DNA of 64,000 bases from an uncultured Acidobacteriota bacterium. Lineage in GTDB: Bacteria; Acidobacteriota; Thermoanaerobaculia; Gp7-AA8. The DNA is taken from the NCBI GenBank assembly GCA_963741955.1, contig CAVUKB010000007.1, positions 736,001 to 800,000 of the forward strand. Reading direction: 5' to 3'. The position numbers and the translations under genes were made by a program. The notes beneath the pieces were generated by a model. The model had not been told where the DNA came from, did not search any database, and worked only from the letters and a program-made list of their open reading frames with translations. Below are positions 1-64,000 of the stretch, piece after piece (position 1 is the stretch's first letter; every line of letters starts with the position of its first letter).

Positions 1-866
1 TCCACCGGGGGAATCAGGCCCCAGGCGCGGAAGCCGACGCCGCTCGGAAGTATCAGATAGCGCTGGTCGGATCCGTTGAGAAGTGTTTCGTACGAGAAGC
101 GCCCCGTCACGCCGTGCCGGTACGGGAGCTTTCCGGTGATCAGCGAAGCCCAGATCGCCTTCGAACTGGAAGTGCGGAAGGGCTCGATGCGTCCGAAGTA
201 GACGTCGCCGCGATCCTGCGAAAGAAACGGAACCGTTCCTTCGCCGGCCATGGTCAGGATCCAGTCGTACGGAAGATCCTCGATCGCGACGAAGATCACC
301 GGTCGCACGTCGCTGACCGAGATGTCCGCGACGACGACCTCCCGCTCGTCGGGTTGGTAGCGGTCGCGTCGCTGATAGAGGAAGAAGGCGGAGATCGCGA
401 TGAGCGTGCATCCGAGTGCGAAGAGGACATTCGACGTGCGGCGGCTCGCGTTGCGCTCGAAGAGCCAGATCAGGAAGAGGAGGAACGCGGTCACTCCGAG
501 GATCGTGGTGGCCTTGGAGAGAATGCGGACCGCTCCGGGGGGAAGGTAGATCCGCAAAAGAAAGAGGTGACCCCAGTAGACCAGCGCGGAGATGAAAGCC
601 GCCGCGACGATGAATCCGAATCCGTGCGGCTTGAACTCCGCGTTCCGGCCGAACAGCCGCACCCGAAGGATGCGGAAGCCGATCAGAATTCCGCCGAACA
701 GGAGTCCACAGACCACACCGTAAACCAGCGTCACGGTGACCAGCCGCGCGGGTGTGATGTCGATCTGCGGGTTGAGGTAATACAGCAGATGCGCCATGTA
801 GAGGCCGAAGATGGCGCCTGCGAGGAGTCGCTTCAGGTTACCGGGACGGATCTTCATCCGCTGCAT
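1..866 (-). CDS. Membrane-anchored alkaline phosphatase/nucleotide pyrophosphatase superfamily protein (3' end runs out of the window)
   Basis: Not in the ORF track. The minus frame is open from ATG 866 (or 857): MQRMKIRPGNLKRLLAGAIFGLYMAHLL..., several TM helices, then VIFVAIEDLPYDW and WASLITGKLPYRHGV, typical of AlkP-superfamily phosphodiesterases. Confidence 0.7.
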   Translation of the reverse strand, partial: MQRMKIRPGNLKRLLAGAIFGLYMAHLLYYLNPQIDITPARLVTVTLVYGVVCGLLFGGILIGFRILRVRLFGRNAEFKPHGFGFIVAAAFISALVYWGHLFLLRIYLPPGAVRILSKATTILGVTAFLLFLIWLFERNASRRTSNVLFALGCTLIAISAFFLYQRRDRYQPDEREVVVADISVSDVRPVIFVAIEDLPYDWILTMAGEGTVPFLSQDRGDVYFGRIEPFRTSSSKAIWASLITGKLPYRHGVTGRFSYETLLNGSDQRYLILPSGVGFRAWGLIPPV

Positions 867-913
867 AGTCTACCCGCTGTCCCTTCTGCGGGACGGGGGA
901 ACGAGGGGTGGCG

Positions 914-3900
914 ATGATCACGGCCGAAAAGGTCCGCTCCTGTCGGGGAACGCGCGAAGTCGCGGCTCTCTTCCGCGAGCTCGGTTATCCGATCCGGCTC
1001 CAGCCGCTCGATCCCGCTGCGTGGAGGGCGCTCTGGGTCACTCCGCCTGCCGGTCTGCGGGTGAGTCACGCCTGCGGATTCCCGGGATTCGATCTCTACT
1101 TCGTGGAGGGGTCGGGTGAGGACGCTCCGCGATTCGCAGCCGAGATGGTCGGTCGTTTCGCACATCGAAACCGCATTCACAAGACGGTCATCGTCTACAT
1201 CGATGATCGCAGCGACCGCTTTTCGCTTTTCGGTCAGAACTCCCGCGGTCGACTTCGGAGGATCGATTTCCATCCCGACGAATCTCCCTCCGCCATTGCG
1301 GACCGGTTGAACCTCCTGGCCGTCCCGCCGGCCGACGCTGCCTCCGAGCTGCCCCGGATCTTCGATCGGATGATGGACCGGGAAGAGGTCACGGCCCGCT
1401 TCTTCGCCGCGTTCCGGCGCATGGTGGAGAGGCTGACCAGAGCGCTCCGGCTCCGGTGCCCGGGTGAGACGAACGAAGCCGTGGCGGACGAAGCGCTACT
1501 GATTCTTTCGCGGATTCTCTTTCTCTACTTCGTTCAGCAGAAAGGATGGCTGGACGAACGCGGGAGCTTTCTGGTCGACGCTCTGCATTCGGCGATGGCG
1601 GCCGGCACGGAGTTCTACTCCACGGTCCTGGTCCCGCTCTTCTTCGAATGTCTGAACACCCCGCTCGAGGATCGCTCGAGCCGCGCATGCGGGCTCGGAC
1701 GCATCCCGTATCTCAACGGCGGACTCTTCGAACCGTCGCCGTTCGAGCTGCGCAACCGTTCCCTCTCGATTCCGGACGAACTGTTCGTCGATGCCATCGA
1801 AGGGGTGTTCGAGCGGTTCAGCTTCACCATCGAGGAAACCGCTCCCGGAGACGGGAGAATCGATCCGGAGATGCTCGGGCGGGTCTTCGAATCGCTGATG
1901 GAAGGGGCGGAGCGGCTGACCAGCGGGAGCTATTACACTCCGCGTCCGATCGTCGACGCACTGGTGGAGCGCTCGATCGTGGAGTGGCTCTCCGAGGGTG
2001 ACGAGAGCCTGGGTGAAGTTCTGAAGTCGATGCTCGCGGGCGACGTCTGTATGGTCGGCTACGAGCTCGCAGTCGGAGCGCTTGCACGGTTGCGACGGAT
2101 TACGTTGCTCGATCCGGCTTGCGGGTCCGGCGCGTTTCTCCTCTCTGCGCTCTCGGTGATCGAGCGGCTCGTGCGCGCTCTCTCCGCGACCGTAGAGCAA
2201 CCCGTGCCGCCGGAGCTGCGGCGGTCGATCGTGGAGCAGTCGCTCTTCGGAGTCGATCTGAAGAGCCAGGCGGTCCGGCTGTGCGAGCTGCGGCTCTGGC
2301 TCGCGATCGTCGCCGGAACCGATTCCCCGATCGAGAAGGTTCGCCCTCTTCCGAATCTCGACCGGAACATCCGGCAGGGGAACTCACTCCTGAGCCCTCT
2401 CGACTTTCTCGGTGACGCGCGTCGGGAGATCTACCGCGAGTGGTCGTACGCGCTCCGTGCCCAGCGCGAGCTCCTTCTCCGCTACCGTCATGCGCTTCCG
2501 GAGCAGAAGCCGGATCTCGCGAGAATGCTGCGCAGCTGGGATCTCGACCTGGCGAAGGCCCTTCTGCGGAAAGCGGTGGAACGTGATGAAGAGGAGCTCG
2601 CGGCACTCTCCGCTCCTGGACCCGACCTCTTCGGAAATGAGCGGAAGGAGAACAGCTGCGAGAAGAACGCGCTGCTCGCCCGTCTGGACGAGAACCGGCG
2701 CGGGCTGGAGCGCGTCGAGCGGGGAGACCTCTGGTTCTTCTCCTTCGAGCTCCACTTCGCTCCGATCATGGCTGCCGGCGGATTCGACGTGGTGGCGGGC
2801 AATCCTCCCTGGGTGAGGAACAGCCGGATTCCACGCAACGAGAAGCGCTTCTACTCGGAACGATATCGATTCTTCCGACCCTCTCCCGGTCAGCGCGGCT
2901 TCGACCAGACGGATCTGGCGGTGGCATTCGTCGAACGCTCTCTCTCGCTCGCCGCACGCGACGGCGTCGTCTCGCTGCTCGTCCCCTCGAAGGTCCTCGG
3001 CGCCGGCTACGCCGCCGGGATGCGCGCCGTGCTCGCGCGCGATCATTCCATCGTCGCGATCGACGACTGGAGCGCCGATGCGCAGAAGCACTTCGGCGCC
3101 GACACGTTCCCGCTCGGGATCACCGTGCGTACCGCTCCGGGTCCTCATCAGGTCGAGCTCACGTCCGGAGGAGTGCGGGAGCGCATCGACCAGAGCGATC
3201 TCACCATCGAAGGAGGAGAGAGCGCGTGGGTGCTTCTCCCTTCAGCGGTCCGGAAGCTCGCAGTCCGGATCGGCTCCGCTCACTCTCCGATGCGCGAGGT
3301 GCTCCTCCGGAGCCCGGTGATGGGTATCAAGACCGGCGCGAACCGTACGTTCTTTCTGGAGGGGATCGAGATCACTGCGGAAGGACTTCTCCATCGGCCA
3401 TCGAACGTGGTGATCCCTCGCTCGGGGATCGTCCGCTGCGTTCGGGGGCGTGACGTGCGGCGGTGGAAAGCGATGCATTCGACGTGGATGCTCTGGCCTC
3501 CTGCCGAGGGTTGGCCCGACCCCCTCCCGGAATGGATCTCGCGGCTGGGCGAATGGCTCGAGGCCGATCCCCGCTCCCTTCGTCTCGCGTTCGTCCGCCC
3601 GGAGCACATCGGAATCAAGGTCGCATGGCGCGACGTGTCGAGAGGGATGAACGCCGCGGTGCTGCCGGACGTCTCGTCGATCGGAGAGTCGGAGTTTCTC
3701 GTCGTGCCGAACCAGACTCTCTATTCGATCGACGCTTCGAATCTCGAAGAGGCGTACTTCATATCCGCGATTCTGAACTCGAGCGTGTTCGGTGCGCTTG
3801 CAGTGTCGCGAGCCGAGCGCGCGAAGGATTTCCACTTCCGCTATTTCGGCTCGATGATCGGGACGATTCCGATTCCCCGCGTTCCGTCGGGCGACGCGAA

Positions 3901-4057
3901 CTTCTCGGCGCTGGTCCGTCTTGCCCGTCAGGCCCATCGCGGAACGGATGTCGATGCGGACGTCGATGCTCTCGTGGCCCGTCTCTACGGGATCGAGGAG
4001 AGGGAACAGCGGACGCTCGAGCGGTACCTGCAGGAGCGGCTGCGGACGGGCGCGTGA
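914..4057 (+). CDS. Eco57I/type IIG-like N6-adenine DNA methyltransferase with C-terminal target-recognition region
   Basis: YLNGGLF, IDPEMLGRVFESL, GSYYTP, motif I LDPACGSGAFL and motif IV GFDVVAGNPPW. Start is ATG 914 or GTG 908. Confidence 0.9.
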   Translation: MITAEKVRSCRGTREVAALFRELGYPIRLQPLDPAAWRALWVTPPAGLRVSHACGFPGFDLYFVEGSGEDAPRFAAEMVGRFAHRNRIHKTVIVYIDDRSDRFSLFGQNSRGRLRRIDFHPDESPSAIADRLNLLAVPPADAASELPRIFDRMMDREEVTARFFAAFRRMVERLTRALRLRCPGETNEAVADEALLILSRILFLYFVQQKGWLDERGSFLVDALHSAMAAGTEFYSTVLVPLFFECLNTPLEDRSSRACGLGRIPYLNGGLFEPSPFELRNRSLSIPDELFVDAIEGVFERFSFTIEETAPGDGRIDPEMLGRVFESLMEGAERLTSGSYYTPRPIVDALVERSIVEWLSEGDESLGEVLKSMLAGDVCMVGYELAVGALARLRRITLLDPACGSGAFLLSALSVIERLVRALSATVEQPVPPELRRSIVEQSLFGVDLKSQAVRLCELRLWLAIVAGTDSPIEKVRPLPNLDRNIRQGNSLLSPLDFLGDARREIYREWSYALRAQRELLLRYRHALPEQKPDLARMLRSWDLDLAKALLRKAVERDEEELAALSAPGPDLFGNERKENSCEKNALLARLDENRRGLERVERGDLWFFSFELHFAPIMAAGGFDVVAGNPPWVRNSRIPRNEKRFYSERYRFFRPSPGQRGFDQTDLAVAFVERSLSLAARDGVVSLLVPSKVLGAGYAAGMRAVLARDHSIVAIDDWSADAQKHFGADTFPLGITVRTAPGPHQVELTSGGVRERIDQSDLTIEGGESAWVLLPSAVRKLAVRIGSAHSPMREVLLRSPVMGIKTGANRTFFLEGIEITAEGLLHRPSNVVIPRSGIVRCVRGRDVRRWKAMHSTWMLWPPAEGWPDPLPEWISRLGEWLEADPRSLRLAFVRPEHIGIKVAWRDVSRGMNAAVLPDVSSIGESEFLVVPNQTLYSIDASNLEEAYFISAILNSSVFGALAVSRAERAKDFHFRYFGSMIGTIPIPRVPSGDANFSALVRLARQAHRGTDVDADVDALVARLYGIEEREQRTLERYLQERLRTGA

Positions 4058-6105
4058 AGAACGGCGTGAAGAATGGCGAGGAGCTCGCGTCCGTTCTGGA
4101 GCGGTTTCGAGCCGTGAACCCGCCGGGCGATCCGCGGCTCGCGCCTCACCAGCAGTCGGGTGCAGCGCGGGTGCTCGCCCTCCTCCGGTCGTTCGGCGGA
4201 GCGATCCTCGCCGACCTCACCGGGACCGGGAAATCATGGACCGCCGCTGCGGTTGCGAAGCGACTCGCGGAGCGCGGCTTTGCGATCGAGCTGCTCGTCC
4301 CGGCCGCATTGATCCCGCAGTGGAAGGACGTCCTTTCACGTTTCGAGCTTCCGGAGGCGGCGCTCCTCTCGCACGAATCGATCCATCGCCGGGACGCGAG
4401 GATTCCGATTCCCGGCGAGGAGAGGTTTCTGGTCGTGGACGAAGCGCACCGTTTTCGAAATCCGGCGACGCAGCGATACGACGCACTGCAGCGCCGCTCC
4501 ATCGGATGCCGGCTGCTGCTGATGACGGCGACCCCACTCTGCAACCGGCTCGGCGACCTTCACGCGCTGGTGCGTCTGCTGGTTTCCGATTCTCTTCTCG
4601 CCGCGATCGGGATTCCGTCCATCGATGAAGCATTCGCGTCCGCGGATCGAGCTGCGGTCCGGACGATCTTCGAGCTGCTGGCCGTCCGCCGCGGAAGAGA
4701 GTCGCTGGAGGGGGCGGTCGCGCTGCCGGGACTGGCGCGCGAGACCGTCCGAATCCCGATCGCTGCGGATGCTGCGCGGCTCCTGCGCATGGTCGACGGT
4801 CTCGAGCTCCCGATGCTGCGAAACGAGACGGATCGCATCCTGGTGCGGCGTTTCCTCCGTCGACGCTTCGATTCGAGTCCGGCCGCGTTCCGCGATTCGG
4901 TACGCCGGCAGGCGCGGTTCTACCGCCGCGTTCTGGAGATGACGCTCCGCGGTGCGGGAGGCAACCGGCGCCGCTTTCGCGACGTCTTCGGATCCGGCGC
5001 GGCGGAGCTCTTCCAGGATCTTCTCTTTCCGGAGCTCTGGTTCGGGGAGGCGGGAGAGCAGGATCTCGACGTCGACGCGCTGCGGAGAGATCTCCGGATT
5101 CTCGATCGTCTTTCGACTCTCGAGGATGAAACGAAGATCACGCGGCTGCAGGAGATCCTCCTCACTTCCGGTCCCGATCCGGTGCTCGTCTACACCGGCT
5201 CCGTCGCGACGGCCGCCGAGCTCTTCGAGCGGCTCCGGGGAGGGCGGCGGAGCGGAATCGTGACGTCGCATCGCTCCGCGCTCGGAGCACTCCGGGTGCG
5301 CGATCCTGCTGCAGTCTTCACCGCGCTCCAGCGCGGCGAGCTCGATCTCCTGATTCTCACCGATCTCGGCGCTGAGGGATTGAACCTGCAGCGTGCCGCC
5401 CTGGTGGTTCACTATGACCTCCCCTGGAATCCGATGCGACTCGAGCAGCGGAACGGCCGGATCTGCAGGATCGGTCAGAGCCGGCCGCGGGTTCGCGCGG
5501 TGTACTTCATCCCGGACGACTTTCGCAGCTCGCCCGAGTTCGGTGCGATTGCGCGGAAGGAACGCCTGCGGAGCGTGATGGGGAGGAAGGGGGATGTGGC
5601 ATTGCGGGAGCCTGCCGAGCCGCCGCTCCGTGGATCGTTCGCCGCGGACTCGAACCGCCGGGTCGCTCTCGTTGCTTGTGATCTGGGGGACGGCGTACGT
5701 GCGGTCGGGCTCTTCCGCGATGGGATGATCGACTTTTCCGTCCCGGCAGTCGCTGCATCGCTGGACGATCTGCGGATGAAGCGCGAACCGTTCTCTCCGC
5801 TCGCTGCCGAAGCAGATTGTCTCGAGATCGGAGTCCGCACACACCTCGCTCTTCCTCCGTGGCTGCCGCCCGGCGCACCGCAGCAGATGCTCGCGAGACG
5901 GTGCAGAGGAGCGCGCGGAGGACGGCCGCTGTTGCCGCTTCTGGCCATGCGTCACCGGGCCGGAGTCGAGGCGCTGATCCGGGAAATGGCCTCCGAGATC
6001 ATCGACCGGGACCGCCTGACGTGGTTGAGAGAGATCATGGTGTGGGAGCAGTCGATCTCCCCACCGCGAGCGGATCTGAGGATCTTGGTGGTGATCTGGC
6101 TCTGA
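4054..6105 (+). CDS. SNF2-family (SF2) helicase/ATPase
   Basis: Walker A ADLTGTGKS, DEAH, MTATP, EGLNLQ and YDLPWNPMRLEQRNGRICRIG. GTG 4054 overlaps the MTase stop (GTGA). Confidence 0.88.
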   Translation: MKNGVKNGEELASVLERFRAVNPPGDPRLAPHQQSGAARVLALLRSFGGAILADLTGTGKSWTAAAVAKRLAERGFAIELLVPAALIPQWKDVLSRFELPEAALLSHESIHRRDARIPIPGEERFLVVDEAHRFRNPATQRYDALQRRSIGCRLLLMTATPLCNRLGDLHALVRLLVSDSLLAAIGIPSIDEAFASADRAAVRTIFELLAVRRGRESLEGAVALPGLARETVRIPIAADAARLLRMVDGLELPMLRNETDRILVRRFLRRRFDSSPAAFRDSVRRQARFYRRVLEMTLRGAGGNRRRFRDVFGSGAAELFQDLLFPELWFGEAGEQDLDVDALRRDLRILDRLSTLEDETKITRLQEILLTSGPDPVLVYTGSVATAAELFERLRGGRRSGIVTSHRSALGALRVRDPAAVFTALQRGELDLLILTDLGAEGLNLQRAALVVHYDLPWNPMRLEQRNGRICRIGQSRPRVRAVYFIPDDFRSSPEFGAIARKERLRSVMGRKGDVALREPAEPPLRGSFAADSNRRVALVACDLGDGVRAVGLFRDGMIDFSVPAVAASLDDLRMKREPFSPLAAEADCLEIGVRTHLALPPWLPPGAPQQMLARRCRGARGGRPLLPLLAMRHRAGVEALIREMASEIIDRDRLTWLREIMVWEQSISPPRADLRILVVIWL

Positions 6106-6200
6106 GCCGGCAGGATCCGAAGGAAGCATTCGCCCGGTCCAACGGTTCCCTGATCGTGGAAGCCTCTGCCGGAGGCTCTATAATCGGCCCACGGAAGACC

Positions 6201-7610
6201 ATGAAAGAAAAACTCCTCATCGTCGATGACGAGGCATCGCTCCGCGATTTCCTGACGATCGTGTTCGAGCAGGAAGGGTGGCTCGTCGACTCGGCGGAAA
6301 ATCTCGCCACGGCCCGCCGCGCGATGCAGTCGTTCGATCCCGAAGTCGTCCTTTGCGACATGATCATGCCGGACGGCTCGGGGATGGAGCTGCTGCACGA
6401 GATCCGCTCGCAGCGTCCCGAAGTGGCGGTGATCATGATCACCGCCCACACCTCCACCCGCTCCGCGGTGGAAGCGCTCAAGGCGGGGGCGCTCGACTAC
6501 ATCGCGAAGCCGTTCGACGTGGAAGAGCTGAAGATCGTCGTCCACAAGGCGGTGGAGCGTCGGGAGCTGGAAGCGGAGAACGTTCACCTCCGGACTCAGC
6601 TCGAAGGGCGGTTCACTTTCGAGGGGATCATCGGGCGCAGCCGCCGGATGCAGGAGATCTTCACGGTCGTCGAGCGGATCGCGCCGACCGGATCGACCGT
6701 GCTGATCACCGGAGATTCCGGAACCGGGAAGGAGATGATCGCGCGAGCGATTCACCAGAAGTCGGGCCGTTCGGGCCGGTTCGTCTCCATCAACTGCGGC
6801 GCGATGCCGGAAAATCTTCTCGAATCGGAGCTGTTCGGTCACGAGAAGGGCGCTTTCACCGGTGCGATCCGGGACAAGAAGGGGCTCTTCCAGGAGGCGG
6901 AACGGGGAACGATCTTCCTCGACGAGATCGGCGAGATGAGCCCTCCGATGCAGATCAAGCTCCTGCGCGTTCTTCAGGACCGGGTGATCCGCCGGGTCGG
7001 CGGAAACGAAGAGTTTCCGGCCGATGTCCGTGTGATCGCGGCGACCAACAGCGATCTTTTCGAATCGATTCAGAAGGGCTCGTTCCGGGAGGATCTCTTC
7101 TACCGGATCAACGTCATTCCAATCGCGCTCCCATCACTGCGGCAGCGTCGCGAAGACATCGCCATCCTCGCCGACCACTTCATCGCGTCGTACTCGCGCA
7201 GCATGGGCGTTCCGGTCAAGCGGATCTCCGCGGAAGCGATGCGGATCCTCGAGCATTATTCGTGGCCGGGGAACGTGCGCGAGCTGCAGAACGTGATCGA
7301 GAGGGCGGTGGCTCTCGAGTCGTCGGAGATGATCACCACGCGCTCGCTCCCCGAGAACATCGTCAACGACATCAGCCCGACCGCGGCGATGCACGAGCTG
7401 CCGCAGGAAGGTCTCTGTCTGGAGAAGTATCTCGAAGAGATCGGCAAGCACCTGATGCTTCGCGCGCTGGAGCGGACCGGCGGGGTGCAGACGAAGGCGG
7501 CGGAGCTCCTTCGGATGTCGTTCCGGTCGTTCCGTTACTACGCGAAAAAATACGGCCTGGTCACCGGCGGGAACAAGGTGGACACGGCTTTCGGCGGTGG
7601 AAATGAGTAA
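6201..7610 (+). CDS. Sigma-54-dependent response regulator (NtrC/PilR family)
   Basis: Receiver domain (LLIVDDE...D), GDSGTGKE, GAFTGA, WPGNVRELQN and a C-terminal Fis-type HTH. TATAAT at 6179-6184. Confidence 0.93.
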   Translation: MKEKLLIVDDEASLRDFLTIVFEQEGWLVDSAENLATARRAMQSFDPEVVLCDMIMPDGSGMELLHEIRSQRPEVAVIMITAHTSTRSAVEALKAGALDYIAKPFDVEELKIVVHKAVERRELEAENVHLRTQLEGRFTFEGIIGRSRRMQEIFTVVERIAPTGSTVLITGDSGTGKEMIARAIHQKSGRSGRFVSINCGAMPENLLESELFGHEKGAFTGAIRDKKGLFQEAERGTIFLDEIGEMSPPMQIKLLRVLQDRVIRRVGGNEEFPADVRVIAATNSDLFESIQKGSFREDLFYRINVIPIALPSLRQRREDIAILADHFIASYSRSMGVPVKRISAEAMRILEHYSWPGNVRELQNVIERAVALESSEMITTRSLPENIVNDISPTAAMHELPQEGLCLEKYLEEIGKHLMLRALERTGGVQTKAAELLRMSFRSFRYYAKKYGLVTGGNKVDTAFGGGNE

Positions 7611-8136
7611 GTTCGTCGTTCTTGGTGCGATCCTGATCATGGCGGGATGCCAGCAGTTTCCCGGCGGAAAGGCGGAAGCTCCTCCCGCGACGGATGCCGC
7701 GGCTCCGGCGGCCACCACCGCCGCGGGTTCGGGCGGCGGTATCTCGACGCGCCCCGCCGCGATCCTCCCCGACGGATTCCGGGTCTGGATGGAGATTGCC
7801 GCGGACGACCAGTCGCGAGCGGAGGGACTGATGTACCGCGAGAGCGTTCCTGCGGGTTCGGGGATGTTGTTCATGTTTCCGCAGGAGGGGCTCTATCCCT
7901 TCTGGATGAAGAACACCTACGTACCTCTGGACATGATCTGGATGGATTCGTCGGGGCGCGTGGTCGACGTGAAGTCGAACGTCCCACCCTGTCCGGGCGA
8001 TCCCTGTCCCTCGTTCACCCCCGCCGGAACGGCATCTTACGTTCTCGAGCTCGGTGCGGGGGAAGCGTCGAAACACGGCGTGAAGAAGGGCTCCGCGATC
8101 CGGCTGGAGAACGTGGAGCAATACCGGGCGACCTGA
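7603..8136 (+). CDS. DUF192 family lipoprotein
   Basis: Lipobox MAGC; GLMYR, GMLF, FWMKNTYVPLD and VLEL motifs. Confidence 0.88.
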   Translation: MSKFVVLGAILIMAGCQQFPGGKAEAPPATDAAAPAATTAAGSGGGISTRPAAILPDGFRVWMEIAADDQSRAEGLMYRESVPAGSGMLFMFPQEGLYPFWMKNTYVPLDMIWMDSSGRVVDVKSNVPPCPGDPCPSFTPAGTASYVLELGAGEASKHGVKKGSAIRLENVEQYRAT

Positions 8137-8214
8137 TCGCGTTCCCTAACGTGATACGGCGGATGCTCTCCTGGTGGTGAAAAGGTCCGGGACGGGCCAC
8201 GCCGAGGATTCTGA

Positions 8215-9120
8215 ATGGCCAGCCGACGCGAAAATCTCCACTCGATCTACGTTCTCCTCTTTGCGGTGATCGCGTTCTACATCCTGCAGCGTCAGGACGT
8301 GCAACGGTATGCGGAGTTGTTCGCATTCGTCCCGCAGGCGGTGATGCAGGGGGAAGTGTGGCGTCTGGTCACGTTTCAGTTCCTGCAGGGTGGGCTGATC
8401 TTCTTCTTTTTCGAGCTGCTGATCCTCTGGTACATCGGTGTCGTGATCGAGGACGCGTTCGGGACGTTTCACTTCCTGATGCTCTTCGTCGTCTCCTCGC
8501 TCGGCTCTGCCGCAGCGGGATTCGCCCTCGGCGTGCCGCTGCTCGGCGTCCCGGTCTTCACCTACACCACGCTGTTCGTCTTCGCGCACATGCATCCGGA
8601 GCAGGTCTTCTACATCTTCGGGATTCTTCCGATGAAGGTGAAGTGGCTGGCCTGGATCGCGATGGCACTCCTCGGATGGGGCCTGATCCGTTTCTCTCCG
8701 ACCAGTGTCTCCGCCGTCGCGGGCGCGGCGATCGGATTCGGCTGGTACCTGCTGGTCGACCGCAGCGCGATGCGGAGTCTCGTTCCGCGCCGCCAATACC
8801 AGGGCAATACGCCTCTCCCTCCGACCAGGGGCGACGAAGCCATGGCCCGGCGGAATCTCGATCGCTTCGGTCGCATCAGACATGCGATCGAAACGGGGAC
8901 CCGTGAGGAGCGGGAACGGCTGTCACATGAGATCGAGAAGGAGATCGTTCCGGGCGTGAACATCTGTCCTCCCGCGGATTACAAGCCGGAGAACGCGGAT
9001 CAGTACTGCATTCACTGTGAAGGGTTCGCGGAGTGCTCGGTCCGTTATCTGAAGCTCAACGAGCCTGAGGAGCAGCAGCGGGAAGGAGAGTCGGACGAGG
9101 AGAGTGCGGCCTCCGTCTGA
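8215..9120 (+). CDS. Rhomboid-superfamily membrane protein (probably inactive) with Cys-rich C-terminal domain
   Basis: GEVWRLVTFQF motif and several TM helices; C-terminal C-x13-CIHC-x5-C. Confidence 0.7.
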   Translation: MASRRENLHSIYVLLFAVIAFYILQRQDVQRYAELFAFVPQAVMQGEVWRLVTFQFLQGGLIFFFFELLILWYIGVVIEDAFGTFHFLMLFVVSSLGSAAAGFALGVPLLGVPVFTYTTLFVFAHMHPEQVFYIFGILPMKVKWLAWIAMALLGWGLIRFSPTSVSAVAGAAIGFGWYLLVDRSAMRSLVPRRQYQGNTPLPPTRGDEAMARRNLDRFGRIRHAIETGTREERERLSHEIEKEIVPGVNICPPADYKPENADQYCIHCEGFAECSVRYLKLNEPEEQQREGESDEESAASV

Positions 9121-9159
9121 GGGGCCGGTACGCGCCAGCGCGGAAGCGGCGGCATGCGA

Positions 9160-9810
9160 TCACGACTCGGTCGATCCGGGACCGCCGCCGTTCTGACCAC
9201 CGCCGTTGCTCCCGCCGCTGCGCCGTCTGCGGAATCTCCTGCGCCGGCGTTTCTGCTGCTCCGAACCTTCCGTCCGCGCGCCATCCTGTTTCGATTCCGG
9301 AGCGGGGGAAGATGGCGGCGCGCCTTCGGCACCCGGACGCGGCGACGGCCGGGGCCGCGGCTTCTGCTGCTGTTGGGGTTGCCGCTGCTGATTCTGCGGC
9401 TGCTGCGGATTCTGCGGTCCGCTGCGCTTGCGGCGTCTCTGCCGCGCCCGGCGGCTTCGGCCGGTTCCCGGCGCCGGCGCCTGTCCCTCGGGTGTTTCCG
9501 CGGGCTGCGGCGTTCCCTGCGGCTGCGGGCGTCCCGCACCGCGCCCGCGCTGCGGCTGGACCCCGGGCTTGCCTCCGCGTCTCCGCTGATCGCGGCCCTT
9601 CGGCCTCGCTCGTCCCTTCTCGCCCGTCTCGGGGAGGGAGATGCCGCGGGCCGCGAGGCGACGCTTCAGCCGGCCGAGCGACGCGTTCTCCCGCCTTTCC
9701 CGCGTCTCGTCGTATCCGCAGAACGGACATCGCTTCCAACCCTCGGGATACGAGCGGTCGCAGGCTTTGCAGGGGATGCTTTTCGGCAGTGGCATCGGCT
9801 CGGTGCTCAT
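9160..9810 (-). CDS. Hypothetical protein: N-terminal zinc ribbon plus R/Q/P/G-rich disordered tail
   Basis: CKAC...CPFC followed by a low-complexity basic region with RRRRRFRRRR. Confidence 0.55.
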   Translation of the reverse strand: MSTEPMPLPKSIPCKACDRSYPEGWKRCPFCGYDETRERRENASLGRLKRRLAARGISLPETGEKGRARPKGRDQRRRGGKPGVQPQRGRGAGRPQPQGTPQPAETPEGQAPAPGTGRSRRARQRRRKRSGPQNPQQPQNQQRQPQQQQKPRPRPSPRPGAEGAPPSSPAPESKQDGARTEGSEQQKRRRRRFRRRRSGGSNGGGQNGGGPGSTES

Positions 9811-9874
9811 CTCGAAGCTCGAAATTCGAACTTCGAGAACACGAACGCATTCTACACGAGCGGCATTGCAGGCT

Positions 9875-11653
9875 TCACTCCGCGGGATATTTCTCCATCA
9901 CTCCCTCGATCACGCGGCGCGAGAGCGAGTGGTACGACGTCTTTGCGGCGTCGAAGATCTCGTGCGCGAGCTTGCGCGTGCGCGCGTGCCGCCCCAGCGC
10001 GAGGAAGAGCGGCCGGAGATACTTCATCCGCCCGACCCGCGTCAGGACTTCCCGGAGCCGGTCGAACACCGGCTCGTAATCCGATCCGGCCGCGATGGTC
10101 AACCATTCCGCGAGAATCTCGTAGTTGCCGCGAGAGGTGAGATCGAAATGCTGGTCGAGCCAGTCGAGCGATTCGCGATCCATCTGCCGCGGGAGGTGCT
10201 GCAGATAGACCAGCAGCTCCCGGGTATCCCAGTTCTCGATGTCGGCGTCGGAAGGCCTCTCACCCCCGGCCCATCCTTCGGCGAGTTTCGTCAGCCGCTC
10301 CAGGGTCGCTGAGCGGAACACCGGGGCGTTGTCGGGCATCCCGGTCCCGTACAGCCACTCCGTCGCCTTCGCCTTCTCGGCGAGCCCGGGCATCTTCTCC
10401 TCCAGAAATCCGATGAATTCCTCGGAGGTGATGGAGGTGAAACGGAAGTGCTCCATGTAGGCGCGCATGAAGCGGTCGAACTTCTCTCGTCCCGCCTCCC
10501 GCTCGAGGACGACTGCAAACCTGGCCCCCTTCTCGTAGGGGATGGAGGAGAACGCATCGTCGGGATCGATTCCTTCGAGGTCGGTGCGGAGCCTGGTGAG
10601 TGGAGAGTCGGCGCCGAAACGCTCGACGGAAGTGTCGAGCGCGTTCTGTCCGATGGCCCAGCCGAGAATGGCGACTTCCTCGCCGTGCAGCGCTTCGAGG
10701 ATCCGGCGCTCGGCCCAGGTGGTGAATCCCTCGTTGAGCCAGAAGTGGTCCATGGTGGCGTTGGTGACGAGATTCCCGGTCCACGAGTGCGCGAGCTCGT
10801 GCGCCACGACGTCCACCAGCGAGCGGTCGCCTGCGATGACGGTCGGAGTTAGGAACGTGATCCGCGGGTTCTCCATACCGCCGTAGGGGAAGGAGGGCGG
10901 AAGGATCAGCATGTCGTAGCGGTCCCATTCGTACGGTCCGAAGAGGGCCTCCGCGGTGGTGATCATCGTCTCGGTCTTCCCGAACTCCCACGCCGCGTCC
11001 TCGACGCTCTCGGGCTCTGCCCAGACGCGCACCCTGGAGCTGACGTCGCGGGAGGCGAGATTGCCGGCCGCGATGGCGAGCAGATACGGCGGGATCGGCT
11101 GCGGCATGGAGAAGAGGAATGTGTGCCGATCGCCCTCCCTCTTCTCGCCCGCGGGGCCGGCGGACATGACCGCGGAGAGCTGCGCCGGGACGTTCACTTC
11201 CGCTTCGTACGTCACGCGCGCGCGGGGCGAATCCTGCAGGGGGATGATCGAGCGCGCGTGAATCGCCTGGCACTGGCTGAAGAGGAAGGGGTGCTGCTTT
11301 CCTTCCGTCTGTGCGGGCGTGAGCCACTGGAGCGCGATCGCGTCGGGCGAGGTGCAGTAGGAGATTCGCGCCTCCTTCGTTGCGGCCGGGAGGTCGAGGC
11401 GAAGGCGCTGCCCGAGAATGGGCTCTTCGTCGGCGAGCATGTGGGGCACGACCGTGCCGTCGGGAAGCGTGACCGAACGGATGGTCAGGCCCTTCGAGTC
11501 GAGATCGAGCGGACCCGCGCATGGCTCGGCAAAGACGAGGGTCACGTCTCCGGATATTTCCTTTCGGTCGAAGTCGAGGTTCCAGCGGAGCCGGAGATGC
11601 CTCACGCGCGGCTGTTCGTCGTCGAAGTACGAGTGGGGATCGATACGGGTCAT
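9875..11653 (-). CDS. M1 family metallo-aminopeptidase (leukotriene A4 hydrolase-like)
   Basis: GGMEN, HELAH-x18-E, PYEKG, C-terminal GRMKYLRP. SD GGAGG. Confidence 0.95.
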   Translation of the reverse strand: MTRIDPHSYFDDEQPRVRHLRLRWNLDFDRKEISGDVTLVFAEPCAGPLDLDSKGLTIRSVTLPDGTVVPHMLADEEPILGQRLRLDLPAATKEARISYCTSPDAIALQWLTPAQTEGKQHPFLFSQCQAIHARSIIPLQDSPRARVTYEAEVNVPAQLSAVMSAGPAGEKREGDRHTFLFSMPQPIPPYLLAIAAGNLASRDVSSRVRVWAEPESVEDAAWEFGKTETMITTAEALFGPYEWDRYDMLILPPSFPYGGMENPRITFLTPTVIAGDRSLVDVVAHELAHSWTGNLVTNATMDHFWLNEGFTTWAERRILEALHGEEVAILGWAIGQNALDTSVERFGADSPLTRLRTDLEGIDPDDAFSSIPYEKGARFAVVLEREAGREKFDRFMRAYMEHFRFTSITSEEFIGFLEEKMPGLAEKAKATEWLYGTGMPDNAPVFRSATLERLTKLAEGWAGGERPSDADIENWDTRELLVYLQHLPRQMDRESLDWLDQHFDLTSRGNYEILAEWLTIAAGSDYEPVFDRLREVLTRVGRMKYLRPLFLALGRHARTRKLAHEIFDAAKTSYHSLSRRVIEGVMEKYPAE

Positions 11654-11725
11654 GGCGGTACCTCCCGGAATTTACGGAGGGATCATATCGCGGGAGGAGA
11701 GATGTGCGACCGTCCGGACCGGAAA

Positions 11726-11777
11726 GTGGGTCGCGCGTTTCGCGCGAGGCCCTCCGGCGTGGCGCGGGAGGGCGACG
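11726..11777 (+). repeat. GTGGG double-hairpin REP-like element, copy 1
   Basis: GTGGG-TCGCGCG-ttt-CGCGCGA-g-GCCCTCCGGCG-tgg-CGCGGGAGGGC-GACG. Confidence 0.75.
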
Positions 11778-11885
11778 GTGGCATCGAGGAGTAAATGTGA
11801 CGCTGGCGAGAGGCGAGGTTCGCGGGAGAGCGGGAGACGCGAACGAGGGATCTGCCGAGAGGAATGATCCGCTTTCCGTTGGAGC

Positions 11886-11936
11886 CATCGCTCCCCGGCA
11901 CGATGCCGGGAGCCTCGCGCCGGAGACGCGACCCAC
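11886..11936 (-). repeat. GTGGG double-hairpin REP-like element, copy 2 (inverted partner of copy 1)
   Basis: Reverse complement reads GTGGG-TCGCGTC-tcc-GGCGCGA-g-GCTCCCGGCA-tcg-TGCCGGGGAGC-GATG. Confidence 0.75.
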
Positions 11937-11947
11937 ATGCTCCGCCG

Positions 11948-12901
11948 TTACGGTGCGGCGATGATGATCGCTGCGATCCCGGCGGATTCGAGCCGCTCCC
12001 TCACGTCGATCGCCTTCGCGCGCGAGTCGAATGGCCCGAGGCGTACGCGGAAGAACGAGCCGCTCTCTTCGATGAACGCGGAGGGGAGGATCCGGTCGAT
12101 CTTCTCCTTCAACTCCTGCGCGTTCGCCGCGACCTGGAACGCACCGACCTGCAGCACGTAATGGACGTCCGGCACGTTCGTCTCCGCCGTCGCCGGCCGC
12201 GGCGCCGGTTCCGAAGCCGCCTCGGGAGGTTCGCCGACGAACGTCTTTCCGTCCGGGCCGACCTTCCTCACCACTGGACGTCCGCCATGCTCTTCGATGA
12301 CGGTGACGTCGACCGGAGCGTCGGCCGTATCAGGCTGCGTACTCTTCGGAGCGTTCGCAGCTTTCGTCGCCCTCTTCGTCTCCTCCGGAAGAGGGAACGG
12401 AACGTCGGGCGGGGTCGGATCGACGACCTTCTTCGACGCGGAGCTCGATGCAGGAGTGGTCTCCGCCTTCGGCGACAGCTCGACCAGCAGCGGTTTCGGA
12501 GGTTCACGATCGCCCGCACCGAGCCGGACGACCTCGGCGTTCACCGTTCCGATTCCCGCTTCGACGAGGCCGATCGCCTTTGCCGCGGCGTACGACAGAT
12601 CGAGCACCCGTCCCTCGATGAAGGGGCCGCGGTCGTTGATACGAACCAGAACGCTCTCGCCGTTCGCGGGATTCGTCACGCGAAGGACGGTTCCGAAGGG
12701 GAGCGAGCGATGCGCCGCGGTGAGGAGCATCGGATCGAAGATCTCGCCGTTGGACGTGGTGCGGCCGGCGAATTCCTGGCCGTACCAGCTCGCGGTTCCG
12801 GTGAACCGTGCGGGATAGGTGGAGCGAGGAGCGGTGGAGACGCAGGCCTCCAGAACGAGAACCAACATCGCGAGCAGCAGGAGTCTCGCGCGCAGAGTCA
12901 T
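11948..12901 (-). CDS. rlpA: Septal ring lytic transglycosylase RlpA with C-terminal SPOR domain
   Basis: Lipobox LEAC, GTASWYG, TAAHRSLPFGT, VRINDRGP, DLSYAAA and a SPOR domain (LQVGAF...RVRLGPF). Confidence 0.92.
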   Translation of the reverse strand: MTLRARLLLLAMLVLVLEACVSTAPRSTYPARFTGTASWYGQEFAGRTTSNGEIFDPMLLTAAHRSLPFGTVLRVTNPANGESVLVRINDRGPFIEGRVLDLSYAAAKAIGLVEAGIGTVNAEVVRLGAGDREPPKPLLVELSPKAETTPASSSASKKVVDPTPPDVPFPLPEETKRATKAANAPKSTQPDTADAPVDVTVIEEHGGRPVVRKVGPDGKTFVGEPPEAASEPAPRPATAETNVPDVHYVLQVGAFQVAANAQELKEKIDRILPSAFIEESGSFFRVRLGPFDSRAKAIDVRERLESAGIAAIIIAAP

Positions 12902-14334
12902 ACTCGGACCTCTCCCACCTCCTCCGACAGCAGTTCGCGGTCACTCGCGAGCACGGGGTCGATCTTCTCTTCCAGGAACCGCTCGACCTGCCGCGGGGCG
13001 AGGCCGATGAACTCTTCGGGGCCGGCGATGCGGTCGATCTCTTCACGGCTGATGCCGAAGATCGGGTCGGCGGCGATCCGGTCGAACAGGTCATTGCGAC
13101 TCGCGCCGCTCTTGAGTGCGTCCGCCGCCGCGACCGAATGGACGCGCACGCGCTCGTGCAGCACCTGGCGGTCGCCTCCGCGGCGCACTCCTTCCATCAT
13201 CAGATTCTCCGTCGCCATGAATGGAAGCTCGCGCGCGACGTTCGCCGCGATGACTTCCTCGTGCACCACGATCCCGCTGACGATGTTGTCGTAGATCATC
13301 AGGATCGCGTCGGCGCCGAGGAATGCTTCGGTGATCGCGATGCGGCGGTTGGAGGAGTCGTCGAGAGTCCGCTCGAGCCACTGTGTCGCGGCAGTGTGCG
13401 CCGGGTTCTGGGAGTTGATGATGAGGTGGCGCGAGAGGCCGTCGATCCGTTCCGCGCGCATCGGATTGCGTTTGTACGCCATCGCCGACGAGCCGATCTG
13501 GTGCTCCTCGAACGGTTCCTCGATCTCGTGCATGTGCTGGAGGAGGCGCATGTCGTACGCGAACTTCGAGGCCGACTGCGCGATTCCTGCGAGCGCATTG
13601 ACCACCTGCGAGTCGACCTTGCGGGAGTACGTCTGTCCGGAGACGGGGTAGATGCGGTCGAAGCCGATCCGTTTCGCGACGAGACGGTCGAGCTCTTCGA
13701 CCTTCGCGCCGTCGCCGTCGAAAAGTTTGAGGAACGACGCCTGCGTGCCGGTCGCCCCTTTGACGCCGAGGAGCGCGAGACGCTCCTGCTGGAAGACGAG
13801 CTCCTCGTAGTCGAGGAGGAGGTCCTGCAGCCAGAGGGAGGCGCGCTTGCCGACCGTGGTCAGCTGAGCGGACTGGAAATGAGTGAAGGCGAGGGTCGGG
13901 GTGTTGCGCCAGCGCCAGGCGTAGTCGCGGAGCTTCGCCATCAGGTTCACCAGGCGGCGCCGGACGATCTTCATCGCCTCGTGCATCTGGAGGATCTCGC
14001 TATTGTCGGTGACGAAGGCGGAGGTGGCGCCGAGATGGATGATCCCCTTCGCGGTCGGGGCCTGGAGTCCGTAGGCGTGGACGTGAGCCATCACGTCGTG
14101 GCGCACTTCGCGCTCGCGCCGCTCGGCGTCTTCGTAGTTGATGTCGTCGGCGTGCGCCTTCAGCTCCGCGATCTGCGCGTCGGTGATCGGCAGCCCGAGC
14201 TCTTTCTCGGCCTCGGCGAGGGCGATCCAGAGCCGTCTCCACGTGCGGAACTTGAAGTCCGGCGAGAAGATGCGGGACATCTCGCGCGAAGCGTAGCGCT
14301 CGGTGAGAGGATTGCTGGCGGTGTCGCGTGGCAC
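12898..14334 (-). CDS. purB: Adenylosuccinate lyase
   Basis: RHDVMAHVH, HLGATS, FTHFQ and the SSAMAYKRNP signature. Confidence 0.95.
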   Translation of the reverse strand: MPRDTASNPLTERYASREMSRIFSPDFKFRTWRRLWIALAEAEKELGLPITDAQIAELKAHADDINYEDAERREREVRHDVMAHVHAYGLQAPTAKGIIHLGATSAFVTDNSEILQMHEAMKIVRRRLVNLMAKLRDYAWRWRNTPTLAFTHFQSAQLTTVGKRASLWLQDLLLDYEELVFQQERLALLGVKGATGTQASFLKLFDGDGAKVEELDRLVAKRIGFDRIYPVSGQTYSRKVDSQVVNALAGIAQSASKFAYDMRLLQHMHEIEEPFEEHQIGSSAMAYKRNPMRAERIDGLSRHLIINSQNPAHTAATQWLERTLDDSSNRRIAITEAFLGADAILMIYDNIVSGIVVHEEVIAANVARELPFMATENLMMEGVRRGGDRQVLHERVRVHSVAAADALKSGASRNDLFDRIAADPIFGISREEIDRIAGPEEFIGLAPRQVERFLEEKIDPVLASDRELLSEEVGEVRV

Positions 14335-14340
14335 GGAGGG

Positions 14341-14346
14341 ATTATA
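14341..14346 (-). promoter_or_regulatory. -10 box (TATAAT) of a probable leaderless purB transcript
   Basis: Minus strand reads TATAAT-CCCTCC-GTG, with no SD. Confidence 0.6.
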
Positions 14347-14402
14347 CCGTGTGGCGCGAGCGTCTCGCTCGGGCAGGACCCTCCGTCGGACCCGTCGGAC
14401 GG

Positions 14403-14777
14403 CTACCGATTGTCGCGGGACTCACTCGGGGCCGGCTTTTCTGGTTTGGCGTTCTCCGGCAGGACGTACACCGTCTCTCCCGGTTTCGACATGTCGAGGT
14501 GCTCGCGGGCGATCCGCTCGACGGCGAAGGTCGATTTCCGGAGACTCTCGATCTCCTTCTTCAGGCGGTCGTTTTCTCCTTTCAGGCGGTCGATCTCGAC
14601 CTGGAGGTCGTGGACCCGCTTGCGCGACTGCTGGAGCTCGGAGATCCCGCGCTGGCTGAACGCGAACGAGACGAGGAAGACGATGGTCAGCACCGCGCCG
14701 AGGAGGACGACGACCTTCAGGGTGGTGCGGGTCGTCTTCCGGCTGTCGTGCAGCGACACGGTGGGAGGGATGGGCAC
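14403..14777 (-). CDS. ftsB: Septum formation initiator FtsB/DivIC
   Basis: One TM helix, a coiled coil and ERIAREHLDMSKPGETVY. Start GTG 14777 was chosen from the promoter position. Confidence 0.85.
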   Translation of the reverse strand: MPIPPTVSLHDSRKTTRTTLKVVVLLGAVLTIVFLVSFAFSQRGISELQQSRKRVHDLQVEIDRLKGENDRLKKEIESLRKSTFAVERIAREHLDMSKPGETVYVLPENAKPEKPAPSESRDNR

Positions 14778-14783
14778 GAGGGT

Positions 14784-14812
14784 AGTGTCGAATTCGCGGC
14801 CCCGGGTGTCAA
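14784..14812 (-). promoter_or_regulatory. Sigma-70 promoter for ftsB
   Basis: TTGACA-17 nt-GACACT, then 6 nt to GTG. Confidence 0.6.
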
Positions 14813-14838
14813 TGGGGGCGCCGGCTTCCAGCCGGAAA

Positions 14839-14890
14839 GTGGGTCGCACGTCTCGTGCGAAGCTCGCCGGCGTGTCGCCGGCGAGCGATG
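14839..14890 (+). repeat. GTGGG double-hairpin REP-like element, copy 3 (both stems perfect)
   Basis: GTGGG-TCGCACG-tct-CGTGCGA-a-GCTCGCCGGCG-tgt-CGCCGGCGAGC-GATG. Confidence 0.8.
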
Positions 14891-15025
14891 TGTGCGGACG
14901 TCATCACCCGCGGCGCTGGCGTTATCCGCGTTTGCGCCCCCTCCGCCTGAGTCCCGACCCTGCCGGCCTGCGACGAGCAGGGCGGCGCGGGACGCCGCCC
15001 TGCTCGAGAAGAAATGGGAATGACC

Positions 15026-15848
15026 CTACTTCGGCGTCACCAGCGTCACGTGTTGCGTCTCGTTGTTCGTGATACTGACGAATGCCCAGATTCTTCGTCC
15101 GGGATCGAGCGGCTTCACCTCGATGGCGATGTGTCGAAATTCAGAACCGCCGGGAAGGAATCCGAAATCGAGGTCACCTGAGCGAACCGGGGTGGGCAGG
15201 CAGATCGACTTGTCTCGGGAAGGTATTCGAGGTTCATTGGGAACTCCAGAAACGGATCGGCGTCGCCAGTGTCTCCCTGTTGTTCCGGGAGGCGGAATAG
15301 TCGGACGAGCACCCGCGATGTGCCTGGGTTCTCGAGATCGTAAACACGCAACGCCGCGCGGAAGGGCTCTCGTGTGGGAACGCCAAGAAGGTACACCGGA
15401 GTGCTCTCCGCGATCTCGCTCCGTCGGACAACGGGAATTTCCGTGCCGCAGGTGAGTGCCTGACGGGAACGGTCGGCGATTCTCAATTGCAGGTGCATCG
15501 CCGCCGCTCGTGCTTGCCGACCGACACTAGGATGCCCGGGTTCGGGCCGACGCTCCAGTCCGAATCGGATGGCCGCCACTGGTACACGCTCGCGGGAGGG
15601 AACTGCGGTGGCATCTGACATCCTTCGAGAACGCAGAATGGCTCGCCGGTGAACAATGGGACTTCTCGACCACTGGTGTTCCAGGCCCAGAGCACCGTAG
15701 TCCATAGGGAGCCGTACGCACCCTCCACCGGGTATCGCAACCCAATGGGTAGCAGAAGCCTGTCGTAGTCGTCAGGACTCTGGTACTGAGCGTGACCCAA
15801 CGCACACGTGAGAAACATCAGAACAGAGATCAGGACCTTAGCTTTCAT
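15026..15848 (-). pseudogene. Frameshifted paralogue of the secreted protein at 16075-16896
   Basis: Pieces in different frames align with the intact copy (YDRLLLP...GAYGSLW / LQLRIADRSRQ...TEIPVVR / WAFVSITNNETQHVTLVTPK). Breaks are near 15510, 15190-15215 and 15134 and may be sequencing errors. Confidence 0.8.
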
Positions 15849-15868
15849 TTTAAGCTCCAGCAGCTCGG

Positions 15869-16021
15869 TCAAGGACAAGATCCAGCCAGATAAAGGCGGC
15901 GATTCGTGGTATACGGTGGAGGTCGAAAGGGACTCTGGTTCGTCGTCGCATTATTCCGGAGGTACTCCCAAGCTTGATCCGGGACAACGCGGCTGTAATT
16001 GTTTGAGTCACCATAGTGGAA
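15869..16021 (-). pseudogene. Orphan 50-aa C-terminal fragment of an S8 protease homologue
   Basis: FHYGDSNNYSRVVPDQAWEYLRNNATTNQSPFRPPPYTTNRRLYLAGSCP* is 39/50 identical to the end of 16919-18355 and has no start codon. Confidence 0.88.
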
Positions 16022-16074
16022 GTGGGCAGGGCGGCGCGGGACGCCGCCCTGCTCGAGAAGAAATGGGAATGACC

Positions 16075-16896
16075 CTACTTCGGCGTCACCAGCGTCACGT
16101 GTTGCGTCTCGTTGTTCGTGATACTGACGAATGCCCAGATTCTTCGTCCGGGATCGAGCGGCTTCACCTCGATGGCGATGTGTTCGTAATTCAGAACCGC
16201 CGGGAAGGAATCCGAAATCGATGTCACCTGAGCGAACCCGGGGTGAACGGGGAACGGTGAGGCCTCTCCCGGGACATAGTGGAGATCGAGCGGAAATTCA
16301 AGGAACGGCGTGGCATCACCGGTGTCACCCTGTTCCTCGGGAACTCGAAAGATTCGAACGAGGACTCGCGATGACCCCGGATCCTCCAGGTCGTAGACTC
16401 GCAACGTGGCCCGGAAAGGATCACGAGTTGGAATTCCAAGGAGGTGAACCGGAGCGCTTTCAGGAATCCCGCTTCTCCGGACCACAGGAAGCTCCGTTCC
16501 GAAGTTGAGTTCCTGTCTTGAGAGATCGGTGATTCTCAGCTGAAGCTGGACCGAGTCCTCCTTCTCCTTCCAGACCGAGACGAAGACTCCCGGATTCGAA
16601 GCATCTCCGTAATACGTCAACCCCCACTGGTACAGCTCACCGGCCGGCAGAACCGGCGGCCCGGAGCACCCTTCAACTCCGCAGGTCCCGTTTCCTTGAA
16701 CGAACGGGACGTTCTCTTGGCCGGAGTTCCACACCCAGAGCGGCGTGGCCCAAACGGAGCCGTAGGCCCCGCTCACGGGGTAGCGCAACATAACCGGAAG
16801 CAAGAGCCGGTCATAATTGTTCGGATCCTCGCTCTGAGCGAGCCCCAATGCGCTCGCGAGTAGAATCAGAAGTGAGACGATTATCCGTCGTTTCAT
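16075..16896 (-). CDS. Secreted hypothetical protein (S8 protease-associated)
   Basis: Signal peptide MKRRIIVSLLILLASALGLA, SD GGAG, CxxxxC and C-terminal WAFVSITNNETQHVTLVTP. Confidence 0.8.
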   Translation of the reverse strand: MKRRIIVSLLILLASALGLAQSEDPNNYDRLLLPVMLRYPVSGAYGSVWATPLWVWNSGQENVPFVQGNGTCGVEGCSGPPVLPAGELYQWGLTYYGDASNPGVFVSVWKEKEDSVQLQLRITDLSRQELNFGTELPVVRRSGIPESAPVHLLGIPTRDPFRATLRVYDLEDPGSSRVLVRIFRVPEEQGDTGDATPFLEFPLDLHYVPGEASPFPVHPGFAQVTSISDSFPAVLNYEHIAIEVKPLDPGRRIWAFVSITNNETQHVTLVTPK

Positions 16897-16918
16897 AGCA
16901 ATCTCCAAAGAGTTCCGT

Positions 16919-18355
16919 TCAGGGACAGGCCCCGGGAAGGTACAACCGCCGATTGGTCGTGTACGGGGGCGGTGAAAAGGGACTCTGGTTGGTTGTTGCA
17001 TTGTTTCGAATGTAGTCCCAAGTCTGGTCAGGGACCGTCCGCGCAAAATTGTTCGGATCCAGGTAATGGAACAAGCCGAGATACGCGGCTACCGCACTCG
17101 AAACGATGGGTGCGGAAAACGACGTACCGCTGGTGTAGCTCTGCCGTTCGACCGATGGGTCGCACCCTGCCTTCGGGCGCGATCCGTCAGCATTCGTCCA
17201 GACGCATTTCGGATCGAATCCCGCTGAGCGGATCGCCTCAGCTGGTGCGAAGAGATCGACGTACGGCCCCCAGTTCGAACCATGTTCTGGGCCGACGCCA
17301 GGGGTCACTTCCCACCGGAAGTCGGATGTTCCCGGAATGCCCAGACCACCGACGGTGATGACATTTCCCCCGCCGCTGCGGGCCAGTCGTGACGGTGAGT
17401 AGTTTTGTGCATAGTCATTCTGATTGTTCGCAGACACGATCACTGTAATGCCATTGTTCACGAGGGCATCGATTTTCTCTTCAACGAATGTGGGATCGGG
17501 ATCACCGTTGGACCAGAAGTAGAAGCTCATATTGGCAAGACTCGGCCGGTACGAAGAATCAGGATTGCATGCGGGCGGATTCAGCCCTCCACCACAGCTT
17601 GTAAGAATCCAGTCGAGTCCGGTCGCGACCTTGTCCGACTCTACCACCCCGTAACAATCAGCCACTCTGACGGAACGGATCGCCGCATCGGGAGCGACGC
17701 CAAAGGTATTACCAGCAATGAGTGAAGCGACGGCCGTGCCATGGCCTGCAGTGTACACGGTGTCCCCATAGAAGGCGCTCATGTGCGCACATGGCCAAAC
17801 GGCCTCGAGATTGCTACAGGCGCCCATGCAGTTGTCGAGTATATCGACTCCCCCGTCAACCTTTCCGGCGAGTTCGGAGTGAATTCCAAGGACTCCAGTA
17901 TCGACGACGTAAGCAAGGGCACCCGCGCCACGCCCGCAATAGAGGAATAGATTGTCAAGCGGCAGTGTCTGCTGATCGACCCGGTCGAGATGCCAGATCT
18001 TGCCGTCCGGACCCGACGCACCCACATTTCGGACACTCGAAGTCTCGCCGTCGACTCCTTCGGCGATTTCTTCGACGTATCGAACCGCTGCGTCTGAGCT
18101 TATTCGCTCAGCAGTCTTTTCGTCGCAAGTCAGCACGAAACCGGTCGGCTCGATTCGAAACACGTGCTCCACGATCCCATGGTACTTCTTCGCAAGGTCG
18201 CTGGCGAGGATTTCCGGCGACGACGTTCCGGCAGGAAACGCCACGATATAGCGGCCCGGCACGTTTTTCGGGTTCTTACGGATCTTCCCATCCCCGGCGA
18301 AAAGCGGCACCGCCAGAGCGACGCAGATGAACAACAAGAGCAGGCGCTTGGTCAT
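16919..18355 (-). CDS. Secreted S8 (subtilisin/proteinase K-like) serine protease with I9-like propeptide
   Basis: Signal peptide; triad motifs VVDTG, GHGTAVAS and SGTSFSAP; SD AAGGAGGT. Confidence 0.93.
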   Translation of the reverse strand: MTKRLLLLFICVALAVPLFAGDGKIRKNPKNVPGRYIVAFPAGTSSPEILASDLAKKYHGIVEHVFRIEPTGFVLTCDEKTAERISSDAAVRYVEEIAEGVDGETSSVRNVGASGPDGKIWHLDRVDQQTLPLDNLFLYCGRGAGALAYVVDTGVLGIHSELAGKVDGGVDILDNCMGACSNLEAVWPCAHMSAFYGDTVYTAGHGTAVASLIAGNTFGVAPDAAIRSVRVADCYGVVESDKVATGLDWILTSCGGGLNPPACNPDSSYRPSLANMSFYFWSNGDPDPTFVEEKIDALVNNGITVIVSANNQNDYAQNYSPSRLARSGGGNVITVGGLGIPGTSDFRWEVTPGVGPEHGSNWGPYVDLFAPAEAIRSAGFDPKCVWTNADGSRPKAGCDPSVERQSYTSGTSFSAPIVSSAVAAYLGLFHYLDPNNFARTVPDQTWDYIRNNATTNQSPFSPPPYTTNRRLYLPGACP

Positions 18356-18791
18356 AGGACCTCCTTGCGCGGCAACCTAAGCCTTCGAGACAGCTCGAGC
18401 AACGGGCATTTTGAAACGCCCCGAGGGTATGAACCGCCGCAACGGTAAATCTGCATCTGAATTTGCGCCTTGAGCGTCGTGGAGTCTGCTGAAAGTGAGA
18501 TCTGCAGAAACGGTCGAGTGAGTTGACGGATGCGTAACCGAAGTGTGACGCGACGGTTCCGACGCCCAGTGACGTGCAGGCGAGCAGTTGCATGAGGAAA
18601 TCCGCTCGTGCGCTTGCAATCATCTGCCTGAGCTCCGGCAAGCCGCACTTCGCCGCTCGGCGCGCGAGACTGACGGGGTGAGTTCCGAGTTGCTGAGCGA
18701 GCTCCGACACCCGAGGTGGAGTGGCCGCTTCGAGGCAGCCAAGAACATATCGATCGATTTCACGACGGAGAGTCGAGCAGGGAATGCGCAT
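18276..18791 (-). CDS. AraC-like HTH DNA-binding protein (no sensor domain; C-terminus reads into the S8 gene)
   Basis: SD AGGAGG; RVSELAQQLG...LARR and VASHFGYASVNSLDRFCRSHFQQTP resemble the two AraC HTH motifs. Confidence 0.65.
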   Translation of the reverse strand: MRIPCSTLRREIDRYVLGCLEAATPPRVSELAQQLGTHPVSLARRAAKCGLPELRQMIASARADFLMQLLACTSLGVGTVASHFGYASVNSLDRFCRSHFQQTPRRSRRKFRCRFTVAAVHTLGAFQNARCSSCLEGLGCRARRSYDQAPALVVHLRRSGGAAFRRGWEDP

Positions 18792-18882
18792 GAGTCCTCC
18801 TGTTCAGGAGTTCCTCCAGACGGCCGGATCGGTACCCGCGATTCAAGCTCGTCACTCGAGGCTGTGACGGTCGTGCTTTGGA

Positions 18883-20277
18883 TCACGTCCGCGGTTTGCT
18901 CTTGGGGTCCGGCTCCACTTCGCGCAGCGACTCCGCGATGTCATGGGGGACGTTTCGATGGACGTCTTCGATGCGGCGAAGGGTGATTCCCCCCTCGAAC
19001 TGCCACTCGTGCTTCGGGCGGTAGACGCCGATGTCGTGGATGCGCGCGCCGACGACGAACTGGAGCACGCCGCGGCGGTAGTCGAACGCGCGGCCGCTCT
19101 TCGTGTGGATCGCCGCGTCGATGCGGTACGAGCCGGCGACGAGATCGAGCGACGGGATGACGAAGCGCACTTGGCCGTCGCCGTCGATGCGCTCGGGGGT
19201 CAGACCTTCCAGTTCGGTGTTCGTCCCGTAGACGCAGGTTCCGTCGGCGTGGTAGATCCCGACGCCGAACACGAAGTCCTCCTGCGGCTCGCGGACTCGA
19301 ACGTCCATTTCGAGGGTGACCGGCGAGCCGGGACCGAGCGCGACGAGCTGCTGGCCGTCCGGACCGGTGAGTGTGACGTTCTGCAGGAGCACTTCACCCG
19401 AGCCCCAGCGCTCTTCTTCCGCTTCCTCTCCCGTCTTCGCCTTCTCTGCGGGCTGCGGCTCCGGCGCTTCCTTCTCCTCGGGGGTGACGCCGGTGCGCAT
19501 GCTGATGCCGCTCTTTCCCCTCTTGTGGCCCTCCGTGACCTGCTGGAGGTACTGATCGACCACCCGCACCGGATCGCCCAGTCCGGCCACTTCGCCGCGC
19601 TCGAGCCACACCGCGCGGTCGCAGATCGTCCGCACGAGATCGAGCTGGTGTGTCACGAACAGCATCGTCACGCCGCGGTACTTCATCTCCTGGATCTTCG
19701 CGATGCACTGCTGCGAGAACTCCTCGTCTCCGACCGAGAGGACCTCGTCGATCAGGAGAATGTCCGGATCGACGTGCACTGCCACGGCGAAGCCGAGCCG
19801 CACGTACATTCCCGACGAATACGTTTTCACCGGCTGCTCGAGGAAGTCGCCGATCCCGGAGAACTCCACGATCCGGTCGTAGCGTTTCGCGATCTCCTTC
19901 TTCGAGAGCCCGAGCATCATCGCGTTGATGAAGATGTTCTCCCGACCGCTGATCTCCGGATGGAATCCCGCACCGAGCTCGATCAGAGCCGAGATCCGCC
20001 CATCGACGACGACCTCGCCGCGAGTCGGCTTGAGGATCCCCGAGACGAGCTTGAGGAGCGTCGATTTTCCCGACCCGTTGCGCCCAACGACGCCGAATGC
20101 CTCGCCGCGATTGACCGCGAAGCTCACGTTCCGCAACGCGACGACCGACTTCTCCGGCGGCGGGATCAGCTCGCGCTTGAGGAGCGCGCTCTTGAGCGTC
20201 TGGAGCTGCGACTTCACGCCGTAGAGGCGGTAGCTCTTCGACAGATCTCGGGCGACGATCGGGTATTCGCTGCTCAA
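18883..20277 (-). CDS. wzt: Polysaccharide ABC exporter ATP-binding subunit with Wzt C-terminal domain
   Basis: GRNGSGKS, YSSGM, DEVLSVGD and RWGSGE starting the Wzt_C domain. The TTG start overlaps the wzm stop. Confidence 0.9.
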   Translation of the reverse strand: MSSEYPIVARDLSKSYRLYGVKSQLQTLKSALLKRELIPPPEKSVVALRNVSFAVNRGEAFGVVGRNGSGKSTLLKLVSGILKPTRGEVVVDGRISALIELGAGFHPEISGRENIFINAMMLGLSKKEIAKRYDRIVEFSGIGDFLEQPVKTYSSGMYVRLGFAVAVHVDPDILLIDEVLSVGDEEFSQQCIAKIQEMKYRGVTMLFVTHQLDLVRTICDRAVWLERGEVAGLGDPVRVVDQYLQQVTEGHKRGKSGISMRTGVTPEEKEAPEPQPAEKAKTGEEAEEERWGSGEVLLQNVTLTGPDGQQLVALGPGSPVTLEMDVRVREPQEDFVFGVGIYHADGTCVYGTNTELEGLTPERIDGDGQVRFVIPSLDLVAGSYRIDAAIHTKSGRAFDYRRGVLQFVVGARIHDIGVYRPKHEWQFEGGITLRRIEDVHRNVPHDIAESLREVEPDPKSKPRT

Positions 20278-21131
20278 ATCGCCTCCGCCAGCGTATCGCG
20301 CAGCCGGTCGAACACGACGAAGCCGAGGGCGAGGAACGCGAACGCCCAGATCACCATCAGGCTCATGTCGAGCCCGTTCGGCCATCGCGCGAAGAAAAAG
20401 ACGTCCTGGTAGCCGATGGCGAACGAGGTCATCGGATTGACGCGCAGGAGCGAGCGGAGGGTGGGAGAACCGATGTCGCCGAGGTAGTAGATGATCGGCG
20501 TGAGAAAGAAGGCGAGCTGCATCAGGTTCGCGACCAGATCGCGCAGATCGCGGAAGAGCACCGACGCCGACGCGACGACGAGCGAGATCCCGGCGACCAG
20601 CATCGTCTGGAGGAGCATCAGCACCGGCACCAGAAGCAGTGGCCAGCCGAACGTGATTTTCCCGAGGAACCCCGCGACTCCGAGCGCCACGAAGAGAATC
20701 GGAAGCGCCAGGAGAAAGTGAACCAGGTGCGACAGCACCACCACCAGCGGCAGCGCCTCGGCGGGAAACATCACCTTCTTGATCAGCCCCGCGTTTCCGG
20801 CGACCGCAGTCGTCGACTCGAGGATTGCTCCGGCGAAGAACGTCCAGGGAAGGATCCCGGTGAAGAGAAAGACCGAATACGGATCGACCCCGCCCGGCCT
20901 GGTGAAGAAATGTCCGAAGATCAGCGTGTAGACGCCGAGAAGGAGGAGCGGATTGGCGAGGGACCAGAAAAAGCCGAGGACCGAACCGCGGTAGCGGGCC
21001 TTCAGATCGCGCGAGGTGAGGGCGGCGATGAGCTGCCGGTGACGCCAGATGGTCTCCAGCTCTTCGACCAGGACGTTCGAGCGGGGAGAAGCGAGTGCCG
21101 GACCGGGAGCCGCCACTGGACGGTTCCTCAC
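20274..21131 (-). CDS. wzm: Polysaccharide ABC exporter permease
   Basis: RDLKARYRGSVLGFFWSLANPL, FRDL, TPIIY and NPM. Confidence 0.9.
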   Translation of the reverse strand: MRNRPVAAPGPALASPRSNVLVEELETIWRHRQLIAALTSRDLKARYRGSVLGFFWSLANPLLLLGVYTLIFGHFFTRPGGVDPYSVFLFTGILPWTFFAGAILESTTAVAGNAGLIKKVMFPAEALPLVVVLSHLVHFLLALPILFVALGVAGFLGKITFGWPLLLVPVLMLLQTMLVAGISLVVASASVLFRDLRDLVANLMQLAFFLTPIIYYLGDIGSPTLRSLLRVNPMTSFAIGYQDVFFFARWPNGLDMSLMVIWAFAFLALGFVVFDRLRDTLAEAI

Positions 21132-21736
21132 TCCGCTTCCGTGACGATCAGCATCAGGGTGGTGCTGCCGATCCGGAATTCGGCGTGGCTCTGCAGCTCG
21201 ACCGCTTTCTCGAGCTTCTCACCGTCGAAGTAGGTGCCGTTGGTCGAGTCGAGATCGCGGAGGACGACGATCCCTTCGTGGACTTCGATCGCGGCGTGGA
21301 TCCGCGATGTCTCCGGATCATTGACCTCGAGGTCTGCGCCGGCGCGGCCGATCACGATGCGGGGTTTCTCGATCCGGTAGACTTTCCCCGAATCTTCGCC
21401 GTCGAGAATGGCGACCGACAGGCGGTGCGTCTCGGGGAGCTTCAGTGCACCTAGCGTGGGTGCAGGAGCGGAGGCGGTCTCTTCCTGCTCCGGCTCGTCC
21501 TCCAGCACGGGACGACGGCGGGAAGTCACCGTACTGTCGAGAGGATCAGCCGCAGGAGTGCTCGTAGCGGCCGCGGAGACGGGGGCCGCCGGGGTCCCCG
21601 CCGGCTGCATCGCCGGATTGAACACCGCGAAGACTTCCTTGCAGCGGGCGCAGCGGATTTTCTTCGAAGCTTTTCCTTCGAAGCGCGCTTCGTCGTACTG
21701 GTACTTCGCGCGGCAGTTGGAGCACTCGATGATCAA
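21128..21736 (-). CDS. MJ0042-type zinc ribbon plus FHA domain protein
   Basis: CSNC...CARC, then FHA motifs IGR, SRIHA and DLDSTNGT. Confidence 0.88.
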   Translation of the reverse strand: MIIECSNCRAKYQYDEARFEGKASKKIRCARCKEVFAVFNPAMQPAGTPAAPVSAAATSTPAADPLDSTVTSRRRPVLEDEPEQEETASAPAPTLGALKLPETHRLSVAILDGEDSGKVYRIEKPRIVIGRAGADLEVNDPETSRIHAAIEVHEGIVVLRDLDSTNGTYFDGEKLEKAVELQSHAEFRIGSTTLMLIVTEAE

Positions 21737-21874
21737 AGGGCGATCCTCAGTGGTGGGTCCCGAGCGTCTGGAGAGTCTGTACTGTCTGAGGACGATAACA
21801 GACCGGAAAAATGAGTGTCAATGAAAGGGAATTCGAGCGGCCCGGGACCGGATTGGGAGTGGCGAAGAATATGA

Positions 21875-22840
21875 ATGCAGGGGAGAAGACGAATTCAGAA
21901 TGAGGAGAGGGGATCGGGGAGGCCGGAAGAGTCGGCGTTGTTCCGTGCTTCAGGCCGAATTCCGGATCCGGATTCCGAGCTCGAACCCCCGCGACAGGAG
22001 CCGAAGACGAACAGCGTAAACCAGCTTCCATCCCTCCAGAGACTGGAGAGCCGCCTTCGACGGCATGACGGAGGGCTCCTCGTCGCGTTCTCCGGCGGGG
22101 TCGACTCGGCGGTCCTTCTCGCCGTCGCCGCCCGGGTGCTGGGTGGGCGAGCGGTGGCGGTCACGGCCGACTCGCCATCGATGCCGCGCGAAGAGCTCCA
22201 CGCGGCGATACGCCTCGCCACCGGAATCGGTGCGAGGCACCGGATCGTCGGCACCGGAGAGATCGAGCGGGACGAATACGTCCGGAACGACCGCCTTCGC
22301 TGCTACTGGTGCAAGCACACTCTTTTCGAGCGTTGCGAAGAGATCGCGCGGGAAGAAGGAATCCGCGACATCGCGTACGGATACACGCTCGACGACGTCG
22401 GCGACTTCCGTCCCGGGCAGCGCGCCGCGAGCGAGCTCGGCGTGCACGCGCCCCTCCACGACGCGGGACTGGGAAAACGCGAGATCCGCGAAATTGCCCG
22501 GGAGCTCGGGCTCGAGGTGTGGGACAAGCCGGCCGCGCCATGCCTCTCGTCCAGGATCCCATACGGATCGGCAGTGACGGTGGAAAAGCTCGGGAAGATC
22601 GAGTCGACCGAGGCGCTTCTGCACCAGCTCGGGTTTCGGGTCTGCCGTGCACGCTATGATGGCGCGACGATGCGCATCGAGGTGGAACGAGACGAGATCG
22701 AACGGCTGGGGAGGCCGGAATTCCTCGAGCGCGTGCGGATGCACACGGAGGAAATCGGCGTCTCACGGATCGAGATCGATCCCGACGGGTTCCGCTCCGG
22801 AAAGCTGAACGTGACGCTTCCCGACGAGGTGCAGACGTGA
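21875..22840 (+). CDS. larE: ATP-dependent sacrificial sulfur transferase LarE (true start may be further downstream)
   Basis: PP-loop SGGVDS, RCYWCK, RPG, WDKPAAPCLSSRIPYG and GFRSG. Confidence 0.9.
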   Translation: MQGRRRIQNEERGSGRPEESALFRASGRIPDPDSELEPPRQEPKTNSVNQLPSLQRLESRLRRHDGGLLVAFSGGVDSAVLLAVAARVLGGRAVAVTADSPSMPREELHAAIRLATGIGARHRIVGTGEIERDEYVRNDRLRCYWCKHTLFERCEEIAREEGIRDIAYGYTLDDVGDFRPGQRAASELGVHAPLHDAGLGKREIREIARELGLEVWDKPAAPCLSSRIPYGSAVTVEKLGKIESTEALLHQLGFRVCRARYDGATMRIEVERDEIERLGRPEFLERVRMHTEEIGVSRIEIDPDGFRSGKLNVTLPDEVQT

Positions 22841-23649
22841 CCCTCCGCGAGTTGCTTGAAGGAGTCGCCGCCGGTTCGATCGCACCGGACGAGGCGGAGT
22901 CGTTCCTCGACGGGTACGGCTTCGTGGAGATCGGCTGGCAGAAACTCGACCTTCACCGCACCCGCCGGAGCTCGATCCCGGAGGTGGTCCTCGGGATCTC
23001 CAAGAGCCTCGAACAGTTGCGTGAGATCGTCTCCTGGTTCGACGGTCGCGACCTTCCCCTCCTCATCACCCGCGTCGATGCGGGGAAGGCGCTCCCTCTC
23101 TGCGATGAGTTTTCCGGGATCGCGTTCGATCCTCTCTCCGGCCTCGTCCGCCGTGGGAGGGCGGCTTCTGCGACGCCGGGCCGCGTCGCAGTCGTCTCTG
23201 CCGGATCTTCCGATGCTCCGGTGGCGGAGGAAGCGGCCGGGACGCTGGAGTTCTTCGGCGTCGACGTGGCACGCCACTTCGACTGCGGCGTGGCGGGTCT
23301 CCACCGGCTCTTCGCCGGTGGGAGAGTGATCGCGGGGAGTGACGTCCTGATCGTCGTCGCCGGGATGGAGGGGGCGCTTCCGTCGGTCGTGGCGGGGATG
23401 TTTCGCCAGCCGGTGATCGCGGTCCCGACCAGCGTCGGGTACGGAGCGAGTTTTCAGGGACTCGCCGCGCTTCTGACCATGCTCAACTCATGTGCACCCG
23501 GAATCACCGTGGTCAACATCGACAACGGATTCGGAGCGGCGGCGGCTGCGCGATCGATGCTCGAGATGGCACGACGCCGCAGCGGCGAGGCCCCGCTCCA
23601 CGAGAACGTCTCCTCTTCCCCTTCCCGTGACGACAAGGAGGTACCGTGA
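22837..23649 (+). CDS. larB: Nickel-pincer cofactor biosynthesis carboxylase LarB
   Basis: AGSSDAPVAEEA, DCGVAGLHR, VAGMEGALPSVV, PTSVGYG and VVNIDNGFGA. Confidence 0.93.
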   Translation: MTLRELLEGVAAGSIAPDEAESFLDGYGFVEIGWQKLDLHRTRRSSIPEVVLGISKSLEQLREIVSWFDGRDLPLLITRVDAGKALPLCDEFSGIAFDPLSGLVRRGRAASATPGRVAVVSAGSSDAPVAEEAAGTLEFFGVDVARHFDCGVAGLHRLFAGGRVIAGSDVLIVVAGMEGALPSVVAGMFRQPVIAVPTSVGYGASFQGLAALLTMLNSCAPGITVVNIDNGFGAAAAARSMLEMARRRSGEAPLHENVSSSPSRDDKEVP

Positions 23650-25355
23650 AGAAGTCTGCTGTGGTTCTCGCAACGATGATTCTCATCCTGGCCGTGGCCG
23701 GATGCGCCACGTACACTCCGCCGTACGTCGAGCTCCCGGGCAATGCGAACGCGCAGCTCCCGACCGTCGCGCAGGACGTGCCGCAGCGTGTGGCGCAGAT
23801 GCCGCGCACGGTGATCGACTACGACCATTCACTCCTCGACGCGAACGAGCAGGCGGTGGTCGGAAAGCTGATCGACGCCGCGAAAGTGATCGACGAGATC
23901 TACTGGCTGCAGGTCTCGGAGAAGAACCGCCAGTGGTACGAGGACCTCGCATCCGCGGCGAAGGTCTCGCCGCTGCACGCCGCCGCGCTCGACTACTTCG
24001 GCATCATGAAGGGACCGTGGGACAGGCTGAAAGCGGACGAGCCGTTCCTCCTCGAGGCCGGACCGAAGCCGCCCGGAGCGGCGTTCTATCCGCCCGACAT
24101 GACGAAGGAAGAATTCGAGAACTGGATCAAGGCCCATCCTTCCGACGAAGCAGCATTCCGCGGGCTCTTCACCGTCATCCGGCGGAAGGGAGATGGTCTG
24201 GTCGCGATTCCCTACTCCGTCTACTACCACGATCTTCTGACCGACGCCGCGAACAAGCTGCGCGAAGCGGCATCGATGACCCGGAACGCCACTCTCGCAG
24301 ACTTCCTGAACAAGCGCGCCGACGCGTTCCTCACCGACGACTACTTCGCGAGCGACGTCGCGTGGATGGACCTCGACTCGCCCATCGAAGTGGTGATCGG
24401 ACCCTACGAGGTGTACGAAGACGGCATCTTCAACTACAAGGCGTCGTTCGAGTCGTTCATCACCGCGGTCGATCCGCAGGAGAGCGCAAAGCTCACGGTG
24501 TACGCGAAGCACCTTCCCGGAATGGAGATGAACCTCCCCGAGCCGGAGCAGTACAAGAACCCCAACCGCGGGACCGATTCACCGATCCGCGTGGTCCAGG
24601 AGATCTACACTGCCGGTGACGCCCGCTCCGGCGTGATGACTTCCGCATTCAACCTTCCCAACGACGAGAAGGTGCGCGAGGCGAAGGGATCGAAGAAGGT
24701 CCTCCTCAAGAATGTGATGGAGGCGAAGTACGAGAAGAGCGGAAAGCCGATCGCGCTCCTCGTCCTCGATCCTTCGCAGACCGACCTCATCTCGTTCGAC
24801 GCGTACTTCAACCACACTCTCTTCCACGAGCTCTCGCATGGACTCGGGCCGGGAATCATCACCGGACCGGATGGGAAGAAGGTGGAAGCGCGTCTCCTCC
24901 TCAAGGAGCTCTACTCCACCATCGAAGAGTGCAAGGCCGACGTCCTCGGCGTGTGGAACATCCTCTACGCCATGGACCAGGGGCTGATCACCAGCTTCAC
25001 TCCGGACCAGCTCTACGCGACGAACGCAGGACTGATGTTCCGCAGCCTCCGCTTCGGTCTCGCCGAGGCGCACGGCCGCGGGACCGCGGTGCAGTGGAAC
25101 TGGTATCGCGAGAAGGGGGCGATCGAGCCTGCCGGAAACGGCCGCTTCCGCGTCGATACATCGAAGATGAAGGAGGCGGTGCAGTCGCTCGCGACGGAGC
25201 TCCTCACCATCGAAGCGACCGGCGACTACGCGCGGGCGAAGAGCCTCCTCGACAAGTACGGCGTCTCGACGCCGGAGATGGAAGCGACCATCGCGAGGCT
25301 GAAGGGCATTCCGGTCGACATCGCTCCGGTGTTCCCGGCGGCGGGAGAAAAGTAG
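23646..25355 (+). CDS. M49 dipeptidyl-peptidase III-like lipoprotein (HExxH type)
   Basis: Lipobox VAGC, GPYEVYED, AFNLPNDE, HELSHG and EECKAD. Confidence 0.9.
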   Translation: MKKSAVVLATMILILAVAGCATYTPPYVELPGNANAQLPTVAQDVPQRVAQMPRTVIDYDHSLLDANEQAVVGKLIDAAKVIDEIYWLQVSEKNRQWYEDLASAAKVSPLHAAALDYFGIMKGPWDRLKADEPFLLEAGPKPPGAAFYPPDMTKEEFENWIKAHPSDEAAFRGLFTVIRRKGDGLVAIPYSVYYHDLLTDAANKLREAASMTRNATLADFLNKRADAFLTDDYFASDVAWMDLDSPIEVVIGPYEVYEDGIFNYKASFESFITAVDPQESAKLTVYAKHLPGMEMNLPEPEQYKNPNRGTDSPIRVVQEIYTAGDARSGVMTSAFNLPNDEKVREAKGSKKVLLKNVMEAKYEKSGKPIALLVLDPSQTDLISFDAYFNHTLFHELSHGLGPGIITGPDGKKVEARLLLKELYSTIEECKADVLGVWNILYAMDQGLITSFTPDQLYATNAGLMFRSLRFGLAEAHGRGTAVQWNWYREKGAIEPAGNGRFRVDTSKMKEAVQSLATELLTIEATGDYARAKSLLDKYGVSTPEMEATIARLKGIPVDIAPVFPAAGEK

Positions 25356-25361
25356 GGAGGT

Positions 25362-25413
25362 ATCGAGGCATCGAGGATCGAGGATCGAGGATCTGAGATC
25401 TGAGATCTGAGAT
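25362..25413. repeat. Heptamer tandem repeat (GAGGATC/TGAGATC)
   Basis: About seven degenerate 7-mers directly after the peptidase stop. Confidence 0.75.
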
Positions 25414-25738
25414 GGAGCGTCGAGGAATCTCGAGGGGCGGCGCGGCTTCTGCCGCGCCGGGCGCAGGCGCAGAGCCTGCGCCTTTCTTTTTCTCGCGACC
25501 GATCGGGCGCGGGGGAGGAGAAACGCGGCGGACGGGACAACGTGCAGAGGTTCATGCTCCGCGATTCAGGAAAATTCGAGGGGTGGGGGTAGGGAAACGC
25601 CTCGCTCCGTCACTCCTCAGATGAGTGGCTCCTCGGAATGCGACACTTCGGGTACGACCAGTCGGCGTGATCGGTTGCTCCCCATACTGTTCTTCCTCCA
25701 AGCAGGCCGGGGACGCCACTCGTTTTCGTCTCGCCGGA

Positions 25739-26134
25739 CTATCGGGGCGACGCCACGACTGCGATCCCGCTGATCTCGATCAGGACTCCGTGCAGCGAGG
25801 CGCCGAGAGTCGTGCGCGTCGGATACGGCGGACGGAGGATCTCGCGGTAGACGGTGTCGAACCGGTCCCAGTCGCCGATATCCGAGAGGTAGACAGTGAC
25901 CGCGACGAGATCGCCGAGGGATCCACCTCCAGCCTCGAGCGTCCGCTGGATGTTTCGCAACACGCCACGGGTCTGGCTTTCGAGATCATCGCCGAGGAGC
26001 GCCCCCGAGTCGGGGTCACGGGGAACGTGACCGGAGAGGAAGAGAAGAGATCCGGCTCGGATTGCACGCGAATACGCGCCGGCGGGGCCAGGATCATCGT
26101 TGCCGAGTGTGACCGGCTGCCATCGTTCAGTCAT
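25739..26134 (-). CDS. RidA/Rid family enamine-imine deaminase
   Basis: GAYSRA, FLSGHVP, PYPTRTT and LIEI. Confidence 0.9.
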   Translation of the reverse strand: MTERWQPVTLGNDDPGPAGAYSRAIRAGSLLFLSGHVPRDPDSGALLGDDLESQTRGVLRNIQRTLEAGGGSLGDLVAVTVYLSDIGDWDRFDTVYREILRPPYPTRTTLGASLHGVLIEISGIAVVASPR

Positions 26135-27047
26135 TGTGGTCCTCTCCGATCTCGAGCCATCCTTCGCCCATCACCACCGAGCTCCCGCCGACCCGGATCC
26201 CGGTGACCTCTCCGCCGGCGAGATCCGCCGCGAGGTCGAGACGGCTGGGGCGCCCCATCTCGATGCCCTGCTCGATCTTCCACTGCAACGTTCCGTTCTC
26301 ACGACCGTCGAGAAGTGCGAGATATCCCGCGAAGACCGTTGCTGCTGCGCCGGTTGCGGGATCTTCCGCGATTCCCATCGACGGAGCGTACATCCGGACG
26401 CGGTAGTCGACGTCGCCGCCCATTTGCGTGACGAGGTAGAGATCTTCCGCCCAGCTTCCCTCGAGCCGGCGTTGCCAGGCGGCGGAGTCGACCCGGCTCT
26501 TCGCGAGCGCGGCGGGAGAGTTCAGAGCCACCACCAGAAACGGGACACCGCAGGAAACTGCGGCCGCGGGGATCGACGGGTCGATCTCGTCCGGCTGGAT
26601 CGAGAGAATCCGCGCGAGATCGTCGTTCGATGGAACGTCGCGACGGATCTCCGGCATCCGCGCCGCGCTCAGCTCCGTGTAGACGGGCCTGCCGGCGTCG
26701 TCGAATCGGATCTTCACTGGAACCGGTCCGACACCCTCTTCGAACACGATCCGGAGCTCGTCTCCGCCGGACGTCACGTCACCGATCGCGGCGAGAAGGA
26801 ACGCCGTGCCGACCGTCGGATGTCCGGCGAAAGGGAGCTCCGCGGCGGGGGTGAAGATTCGCAGCCGCCTGGTGTGCTTCGGTGAATCCGGAGGGAGAAC
26901 GAAGACCGTCTCCGAGAGGTTCAGCTCCTTCGCGATCTTCGGCATCGCGTCGATGGGGATCGACGCGGCATCCGGGAAGACTGCGAGAGGGTTGCCTCCG
27001 AAGCGGCGGTCGGTGAAAACGTCGAGGGTGTAGTAGTGCGCACGCAT
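26127..27047 (-). CDS. PhzF family isomerase/epimerase
   Basis: DVFT...[28 protein letters not shown] and [10 protein letters not shown]. Confidence 0.93.
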
Positions 27048-27174
27048 GACAGGGAGAGCGTATCGCACAATGACCGCCTCCCGTGATGGGGGGAAAAGGC
27101 GGCCGGGTCACGTCTGAAGCTGCCTTTCGAGGCGTTTCGCGACTCGACCGCCGGTCCACCTCAGGGGACCAGGA

Positions 27175-27546
27175 TCAGACTTCCTCGCGCTTCGCACTCG
27201 CGAGTGCGCTCATGGTCGCGAAGATCGTCACGAGCACACCGGCAATGATGCTGTTTGCAAGGAGCATCGGATCGTCGAAGTAGCCGAGGACGAATGGCGC
27301 GAGGATCAGCCAGATTCCCGCCGCGATCGTCACCCATCCGAGCCAGGCGTCGCGAAACAGTCCGAACGCCGGGATGGCTGAGAAGATGGTGATCACGATT
27401 CCGACGATCGCGTTGTTGCTCGTCGCGCCGAGATGCCACTTCTGGTAGCCGAGAATGTAGGGACTGGAGAAAAGCCAGATTCCGATCAGAAGCTCGATTC
27501 CGCTGCCGATCGCGATCCGATTGCTGCGAGAGAGTGCCTGCGCCAT
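27175..27546 (-). CDS. SPW-repeat membrane protein
   Basis: Two GIWL..SPY/APF.LGY repeats; SD GAGGAGG. Confidence 0.85.
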   Translation of the reverse strand: MAQALSRSNRIAIGSGIELLIGIWLFSSPYILGYQKWHLGATSNNAIVGIVITIFSAIPAFGLFRDAWLGWVTIAAGIWLILAPFVLGYFDDPMLLANSIIAGVLVTIFATMSALASAKREEV

Positions 27547-28171
27547 GTTGCCTCCTCTTTCTCCTGCTGAAAGATGCAAGATGTGTGCAGCGGGCGCGGC
27601 ATTGGCGTGCCTGAGCCCGATTCGGCGGCGAGATCCTGTCGGGGATGCCGGCGTTCCTCGTGCGTGGTGCGAGCGTCTCGCTCGCATGGCGCCAGTTCGC
27701 ATTTCTCACACCATCTCTGCCGCGCAGACTCCTAGGAGCAATGGCCCGAACTTAAGGGGCACTGCCGGTGTTCGCAGAGCAGATGCGCGGAGTTACTGCG
27801 CATCTGCCGCAGGTGTCGTCTCGTTGCGTTCTGAAGGCGATCTGCGCGGCCACGGCGGGAGCCGTGGCGCCCCTCGGAGAGGGGATCCTTCGCTGCCCAG
27901 CGTGCTCGCGCCGACTCCCGGCTGACACGCGGATTTTGCTTAAGAAGTTCGGGCCCTCGGGCCAGGAGTGCGGATTTGCAATCCGCCGCGCAGATCATGG
28001 CGAGAAAGCGGATCGGCGCATCACCAGCGACGTGTCAGAAGCGGCAGGAACGTTCGTCAGTGCGAAGAACGGGATCCCAGGGCCGGATCCCTCCGCGCGT
28101 GATCAGGAGCGCAGGCCGTGAAAGCCTGCGCTCCTCGGTTTGATTGCTGCGTTTGTCGTATCTGACACCGG

Positions 28172-30421
28172 CTACTTCATCATCTCCGTCGCCTTCCGGA
28201 TCTCGGCCGTGAACGCATCCAGCGTCTCGGCGACCGTATCGATTCCGGCGGCGGCCTTCTTCCACTCTCGCTGCTCGATCGATTCGCGAATCGCGGGAAG
28301 AGTCTTCACGCCGTATCCGGTGTAGAACCCCGGAGCGTAGATCTGGTGGCGGAACCAGGGACGTCCCTCCAGTCCCTCCGGCCGGGTCAGGGTACGTTCG
28401 CTCGTGTAGAGCACCTGATCGAGCTTCTCGAGAAGGGCGGCCGGTGGGACATTCGCCTGCGCATCGAACTTCGCCGCTCTCTTCTGGTACGCGTCCGCGG
28501 CGTCGCGAAGCCGCACCACGGCATTCTGCAGCGGTGCGAAGTTCAGATACGGCACCGGATCCTTCGGTGCCGGGGCGACGTACGTTTTGGTCGGATCGGA
28601 GACCGCGGCGAGCGTCCCATCCTCGATCAGCTTGTTCTGCTCGATCGTCTCTTCCCGCATCCTGTCGGCGAGCTTCGACACTTCGTTCGCATAGCGCTGC
28701 ACGGTATCGGCGAAGTTCGAGAACCCGAAAGGAACGACGTCGGCGTTGGCGAGACGGAGCACTGCGCGCCCACCCGTCTTCGCGAGCGTGAGGCCGTACT
28801 CGAACGTCGGATCACCGAACCTCTTGTAGTGCTCGTATGAATCGTAGATCGAGTGGTAGTCGCCTCCGTCACTCTCGCCGCCGTATCCGATGTTCAGAGC
28901 GGCAATGCCGAGGTGCTGAAGAAACGGGGTGTAATCGGATCCCGAGCCGAGGGCGGAGATGGCGAGATCGGGCTGGCTGTGGAGGAGCTTCTTGTCCGCT
29001 TCGGAGGCTCCGACCAGGCGCCTGTCGCGAGCGCGCTCGAAGACGCTGATCTGTTTCTCCGGGTCGGTCACGTCGCGGGCGACGTCGTTGATGAAGTGCT
29101 CGAGTGTGTGTGAGCCGCCGACGTAGAGGAACCCGCGGTCATTCGAGTCCGAATTGATGTAGGCGACCGCGTGCTTCGCGAGCTCGGACGCATGCGTCTC
29201 GACCCATTCGGTCGACCCGATCAGGCCGGGCTCTTCGGCGTCCCACGCCGCGTAGATGATGGTGCGTTTCGGCTTCCATCCATTCTTCGCGAGTGCGCCG
29301 ATCGCTTTCGCCTCTTCGAGCATTGCCACCTGACCGCTGAGGGGATCGGCCGCACCGAACACCCATCCGTCGTGATGGTTCCCGCGGACCACCCATTCGT
29401 CCGGCCGCTCGGCGCCGCGCATCTTCGCGATGACGTCGTGGATGGTGACGGTGTTCCAGTTGGACGCGACTTTCAGGTGGACTTTCGCCGGGCCGGGGCC
29501 GACGTGGTACGTGATCGGGAGAGCGCCCCGCCACGATTCCGGCGCGACCGGTCCGTCCATCTGCCGGAGGATTCCGAGTGCGTCGGAGTAGGAGATGGGG
29601 AGGACGGGGATCTTCGTGAGCACGGGAGTGTCTTTCAGAGCGAGACGCTTCGCGTCCGGCGTCGCGCCGACTCCCGGGGTGAGCGGGTCACCCGGATAGA
29701 GCGGCATGTCTTCGACCGAGCCGCGCTGGACGCCGTTCTCGTTGCGCCACGACCCTTTCGGGTAGACGTCGCCTTCGAAGTAGCCGTCGTCCCGCGGGTC
29801 GGAGTAGATGATGCAGCCGAGTGCCCCGTGCTCCGCGGCGACTTTCGGTTTGATCCCGCGCCACGAGCCGCCGTAGCGGGCGACGACGATCTTTCCCTTC
29901 ACGTCGATTCCCATCTCGGCGAGCTTCTCGTAGTCCGCGGGGATGCCGTAGTTGACGTAGACGACGTCGGCGGTGACGTCGCCGTCCGCGGAGTACGCGT
30001 TGTACGGAGGGAGCATGTCCTCGCGCACGAGGGAGCTCGCGTCGTCACGGACCGGAGGCTCGTCGAGCTTCGCCGTGAAGCGTTCCGGAGAGACGACTTC
30101 GACCAGACGCTCCTTCGGTGTCGGAAAGAGCACCTGGAACTCCTCGATCGCCGTGTCGTAGCCCCACGAACGGAAGAGCGATGCGATGAAGTCGGCGTCC
30201 TCTTTCCCGTACGGCGATCCGGCGTGGTGCGGTTTCGCCGAGAGCCGTTTCATCCAGGCGTCGAGATCCTTCGCGTCGAGCGAGGAGTCGAACTTCGATT
30301 CGAGCTGCCGCTGGGCCGCCGCGTGGTTGCCGAGAAAGCCGGGCATCGGTTCGGAATCGGCGGCGAACAGCGGGAGGACGAGGGCGAGGGTGGAAAGCGC
30401 TGCAAGGGTGCGAAGTTTCAT
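28172..30421 (-). CDS. M28 glutamate carboxypeptidase II-like peptidase (PA and TfR-dimer domains)
   Basis: Signal peptide, YVNYG, GNHHDGW, ADPLSG, WDAEE, GSGSDYTPF and YHSIYD. Confidence 0.93.
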   Translation of the reverse strand: MKLRTLAALSTLALVLPLFAADSEPMPGFLGNHAAAQRQLESKFDSSLDAKDLDAWMKRLSAKPHHAGSPYGKEDADFIASLFRSWGYDTAIEEFQVLFPTPKERLVEVVSPERFTAKLDEPPVRDDASSLVREDMLPPYNAYSADGDVTADVVYVNYGIPADYEKLAEMGIDVKGKIVVARYGGSWRGIKPKVAAEHGALGCIIYSDPRDDGYFEGDVYPKGSWRNENGVQRGSVEDMPLYPGDPLTPGVGATPDAKRLALKDTPVLTKIPVLPISYSDALGILRQMDGPVAPESWRGALPITYHVGPGPAKVHLKVASNWNTVTIHDVIAKMRGAERPDEWVVRGNHHDGWVFGAADPLSGQVAMLEEAKAIGALAKNGWKPKRTIIYAAWDAEEPGLIGSTEWVETHASELAKHAVAYINSDSNDRGFLYVGGSHTLEHFINDVARDVTDPEKQISVFERARDRRLVGASEADKKLLHSQPDLAISALGSGSDYTPFLQHLGIAALNIGYGGESDGGDYHSIYDSYEHYKRFGDPTFEYGLTLAKTGGRAVLRLANADVVPFGFSNFADTVQRYANEVSKLADRMREETIEQNKLIEDGTLAAVSDPTKTYVAPAPKDPVPYLNFAPLQNAVVRLRDAADAYQKRAAKFDAQANVPPAALLEKLDQVLYTSERTLTRPEGLEGRPWFRHQIYAPGFYTGYGVKTLPAIRESIEQREWKKAAAGIDTVAETLDAFTAEIRKATEMMK

Positions 30422-30597
30422 GCTTCCTCCTTGGACCGGAGAATTGTAGTCGATCGCAGAATCAGGCGTTCTGCGCAGGCGCGAAGGAGAGCGGGATCGT
30501 GGAGCGTCGGTGATCCGGTCATCGAGAGGAGCGCACCCGACGTCATGCGAATCGCGCGAATCCCCGTATACTTTCTCCTTCACGAAAGGAGGGGGCG

Positions 30598-31068
30598 ATG
30601 ATTCGCGGAACGATCGCCGTGATTGCTGGCTATGTGTCGATGGCTCTTTTCATCATGATCACGTTCAGTCTCACCTGGATGGTGGTGGGCTACCAGTTCG
30701 CGTTCAAGGCGGGAACGACCGACGTCACTCCGGGATGGATCGCGATCACTCTTCCGCTCGATCTGCTCGCGGCGGTTCTCGGCGGATGGATCGCGGTGAA
30801 GATCGCACGAGGCGAAGTCGCGCCGCGGGTCCTCGCGGGGATCGTTCTGGTTCTCGGCCTCACTCTGGCGTTCATCTCGCTCCGGCTCGTACATCCTGTC
30901 CCGCCGAAGCCGATCCCGCAGATCTCGACATTCGAGGCGGCGAGCTACGCGGTGGAGCCCGACTGGTATCAGTTCGCCGTTCCGTTCATCGGTGCGATCG
31001 GCGTCCTGATCGGGAGCCGGCTCGGAAGGCGGCGTTCGAAGGTCGAAGCACAACCTGCAGGGGCGTGA
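30598..31068 (+). CDS. Four-TM hypothetical membrane protein
   Basis: SD AAGGAGG and hydrophobic helices. Confidence 0.75.
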   Translation: MIRGTIAVIAGYVSMALFIMITFSLTWMVVGYQFAFKAGTTDVTPGWIAITLPLDLLAAVLGGWIAVKIARGEVAPRVLAGIVLVLGLTLAFISLRLVHPVPPKPIPQISTFEAASYAVEPDWYQFAVPFIGAIGVLIGSRLGRRRSKVEAQPAGA

Positions 31069-31174
31069 GGCGGAATCGCTCCGCGGCTCGCGGGAATCGT
31101 ATCCACGAGGCGTTTCTCGTGGAAGGGCGCCACTCGTTGACCGCTGCTCGACGTTCAGGGGATCGCCTCGCGGC

Positions 31175-31278
31175 GCAGCGAGGTGCCGCCCCCTCATGGG
31201 GGCTCCGCACCTGAATTCCGGAACCCTGAACCTCCGCCTGACGGCGGAGGCTAAACAAAGTGACGCCCTTCGGGCTCG
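31175..31278. repeat. REP-like composite palindrome cluster
   Basis: GCCCCC-tcat-GGGGGC, CCTCCGCC-tgac-GGCGGAGG and GCCC-ttc-GGGC hairpins in series. Confidence 0.55.
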
Positions 31279-31418
31279 CGTGAATCGCTGTTCCCGAAAG
31301 AGTTCGAAATGCGGGCTTGGAGATCGGCAGTTTTGCTGCGACCGCAGACGACGCGGAGAACCGCGGATCGCATCCACGACGCATTTCGCGTGACTCGACA
31401 GGCTCGAGCGGAGCTACA

Positions 31419-32297
31419 TCAGTGCCCCGCGTACCAGTCGTATCCGCGTTCGGCCCAGAAATCAGGCGGGCGGATGTCGGTGTAGCGGATGGTCGCGATG
31501 CGCTTGATGTTCTTGATCCCGTACTTGACCGGAATGGCGAGACGGAGCGGCGCGCCGTGTTCCCAGGAGAGCGGCTGCCGATTGATCTCGTAGACCAGGA
31601 GAGTCTGAGGATGCAGAGCGCTCGCCATGTCGAGGCCGACGTAATAACCGCGTCCGGGAGTCTCCATCGCGACGTACCGGGCCAGATCGTTCCGGTTCTG
31701 CAGGTCGGGCCGCCGCCCGCTGCGTGATGCCGGAGGAAACTTCGCCATCACTTCCGAGAGCCTCGCTCCGGTCCAGTGCACGACCATGCTCCATCCCTCG
31801 ATGCATTTGAACTCGGTGACCATTTCGTGGCGCGGGAATCTTCGGATCTCGTCCAGGGTCAGGTCTGCGGTATCACCGCGCGGCATCCCCTCGATGCGCA
31901 GCCTCCAGTTCGAATGGTCCGCGTTTCGATCCAGCCCGAGGTGCCCGTTGATCCGCGGTCGTGCCGCGGCCCGTTCGAGCGGAAGCTCGGGAGCGAGCCG
32001 CTTCGGATCGAAGTAGGCCTCGGCGATCTTCTCGTTCGCTTCCAGTACCCGGCGTAATGGCTCCTGGACTCCCCCGTCGCGCGGCTGGTGCATCAACCAC
32101 TTCCAACCCGCGTAGCCGGTGCCGACGGCGATGGCTGCGGTGACGAAGCCGCGGCGGCTCATCCGCCGGAGACGCCGCTCGACTTCCGCCTCTTCCGCGG
32201 CCCGCCTGGCGGCTTCCGACTGCGCCGGCTCGGGAGGAGTCGGTTCTTCCGTCCCATCGGCTTCTTCCGGTTCCGGCTCTTTGGTGTCTTCCGTCAT
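31419..32297 (-). CDS. Molybdopterin-dependent oxidoreductase (sulfite oxidase/MsrP-like) with Tat-like motif
   Basis: SRRGF, FKCIEGWS, HGAPLRL, YGIKNIK and DFWAERGY. ATGA overlap with the upstream gene. Confidence 0.88.
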   Translation of the reverse strand: MTEDTKEPEPEEADGTEEPTPPEPAQSEAARRAAEEAEVERRLRRMSRRGFVTAAIAVGTGYAGWKWLMHQPRDGGVQEPLRRVLEANEKIAEAYFDPKRLAPELPLERAAARPRINGHLGLDRNADHSNWRLRIEGMPRGDTADLTLDEIRRFPRHEMVTEFKCIEGWSMVVHWTGARLSEVMAKFPPASRSGRRPDLQNRNDLARYVAMETPGRGYYVGLDMASALHPQTLLVYEINRQPLSWEHGAPLRLAIPVKYGIKNIKRIATIRYTDIRPPDFWAERGYDWYAGH

Positions 32298-33028
32298 CGT
32301 GCCTCCGTCGCCACGCTCGATGCGGGCGTGGACTCCGGCTCTTCGGATTCCGGTTCGGGTGGAACCGGATCGGCGATCTCGACCATTTCCCAGCCGATGA
32401 TCATGGCCCGGAAATTGTTCCACCCTGCTCGGATCACCTGCGCGACATGAATGACGAAGAATGCGACGTAGCCGGCCGTGAGCCAGAAGTGGAAGAAGCG
32501 AGCCATCGGATACCCGCCGAGGATCGCCACGAGCCAGGAGAGCTGAACCGGTTTGTAGATCGCGAGACCGGTGATCAGGGAGCCGGCACCCATCACGATG
32601 ATCGCGGTGTAGGCGATCTGCTGTGCGCCGTTGTATTTCCTTCGTGGCGGCGGCTCCTTCCGGATGTGGAGGTCGTGGAGAAGCACCCGCCACGCCTCGG
32701 CGAACGAGCGGCGGCTCGGAACCAGCTCGCGCCATTCTCCGGAGATCGCGGTGTAGAGGACGTAGAGAAGTCCATTCACCGCGAACAGCCACATGAAGAA
32801 GAAGTGCCACGCCATTCCCATCGCCAGCCGGTTGTTCACATGAAGGGAGCGGTAAATGTCCTGAGAGACGGTGAGCCTGGCGAGCGTGAAGTCACCGATT
32901 GCGATGCGGTAGACGGGATAGGCCCAGTAGATCAGGAGCCCGCTCACCACCATCAGCGACAGGATCGGAACGTTGATCCAGTGGAACCAGCGGATCGCGA
33001 GCGGATGCTTCTTGTCCAGCCTCTTCAT
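32294..33028 (-). CDS. Di-haem cytochrome b subunit (Ni-hydrogenase cyt b-like), partner of the Mo enzyme
   Basis: RWFHWIN, WHFFFMW, KYNGAQQ, FHF and IHV haem-ligand histidines. Confidence 0.88.
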   Translation of the reverse strand: MKRLDKKHPLAIRWFHWINVPILSLMVVSGLLIYWAYPVYRIAIGDFTLARLTVSQDIYRSLHVNNRLAMGMAWHFFFMWLFAVNGLLYVLYTAISGEWRELVPSRRSFAEAWRVLLHDLHIRKEPPPRRKYNGAQQIAYTAIIVMGAGSLITGLAIYKPVQLSWLVAILGGYPMARFFHFWLTAGYVAFFVIHVAQVIRAGWNNFRAMIIGWEMVEIADPVPPEPESEEPESTPASSVATEAR

Positions 33029-33157
33029 GCGGTCTCGGATTCTCTGATGCCCGCCCGGCGAGCGGAGTTACGCCGGGTGGGATCCCCTGATCGAATATGC
33101 CGGGATGATCCGATTCTACGACGGATCTCCCCGTTCCGCGGGATTACAATCCCGACC

Positions 33158-33684
33158 GTGAGACTCCGCGCCGTTGCGGCGATTCTTTTTGCGCTGTTGC
33201 TCGTCGTCTCATGTGGGCGTCCGGTCGGAGACTCGGTCATTCCTCCTCCCGCCTTGACGGCGTCCATTGATGAGACGGCACTGGAGTTTCCCACCGGACA
33301 GATTCTCTCGTACGGCGAGGTGAGGGCGCGGACATGGATCGTCTCTCCCTCTTTCGAAGCGGTACAGCGGTTCGCTTCGCCCCTCCGGACCACGGCGCCA
33401 TCGACATGCAGGCGCTCTCGGATCTCGGCGAAGGGTCGGGTCTGCAGTTGAACTGGCGCGACCCGGCCACTCTGGAAGTGGCGGCGGCGAGTTGCGACGG
33501 AAGGCATCTGCTGCGCGCCGGCGGTCCGGATGCGGCGGCATTCAGCATCGAATGCATCGAAGCGGCGTGGCTCGACCAGGACCGGATTGCGCTGGTGCAG
33601 CCGGACGAAGATGGAGCAGGAAGGATCGCGGTGGCCGACCTGCGGAACGGATCGACTCGACCGACGCTGGCGGAGAGTGCGTGA
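33158..33684 (+). pseudogene. Frameshifted or truncated lipoprotein gene
   Basis: TACAAT-7 nt-GTG; signal plus lipobox MRLRAVAAILFALLLVVSC. The coding-like sequence continues in another frame after about 33330. Confidence 0.5.
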
Positions 33685-33703
33685 GCTCGACGTTTCCCGG
33701 CGC

Positions 33704-34492
33704 TCAGTCGAGGAACGCGACCGCGGTCCAGATCGCTGCGATCCCGCCGAGGAGTGCCACCGTCTCGACCAGGGCGAACCCCCGCCGCCGGTGACTGTGG
33801 ATCTCCGGGATGATGTCGGACGAGGCGATGTAGATGAAGAATCCGGCGGTGAGCGAGATGAAGATCGGCATCAGGCCGACCACGGCCTTTCCGATGAAGT
33901 ACGTGGCGACCGCGCCGACCATGGTCGCGAGGGCCGAGACGACGTTGAACACGAGCACTTTCGTTCGCGACAGACCGCGATGGAGAAGGATGCTGAAGTC
34001 ACCGATCTCCTGCGGGATCTCGTGAGCTGCCACGGCGATGGAAGTGACGATGCCGAGGTGAATGCTGATGAGGAACGTCCCGGCGATCACGATACCGTCG
34101 ATGAAGTTGTGCACCGTGTCGCCGAAGACGATCAGCGGAATGGTCACCGAATCCTCGTCGGGAGGACAGGGATCCGCGTGCACGTGCTCGGGGCCGTGCT
34201 CGTGGGTGTGCTCATGATGGTGGTGAAACCACCGGACGAATCGTTCCAGGATGAAGAAGACCACGATTCCGGCGAGGGTCAGGGCGAAGACGTTCCATCC
34301 GTTACTCACGCGCTGCGCCTCGGGGAGGAGATCGAGGAATGCGGTGCCGAGAAGCGTCCCGGCCGCGAATGGCGCGAGGACGCTCCCGAGCTTCTCGGCG
34401 AATCCTTCACGGGAGAGGAGGACCACGCCTCCCACCAGCGAGACGATGCTGCCGATGAAGGAGAAGAGGAGAATATAGCCGAGTGTCGACAT
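33704..34492 (-). CDS. ZIP family metal transporter
   Basis: His-rich loop HHHHEHTHEH, GDTVHNFIDG and HEIPQEIGDF. Confidence 0.93.
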   Translation of the reverse strand: MSTLGYILLFSFIGSIVSLVGGVVLLSREGFAEKLGSVLAPFAAGTLLGTAFLDLLPEAQRVSNGWNVFALTLAGIVVFFILERFVRWFHHHHEHTHEHGPEHVHADPCPPDEDSVTIPLIVFGDTVHNFIDGIVIAGTFLISIHLGIVTSIAVAAHEIPQEIGDFSILLHRGLSRTKVLVFNVVSALATMVGAVATYFIGKAVVGLMPIFISLTAGFFIYIASSDIIPEIHSHRRRGFALVETVALLGGIAAIWTAVAFLD

Positions 34493-34556
34493 GGACGGGT
34501 CCGGTCCGGACCGCTCCTTTTAGCATTGTTCTCTCCTATTGACAATTCTCCGCAAA

Positions 34557-34573
34557 TGGAGAATCATTCTCCA
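34557..34573. promoter_or_regulatory. Fur/PerR-type operator with upstream TTGACA (34539-34544)
   Basis: Perfect palindrome TGGAGAAT-C-ATTCTCCA directly before the regulator ATG. Confidence 0.8.
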
Positions 34574-34574
34574 A

Positions 34575-35024
34575 ATGGAACGATCCGCCACCATCGTGAA
34601 GGAATGCATGGACGATCTCGGCCGCCGCTGTCGCGAGGCCGGGATGAACATGACCCCTCAACGGATGGCCGTCTACAAGGCGCTCCTCGAGAGCCGCGAG
34701 CATCCCTCGCCGGAGATGCTCTACCGCCGGGTCCGTCGCTCCATGCCGTCCCTCTCCCTCGCCACGATCTACAAGACGCTCGACACCCTCGAGGGCCTCG
34801 GGCTGGTGCGGGAGGTCGCAGTCGGCAGCGAGACCAGGCGTTACGACGCGAACATGCACCAGCACCACCACCTGGTCTGTTCGTCGTGCCACAAGATCAT
34901 GGATTACTACGATGACGGTCTGGACCGACTTCTCCCGTCGAAAATGGCCGGATTCGTGCCGCGGGAGATCAGCATCCGGATCACCGGCGTCTGTGAACCC
35001 TGCAGCCGGAAGTCGAAACGATGA
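34575..35024 (+). CDS. Fur family regulator (PerR-like)
   Basis: TPQR, HPSPE, SLATIYKTL, RYD, HHHLVCSSC and CEPC. Confidence 0.92.
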   Translation: MERSATIVKECMDDLGRRCREAGMNMTPQRMAVYKALLESREHPSPEMLYRRVRRSMPSLSLATIYKTLDTLEGLGLVREVAVGSETRRYDANMHQHHHLVCSSCHKIMDYYDDGLDRLLPSKMAGFVPREISIRITGVCEPCSRKSKR

Positions 35025-35046
35025 CGAAATTTTTTTGACAGCAGAC

Positions 35047-35061
35047 GGAGAATGATTCTCC
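35047..35061. promoter_or_regulatory. Second Fur/PerR-type operator, upstream of rubrerythrin
   Basis: GGAGAAT-G-ATTCTCC, 6 nt after TTGACA (35035-35040). Confidence 0.8.
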
Positions 35062-35101
35062 ACAAATAACTGGTCGACGGCAGGAAAAGGAGGAGGACAT
35101 C

Positions 35102-35521
35102 ATGGCCGAGCTGAAGGGAAGCAAGACGTTCGACAACCTCAAGGAGGCGTTCGCTGGAGAATCGATGGCGAACCGCCGTTACCTCTATTTCGCACGTCTG
35201 GCCGACGTCGAGGGGCATCCGGACGTCGCCGGTCTCTTCCGCGACACGGCGGAAGGGGAGACCGGACACGCGCACGGACATCTCGACTATCTGAAGGTCG
35301 TCGGCGATCCCGCCACCGGTCTTCCCATCGGCGAGACGAAGGTGAACCTGAAGGCCGCGATCGCCGGCGAGACGCACGAGTACACGGACATGTACCCGGG
35401 AATGGCGAAGACCGCCCGCGACGAGGGATTCTCCGAGATCGCGGACTGGTTCGAGACGCTCGCCCGTGCCGAGAAATCTCACGCCGGCCGCTTCCAGAAA
35501 GGACTCGATTCGATCGGGTAG
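35102..35521 (+). CDS. Rubrerythrin (short form lacking the rubredoxin domain)
   Basis: [28 protein letters not shown] and AEKSH; SD AGGAGG. Confidence 0.93.
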
Positions 35522-35633
35522 ATACCCGAGGAGCACGAAGCGAGGCAAGGAGTCGTCCTGCAGGAACAGGATGGCATCGGGGAGGAGAGGGGGCATCCTC
35601 TCCTCCCCGCCCACCGGAGGAGTTCGACTTTTC

Positions 35634-36242
35634 ATGACCGAACGAAGAAGGAACACCGTCGACCGCAGCGAGATCCTCGACCTCGGCGACTACGAGCGCC
35701 GTCGCGACCAGATCCGTCCGTCCGCGATCCAGGCCCGTCACATCCGCAGGGTGAGCATCGGCCCCAACGCCACTCTCTCGTTCGAAAACCGCGAGACTGT
35801 GCGCTATCAGATCCAGGAGATGCTGCGCGCAGAGCGGATCGCAAAAGATGTCGAGGTGCAGCACGAGATCGATTCCTACAGCGATCTTCTTCCGGCACCT
35901 GCCGAGCTCTCTGCGACGCTGATGTTCGAATTTCCGGAGCCGCAGGAGCGGGCGGTCCACCTCGAGAATCTTCTCGGCGTGGAGAACCATCTCGGGCTGG
36001 AGATCGAAGGCGCGGGGCGCGCGGAGGGATACTTCGACCGGAGGCAGCTCGACGATGACCGGGTCAGCTCGGTCCAGTTCGTTCGCATCCCGCTCGACGA
36101 GAAACAGCTGAAAGCCCTGGAAGAGGGAAAGAAACTCACCGCGGTCATCGACCATCCTCAGTACGAGCACCGCAGCGAGATCCCGCCGGAGACGGTCGCT
36201 GCGTTGCTGCGCGATCTGGACGAATCGGAACAGACGGCCTGA
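35634..36242 (+). CDS. DUF3501 family protein
   Basis: FENRETVRYQIQEMLRAE, LSATLMFE and SSVQF; typical neighbour of short rubrerythrins. Confidence 0.85.
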   Translation: MTERRRNTVDRSEILDLGDYERRRDQIRPSAIQARHIRRVSIGPNATLSFENRETVRYQIQEMLRAERIAKDVEVQHEIDSYSDLLPAPAELSATLMFEFPEPQERAVHLENLLGVENHLGLEIEGAGRAEGYFDRRQLDDDRVSSVQFVRIPLDEKQLKALEEGKKLTAVIDHPQYEHRSEIPPETVAALLRDLDESEQTA

Positions 36243-36244
36243 CC

Positions 36245-37525
36245 ATGTACGACCTCCGGGATCCGAAGTTCTACGATGAAAACGAAGTCGAAGCCGAGCT
36301 TCGACGGGTGTTCGACGTCTGTCACACCTGCCGGATGTGCTTCAACTACTGCCCCTCCTTTCCCTCTCTCTTCGACGCGATCGACCGGCACGAGCGCAGT
36401 GGCGAAGGGGAAGTGGATGCGCTGACGAAGCCGGAGCTCGATGAAGTGGTCGACCTCTGCTACCAGTGCAAGCTCTGCTACGTGAAGTGCCCCTACACCC
36501 CGCCGCACAAGTTCATGCTCGACTTCCCGCGCCTTATGCTGCGGGCGAAAGCCGCCCGGGCGAAGCGCGCAGGGGTGACGTTGCCGGATCGCTTTCTCGG
36601 CAATCCCGATCTCAGCGCGCGGCGGTCCACCGGTCCGCTCGCGCGATTCGTCAACTGGATGAACCGCCAGAGGGTGGTGCGCGTGCTGATGGAAAGAACG
36701 GTGGGAATTCATCGCGATCGCATGCTTCCCGAATTCGCGACCGAAACGTTCGAGAAATGGATGAAGCGTCATCGCCAACCGAACGTTGCGGGAGAGAATC
36801 GCGTCGCGATCTTCGAGACGTGTTCGGTCAACTACAACTACCCGAACATCGGCATTGCCGCGGTTCAGGTTCTCGAACGGAACGGCAAGACGGTCCTCCG
36901 CCCACGGCAGGTCTGCTGCGGGATGCCGGCACTCGACGGCGGAGACGTCGATCTCGCCGTGGCGAACGCGCGGAAGAACGTCGATGTCCTCTACCCGCTG
37001 GTGAAAGAAGGCGTGCCGATCCTCGTACTCGGCCCGACCTGCGGATACGTCATCAAGAAAGAGTGGCCGGATCTTCTCGGGACGGAAGAAGCGAAGGCGG
37101 TCGCCGAGAAGACGTTCGACATCGGCGAGTATCTCGCGAAGGAAAAGGCGGCGGGGCGGCTCGACACGAGCTTCAGCGTTCCGCAGGGGAAGCTCGCGTA
37201 CCACATCCCGTGTCATCTCCGCGCACAGAACATCGGGCAGCCGTTCCGGCAGGTGCTTGGCGCGATTCCGGAGACGTCGGTCGAGGCGGTGGAGCAGTGC
37301 TCCGCGGTCGACGGGACGTGGGGGCTGAAGAAGGAGTACTACACGAAGTCACGGCAGTGTGCGGGCAAGCTCTGCGCGGGAATGAAGAACGCGAACGCGG
37401 ACCGGATGATCTCCGACTGCATGTTGGCGGGGCTCAACGTCCTCGAGGAGCTCGGAACGCAGCCGGCGCACCCGATCGAAGTGCTGCGCGACGCGTACGG
37501 CATGAGCGCGGACGACGCGAAGTAG
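36245..37525 (+). CDS. Rubrerythrin-associated Fe-S oxidoreductase (GlpC/HdrD-like, CCG domains)
   Basis: CHTCRMCFNYC, CYQCKLCYVKCP, CCGMP and CH...CS..DG. Confidence 0.9.
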   Translation: MYDLRDPKFYDENEVEAELRRVFDVCHTCRMCFNYCPSFPSLFDAIDRHERSGEGEVDALTKPELDEVVDLCYQCKLCYVKCPYTPPHKFMLDFPRLMLRAKAARAKRAGVTLPDRFLGNPDLSARRSTGPLARFVNWMNRQRVVRVLMERTVGIHRDRMLPEFATETFEKWMKRHRQPNVAGENRVAIFETCSVNYNYPNIGIAAVQVLERNGKTVLRPRQVCCGMPALDGGDVDLAVANARKNVDVLYPLVKEGVPILVLGPTCGYVIKKEWPDLLGTEEAKAVAEKTFDIGEYLAKEKAAGRLDTSFSVPQGKLAYHIPCHLRAQNIGQPFRQVLGAIPETSVEAVEQCSAVDGTWGLKKEYYTKSRQCAGKLCAGMKNANADRMISDCMLAGLNVLEELGTQPAHPIEVLRDAYGMSADDAK

Positions 37526-37732
37526 GCGTCAGCTCTGTCCCGCCTGCCGCATCGAGCCGAGGGGAGTCAGGGCTCCCGCCCTGACGTCATTGCGACACGG
37601 GTGTCCGGTGTCGAGAATCGTTTCGGATTGCCGATTTACGCGAGCAGCGCGAAACGGGAAGCACGCCACGGCTCGAGCCGTGGCGGCCCCACCGAACGCC
37701 GAACCTCGAGGCTCGAGCCCCGAGCCTCGACC

Positions 37733-38149
37733 TTACAGCGCTTCCAGCACTTTCTTGAGCTTCGTGTTCACTTCCTCAGCCACCGGATCGAGCCCCGGAT
37801 TGCCGACCACGCTGAGCATCTTCTTCGCGTCGATCGCGGCGACCTGGGACGTTTTCGCGTCGACCTCCCTCACGATGACGTTGCAGGGGAGGAGAAGCCC
37901 GATCAGCGGCTCGTTCGTCAGCGCCTGATGGGCAAGCGGCGGGTTGCACGCGCCGAGGATGACGTAACGCTCGAAGTCGGCATTGAGCTTTTCCTTCATG
38001 GTGCGTTTCACGTCGATCTCGGCGAGGACGCCGAAGCCCTGATCCTTCAGCGCTGCTTTCGTTTTCTCCACCGCTTTGTCGTAAGGAAGATCGATGGTCA
38101 CGCTGTATCCGTATTGCTCTTTGCTGATGTTCTCGGTGCTCTGGGCCAT
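37733..38149 (-). CDS. DUF302 family protein
   Basis: GFGVLAEID, ILGACNP and LLLPCNV. Confidence 0.9.
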   Translation of the reverse strand: MAQSTENISKEQYGYSVTIDLPYDKAVEKTKAALKDQGFGVLAEIDVKRTMKEKLNADFERYVILGACNPPLAHQALTNEPLIGLLLPCNVIVREVDAKTSQVAAIDAKKMLSVVGNPGLDPVAEEVNTKLKKVLEAL

Positions 38150-38203
38150 GATTCACCTCCTGCTTCAGTCGTCTCACGCGGCGACCGCCGCGCCTCAGTA
38201 ACC

Positions 38204-38392
38204 TCACCTGAATTTCGTCTCGTGGCGGATGACCGTCTCCTCGCGCCCGGACGACTCGACCTCGTCGCTCTCCCACAATCCGCACTGCGGACAGCGCGGC
38301 TCTCCGGTCGGAGAGGGGTCGGCGACGCCCGCTTCGAATACGGTTCCGCAGAGGCGGCATTTTCGAAGGATGTCGTTGCAGCAGCGGCTCAT
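38204..38392 (-). CDS. Small zinc-ribbon protein (FmdB-like)
   Basis: CRLCG...CPQCG with an extra N-terminal CC; ATGA-coupled to the upstream gene. Confidence 0.65.
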   Translation of the reverse strand: MSRCCNDILRKCRLCGTVFEAGVADPSPTGEPRCPQCGLWESDEVESSGREETVIRHETKFR

Positions 38393-38985
38393 CGTGATTC
38401 TCTCTCCGGTGCTTTCGCAGTGACGAGATAGCTGTACTCGCCCAGATTCGTTTCGGCGGCCTCCCGGAATCCGTGACGCTCGATCCGTTCCCGCGCATCG
38501 CGCGATGGAATCCGATGATCGAGGGGAGGGCCGGGCGGCTGCTGGACGTCGGGACGCCAGTCGAGGATCGCCAGCGTTCCGCCGGGGCGGAGGATCCGTT
38601 CGATCTCCTTCGTGGCCGCGTCGAGATCGTCGATCTCGTGCCAGAGATTCGCGAGGAGAACGACGTCGACGGAGTGGTCGCCGAGCGTGGTCGCGTCCGC
38701 GCGGCCGAGTCGCGTCTCGACGTTCGACGGCGCCGCGGCGTCGCCGAGCTTCCGTCGAAACAGCTCCAGCATCTCCGGCTGGAGATCGACTCCGATCACC
38801 CGTCCGTTCGGAGTCCGCCGGGCCATCGGAATCGCGAAGTACCCGGTTCCTACGCCGATGTCCGCGATCACGTCACCGTCGCGGATTCCGAACCGATCGA
38901 GGATCGGATCGATCGGAAGCCATTTCGTCCGTTCCGGATCTTCGAGCTTGTGTGCCTTTGCCGGATCGAATACCCGGTCGTGCAT
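38389..38985 (-). CDS. Class I SAM-dependent methyltransferase
   Basis: ADIGVGTG, GVDLQPEML, LRPGG and PGPP; SD GGAGG. Confidence 0.9.
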   Translation of the reverse strand: MHDRVFDPAKAHKLEDPERTKWLPIDPILDRFGIRDGDVIADIGVGTGYFAIPMARRTPNGRVIGVDLQPEMLELFRRKLGDAAAPSNVETRLGRADATTLGDHSVDVVLLANLWHEIDDLDAATKEIERILRPGGTLAILDWRPDVQQPPGPPLDHRIPSRDARERIERHGFREAAETNLGEYSYLVTAKAPERESR

Positions 38986-39060
38986 GAAGTCATTTCCTCC
39001 CACGCAGGGTCTGTCGGGAGCCGACGAGTCCGTGACGTCGCAAATTCCGATCCACTGCCG

Positions 39061-39939
39061 TCAGGCGGCCCGGGTGGCTGCTTCCGCCCGGCGTACGACG
39101 GTGAGCACGGGAGCGGGGGAATGCCGGGTGAGCCGGACGGTGGTCGAACCGATCACCGTCGCATCGGAGAAACGACGGTGCTGTGCGCCGACGACCACGA
39201 GATCACCCGCGACCTCCCGGACGTACTGGATGATCCGTTCCGCCGGGTCGTGCTCCATGGTGAGGTCCTGGAAGTGGCAGTTGCGCGCGACATCTTTTGG
39301 AACCCACTCACAGATCCGCTTCATCTCCTCGTCGTGCGGCACATCGGAATGAGGCTCGACCACGTGAAGGAGATAGAGCTCGGAGCCGAACGTGCGGGCG
39401 AGCGAGACCGCGTGGATGAGCGAATCGTGAGCCACCTCGGAGAAATTCACCGGGCAGACGATTCGTCGCGGAGGAGCCACTTCTCCCGCGCCGTCGGAAC
39501 GGGCAGTGAGAACGGGACGGTCGGTCTCTCGCAATACACGCTCGGTGACGGAACCGAGCATGATCCGGCTGAAGCCGCTGCGGCCGTGAGTTCCCATCAC
39601 GATCAGATCGACGTTCCTTTTCTCCGCCACGTTGGTGATGGCCGGAAACGGGACGTCCTCCATGATCAGCGATTGCACCGGGATCGAGGGACCGACGTGG
39701 CGCCGTGCGTATTCGCGCAGCTGTTCCGCGGCGAGCTCCTTCGACTTCTCCAGACTCTCAGCCAGCTCCTCGGCCTGGAGAGAGGTGAAGTAGGGAGGAG
39801 GGAGGAACGGGTCGGCGTACAGCAGACAGATCGAGCTGCCGTAGCGCGTCGCGATCATCTGCGCGAACTCGAGAGCATGCGTCGCGAGGTCGCTGAAGTC
39901 CGTGGGGACGAGAATTTTTTTCGGTTCGAAGTTTTCCAT
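39061..39939 (-). CDS. Tandem-domain universal stress protein
   Basis: ILVPTDFS, DLIVMGTHGRSG..GSV and a second Usp domain. Confidence 0.93.
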   Translation of the reverse strand: MENFEPKKILVPTDFSDLATHALEFAQMIATRYGSSICLLYADPFLPPPYFTSLQAEELAESLEKSKELAAEQLREYARRHVGPSIPVQSLIMEDVPFPAITNVAEKRNVDLIVMGTHGRSGFSRIMLGSVTERVLRETDRPVLTARSDGAGEVAPPRRIVCPVNFSEVAHDSLIHAVSLARTFGSELYLLHVVEPHSDVPHDEEMKRICEWVPKDVARNCHFQDLTMEHDPAERIIQYVREVAGDLVVVGAQHRRFSDATVIGSTTVRLTRHSPAPVLTVVRRAEAATRAA

Positions 39940-39973
39940 GACATCTCCAATTTAGGGTCCGGAGCGCCGGACG

Positions 39974-42900
39974 TCACTCCACTCCCGCCGGTTGCAGTTC
40001 TTCCTCGACATTCGGCGCCGGAGCTCGCGAAGGATGTTTGGCTTCCTCGTATTTACGTCGTTCCATCAGGTAATAGAGGATCGGAACGGTCGGAAGCGAC
40101 AGCAGGAGAGACGCCACTCCGCCCGCCATGAGCGAGATCGCCAGCCCCTGGAAGATCGGATCGAACAGGATGACGGTCGCGGCGATGATGACCGCCGCCG
40201 CGGTGAGCATCATCGGCCTGTAGCGGACCGCGCCGGCGTCGATCACCGCCTGCTTGAGCGGCATTCCCTGTTCGAGCCGCAGCTCGATGAAGTCGACCAG
40301 GATGATCGAATTTCGAACCACGATCCCCGCGCCGGCGATGAACCCGATCATCGAGGTTGCGGTGAAGAACGCTCCCATCGCGGCATGGGCCGGGAGGATC
40401 CCCACCAGAGAGAAGGGAATCGCGGCCATGATCGCGATCGGAGTCTTGAACGACTGGAACCATCCGACCACCAGGATGTAGATCAGGATCAGAACCGCGG
40501 CGAAGGCCAGCCCGAGGTCCCGGAAGACTTCGTATGTGATGTGCCACTCGCCATCCCATTTCATCGCGAGCTGGCTGGTGGTGAACGGCTGGCTCGCCAC
40601 GTACCGCCCCAGCCTGTAACCCTCGGGGAGCTGGAGCTCGTCGAGCTGCCGGTTCATTTTCAGGATGGCATAGACCGGACTCTCTTCTTTGCCGGCCACG
40701 TCTCCGGTGACGTAGACCACCGGCATCAGATTCTTGTGATAGATGCTCTTCTCGGCGGTGGTCTTCTCGATGTTCACCAGCTCACCGAGCGGCACGACGT
40801 TCCCCTGACTCCCCATCACCGGAATCGCGCGGAGGTCCGCGATGCTGGAGCGTTCTTCCCGTGGGAGGCGCAGGACGATCGGTACGTCTTCCCGTTCCTT
40901 CGCCTGATGCAGAATTCCGGTCTCCATTCCGCTCAGCGCGATACGGAGAGTGGCGGAGATCTGTTCGGGCGTGACGCCGTCGAGAGCCGCCTTTTCCCGG
41001 TTGATCGCGAAGCGGTACTCGGGCTGGTCGTCTTCGACGTACGAGTCGACGTCGACCACGCCGTCAGTCTTGCGGAAGATATCCTCCACCTGGCGCGCGA
41101 CTTCGCGCTGCCGGTCGTAGTCGGGACCGTAGATCTCGGCGACGAGCGTCTGCAATACCGGCGGGCCGGGCGGAACCTCCGAGACCTTGACGTTCGCGTC
41201 GAACTTCGACGCAATCTCATCGACCCGGGGGCGGATGCGCTTCGCGATGTCGTGGCTCTGCGCACTCCGGTCGCCCTTCGGAAGAAGATTGACCTGGATG
41301 TCGGCCACGTTCGGTCCCTGCCGGAGGAAGTAGTGACGTACCAGACCGTTGAAGTTGTAAGGCGACGAAGTGCCGACGTACATCTGGAAGTCGGTCACCT
41401 CGGGTACGGTCCGGACGTAGTCTGCGATGGCCCGGGTGGCCGCTGCGGTCTGTTCGAGTGTGGTTCCCTCCGGCATGTCGACCACGATCTGGAAGTCGCT
41501 CTTGTTGTCGAAGGGAAGCATCTTCACCCGGACCAGCTTCAGGGCGAAGAGTGAGACTGCCACGAGCAGGAGTGCGACCACCCCGAACAGGAAACGATTC
41601 CGCCACTTCGAGTCTTCGATGAGCGGGTTCATCACCCGCCGGTAGACGCGGATGATCGCGCCTTCTCCGTGTGCCGCACCGTCGCGGCTCTTCTTGAGGA
41701 GCTTCAGGCTCGCCCACGGGGTGACCACGAACGCGACCATCAGCGAAAAGATCATCGCTGCGGAGGCGCCGACCGGAATCGGACGCATGTAGGGTCCCAT
41801 CAGTCCGCGCACGAATCCCATCGGGATGATGGCGGCGATGACGGTGAACGTCGCGAGAATGGTCGGGTTTCCCACTTCGTCCACGGCCTCCACCGCCACG
41901 TCGATGATGGGCCGGTTCCGATTCTCCGGGAGCCGGTAGTGACGGACGATGTTCTCGACCACCACGATCGCGTCGTCGACGAGGATGCCGATGGAAAAGA
42001 TCAGGGCGAAGAGGGTGACGCGGTTCAGGGTGTATCCGGTGAGATAGAAGATCGCCAGGGTCAGGGCGAGAGTGACCGGAATGGCGGTGGCGACGATGCC
42101 GGACTCGCGAAGCCCGAGGGTGAGCCAGATCAGCAGCGTCACCGAGGCGATCGCGATCAGCATGTGGAAGAGGAGCTCGTTCGACTTCTCTTCCGCAGTC
42201 TTACCGTAGTTGCGGGTCACGGTCACGTTCACGTCGGACGGAATGAGGTTGCCCTTCAGACCGTCGACCTTTTCGATCACCTTGTCGGCGATCTCGATCG
42301 CGTTGGTTCCCTTCCGCTTCGAGACGGAGATGGTGACTGCCGGATCGACTCCGGAGCTGTCTGCCGCCGATGCCGATTCACTCGCCGCACCCTTGCCGAA
42401 GAAAACGTAGTCGGCCGGTTCGGCGGGGCCGTCGACGATCTTCGCGATATCGCGAAGGTAGACCGGCTTCTGATTGAACGCTCCTACCACGACGCTGCCG
42501 ACATCGTCGGCGGTATTGAGAAAGCCGCCCGTCTGTACGGCGAACTCGCGGTTTCCGGATGCGAAGCTTCCGGACTGCATCTGACGGTTGGTCTGCTGAA
42601 GCAGAGGGACGAGCATCGCCGGTGCGACGTGGAAGGAGGCCATCCGTCCCTCGTCGAGAAGGACGCGGAGCTGGCGCTGCTGTCCACCGATGATCTTCAC
42701 CTCGGAGACGTCGGGAATCTCTTTGATCTGGTCGTGAAGCTGCGCGGCGACGCGCCGGAGGGTGTAGTGATCATAGCGTCCGCTGGAGAGCGTGAGCGCG
42801 AGGATCGGCACGTCGTCGATCGAGCGAGGCTTGATCAAAGGCGGCATCGCACCCGGAGGGATCTGATCCGAGTTCGCATGGAGCTTGTCGTTGAGCCGGA

Positions 42901-43237
42901 CGAGGGCATTCTCCTCGTTCTCGCCGACCTTGAAGCGAACGATGGCCATCGACATCCCGGGGGAGGAGGTCGAGTAGATGTACTCGACGCCGGGGATCTC
43001 CCAGAGGAGTTTCTCCATGGGGCGAGTCACCCGCTGCTCGATCTCCCTGGCGCTGGAGCCGGGCATGCCGACGAAGACGTCCACCATCGGAACGACGATC
43101 TGAGGCTCCTCTTCCCGGGGGAGGAGAAAGACGGCGCCGAGGCCGAGGAGAAGAGACGCGGCGATGATGAGCGGCGTCAGCTTCGAATCGATGAAAGAGC
43201 GGGCGAGACGTCCCGCGAATCCGAGTTTCCGTTGCAC
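39974..43237 (-). CDS. RND efflux permease (AcrB/AcrD/AcrF family)
   Basis: 1087 aa; [25 protein letters not shown] and RYRPMMLT. Confidence 0.95.
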
Positions 43238-43336
43238 TGAATCACCTCGTTGAAACGTTGCGTGCGTTCTGGCTCTTGAAGGGCGCGTTCATTCCGGCGA
43301 TGGTGTCTGGCCGGGGCTTCGGGGTGCGGACCTCGT

Positions 43337-44494
43337 TCAGATCACCTTCGATCCGTCGCTGACCGCGGCGAGTCCGCCGGTCACGATCCGGTCATTCGGG
43401 TCGAGCCCGGAGAGGATCTCCACGCGGTCCCCGTGCGTTTTGCCGGTCTTGACCAGCCTGAGTCGGGCCAGGCCTTCGCTGTCGACGATCCAGACGCCGG
43501 TCAGCTGTCCGCGCTCGACGACCGCTTCCGTCGGAACGGTGACCGCGTCGCGCGATCCGATCCGGAAGAGGGCCTTCCCGAACATTCCGGAACGGAGGTT
43601 TTCCATCCCGGCGCCGTCGTTCGGCAGATCGACCTTCACGGTGTAGCTGCGGCTCATCGGATCCGCAGTGGAGACCATCTCCGCGACGTGGCCCTGAAGG
43701 TCGCTTCCGGAGGCGTCGACCCGGACGGTCACCGGATCGCCGACCCGGATCTTTCCGACCATCGATTCCTCGACGTTCGCTTCGAGCCGGTAGTGGCGTC
43801 CGTTCTCGATCTGCATCAGCGGCTGTCCGGGGCCGGTCATCGATCCGACGTCGACGTAACGCGTGGTGACGATGCCGTCGATCGGAGAGGTGACCCGAGC
43901 GAAGCCGACCCATGCCGCGGCACCGGCGCGTCCCGCCTTCGCCTGTTCGATTTTCGAGAGCACCTGCTGCTTCTTCGCGAGCATGGATGCGAGCATCCGG
44001 TCCGCACCGATGTGCTTCGCTTCGACTTCATCGAACTCCTGCTGCGAGACCGACTTCCGTTCGAGAAGGGTGCGGAATCGCTCGTACGTCGTGTCGGCGA
44101 GCTTCCGGTTCGCTTCCGCGGCGGCGATCCCCTGTTCGACTTCGTCCAGCGCATCCTGTGCTTCGCTGACGCCTGCGTCCGCGGCACGGAACTGCGCGGC
44201 GAGATCGCGATCGTCGATGGTGAGCACGAGCTGTCCGGCACGGACGTGGTCGCCCTCTTTCACCAGAATCGACGTCACCGTGCCGGCGACCTTCGGTGAG
44301 AGCATGCTGGTGGTCGCGGAGCGGACCGTTCCAGCGGCTTCGTACTCGTCGTTCACCGGGCTGAGAGAGATCTTTTCGACCTTTGCGCCGGGTACGGGAG
44401 TGGTCGCGACTTCTTTCCGGCCGTGGTCGCTGCAGGCGAGTGTCGCCACAGCAGCGGCTGCAATCGTGAATGTGGTCAATATTCTTTTCATCAT
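43337..44494 (-). CDS. RND periplasmic adaptor (MFP) lipoprotein
   Basis: Lipobox TLAC, lipoyl half-motifs VKEGDHV and SPIDG, coiled coil, LRSGMFG. Confidence 0.92.
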   Translation of the reverse strand: MMKRILTTFTIAAAAVATLACSDHGRKEVATTPVPGAKVEKISLSPVNDEYEAAGTVRSATTSMLSPKVAGTVTSILVKEGDHVRAGQLVLTIDDRDLAAQFRAADAGVSEAQDALDEVEQGIAAAEANRKLADTTYERFRTLLERKSVSQQEFDEVEAKHIGADRMLASMLAKKQQVLSKIEQAKAGRAGAAAWVGFARVTSPIDGIVTTRYVDVGSMTGPGQPLMQIENGRHYRLEANVEESMVGKIRVGDPVTVRVDASGSDLQGHVAEMVSTADPMSRSYTVKVDLPNDGAGMENLRSGMFGKALFRIGSRDAVTVPTEAVVERGQLTGVWIVDSEGLARLRLVKTGKTHGDRVEILSGLDPNDRIVTGGLAAVSDGSKVI

Positions 44495-44526
44495 CGTCCT
44501 CGACTCGTGGTTCTGCCTGGTCACGT

Positions 44527-45894
44527 TCACTCCGATTCGAATGGGGTCACGTCTTTCAATTGGCCCGTCGCGAGGAGAACGCGCGCGTAGCCGGTGTAGA
44601 GATCGTTTCTCGATGCAAGGAGATTCATCTCCGCCTGAACGTTCGCCGTCTCGGCCCGCAGGACTTCGGTGATGGTGGTGAGACCTTCACCGTAGCGGTC
44701 CTGCACGATCCGGAGCGCGTCGGCCGCCTGGTCGACGGCGTGGCTGGCGACGACGATGCTCTGGCGTGCGGTGAGGAAGCCTTCCACCGCCTGGATCACC
44801 TCGAGACGAATCTGGTCCTCGGTTCGGCGGCGCTCGGCCGTGGCCATCTTCCTGGCGGCCTTCGCTTCGGCCAGACGACCGAGTCGTGCCGGCTCGAAGA
44901 CGTTCAGGGTGACCATCGCGCCGACCATGGTGTCCCGTCCCGAGGTGGTCGGATCGATTCCGCTCGCGCCGATGGTCGCGAAGCCGTCGAGGCGCGGTAG
45001 AAACTGACCCGCGGCGGCTCGGATGCCGAGCTCACTCACCCGTTCTCCGTACCGGACGCCACGAGCATCGGCGCGGTCGGCGAGCGCGGTCTTCACCAGC
45101 TCCGGGGTGTCGGCGATGGTGAACTCTCGATCCACCAACGTCCCGCTCAGAGGCCGGACGATCGCGGTCGGCTCGCCGAGTGCGGCTGCGAGTGCCTGTT
45201 GGGCGATCCGGAGGTTCCCGTTGGCCTGGATCTGCTTCTGCTGGAAATCGGCGAGCTGGGTTTGAGCCGCCAGATAGTCCGACTCGACCACCAGCCCGGT
45301 CTCGTAGCTGTTCCGAACCCGCTCGACCATCGCTTGCGCCATCTGCACCGCGTCGTCGGCTACGTTCTTCCCTGCTTCCGCCACCAGAACTCCGTAGTAC
45401 GCGCGGATGGTCTGGAACCGCAGCTGCTGGCGGATTCCGTCCGACTGTGCGTCGGCCGCCTTCACTCCGATCGCCGCCTGCTGGTTCATGGTGAAACGGC
45501 GGAGCTGGTCGAAGATCGGATACCGGATGTTCAGATTGGTCCGGTAGTTCCTCAGATAGTCGGGATTGTTGAGGAACGCCGGATCGAAGTGTTGCGGACC
45601 GAAGCGTCCCTGCTCGAGCAGCGAGCCGAAGACGAAGACGGGATTGTCACTCCGCACGAAGTTTTCGGTCAGCTGGATCTCGGGGAGCCACATGGTGCGG
45701 GCCTGGAGGAGCCGCGCATGCGCGGTCTCCTGACCCGCCGCGGCCGATGCCGACACCGGGTTCTCTCCGAGAGCGGTATCGACCGCCTCGCGCAGAGAGA
45801 GACCGGTTGCCGGAGTATCGGTGGCGTACGTGCCGAGCGGTAGCAGCAGCAGGACGACGGAGAGGCTGATTCGATTCACAAATCGTCTGTTCAT
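44527..45894 (-). CDS. TolC family outer membrane protein
   Basis: Signal peptide, LSLREAV..AL..NP and tandem OEP repeats (RY.EG). Confidence 0.9.
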   Translation of the reverse strand: MNRRFVNRISLSVVLLLLPLGTYATDTPATGLSLREAVDTALGENPVSASAAAGQETAHARLLQARTMWLPEIQLTENFVRSDNPVFVFGSLLEQGRFGPQHFDPAFLNNPDYLRNYRTNLNIRYPIFDQLRRFTMNQQAAIGVKAADAQSDGIRQQLRFQTIRAYYGVLVAEAGKNVADDAVQMAQAMVERVRNSYETGLVVESDYLAAQTQLADFQQKQIQANGNLRIAQQALAAALGEPTAIVRPLSGTLVDREFTIADTPELVKTALADRADARGVRYGERVSELGIRAAAGQFLPRLDGFATIGASGIDPTTSGRDTMVGAMVTLNVFEPARLGRLAEAKAARKMATAERRRTEDQIRLEVIQAVEGFLTARQSIVVASHAVDQAADALRIVQDRYGEGLTTITEVLRAETANVQAEMNLLASRNDLYTGYARVLLATGQLKDVTPFESE

Positions 45895-45956
45895 GGTTCT
45901 TCCAACGAAGCCCGAAAAGGCTTCCGGTCGTTTCGGATGTGGACGGACTGCGGGGC

Positions 45957-46169
45957 TCAGACGCTCTTCGTCGCCGCCTGGGCGTGAGGAACGCCGAGCT
46001 TTCGGAGGATGCTGATCATCGGACACCAGTTGGTGAACGCCGATTGAATCAGGTTCAGGGCGACGAACCCGGTCAGCAGCAACCACCAGGGGCTCTGGTA
46101 ATACCCAAGCAGTACGCTGATCAGGACGATGGACCCGGCAATCAGTCGAAGATAACGTTCGATGTTCAT
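45957..46169 (-). CDS. DUF2892 (YgaP-like) membrane protein
   Basis: Two TM helices and NLIQSAFTNWCP. Confidence 0.88.
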   Translation of the reverse strand: MNIERYLRLIAGSIVLISVLLGYYQSPWWLLLTGFVALNLIQSAFTNWCPMISILRKLGVPHAQAATKSV

Positions 46170-46233
46170 GACTTCTGATTCCTTCCGCTCAATATTGTTT
46201 CCGGGGGACGGTCCCGGCAACGCCGGGTGCCCT

Positions 46234-46263
46234 TGATTACTAAATCACTATATGGCAATATAG
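46234..46263. promoter_or_regulatory. AT-rich divergent promoter / probable ArsR operator
   Basis: TGATTACTAAATCACTATATGGCAATATAG, an imperfect inverted repeat in otherwise GC-rich DNA between the divergent arsR and DUF2892 genes. Confidence 0.45.
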
Positions 46264-46289
46264 AGATCATGTCAAGAGGTCGAACGAAC

Positions 46290-46643
46290 ATGCAGATCGG
46301 GAGTGACACTCACGATTTCTCGGATGACGCGATCGAGCTCATCGCAGGGCGTTTTCGAATCTTCGCCGAACCGATGCGACTGAGGATTCTTCTCGCACTC
46401 GGCGAGAAGGAGCTCTGCGTCGGCGAGATCGTGGAGACCACCGGAGCTCAGCAGGCGAACATCTCCAAGCATCTCGGAATCCTTCTCGAAGCGGGAATGG
46501 TGAAGAAGAGAAAGGACGGTCTGAACTCCTTTTACCGGATCGTCGATCCGACCATCCTCGAGTTGTGCGGGACCGTCTGCTCCAGTCTCCGGGAGAAGAT
46601 CCGCGGCGAAGAAGAAGCGGTGAAGAGCTTCGCACGACGGTGA
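46290..46643 (+). CDS. ArsR/SmtB family regulator, paralogue 1
   Basis: EPMRLRIL, QANISKHL and C-terminal LCGTVC. Alternative start at 46269. Confidence 0.9.
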   Translation: MQIGSDTHDFSDDAIELIAGRFRIFAEPMRLRILLALGEKELCVGEIVETTGAQQANISKHLGILLEAGMVKKRKDGLNSFYRIVDPTILELCGTVCSSLREKIRGEEEAVKSFARR

Positions 46644-46748
46644 CGAGGCGACGCTGACGCGGCAGAGCCCGGCGAGGGTCGGTTTTTTTGCATCCGGTCA
46701 CCTTCCGGCGATAGAGTTTCGTACCCGAAATCACCGAGGAGGTCGAGC

Positions 46749-47774
46749 ATGCAGAGATCGAACGGGGGACGGCCCCTGCTCCTTTTGTCCATCCTTCTGG
46801 TTCTTCTGGTTGCGTGCGGCAGGCAGGAGGTGAAGGTCGAAGGGACCGACACCGCCTCGAACGGAACCACCGGCACGGAAGCGGTTGCCGTCCAAACGGC
46901 CCGGCCGGTCACGCTGTCGGAGGGCTTCAACACTCCGGAATCCGTTCTGTACGATCCCGAACAGGACGTCTACTTCGTGAGCAACATCAATGGCCAGCCG
47001 TTGGACAAAGACGGCAACGGGTACATTTCGAAGATTCCTGCGACCAGCCAGATTCCCGAGGCGAAGTGGATCAGCTCCAACGGGGGAACCGTCAAGCTCG
47101 ACGCACCCAAGGGGCTCGCCATCGTCGGTGACGAGCTGTGGGTAACCGACATCGACGTGATTCGCAAATTCGACCGGAAGACGGGCGAGCCGAAAGGCGA
47201 CATCGCGGTTCCCGGCAGCACGTTCCTCAATGACCTCGCGACTGCTCCCGACGGGACCGTCTACGCGACGGACAGCGGCATGAAGGCGGGCAAGAACGGA
47301 TTCGAGGGCACCGGGACCGATGCCGTCTACGAGATCTCGAAAGACGGAAAACTGAAGAAGCTCGCGACGGGAGACCAGCTCCACCGGCCGAACGGAGTCA
47401 CCGTCGCCGAGGACGGGAAGATCTGGGTGGTCACGTTCGGAAGCAATGAGCTGTTCGCCATCAACGACGGGAAGAAATCCGACGTCCACCAGCTGCCCAA
47501 GGGGAGTCTCGACGGCGTGGTATCCCTCGGGAAAGACCTCCTCGTGTCGAGCTGGGATGGCAAGGCGGTCTACGAAGGACCGCCCGAGGGGCCGTTCCAG
47601 ACCGTGGTCGACAACGTCGCCTCACCCGCCGACATCGGATTCGACACCCGCAGAAGTCTCATCCTGATCCCCGACTTCACCGAGAGCAAAGTCATGATCG
47701 TGCCTCTCCCTTCCGCCGGCGTCGAAACGTCGGCAGAGGGGCAGACCGCGACCGAAACGACATCGAATGAGTGA
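46749..47774 (+). CDS. SMP-30/gluconolactonase-like beta-propeller lipoprotein
   Basis: Lipobox LVAC, TPESV, YFVSNING, LDAPKG, FLND, PNG and LDG. Confidence 0.85.
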   Translation: MQRSNGGRPLLLLSILLVLLVACGRQEVKVEGTDTASNGTTGTEAVAVQTARPVTLSEGFNTPESVLYDPEQDVYFVSNINGQPLDKDGNGYISKIPATSQIPEAKWISSNGGTVKLDAPKGLAIVGDELWVTDIDVIRKFDRKTGEPKGDIAVPGSTFLNDLATAPDGTVYATDSGMKAGKNGFEGTGTDAVYEISKDGKLKKLATGDQLHRPNGVTVAEDGKIWVVTFGSNELFAINDGKKSDVHQLPKGSLDGVVSLGKDLLVSSWDGKAVYEGPPEGPFQTVVDNVASPADIGFDTRRSLILIPDFTESKVMIVPLPSAGVETSAEGQTATETTSNE

Positions 47775-47986
47775 GGGCCTCTCGCGTTCCGGAGAGCCTG
47801 CGCAGCAGGACCGTTGCTGCCGCGCAGGCTCCTGACGCGACCAGCAGGGTGGCCGCGATCCGTCTCCGCAGCAGAGACAGCCTGAGAGCTTCGGGCTGGC
47901 CTGTCCTCCTCTCCGGTGCGCGAGGGAAGGAAAGATCACCGCTCGGATGTTGGGGAGAAGAGCGGCGTCCCGGGAACGGATCACTG

Positions 47987-48331
47987 ATGAAGAAACGACG
48001 TGAAATGACCGAGCAGGCTTTCGAGCTGATCGCAGGACGATTCCGCGTCCTGGCGGAGCCGATGCGACTGAAGATTCTCCACGCTCTGGAGCCCGGCGAG
48101 ATGACCGTCTCGGAACTGGTCGAGGCGACCGGTGGCACTCAGGCGAACATCTCCAAGCACCTCGGAATCCTTCTCGACGCCCACTTCGTCTCTCGCCGAA
48201 AAGAAGGGCTGAACGCGTACTACGCTCTCTTCGACGACTCGGTCTTCTTCCTCTGCGACGCCGTCTGTTCCAGCCTCGACAAGCGTCTCTCGGCACAGCA
48301 CGATGCAGTGCGGAGCTTCAGCCGGCGCTGA
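47987..48331 (+). CDS. ArsR/SmtB family regulator, paralogue 2
   Basis: EPMRLKIL, QANISKHL and C-terminal LCDAVC. Confidence 0.9.
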   Translation: MKKRREMTEQAFELIAGRFRVLAEPMRLKILHALEPGEMTVSELVEATGGTQANISKHLGILLDAHFVSRRKEGLNAYYALFDDSVFFLCDAVCSSLDKRLSAQHDAVRSFSRR

Positions 48332-48345
48332 CGACGCGAATCACC

Positions 48346-49098
48346 TCAGACGTTCTTCCAGATCAGATAGAACGCGACCAGAATCACGAAGACTGCGAAC
48401 GACTTCCTGAGCGAGGAGGGAGAGATCGTGTTCGCGAGTCGCGCTCCGACGATCGTTCCGGCCGCAGCCGGTCCTGCGACCAGAGCGGTGATCCCGAGAT
48501 CCAGCCCCTCCGCTCCGAAGTGGCCCGCGAATCCCGCTGCGCAGTTGATCGCAATCACCACGAGCGATGTCCCCACCGCCTGACGCATTCCGAGTCCCCC
48601 GAAGAAGACCAGCGCCGGGACGATCAGAAATCCGCCGCCCACCCCGAGTGCGCCGGTCAGCACTCCGACTCCGACGCCAGCGAGAAGGGCTTTCCACGCA
48701 GAAGACTTCTTCGTCGTCTCTTCCGTATCCGCCGTTCCCCGGCGGAAGAGCATCAGCACTCCGATGACGATCATCAGCCCCGCGAACGTCAGCATCAGTC
48801 CCTGATCGCTGAACAGACGCGTGAGCCGGCTGCCGAAGTACGCGGCGACCATTCCACTTCCTGCGAAGAGAGCACCGGTCCGGCCGTCGACGGTTCCTCT
48901 CCTGAAATGGACGATTGCACCGATCAGGCTGGTGATCCCGACCACCGCGAGAGACATTCCGACCGAAGCGTGAGGCTCGACGCCGAGCACGTAGACCAGA
49001 AGCGGTACGGTGATGATCGACCCTCCTCCGCCGAGGAGCCCGAGGGAGACGCCGACGAGCGCGGCGAGGATCGCACCGATGACGAGGTGGAGCGGCAT
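48346..49098 (-). CDS. TauE/SafE sulfite exporter family protein
   Basis: Two repeats LLGGGGSIITVP / LGVGGGFLIVP and AVGTSL. Confidence 0.92.
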   Translation of the reverse strand: MPLHLVIGAILAALVGVSLGLLGGGGSIITVPLLVYVLGVEPHASVGMSLAVVGITSLIGAIVHFRRGTVDGRTGALFAGSGMVAAYFGSRLTRLFSDQGLMLTFAGLMIVIGVLMLFRRGTADTEETTKKSSAWKALLAGVGVGVLTGALGVGGGFLIVPALVFFGGLGMRQAVGTSLVVIAINCAAGFAGHFGAEGLDLGITALVAGPAAAGTIVGARLANTISPSSLRKSFAVFVILVAFYLIWKNV

Positions 49099-49179
49099 CG
49101 GCGGGGATCATACCGGAGAAACGAAGCCACACAGAACCCCTCCAAGGACCCCTACTTCAGCATGGCCGGCATCGCTCGC

Positions 49180-49231
49180 GTGGGTCGCGCCTTCGGAGCG
49201 AAGCTCCCCGGCATCATGCCCGGGAGCGATG
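49180..49231 (+). repeat. GTGGG double-hairpin REP-like element, copy 4
   Basis: GTGGG-TCGCGCC-ttc-GGAGCGA-a-GCTCCCCGGCA-tca-TGCCCGGGAGC-GATG. Confidence 0.75.
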
Positions 49232-49339
49232 GATGCAACGGTACGGAGAGAGTGCGGGTGTAGGGTGCATGGTGTTTGTGTCTCCTCCCCCGGTGCAAAC
49301 GGGATTGTTGCCAGTGCGAGAAGCGTCGTTGCTGGCCCG

Positions 49340-49449
49340 CATCGCTCGCGGCGGAACGCCGCTCGCCATCGCGCGAGGACGCGCAACCCACTTCGCGCGA
49401 GGACGCGCAACCCACTTTGGCGCGAGGACGCGCAACCCACTCGCGCGAG
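49340..49449 (-). repeat. GTGGG element copy 5 (inverted) with ~24-bp terminal unit repeated 3 times
   Basis: The + strand reads (T)CGCGCGAGGACGCGCAACCCAC three times plus a partial unit at 49369-49449. Confidence 0.8.
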
Positions 49450-49452
49450 TGA

Positions 49453-50070
49453 TCAGCTTCCGTTCGTGCCGCTGGTGCTTCCCGGCTGATGCGGCGGGAA
49501 CCCCGACGTCGCCGGCGGCGGAGTGGCGGGAGGCGCCGGCGCGCCCTTGACCACGTTCAGCGTCGTCTTCATCCCCTTTGCGACATCACTTCCGGCCGGA
49601 CTCGAGACCGTGTACGTCCCGGGCTGGAGATCGATCTCGAGCCGACGAGTCTGGGACGGCTCGACCTCCTCGGGGACCTTCGCATCGAGCCCGTATCCCT
49701 GGAGCTCGAAGCCGTGCTTCTCCTTTCCGGCATTCGTGATCAGGAAGATGGTGTCTCCAGGCGGGATCGTGTCGGGCATCTGGATCCGGTATTCGAGGAG
49801 CTGAACGTCGACGTTCCTTCCGCTCTGATTCTCCGGGACGAAGTCCTCGCCACGCTCTGCGGTTCCGGGAGTTCCGGTGGGACTGAGTGCGGTCGAGATC
49901 CCCGACCCGGTGAGCTGCGGATTGTCGTTCTCGGGATGCTTCTCGCGGATGCATCCCGACGCGAGGAGGGAGACTGCCGCGAAGATCACCGCAGCGGTGT
50001 ACGCTCCGGCGCCGGCGCGCTTCAATACCGCGTACGACCGTCGACCCCCGGTTCCGATGACATCAGTCAC
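49453..50070 (-). CDS. Cupredoxin-fold lipoprotein lacking the Cys/His copper ligands
   Basis: Lipobox ASGC; HGFEL...PGTYTVSSPAGSDVAKGM; SD GGAGGT before GTG 50070. Confidence 0.7.
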   Translation of the reverse strand: MTDVIGTGGRRSYAVLKRAGAGAYTAAVIFAAVSLLASGCIREKHPENDNPQLTGSGISTALSPTGTPGTAERGEDFVPENQSGRNVDVQLLEYRIQMPDTIPPGDTIFLITNAGKEKHGFELQGYGLDAKVPEEVEPSQTRRLEIDLQPGTYTVSSPAGSDVAKGMKTTLNVVKGAPAPPATPPPATSGFPPHQPGSTSGTNGS

Positions 50071-50092
50071 GATCTCTACCTCCGATCTCCGT

Positions 50093-50575
50093 TCATTGGA
50101 CCTGAAGCTGCGACTCCATCCCTTTCTGTACGTGCTGATCGACGGGACAGTAGACGCGGTACGTTCCGTTCTCGAGGTTCGCCTCGACCCGGGCGGTGTT
50201 GCCCGGCTGGATCGTGTCGACACCCGCCTGAATGCCCTGACCGTCGATCTCGAATCCGTGCACGATATTCGACGCGTTCTTCACCACGAATGTCCGCTCG
50301 CCGGGAGGAAGGGTCGACGGAATGTCGATGCGATAGCTGGTGAGGGTGACCGCGGTGGTTGCGCCGGCGGCGGGGTTGGTTCCCATCGTCTCGTTCGCGG
50401 CGGTGAACGATGCCGTCGCCGTTTCGGTCGGTCCCGTTCCCGGTTCCGATTCGAGAGCGCTGGTGGTTCCGGTGGTGCTGTTCGACGCCTCGCCGGACGA
50501 GTTCTGGCATCCGACGACGGATCCGAGCACGATCCCGATCGCGACGAGCCATAGGGCGTAGCGTTTCGTGAGCAT
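50093..50575 (-). CDS. Cupredoxin (type-1 copper) lipoprotein
   Basis: Lipobox VVGC; H...YCPVDQHVQKGM gives the H/C/H/M ligand set. Confidence 0.82.
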   Translation of the reverse strand: MLTKRYALWLVAIGIVLGSVVGCQNSSGEASNSTTGTTSALESEPGTGPTETATASFTAANETMGTNPAAGATTAVTLTSYRIDIPSTLPPGERTFVVKNASNIVHGFEIDGQGIQAGVDTIQPGNTARVEANLENGTYRVYCPVDQHVQKGMESQLQVQ

Positions 50576-50659
50576 CGGCCTGACCTCCCGGATCGCCTGT
50601 GGGTGATCCGGGAGGTCCCGACGCAAAACGCGTGCAAGAACGGTGGAATCGGGTATCGC

Positions 50660-53284
<2,625 letters not shown>

Positions 53285-53316
53285 TGGTTTACCTTACCTG
53301 TATTCCGAGATTTAGT

Positions 53317-53341
53317 AATCTGACAGCATGTCACTCAGATT
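53317..53341. promoter_or_regulatory. Inverted repeat upstream of clpB (HspR/HAIR-like operator)
   Basis: AATCTGA-N11-TCAGATT. The minus strand reads TCTGAGT-N7-TGTCAGA, resembling CTTGAGT-N7-ACTCAAG. Confidence 0.5.
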
Positions 53342-53492
53342 TCTCATCTCACAACAGTGTGCCCGGCGTCCTCATTTCCGCCGCGGCGGGAGAGTCTACG
53401 GAGCCGAGCTCGGTTGATTTGCGCGCCGCGCTTCTTCCGGAAGAGAATGCGAGTGGCCTGCCGTATTTTCCGCGTAGAGGAGGTTCTTTCTG

Positions 53493-55052
53493 ATGGCACA
53501 ACGACGCTCGAAGCCTCTCCGGACCGAACGGGACAGTCTCGGGGAAGTCCGGGTCCCGAAAAATGCCCTTTTCGGCGCCCAGACGCAGAGGGCGGTGGAG
53601 AATTTTCCGGTGAGCGGACTGCGCGAGCACCCGGTCCTGATCCGGGCGTACATCGTCCTGAAGAAGGCGGCGGCGCTTGCGAATCACGAATTGCGGGCGC
53701 TCGATCGGAAACGAGCCACTGCAATCTCCGACGCCTGCGATGCGATCCTCGGGGACGATCCGCTTCCCTTCGCGCGCGCTCTCTCTCGATCTCGCGCGAT
53801 GCAGAGGAAAGAAGGAAAGAAGGGAGGGCGGCAGAAGAGCGGCGAGCCGGAGGACGATCTCCGGTCGGTGCCGTACCGGATTCCCGCCGAGTGGATCGAT
53901 CCCGAATACCGGGACGAGTTCGTCGTCGACGTCTTTCAGGCCGGAGCGGGGACGTCGTTCAACATGAACTGCAACGAGGTGATCGCAAATCTTGCGAACC
54001 GGAGTCTCGGCGGAAAGCTCGGAGTCTGGGATCCGGTCCATCCGAACGATCACGTCAACATGGCGCAGTCGACGAACGACACGTTTCCCACCGCGACGCG
54101 TCTCGCCACGCTGCTTCTGCTTCGCGAGCTTTTCCCCGCGCTGGACATGCTCGCGTTCGCGTTCGACGCGAAAGGAGAGGAGCTCGCAGACGTGGTCAAG
54201 TCGGGGAGGACGCATCTGCAGGACGCCGTTCCGGTGACACTGGGTCAGGAGTTCGCGGCGTATGGAGCGGCGATCCACCGGGCCACCGACCTGCTGGAAG
54301 ACGCGGCCGACCAGTTGAGGCTTCTCGGGATCGGCGGAACCGCGACCGGCACCGGCATCAATACTCCGACCGGATACCGGCACGCCGTGGTCCGCTATCT
54401 GTCGCTCTTCACCGGATTCGATCTCGCGTCGAATCACGACCTTCGCGAGTCGATGCAGTCGCAGCTTCCTCTCGCCGCCGTCTCGGGAGCCCTCCGGAAT
54501 CTGGCGCTCGAGCTCACGCGAATCTCGAACGACCTGAGACTTCTCGCATCGGGACCGCTCACCGGGCTGGCTGAGATTCAGCTGCCGCCGGTGCAGCCAG
54601 GCTCGTCGATCATGCCCGGGAAGGTCAATCCCTCGATGGTCGAATGTCTCAACCAGATCTGCTTCCACGTGATCGGCGCCGACGCGGCAGTCGCGCACGC
54701 AGTCGGGGCGGGACAGCTCGAGCTGAACGTCATGATGCCGCTGATGGCCTTCGAGATTCTCTTCTCGATGGAGATCCTCGCGAATTTTCTCCCCATCTTC
54801 GTTCAGAAGTGCGTGTCCGGGATCACCGCGGACCGGAAACGCTCGGAGGAGTACTACATCACGTCGCCTTCGCTGGCGACGGCGCTCAACCCGATCATCG
54901 GATACGAAAAGGCCGCCACCATCGCCAAGGAATCGGCGAAACGCCACACCCCGATTCCGCAGTTGCTTCGAGAGAAGGGGCTTCTTTCGGAAGAGGAGAT
55001 CCGGCGCATTTTCACACCGGGCTTCCTCACCGGACAGGCCGAGAAAGAATGA
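53493..55052 (+). CDS. Aspartate ammonia-lyase / class II fumarase family enzyme
   Basis: RTERDSLG, QAGAGTSFNMN, QSTND, GRTHLQDA and GSSIMPGKVNP. Confidence 0.92.
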   Translation: MAQRRSKPLRTERDSLGEVRVPKNALFGAQTQRAVENFPVSGLREHPVLIRAYIVLKKAAALANHELRALDRKRATAISDACDAILGDDPLPFARALSRSRAMQRKEGKKGGRQKSGEPEDDLRSVPYRIPAEWIDPEYRDEFVVDVFQAGAGTSFNMNCNEVIANLANRSLGGKLGVWDPVHPNDHVNMAQSTNDTFPTATRLATLLLLRELFPALDMLAFAFDAKGEELADVVKSGRTHLQDAVPVTLGQEFAAYGAAIHRATDLLEDAADQLRLLGIGGTATGTGINTPTGYRHAVVRYLSLFTGFDLASNHDLRESMQSQLPLAAVSGALRNLALELTRISNDLRLLASGPLTGLAEIQLPPVQPGSSIMPGKVNPSMVECLNQICFHVIGADAAVAHAVGAGQLELNVMMPLMAFEILFSMEILANFLPIFVQKCVSGITADRKRSEEYYITSPSLATALNPIIGYEKAATIAKESAKRHTPIPQLLREKGLLSEEEIRRIFTPGFLTGQAEKE

Positions 55053-55293
55053 GAGGAGAGGCGGAGCTCCCGGATGAAACACACTCGCCGAGGGGCGCGG
55101 ATGCTCTCATCCGCCGCGCAAATCGTGTTCGGAGCGGTTCGAGACGATTCCTGTGGCAGAAGCGGAGGCTCCGTATCAGACAGACGCTTCGCGCTCAGTC
55201 ACAGCCTCCGTCTTCATCCCGTACGACACGATCATCGCGGCGGATCGGAGGATCCGCACCCCAAATGAGAACCGGTAACGACCGGGTGACGCG

Positions 55294-55866
55294 ATGACGG
55301 ATTCCGCGGCGCTCCGGCTGTTCGTGGCGACGAAGCTTCCCGACGCGCTCGGTGACGCGATCGAGGGGATCGCAAAGCCGCTGCGCAACCGGCTGCCGCG
55401 CGGCTCGTGGCTCCGGCCGCATTCCGTACACCTGACCCTCGCGTTTCTCGGCGATCAGCCGGGATCGATCGTCGCTCCGCTCGGCTCGTCGCTCTCCTCG
55501 TCGGTCGCCGCGGTCGACGCGTTCGAGGCGAACGTCTCGGGTTCGGGGTTCTTTCCCGATGCACGACGACCCAGAGTCGGATGGCTGGGCCTGACGCCGG
55601 AGGAGCGATTCCGCGAGCTCGCGCATGCGGTGAGGGAGACTCTCGAGAGGGAGGGAGTCGACTACGACCGGAAGCCGTTCACTCCGCACCTGACGGTGGT
55701 GCGGGCTCGGGAGAGATGGAGCCGCTCGGATGCGGAAACGTTCGAGCGCGCTTTCTCAGAGCTCCGGACGCCGCCGTTCCGGCTACCCGAAGTGATCCTC
55801 TTCTCGAGCGAGCTGCGCCCGGAGGGAGCAGTGCACACGGCCCGCGCGACGGCGCGGCTCGGATGA
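55294..55866 (+). CDS. thpR: RNA 2',3'-cyclic phosphodiesterase (2H family)
   Basis: RLFVA, HLTLAFLG, FTPHLT and SEL...G. Confidence 0.9.
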   Translation: MTDSAALRLFVATKLPDALGDAIEGIAKPLRNRLPRGSWLRPHSVHLTLAFLGDQPGSIVAPLGSSLSSSVAAVDAFEANVSGSGFFPDARRPRVGWLGLTPEERFRELAHAVRETLEREGVDYDRKPFTPHLTVVRARERWSRSDAETFERAFSELRTPPFRLPEVILFSSELRPEGAVHTARATARLG

Positions 55867-57159
55867 TCAGTCGACCAGGGTGATGCCACCGGTGGGAGGC
55901 GTACTGCTCGGGTTGAGGTACTCGCCCTTCAGGTGGGAGAGGAAGAGATCGGTGTCGGGGCGACCTTCCGGACCGAAGCCGATCACCAGATAGCGGTCGG
56001 GTCTCTGGAGGTACTTGTAAGTATTCCCCCAGGGATCCTCGAGCATGCGGGCCGTGGTGTAGTACGGGACGAGCTGCTGGAGCTGGATCGGTGCCGTCCC
56101 TCCATGGGTGAGGGTGTAGGCTTCGATGGCCTGACGCACCGACTCGAGCCGCTGCATGGAGATGGCCTTCTGCGTTTCGACGATCGCGCTGCTCCTGCGC
56201 TGGAAGGGCTGGAGGTGATTCAGCGGGTTGAGGAACGAGGTGACCAGTGAGCCGAGCGCGATCAGAGCGAGGAGAACGATCAGAGGAAGGGGGAGGACTT
56301 CCGGAATCTCGGTCGGTGCGGTCTGGTCGACGGGCATCTCGACGACCGGAGTTGCCTTCGTCCGCACTTCCTCGATCAGATCGCGGGTGAGCAGCTCGTA
56401 GAGGCCCTTGCAGGTGTCGAATTCCGACTGGCGGCTGCCGTCGACGATCTCCCCGACGGTGAGCGTCCCGTCCACCAGATCATAGATCGCCTTCTCCTGG
56501 GCGGTGATACGGATCTTCTCCGGCGAGAGGACGGAAGTCTTCTTCGCCTTGCGGGAGGAAGTCTCGTCGAAATCGAAATCGTCCGCATCATCGTCGGCGA
56601 CGACCGTGATCTCCTGGTCGATCAGCTTCTTCCGGAACATCATGTCGAACGAGCGGACCCTCTTTTCGATGATTGGCCACTCGTCGATCATCCGCGCGCC
56701 TTCCATCAGGATGGATTCGGCCGTGATCGGTACGACCACGTCGCGGTCGTACTCGATGGTGGTCTCCTGCGAGAAGTGGTACTCGCCGTCCTTCCATCGG
56801 AACAACCGGTAGATGATCTGGAGAATCTGGAGGTGAAGCGCTTCTCGAAGGTTGTCCTGAGAGATGATCCCGTAGTGGGTGAGGATGAATCCGAGTCGTT
56901 GGAGGGTCTCTTTCTGGATCTCGAGGGCGCGAGAGAGCTGCTCTTCGGTGAGCATCGCGGTCTTGAGCAGAACCCGGCCGAGACGGTTCTCGAGACGCTT
57001 GTTCAGCGAATCTGCGGCGACGACTCTTCCTTCGAGGAAGGTCACCGTGACGGTGTCCTCCTTTCCGCGGAGAGTGAGGACTCCCGTCTTCCGCTGCAAT
57101 CCGATCAGCTGGAAGATGTCCGCGAGACTGAAGTCCTTGAGTGTGCCTTCGAGAGCCAT
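55867..57159 (-). CDS. DUF4388 protein with TM helix and C-terminal GspG-like domain
   Basis: MALEGTLKDFSLADIFQLI...KTGVL, RLGRVL repeats and DPWGNTY.Y. Confidence 0.8.
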   Translation of the reverse strand: MALEGTLKDFSLADIFQLIGLQRKTGVLTLRGKEDTVTVTFLEGRVVAADSLNKRLENRLGRVLLKTAMLTEEQLSRALEIQKETLQRLGFILTHYGIISQDNLREALHLQILQIIYRLFRWKDGEYHFSQETTIEYDRDVVVPITAESILMEGARMIDEWPIIEKRVRSFDMMFRKKLIDQEITVVADDDADDFDFDETSSRKAKKTSVLSPEKIRITAQEKAIYDLVDGTLTVGEIVDGSRQSEFDTCKGLYELLTRDLIEEVRTKATPVVEMPVDQTAPTEIPEVLPLPLIVLLALIALGSLVTSFLNPLNHLQPFQRRSSAIVETQKAISMQRLESVRQAIEAYTLTHGGTAPIQLQQLVPYYTTARMLEDPWGNTYKYLQRPDRYLVIGFGPEGRPDTDLFLSHLKGEYLNPSSTPPTGGITLVD

Positions 57160-57165
57160 GTGTCC

Positions 57166-59040
57166 TCAGACGATCTTCTGCTTGTAAACCGGAACCGATA
57201 CCGCGATCCACGTCGCGATGGCGAGCACGATGGTGACGACGCGGACGATGTTCTTCATCAGAGTCGACGGCGCTCCGACCGGAGCGAGATCCCCGATCAG
57301 GATTGCAGCCGCGACGAACGCCAGAAATGCAATCAGCGCGATCAACCCTTTGAGCGTCGAGCCGTCGACGATCTGAGCGGTGCCCGGGAGGAATGTCGCC
57401 AGCAACTTTTTCACCCTCAGCACGCGCGACTGATACTGCTGGACCTCGGTTACCTTGTTCCGCTTGGTCGCCACCGCCACGCCGTCGCGCTTCAGATAGA
57501 TGTGAATGCACTGTGTACAGTAGGTCGCACTCTCCCGCGACGATTTGCATCGGTGGCAGAAGGTACGGCCGCATTTGATGCAGATGCCGGCGAGTCCGTT
57601 GCGCTTTCGCAACGAGGCGAGACCGAATGCGAGGGCAATGGAAAGAAGCGCCCCGATGGAAAGCGCATTGAGCAGACCCGGCAGAGGGGAAAACGCGGCA
57701 TAACTGCCGAACGTCTCACGGCCCCGGCCCGACCCGGAGATCTGGTTGTCGAGGCTCCAGGCGGCGGACATCGGGAGATCGTAGCGCACGATCTTCTGCT
57801 GGGGACGATTCGCGAGGAGCCGTTCGATCATCGAGCCGCCGTACTTACGCGCGAGCTCGACCTGCTGACCCTGTTCGTCGAAGTGGTAGAGCTCTCCGCT
57901 CGCCACCGAGTGGTTGTAGTACGCGATCGCGAGATCGGGCTGGGTCTGTTCCGCGATCTTGTATTCGTTCACCGCCGCAGGAATGTCGCTGTTCAGGAAG
58001 TGGATGTTGCCGATGTTCAGGTGTGCTCCGGCGAGCTTCTGATCGAGCTGCGCAGCCTGATTCAGTCGAAGCAGCGCCGCACTGTCGTTCCCCTGCAGGA
58101 ACTCCAGATTCCCGAGCAGCAGCTGGAGGCGCCCGTTGTCGGGGACCGCCTGGGCGAGATCGCGAAGCCGGGCGATCACTTCCGGATCGTAGCTCCGTTC
58201 GATCGAATCGGCCGCACCGCGGACGATCGGGCTGTCCGCCCCGGCGATCAGATACGACGTCCAGTCGAGTCCGACCGGAATGAGGGCGAGAGCGACCAGC
58301 ATCGTCGCGATGGCCGCCTTTTCCCGCACTGTCGCGTATGCGAAGAAGACCACGAACCAGTAGAGGATCAGCCAGATCGGGCCGAGCCAGAGGAAGAGCG
58401 GGAGGAAGAGCACCGCGAAAGCCAGAACCGTCGTCGTTCCGGCGCCGAATCGCTCACTCAGTCGCTCCCTCAGGTCGTGCGCCGCCACGCGCGAGTAGCG
58501 GGCGAAGAGTGCGATCGCGAAGACGATTGCGGAGATCCCGATGGCCACCCAGAACACCACCAGCAGATTCGCGAAAACCAGCGTACGGGAGGTGTAGTTT
58601 CCCACTGCATAGGCAATCCCGCGTGCGAGATGCCGGGCGGTCCCGGCCGGATCGCTCTTCTCGAGTGCAAGCTCCGCGGCAGTGAACTGAACGTCGGCCG
58701 ATCGCGGGTCGAGCTTTTCCGCCGCGGCAATGGACCATTTTGCCAGTTCCGGTTTTCCCAGCTGAGAAGCCTCGCGTGCGTACGAAGCCGCGGCCCGGGC
58801 ATACAGCGGGAACCGTTGCACCCCGAGCTGACGTGCAGTGTCGAGCAGGTCGTTCAGATTCCGGCTCGCGAGGTCCGTATCGCCCTTCTCGACGGCAGTC
58901 ATCGACTGCATCCAGAGATCTCGTGGGGCCACTGATGGTCGCGCCATGAGCGGGACGGCTCCCATCGCCGCCACGAGAATCACCACTGCGCCCAGCCGGA
59001 GCTGGAACTTAGATGGTCTTGCTGCGCTGGACGTACGCAA
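57166..59040 (-). CDS. Membrane TPR protein with Cys cluster (start uncertain)
   Basis: TPR-like helices (AHLNIGN, AYYN), TM segments and CIKCGRTFCHRC...CTQC. Confidence 0.78.
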   Translation of the reverse strand: MRTSSAARPSKFQLRLGAVVILVAAMGAVPLMARPSVAPRDLWMQSMTAVEKGDTDLASRNLNDLLDTARQLGVQRFPLYARAAASYAREASQLGKPELAKWSIAAAEKLDPRSADVQFTAAELALEKSDPAGTARHLARGIAYAVGNYTSRTLVFANLLVVFWVAIGISAIVFAIALFARYSRVAAHDLRERLSERFGAGTTTVLAFAVLFLPLFLWLGPIWLILYWFVVFFAYATVREKAAIATMLVALALIPVGLDWTSYLIAGADSPIVRGAADSIERSYDPEVIARLRDLAQAVPDNGRLQLLLGNLEFLQGNDSAALLRLNQAAQLDQKLAGAHLNIGNIHFLNSDIPAAVNEYKIAEQTQPDLAIAYYNHSVASGELYHFDEQGQQVELARKYGGSMIERLLANRPQQKIVRYDLPMSAAWSLDNQISGSGRGRETFGSYAAFSPLPGLLNALSIGALLSIALAFGLASLRKRNGLAGICIKCGRTFCHRCKSSRESATYCTQCIHIYLKRDGVAVATKRNKVTEVQQYQSRVLRVKKLLATFLPGTAQIVDGSTLKGLIALIAFLAFVAAAILIGDLAPVGAPSTLMKNIVRVVTIVLAIATWIAVSVPVYKQKIV

Positions 59041-59467
59041 GCTTCAGCTCCCCCCGGTGAAGTTCGAGGAACTCCTGCTCCTCTTGCGTCAGATTGCCGC
59101 GGGTCTTCTCCCCCAGCATGTCGATGATGTCGATCATCTGCTTCGCTGCTCGCACGTCCACCTGTACTTCGGGCTGATACGGATTGCGAAGCATGCCCAG
59201 ACTCATGTACCCGTTCACGATCAGACTTTCGACGAAGTTCGTGAACGGTGTGCCGGGATTCGCCCCCTGCTCTTCGATGCTCCGCTTCTTCTTCGGCGGC
59301 TCCTGCGGGGGAGGCTCGGGCGCCGCTTTCTTCTCTTCGCTCGGCGCTGCCGCCGGGCCGTTCGAAGGCTTCACCTCGTCGCGGTACTCTTCCCGGATCT
59401 CGCCCTCCGAGGTGAAGATCCGCTTGTCCGTGACTTTCAGCGAAGACTCTTTCTTATCGTCGGGCAC
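59009..59467 (-). CDS. DUF1844 family protein
   Basis: KVTDKRIF and AKQMIDIIDMLGEKTRGNL; SD GGAGGGAG. Confidence 0.85.
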   Translation of the reverse strand: MPDDKKESSLKVTDKRIFTSEGEIREEYRDEVKPSNGPAAAPSEEKKAAPEPPPQEPPKKKRSIEEQGANPGTPFTNFVESLIVNGYMSLGMLRNPYQPEVQVDVRAAKQMIDIIDMLGEKTRGNLTQEEQEFLELHRGELKLAYVQRSKTI

Positions 59468-59606
59468 GACGACTCCCTCCCGCTCTCGAATTCTGCGCAG
59501 ACTCACTTACAGATTGCAGGGACCGAACGATCCGGAACTAATCCGGGTACTCTCAATAACTTAGTTCGCATCTTATCACCGGCATTCCACCCCCGCAAAC
59601 CACGTT

Positions 59607-60377
59607 TCAGCCGCCGAGAGTGCGCTCGAGAAAGCGGTCGATCCGCTCCCAGGCGTCCTTCGCGTCGTCGGCTCGGAATCCTCCCTGGTTGCTCGGGTTC
59701 ATGAACGCGTGACCTGCTCCATCGTAAATCCGGATGTCGTGAGGGATCAGCTCTTTTTCGAGTGTGCGATGAAACTGCTCGACGTCCGCGGGGGTGATCC
59801 CGCGATCCTTTGCGCCGAAGTTTCCCATCAGAGGCATCTTCAGCTTTTCGATGGTTGAAGGATCCGTGATCAGGCGGCCGTAGTTGACCACCACTGCCGC
59901 GAGCTTCGGCTCAGAGACCGCGAAGGAGAGCGCGTATCCTCCCCCCATACACCAGCCGATCACGCCGATCCGCTTCGGATCGACGTCGGGTCGTTTCGCG
60001 AGGTACTCGAAAGCGGCGGTCAGGTCGGCGTTCGCCCGATCTTCCGGGAGACCTCTCATCAGCTCGTGCGCCTCGGCGGGGTCGCTGGTGCTCTTCCCCC
60101 GGTACAGGTCGACCGCGAGCGCAACGTAGCCGTTGCGTGCAAAGCGATCGGCATCGTCACGGATCCAGTCGGTGAGCCCCCACCACTCGTGGATCACGAT
60201 GATTGCGGGATGGATCCCCGCCCCTTCGGGCAGCGCGAGATAGGCCGTCGCTTTCCCGGGGCTGGAGTCGAACGACACCGTCGATCCGCGGTGGGCTTCG
60301 GGAGTGGCGGCGTGGAGGTGAATCGCCAAAGCGGCGAAGAGTACTGCGATGACCACTCCTCTGACCCTCACTCTCAT
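59607..60377 (-). CDS. Dienelactone hydrolase family protein (exported)
   Basis: HEWWGL, GWCMGG and GHAFMN. Confidence 0.92.
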   Translation of the reverse strand: MRVRVRGVVIAVLFAALAIHLHAATPEAHRGSTVSFDSSPGKATAYLALPEGAGIHPAIIVIHEWWGLTDWIRDDADRFARNGYVALAVDLYRGKSTSDPAEAHELMRGLPEDRANADLTAAFEYLAKRPDVDPKRIGVIGWCMGGGYALSFAVSEPKLAAVVVNYGRLITDPSTIEKLKMPLMGNFGAKDRGITPADVEQFHRTLEKELIPHDIRIYDGAGHAFMNPSNQGGFRADDAKDAWERIDRFLERTLGG

Positions 60378-60540
60378 TCCTCTCCTCCCGGCGCGACTTC
60401 TCGGAGACCCAAAGATACTGCAAATGCGCGCGTTCTGGTACTGCCGCCTTTCCGGAGAAATCCGGGCCGGCCGGTTACCGGAGATTCGCCGGAGGGTTCG
60501 ACCGGGACGGACGACGAGTCTCTCCGGCATAATGCCGGCG

Positions 60541-61668
60541 ATGCGAATTTTTCAGATCCTCGAGAAGAACCGCTTCAACACCGGATCGGTTCATCAGATG
60601 TTCCAGGCTGCGAGCGCTCTTCGCGAGCGGGGGCACGAGGTCTGGGTGGTGAGCCGGCCGGGAGAAGAGCTCGAGCGACGGGCACGCGAGGCCGGTCTCG
60701 GGTTTGCGGGCTTCCCATTCCGCAACGAGCTCGATCTGAAGACGATCCGCGGAGTCGCGCATCTGGTGGGGGAGCAGGGGCCCGACGTGATCCACGTGCA
60801 CAAAGGGCTCTCCCACACCCTCGCTCTCGTCGCGACGTGGAGGGATCGGGTGCCGGCCTTCGTCGTCAACCGCGGAGTCTCCTTTCCGCTCCGTCCATGG
60901 AACCGGCTGAAGTACACCACCCGCCGGGTCGACCGCGTCGTGACGGTCTGCGAAGACATACGCCAGGTGATCATCCGCAGCGGGAGGGTCGATCCGGCGA
61001 AGGTCGTCGTGATCTACGCCGGAGTCGATCTGGACGTCTTCGATCCCCGGCGATGGAGCGGTGAGGAGTTCCGCGTCGAGAAGGGGATCGACACGGACCG
61101 GTTTCTCTTCATGCAGGTCGGAGTTCGCGAGTGGAAGGGATGGCGTGAGCTGGTCGACGCCTTCTCGGATCTCGCCTCCGAATATCCCGCGGCAGCCCTC
61201 GCGCTCGTCGCCTGCAAGGATCCGCAGCAGGAACGGGAAGTTCGTGACTATGCCACCACGGCGGGAGTGGGCGACCGGGTTCACCCGGTCGAGTACCGAT
61301 CCGACATGGCGCGCGTCCTTTCCGCCGCGGACTGCGTGATCGATGCCTCGTGGGCGGGAACCGGAATCACCGGAACCATCCGTGAGGCGATGGCGCTCGG
61401 GAAACCGGTGATCGCGACTGACTGCGGAGGAAACCGCGAGCTTCTCTCGACTCCGGACGTCGGATGGCTGGTCCCCGCAAAGGAGCGCAGCCGCCTGGCT
61501 GGCGCGATGCGGGAGATCGCGGGAGATCGTGAGAGGCGAGAGGCCGTCGGGCGGGGAGCGATGGCGCACGTGCGGGCCGGATTTTCGAAGGAGCACCGCA
61601 TCGACTCACTCGAGCGGCTCTACCGCGAGATCGTGGAATCCAGTCCGGCAGGAGTCCGTCGCGAATAA
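60541..61668 (+). CDS. GT4 family glycosyltransferase
   Basis: RGHEV, PDVIHVH, IYAGVD and EAMALGKPVIATDCGG. Confidence 0.9.
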   Translation: MRIFQILEKNRFNTGSVHQMFQAASALRERGHEVWVVSRPGEELERRAREAGLGFAGFPFRNELDLKTIRGVAHLVGEQGPDVIHVHKGLSHTLALVATWRDRVPAFVVNRGVSFPLRPWNRLKYTTRRVDRVVTVCEDIRQVIIRSGRVDPAKVVVIYAGVDLDVFDPRRWSGEEFRVEKGIDTDRFLFMQVGVREWKGWRELVDAFSDLASEYPAAALALVACKDPQQEREVRDYATTAGVGDRVHPVEYRSDMARVLSAADCVIDASWAGTGITGTIREAMALGKPVIATDCGGNRELLSTPDVGWLVPAKERSRLAGAMREIAGDRERREAVGRGAMAHVRAGFSKEHRIDSLERLYREIVESSPAGVRRE

Positions 61669-61706
61669 TCCATCCACCGTCCGGTTGTTCATCCTTGTCG
61701 ACTCGC

Positions 61707-62648
61707 ATGCGGATCTACACCAACTCGGTCTTCTACCGTCACGACACCGGGCCCGGTCATCCGGAGACCGCCACCCGTCTCGATGCGGCATTCGAAGGAG
61801 TGCGCCGTGCCGGAATGCTGCGTGAGATCGTCCGCGACGCGCCCGAGCATCCGGACACGAACCGGATCATCACCCGAGTGCACATCCCGCACTACGTCGA
61901 GCAGTTCGCGGCGACCGCCGGGGGAGGGGCGCGACTCTTCCAGTCCCTCGACAACCCGATCTCTTCCGACTCGTACCGCGCGGCGCGGCTCGCCGTCGCC
62001 ACCGCCCTCGATGCGGCCGACGACGTCTGGATCCGGCAGCGGACGCGGCGCGCGTTCGTCGTCGCCCGCCCTCCCGGCCATCACGCCGAACGGGCCGAAG
62101 CTCTCGGATTCTGCTTTTTCAACACCATCGCATGCGTCGCGGAGTTCCTTCGTGAAGTCGCCGCGGTGGAGAGGGTCCTCATCTTCGACTGGGACGTCCA
62201 CCACGGCAACGGGACCCAGCACATCTTCGAAGAGCGGGACGACGTGTTCTACGTCTCAACCCATCAGTACCCTTTCTATCCGGGGACCGGAGCAGCCGAG
62301 GAGATCGGAACCGGAATGGGCCGCGGTATGACCCGTAACTTCCCCCTCCCTGCCGGGTCGGGCGATGCCGCCTACCTCCGCGTGGTCGAGGAACAGGTCA
62401 TTCCACTCGTCGACGAGTACTGTCCGGGAGCGATTCTGATCTCCGCCGGGTTCGACGCGCACCGGCGGGATCCTCTCGCCGACATGCAGGTGACCGAACG
62501 CGCATTCGGAGAGATCTCCCGGAGGATGATCGAAGCGGCGGATCGTCACTGCGGCGGCCGCATCCTCTCTCTTCTGGAGGGGGGCTACGATCCGGAAGGT
62601 CTCGCGGCGAGCGTGATGGAGCACCTGGCCGCAGGCGGTCAATCATGA
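61707..62648 (+). CDS. Histone deacetylase family (Zn-dependent) protein
   Basis: HPE, RPPGHHA, GFC, DWDVHHGNGTQ, SAGFD and LEGGY. Confidence 0.95.
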   Translation: MRIYTNSVFYRHDTGPGHPETATRLDAAFEGVRRAGMLREIVRDAPEHPDTNRIITRVHIPHYVEQFAATAGGGARLFQSLDNPISSDSYRAARLAVATALDAADDVWIRQRTRRAFVVARPPGHHAERAEALGFCFFNTIACVAEFLREVAAVERVLIFDWDVHHGNGTQHIFEERDDVFYVSTHQYPFYPGTGAAEEIGTGMGRGMTRNFPLPAGSGDAAYLRVVEEQVIPLVDEYCPGAILISAGFDAHRRDPLADMQVTERAFGEISRRMIEAADRHCGGRILSLLEGGYDPEGLAASVMEHLAAGGQS

Positions 62649-63673
62649 ACGGCAGAACGCGCCGCCGGCTCCAGGTTCTGCTGATGGTCGTCCTCACCGC
62701 GGGCCTCCTGTATTTGTTTCTCCGCAACAGCGACCCGTCCTCGGTCTGGCGTGCGATCGATGACACGAACCTCTTCTGGCTCGCGGTCGCGCTGGTCACG
62801 AACTTTCTGGCGCTGCTTTTCCGCGCGCAACGATGGCGCACCATCATCTCTCCGGACCATCCGCCCCGCTTCTATCCCACGTTCTTCGCCACCGCGCTCG
62901 GATTCATGTCCTCGGCTCTCCTCCCGATCCGGGCGGGCGATGTGGTTCGCCCCGCGCTTCTGAGCCGCCGCACCGACATCCGTTTCTCCACAGCGTTCGG
63001 TACCGTAGTGACCGAGCGCGTCCTCGACCTCTTCGCGATTCTGGTGATCGTTCTCTCGTTCGTGCTACTCGCGCTGCGCAGTCCGGGCAGCGTGATGCCG
63101 GGAATGGCTCCGATCCTCCGGAGCGCCGGCCTCGTCGCACTGGCGATCTTCGTGGTGATGCTCGGATTCGTCGTCTCGGTCTACTTTTTCAGTGATTCCG
63201 TCCGCCGTATGCACGAGTGGCTCGGACGATTCGTCCCGCGCCGCTTCCATGATTCATGGATGCGCTTCTTCGACTCCTTCACCGGAAGCCTTCGGGTGGT
63301 GAACGACGGACGGGCATTCCTGATGATTCTCGCCTGCACCGTGCTGATCTGGACCTCCCTCACCGCCGAGTTCTATTTTCTGATGCTGGCGATGCACCAC
63401 CCTCTCCCGTACCGCGCGAGTTTTCTGGTGACCGGGGTCAGCATTCTGGGGCTGATGCTCCCGACACCGGGGGGCGTGGGTGGATTCCACAAGGCTTGTC
63501 AGATCGCCCTCGTCCAGTTCTACGGATTCGACGTCAGCACCTCGGTCGCGGTCGCACTCCTCCTCCATCTTGTCGGCACCGCCCCGGTTCTGCTCACCGG
63601 CGCCGCGCTCGCAATCCGGGAAGGATTGACCCTCGGGCAGATCTCGCGCATTGGCGAAAACTTCGAACAGTGA
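62645..63673 (+). CDS. Lysylphosphatidylglycerol synthase TM-domain / flippase-like protein
   Basis: RAQRW, PIRAGDVVRP, ERVLD and PTPGGVG.FH. Confidence 0.88.
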   Translation: MNGRTRRRLQVLLMVVLTAGLLYLFLRNSDPSSVWRAIDDTNLFWLAVALVTNFLALLFRAQRWRTIISPDHPPRFYPTFFATALGFMSSALLPIRAGDVVRPALLSRRTDIRFSTAFGTVVTERVLDLFAILVIVLSFVLLALRSPGSVMPGMAPILRSAGLVALAIFVVMLGFVVSVYFFSDSVRRMHEWLGRFVPRRFHDSWMRFFDSFTGSLRVVNDGRAFLMILACTVLIWTSLTAEFYFLMLAMHHPLPYRASFLVTGVSILGLMLPTPGGVGGFHKACQIALVQFYGFDVSTSVAVALLLHLVGTAPVLLTGAALAIREGLTLGQISRIGENFEQ

Positions 63674-63765
63674 TAAATAGCGCTGCATGAGGCGGCCGGA
63701 TGATCCACTCAGGGCGTCGAGCGGATCTCGATGGCCCGGGAGAGCGGCCGCGGCAGGACGGGCCG

Positions 63766-64000
63766 ATGCGTTGTCCCTATTGTGGAAGCACTGAAGATCG
63801 GGTGGTGGATTCCCGTGAAAGCCGGGAAGGCGACGTTATTCGCCGGCGGCGCGAGTGCGTTCACTGTGAGCGGCGCTTCACGAGCTACGAAAAGATCGAG
63901 CAGCTTCCCCTCTACGTGGTCAAGAGGGACGAGCGTCGCGAACCGTTCGAACGGGAGAAGCTCTTGCGAGGGCTGCTGATCGCCTGCCGGAAACGTCCGG
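63766..64000 (+). CDS. nrdR: Transcriptional repressor NrdR (partial; runs off the window end)
   Basis: Not in the ORF track. [42 protein letters not shown]...KRP. Confidence 0.95.

Follow-up and report, generated by a model that had tools for sequence, protein, structure and literature searches.

How does the 3′ end of a protease gene, with no start codon of its own, come to lie directly behind an intact protease gene and its partner? The window analysed here, a stretch of 64,000 nucleotides, has such an arrangement on its minus strand, in the order AraC-type HTH gene, S8 protease, partner A, hairpin A, orphan S8 tail, partner B, and hairpin B. A preliminary description had likened this layout to polymorphic-toxin loci, in which a C-terminus and its partner gene are exchanged as a cassette. 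The gene order that it gave is correct (HTH gene 18276-18791, S8 gene 16919-18355, partner A 16075-16896). The downstream unit itself is probably a non-functional, decaying relic of a second, diverged S8-partner pair behind the working operon.

An intact operon in a low-GC island

The two units form a head-to-tail repeat without a spacer (unit A, 16026-17075; unit B, 14977-16025, 1,049 nt). The whole locus lies inside an island of low GC content (15100-18900), with 57-62% GC compared with 63-68% in the flanks, between ftsB (14403-14849) on one side and wzt (18883-20385) on the other. The GC3 of the S8 gene is 0.65, against a comparison value of about 0.80, and units A and B are alike in the low GC of the island. 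On the explanation that we consider probable as a whole, this low-GC island amid housekeeping genes holds one working AraC-S8-partner module.

What does the working module encode? The first ORF (171 aa, 18276-18791, minus strand) is a small AraC/XylS-type regulator, as judged by its AraC-type DNA-binding HTH: residues 31-109 match PF12833 (HTH_18) with an E-value of 3.2e-9 and 37.4 bits (cut-off 33.6), while the match to PF00165 is under its cut-off. Only about 30 residues precede the HTH, and thus the protein has no sensor domain. Its 3′ end overlaps the start of the S8 gene by 80 nt.

The S8 protease (478 aa, 16919-18355, minus strand; PF00082, E 3.2e-18) begins with a signal-peptide-like N-terminus and an I9-like propeptide region, followed by a catalytic domain of the proteinase-K type. 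The catalytic residues D152, H205, and S412 are invariant in an alignment of 33 sequences (A3), as is G410-T411-S412. The AF2 model (pLDDT 82.7) places the Ser helix at 411-432 and the last helix at 442-452. Using this model, Foldseek matched aqualysin and proteinase K with a TM(target) of 0.80-0.86 and whole mature chains aligned. With its Asp-His-Ser triad in subtilase order and its predicted subtilisin fold, the protein is assigned to the proteinase-K subfamily, and it resembles the proteinase-K/aqualysin subtilases (PDB 4dzt, 2prk, 1s2n) in fold, catalytic triad, and propeptide-like N-terminal region. To our knowledge, a coupled downstream gene for a beta-sandwich partner is not a known feature of these enzymes. 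The protease and its partner are called secreted on the strength of inspected N-termini and a predicted N-terminal helix, which are signal-peptide-like only.

The partner family and related loci

Partner A (273 aa, 16075-16896, minus strand) has a signal-peptide-like N-terminus, an all-beta fold in its AF2 model (pLDDT 88, pTM 0.85), and the family motif RIWAFVSITNNETQHVTLVTPK at its C-terminal end. It has no Pfam, NCBIfam, or PDB sequence match, and Pfam searches with 27 members of the partner alignment (A2) gave nothing better than E 0.1. Foldseek against the PDB returned nothing at E <= 1e-3, with a TM of at most 0.23. A known protease inhibitor or propeptide family was considered as an identity for the partner and rejected, neither a sequence nor a fold match having been found in Pfam, NCBIfam, PDB, or Foldseek searches.

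Relatives of partner A number 49 among those found, and the family comprises 3,444 representative clusters. It is a large, uncharacterised family of Acidobacteriota, with no Pfam model and no solved relative. Its members are predicted-secreted proteins of two beta-sandwiches with a near-invariant C-terminal motif, and several copies per genome are frequent, in tandem arrays. Tentatively, the partner is probably a secreted or surface-associated protein with a binding or structural role; in the S8-linked subfamily it is probably co-expressed with the protease, as a substrate or an accessory subunit, although this too is put forward tentatively. A specific role as inhibitor or immunity protein is less likely.

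How often do protease and partner occur together? A census of related loci, with one genome per species and all relatives being MAGs, kept 78 loci from 137 matching stretches. The preliminary description had expected the partner to be linked to S8 genes, and this is only partly the case. An S8 gene stands beside the partner in 8 of the 78 loci and is absent from the other 70. Where the two genes are paired, they are close, the gap being -13 to +32 nt in eight of nine pairs from other genomes, which supports the view from gene order that S8 and partner form a tight gene pair within one subfamily. A small AraC-type HTH gene lies directly upstream of S8 in three of the eight other S8-linked loci (L002, L048, and L007).

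Across ten pairs, the pairwise identities of S8 and partner correlate (r 0.64, reached by 0.5% of 5,000 permutations). Congruence of the two trees, another expectation, is confined to a single common clade, L007 with L048. This paired behaviour of S8 and partner in the subfamily, in gaps and in identities, counts against a relic.

At least two partner matches are found in 23 of the 78 loci, and arrays of partner genes in tandem, with no S8 gene, are common. One locus (L008) has two S8-partner pairs within 7.5 kb, and another (L006) has the order partner-S8-partner. Head-to-tail units containing partner genes occur in L044 (1,115 nt, 81%), L074 (1,209 nt, 87%), and L078 (1,294 nt, 80%); such tandem units of 0.7-1.3 kb are common in the relatives, and the family as a rule has intact paralogues in tandem. 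Decay is also seen: the S8 ORF of L006 ends halfway through the domain, and the partner of L035 lies in two frames. Arrays of cassettes with orphan tails, which had been anticipated in other genomes, did not appear. An orphan S8 tail was found in none of the 78 loci and in none of nine other S8-partner pairs, in a set whose best partner match is 41% identical. The census is without a close relative of the source organism, and so the missing orphan tails reveal little about the source lineage.

The unit junction and the identity mosaic

Each unit ends in a hairpin, as had been described, and both hairpins are GC-rich and fold with a z of about -5.3 (0/200 shuffles fold as well). The two are not the same, however: hairpin A (16026-16052, minus strand) has a 12-bp stem, its 3′ arm being 3 bp short at the unit junction, whereas hairpin B (14974-15006, minus strand), which closes unit B, has the full 15-bp stem. 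At the 3′ end, unit B has a near-identical block (14977-15192) that matches 16026-16242; its last 158 nt are 100% identical between the units and the adjoining 59 nt 95% identical. Outside this block, identity is about 50-78% in 60-nt windows. As read from the sequence, this pattern of identity is a recombination mosaic. A plain tandem duplication would likewise place the junction precisely where a complete repeat unit ends.

Could the tandem arrangement have been made by the assembly? A single S8-partner locus, present in two strain variants with an identical 3′ end, might have been strung in tandem. The diverged segment is flanked by the 158-nt exact repeat, and the record is of metagenome type, the relatives found all being MAGs. 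The same S8 (462 aa identical) is present on other short contigs with a different 5′ end joined to it, and thus structural variants or chimeras of the locus exist in assemblies. Against an artefact, the hairpin that is 3 bp short is joined to S8 codon ~428, a link that a strain bubble does not make. The locus lies on a contig of 1.3 Mb, the two frameshifts of the locus are confined to unit B, and the low GC of the island is common to both units. We regard this explanation as unlikely.

The orphan tail

The orphan S8 tail (15869-16021, minus strand) consists of 50 codons and a stop, and is homologous to S8 residues 429-478. Its codons (15872-16021) are identical to the resident gene at 39 of 50 amino acids and 102 of 150 nucleotides. 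No ORF of at least 40 aa with an ATG, GTG, or TTG start covers it. The alignment and the ORF list thus bear out the start-less 50-aa tail of the preliminary description, as well as a duplicated unit that begins inside the protease gene after the catalytic Ser, the distance being 17 residues. In the model, the tail region takes in the final part of the Ser helix and then the last helix and strands, all of which belong to the predicted proteinase-K catalytic fold. Among 120 S8 homologues, the resident S8 is nearest to the tail (78%), the next best being at 43%, and the longest identical stretch between the two tails, read off the alignment, is at most about 15 nt.

Did the tail arise from the resident gene in place? 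A 1,050-nt unit, with its left edge in S8 by chance, could simply have been duplicated in tandem, with drift and a later gene conversion of the 3′ end to follow. The exactly head-to-tail, spacer-free repeat suits this explanation, as do the tandem units with partner genes that are common in relatives and the frequency of loci with two or more partner matches. However, an untranslated tail should drift neutrally, whereas the tail compared with the resident S8 has a pN of 0.14 and a pS of 0.88, and its 150 nt are free of stops and indels. Its 48 nucleotide differences fall at codon positions 1, 2, and 3 in the numbers 10, 5, and 33, in agreement with the earlier remark that they are mostly synonymous. 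When 48 differences were placed randomly, none of 20,000 placements reached 39/50 identical residues (mean 21/50, maximum 30), and 23% stayed stop-free. These comparisons support the earlier proposal that the tail descends from a functional S8 homologue, as opposed to a copy that decayed in place. A plain duplication would require that unit B was later overwritten by a functional paralogue from elsewhere, and we consider it quite improbable. A model of cassette exchange would nevertheless predict this selection signature just as well as a relic does.

Partner B is broken in the assembly

The preliminary description took partner B to be a gene behind the orphan tail, but in the assembly it is not intact, being spread over three frames by two uncompensated frameshifts within about 820 nt. 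The first piece (15510-15848, minus strand), with the signal peptide and N-terminal domain, is identical to partner A at 54 of 110 residues (dN 0.44, dS 1.23), and its frame continues to a stop at 15483. The second (15136-15498, minus strand), part of a 196-aa ORF at 15115-15705, shares 88 of 121 residues (dN 0.17, dS 1.6). The third (15026-15133, minus strand) comprises the last 35 codons and the stop, and matches partner A at 35 of 35 residues with 0 nt differences. The N-terminal domain has a dN/dS ratio of about 0.35 and the middle part one of about 0.11, pointing to past divergence under constraint. The N-terminal domain diverges fastest, with 49% amino acid identity between A and B against 73% in the middle. 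Overall, partner B is 62% identical to partner A and at most 39% identical to other full-length matches; in both the partner and the tail comparisons, units A and B are mutual nearest relatives.

Are the frameshifts real? If they were sequencing errors, both partner paralogues of the locus would work, and the S8 tail would have come along as a by-product of the arrival of the second. The dN/dS values well below 1 and the intact tandem paralogues usual in the family are in keeping with this, and one of the frameshifts comes down to a single base in a run of A (AA vs A). On the other hand, both frameshifts are uncompensated and lie in one short gene, and the first is outside any homopolymer. The second lies between the 158-nt and 59-nt sub-blocks of the near-identical 3′ block. 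In the rest of the window, long ORFs of up to 1,087 aa account for 84% of the sequence, and inspection of the ORF list revealed no gene that looked split; random indel error thus looks rare. An intact partner B is, in our judgement, rather improbable. Frameshifts known from an assembly could nevertheless be sequencing errors, and this bears on a relic as well.

A probable remnant of a second operon

How could a second S8-partner pair have been reduced to unit B? It may originally have been a tandem paralogous operon, or else the resident allele that a newly arrived one pushed aside. A deletion or illegitimate recombination, its junction lying within the 3′ arm of the hairpin that closes the operon, would have stripped the second S8 gene of its promoter and first ~428 codons. 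Partner B, left with neither promoter nor protease, would then have gained its two frameshifts, and gene conversion between the tandem copies would have homogenised the last ~217 nt. The order of these steps, the route, the gene conversion, and the absence of a present function for unit B are the parts of this scenario that we infer.

The features within the locus that favour a relic are the mosaic, the frames of partner B, the selection seen in both tail and partner B, the mutual nearest relationship of the units, and the cut hairpin. Further points come from the relatives, with their neighbouring S8-partner pairs, tandem units, decaying genes, and no orphan tail in 78 loci, and from the position of the tail inside the fold. 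The data fit both a deletion inside a tandem operon pair and displacement by incoming DNA. If unit B is a relic, the locus offers a clean, small example of how an operon remnant originates, with hairpin truncation, gene conversion, and early pseudogenisation.

Comparison with cassette systems and gene turnover

Does the locus instead store cassettes for exchange? Displacement of C-termini in Rhs systems was reportedly described by Jackson et al. in 2009. According to Poole et al. 2011 (PMC3150448), CDI loci carry orphan cdiA-CT/cdiI modules downstream of cdiBAI; these begin at the VENN demarcation motif, the C-terminal domains beyond it are mutually unrelated, the orphan immunity genes remain whole and are expressed, and the arrays recur across many species. 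Like the CDI orphans so described, unit B has a start-less 3′ fragment, derived from a functional homologue, and a small partner gene behind an intact pair. Unlike them, it has a tail that is 78% identical to the resident and predicted to lie in the catalytic fold, a frameshifted partner, and no further case in 78 loci.

In Vibrio cholerae, according to Kirchberger et al. 2017 (PMC5361080), when T6SS effector genes are displaced, their 3′ ends stay behind together with orphan immunity genes. Homology-facilitated illegitimate recombination can move the former 3′ end, along with its partner gene, to a place behind the new pair; the retained immunity genes are functional and selected, and the arrays grow stepwise (PMC5361080). 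A displaced 3′ end with its partner is one of the two routes considered for unit B. In contrast to the T6SS arrays, unit B is a single decaying unit, known from its sequence, and nothing about it points to toxin or immunity activity.

In an active system of this CDI/Rhs/T6SS-like kind, S8 tail and partner would be cognate, and stored orphan cassettes would be recombined into the expressed operon. The start-less tail diverged under purifying selection, the tight coupling of S8 and partner in eight of nine pairs of other genomes, their correlated identities, the fast-diverging partner N-terminal domain, and a layout like the orphan modules of PMC3150448 and PMC5361080 all agree with it. Other observations speak against it. 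Partner B is broken twice in the assembly and is no intact, expressible immunity-type gene of the sort that PMC3150448 describes. Orphan tails are missing from all 78 loci and an adjacent S8 gene from 70, and the S8 and partner trees share only one clade. The S8 tail is part of the catalytic fold, with no demarcation motif that leads from a delivery region into a separable, variable, and unrelated C-terminal effector domain, and with only about 15 identical nt running between them the two tails would be a poor substrate for recombinational switching. The exchange system of the preliminary description is accordingly not borne out, and we hold an active one to be very improbable.

Just as improbable is a diversification of the Thermoanaerobaculia S8-partner modules through 3′ displacement, in the manner of Rhs, CDI, and T6SS systems, with the last 50 S8 residues and the fast-evolving partner N-terminal domain as cognate interface and a displaced cassette caught when just silenced. 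If true, a secreted serine protease would for the first time be the basis of a cassette-type diversification system. If unit B is a relic, the locus is also a caution that a polymorphic-toxin-like layout by itself is no proof of a toxin-type system.

Tandem paralogues turn over by birth and death, through duplication, gene conversion, and pseudogenisation. The relic shares with such turnover its tandem units, homogenised 3′ block, and frameshifted copies, and the tandem arrays found throughout the family. It differs from birth and death of partner paralogues alone in the truncated S8 tail, which shows that the unit once included an entire second protease gene. The more useful by-product of the analysis is the partner family, one subfamily of which has a conserved AraC-S8-partner module that is directly testable.

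Organization of the locus

The locus is read on the minus strand and opens with an ORF for an AraC-type HTH protein of 171 aa (18276-18791; PF12833, E 3.2e-9). It is followed by the gene for an S8 protease of 478 aa (16919-18355; PF00082, E 3.2e-18) and, 22 nt past this gene, by that for partner A, a protein of 273 aa (16075-16896) without a Pfam or NCBIfam match. By repeat search and pairwise alignment, the region resolves into two head-to-tail units on the minus strand with a period of 1,049-1,050 nt, unit A (16026-17075) and unit B (14977-16025). Each extends from S8 codon ~429 over the partner gene to a GC-rich hairpin. Both hairpins have a z of about -5.3, with none of 200 shuffles folding equally well; Rfam and tRNA scans across the 64-kb window gave no match. 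The layout in the preliminary description holds for the tandem unit and its closing hairpins, but partner B is frameshifted and the hairpins differ: the stem of hairpin A has 12 bp and that of hairpin B 15 bp, hairpin A having lost 3 bp from its 3' arm at the unit junction. Over their terminal 158 nt the two units show 100% identity, and over the adjoining 59 nt 95%; a sharp step leads from there to the remainder, at 50-78% per 60-nt window.

The orphan S8 tail

Where does the tail in unit B come from? It covers 15872-16021 plus a stop codon, is identical at 39 of 50 aa to S8 residues 429-478, and has no start codon opening an ORF of at least 40 aa across it. D152, H205 and G410-T411-S412 are invariant in an alignment of 33 S8 sequences, and the unit can therefore be placed as starting 17 residues beyond the catalytic Ser, in agreement with the earlier view that it begins after this residue. 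Between tail B and the resident gene 48 of 150 nt differ, divided 10/5/33 across the codon positions, with pS 0.88 (saturated) and pN 0.14 (Nei-Gojobori). When 48 substitutions were placed randomly in 20,000 trials, identities averaged 21/50 and never exceeded 30, and 23% of the trials were stop-free. The two tests argue that the tail diverged while its S8 gene was still translated and under constraint, and that it became an orphan recently, which upholds the proposal that it derives from a functional homologue. Among 120 S8 homologues, the next comparable match to tail B reaches at most 43% identity, against 78% for tail A. A 67-aa tblastn stretch of the tail match was rejected, since its extra 17 residues cross the hairpin with ~3 identities, as expected by chance.

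The S8 model and a fold search give a propeptide and a proteinase-K-type catalytic domain, and no other domain. In the model, residues 429-478 take in the C-terminal end of the Ser helix (411-432), the final helix (442-452) and the strands that close the fold; mature enzymes of 273-282 aa match the protein over their whole length at TM(target) 0.80-0.86. Because the model holds only these two parts and whole mature enzymes align, the tail is predicted to be no separable domain.

Many proteins in the S8 alignment end with a Cys 1-3 residues from the end (…CP, …CLP, …CY). The terminal Cys of this clade is also present in the resident and orphan tails, and a conserved terminal disulphide is possible in these homologues. 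At the other end of the gene, two retrieved proteins, P0319 (503 aa, partial, on a 2.4-kb contig) and P0320 (472 aa, on a 5.2-kb contig), match the resident S8 at 100% identity over 462 aa, residue 17 through to the C-terminus. In place of the resident 5' end (window 18308-18355), both have another N-terminus without a signal peptide and upstream sequence that is absent from the window; their 5' ends come from a structural variant of the locus or else from a chimeric assembly.

Partner B

The preliminary description treated partner B as the gene of a cassette, but it is not intact. It lies in three pieces in three different frames of the minus strand (15848-15510, 15498-15136 and 15133-15029); the reading frame shifts twice, and two additional indels (-2, -1) offset each other. 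Its N-terminal domain is identical to partner A at 54 of 110 aa (dN 0.44, dS 1.23), its middle at 88 of 121 (dN 0.17, dS 1.6) and its last 35 codons at all 35 (dN 0, dS 0). This divergence points the same way as that of the tail, to past constraint. Overall, partner B shares 62% identity with A, compared with at most 39% for its other full-length matches, and among all sequences retrieved the closest relatives of units A and B are each other.

Origin of unit B

How did unit B arise? It is probably the relic of a second S8-partner operon. A simple copy made in place that then drifted would not account for the substitution pattern of the tail; a second functional S8-partner gene pair must once have been present.

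Several alternatives have to be weighed. The frameshifts and the junction are read from the assembly, and the closest genome in the comparison has 41% partner identity. An assembly artefact is unlikely. A plain duplication that was overwritten later is quite improbable, the pattern in the tail being at odds with drift in place. Much the same low probability attaches to partner B being really intact, as this would place two indels within 820 nt when no other window gene is apparently split: long ORFs of high GC3 (up to 1,087 aa) occupy 84% of the 64-kb window outside the locus, and the ORF list contains no apparent split genes among them. Two chance sequencing indels in such a short stretch are unlikely for this reason.

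The second operon could have sat directly downstream from the beginning, or an incoming allele could have pushed it there. Displacement would have proceeded by homology-facilitated illegitimate recombination, a route that passages of one report propose for T6SS and Rhs loci (PMC5361080). With a break within the hairpin 3' arm, operon A would have been fused at its end to the second S8 gene at codon ~428, with loss of the promoter and 86% of that gene. Partner B would have decayed after this loss, and conversion between the tandem copies may have evened out the 3' ~217 nt. Neighbouring S8-partner pairs are found in relatives: locus L008 contains two in a stretch of 7.5 kb, and the order in L006 is partner-S8-partner.

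The S8 ORF at L006:710-2270 matches the Peptidase_S8 profile over its first half only, with the tail 250 nt beyond, and a partner copy at L035:5112-5827 is matched in two different frames. Decay in these two genes fits a birth-and-death regime.

Is the tail part of an exchanged cassette?

Orphan C-terminus and immunity cassettes had been put forward as the model for unit B. The 70-residue C-termini of nine S8 genes and the orphan tail were searched against 78 related loci and the window (E <= 1); all clear matches lie at full S8 3' ends or in an S8 gene running off the fetched stretch (L068). With no second orphan tail in these 78 loci and the window, and with the tail lying within the catalytic fold, an active cassette system is very improbable. 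According to sections of one study, CDI orphans start at a demarcation motif, have C-terminal domains unrelated to one another, retain functional immunity genes and are widespread (PMC3150448); immunity genes are also retained in T6SS arrays, in passages of another (PMC5361080). Unit B shares one of the four testable features with such modules, the start-less 3' fragment. Among the 12 matches listed of 297 in a narrow full-text literature search, none dealt with an orphan cassette of an S8 protease.

Pairwise identities of S8 and partner proteins are correlated across 10 pairs (r 0.64, reached in 0.5% of 5,000 permutations), a point for some functional link between the two, although it may reflect shared ancestry or two long-branch pairs. 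The trees of the same pairs have only the clade L007+L048 in common. Complex prediction for S8 115-478 and partner A 22-273, using their own alignments and without controls, scored 0.04 against a mark of 0.32 and is neutral on binding.

S8-partner linkage and tandem arrays in relatives

The census took one genome per species and kept 78 loci, from ~50 MAGs, out of 137 matching stretches (best identity 41%). General linkage of the partner to S8 genes was not borne out: an S8 gene lies directly upstream in eight of the 78 loci (L002, L006, L007, L008 with two pairs, L010, L014, L029 and L048), and the neighbours are unrelated in the other 70, for example RuvB in three. Five of the eight are within the top 10 loci by similarity to partner A, the gap between the two genes is -13 to +32 nt in eight of nine pairs, and three of the eight have a small AraC-type HTH gene upstream: L002 and L048 (Pfam) and L007 (tblastn). 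Thus, AraC-S8-partner is a real module of one subfamily.

At least two partner matches occur in 23 of the 78 loci, with six at most (L073), and genomes commonly have several copies. In L044, L074, L078, L049, L053 and L063, partner genes lie in head-to-tail units of 0.7-1.3 kb. Since the first three carry tandem partner units, tandem duplication is a habit of the partner family irrespective of S8. The units at L044:7666-9861, L074:7201-9624 and L078:2540-5201 measure 1.1-1.3 kb, are 80-87% identical and hold one partner-family gene each.

In L007, an ORF with an IS4-type transposase N-terminal domain (2809-3552) separates two convergent partner genes, of which one is S8-paired. A 478-aa ORF upstream of a partner gene (L007:470-1903) was rejected as a hidden S8 (hhalign probability 2.9%, nothing in Pfam).

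The partner family

For partner A, 49 relatives close to it in length were found, and all named ones are from Acidobacteriota or Thermoanaerobaculia. At E <= 1e-3 a profile search yields 3,444 representative clusters, and 1,844 of them reach 1e-30. The family sequence set (a 27-member alignment and proteins P0176-P0317; resident member at window 16075-16896) has a near-invariant C-terminal motif, WAFVSITNNETQHVTLVTP, extending to the final residues. Among the best 150 of the 3,444 clusters, most are proteins of 244-353 aa that stand alone; some 15 exceed this length and mostly have the partner domain at the C-terminus. The long forms checked carry N-terminal DUF11, CARDB or TIG, the only fusions confirmed at sequence level.

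The AF2 model of partner A is all-beta and of high confidence (pLDDT 88, pTM 0.85). Foldseek against the PDB returned nothing at E <= 1e-3 (TM at most 0.23), and there was no usable match in PDB sequence profiles, Pfam or NCBIfam, nor in Pfam at E <= 1 for the 27 aligned members. The partner represents a large family without a Pfam or NCBIfam model or a solved relative. DUF5719, an Atlas feature lead (score 0.91-0.92), was rejected because one of the 27 members matched it, at E 0.22. An Atlas structure search finds the fold in clusters bearing TIG, PKD, RskA_C, GH32/130, lysyl endopeptidase, Vgb lyase or multihaem cytochrome domains (TM by query 0.67-0.78), which suggests that the modelled fold occurs in Acidobacteriota clusters with diverse enzyme and surface domains. 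From the fold, the Ig-like fusion partners and the multi-copy arrays, our guess is a secreted or surface protein with a binding or structural role. The C-terminal extension of P0004 was rejected as an I9 propeptide, with no Pfam match at E <= 1e-3.

Genomic surroundings

The whole locus, both units included (15100-18900), has 57-62% GC against 63-68% in the flanks, and the S8 gene has a GC3 of 0.65 against ~0.80 in the other ORFs of the window. It is bordered by purB and ftsB on one side and by the exporter genes wzt and wzm on the other. The low GC and GC3 and the position between ftsB and wzt/wzm suggest a horizontally acquired island. Elsewhere in the window, an ORF for an Eco57I/MmeI-type methylase of 1,049 aa (908-4057) is followed by a SNF2/helicase ORF (3463-6105) that, read at its longest, overlaps the methylase ORF by ~600 nt; the two (908-6105) may form a restriction or defence pair.
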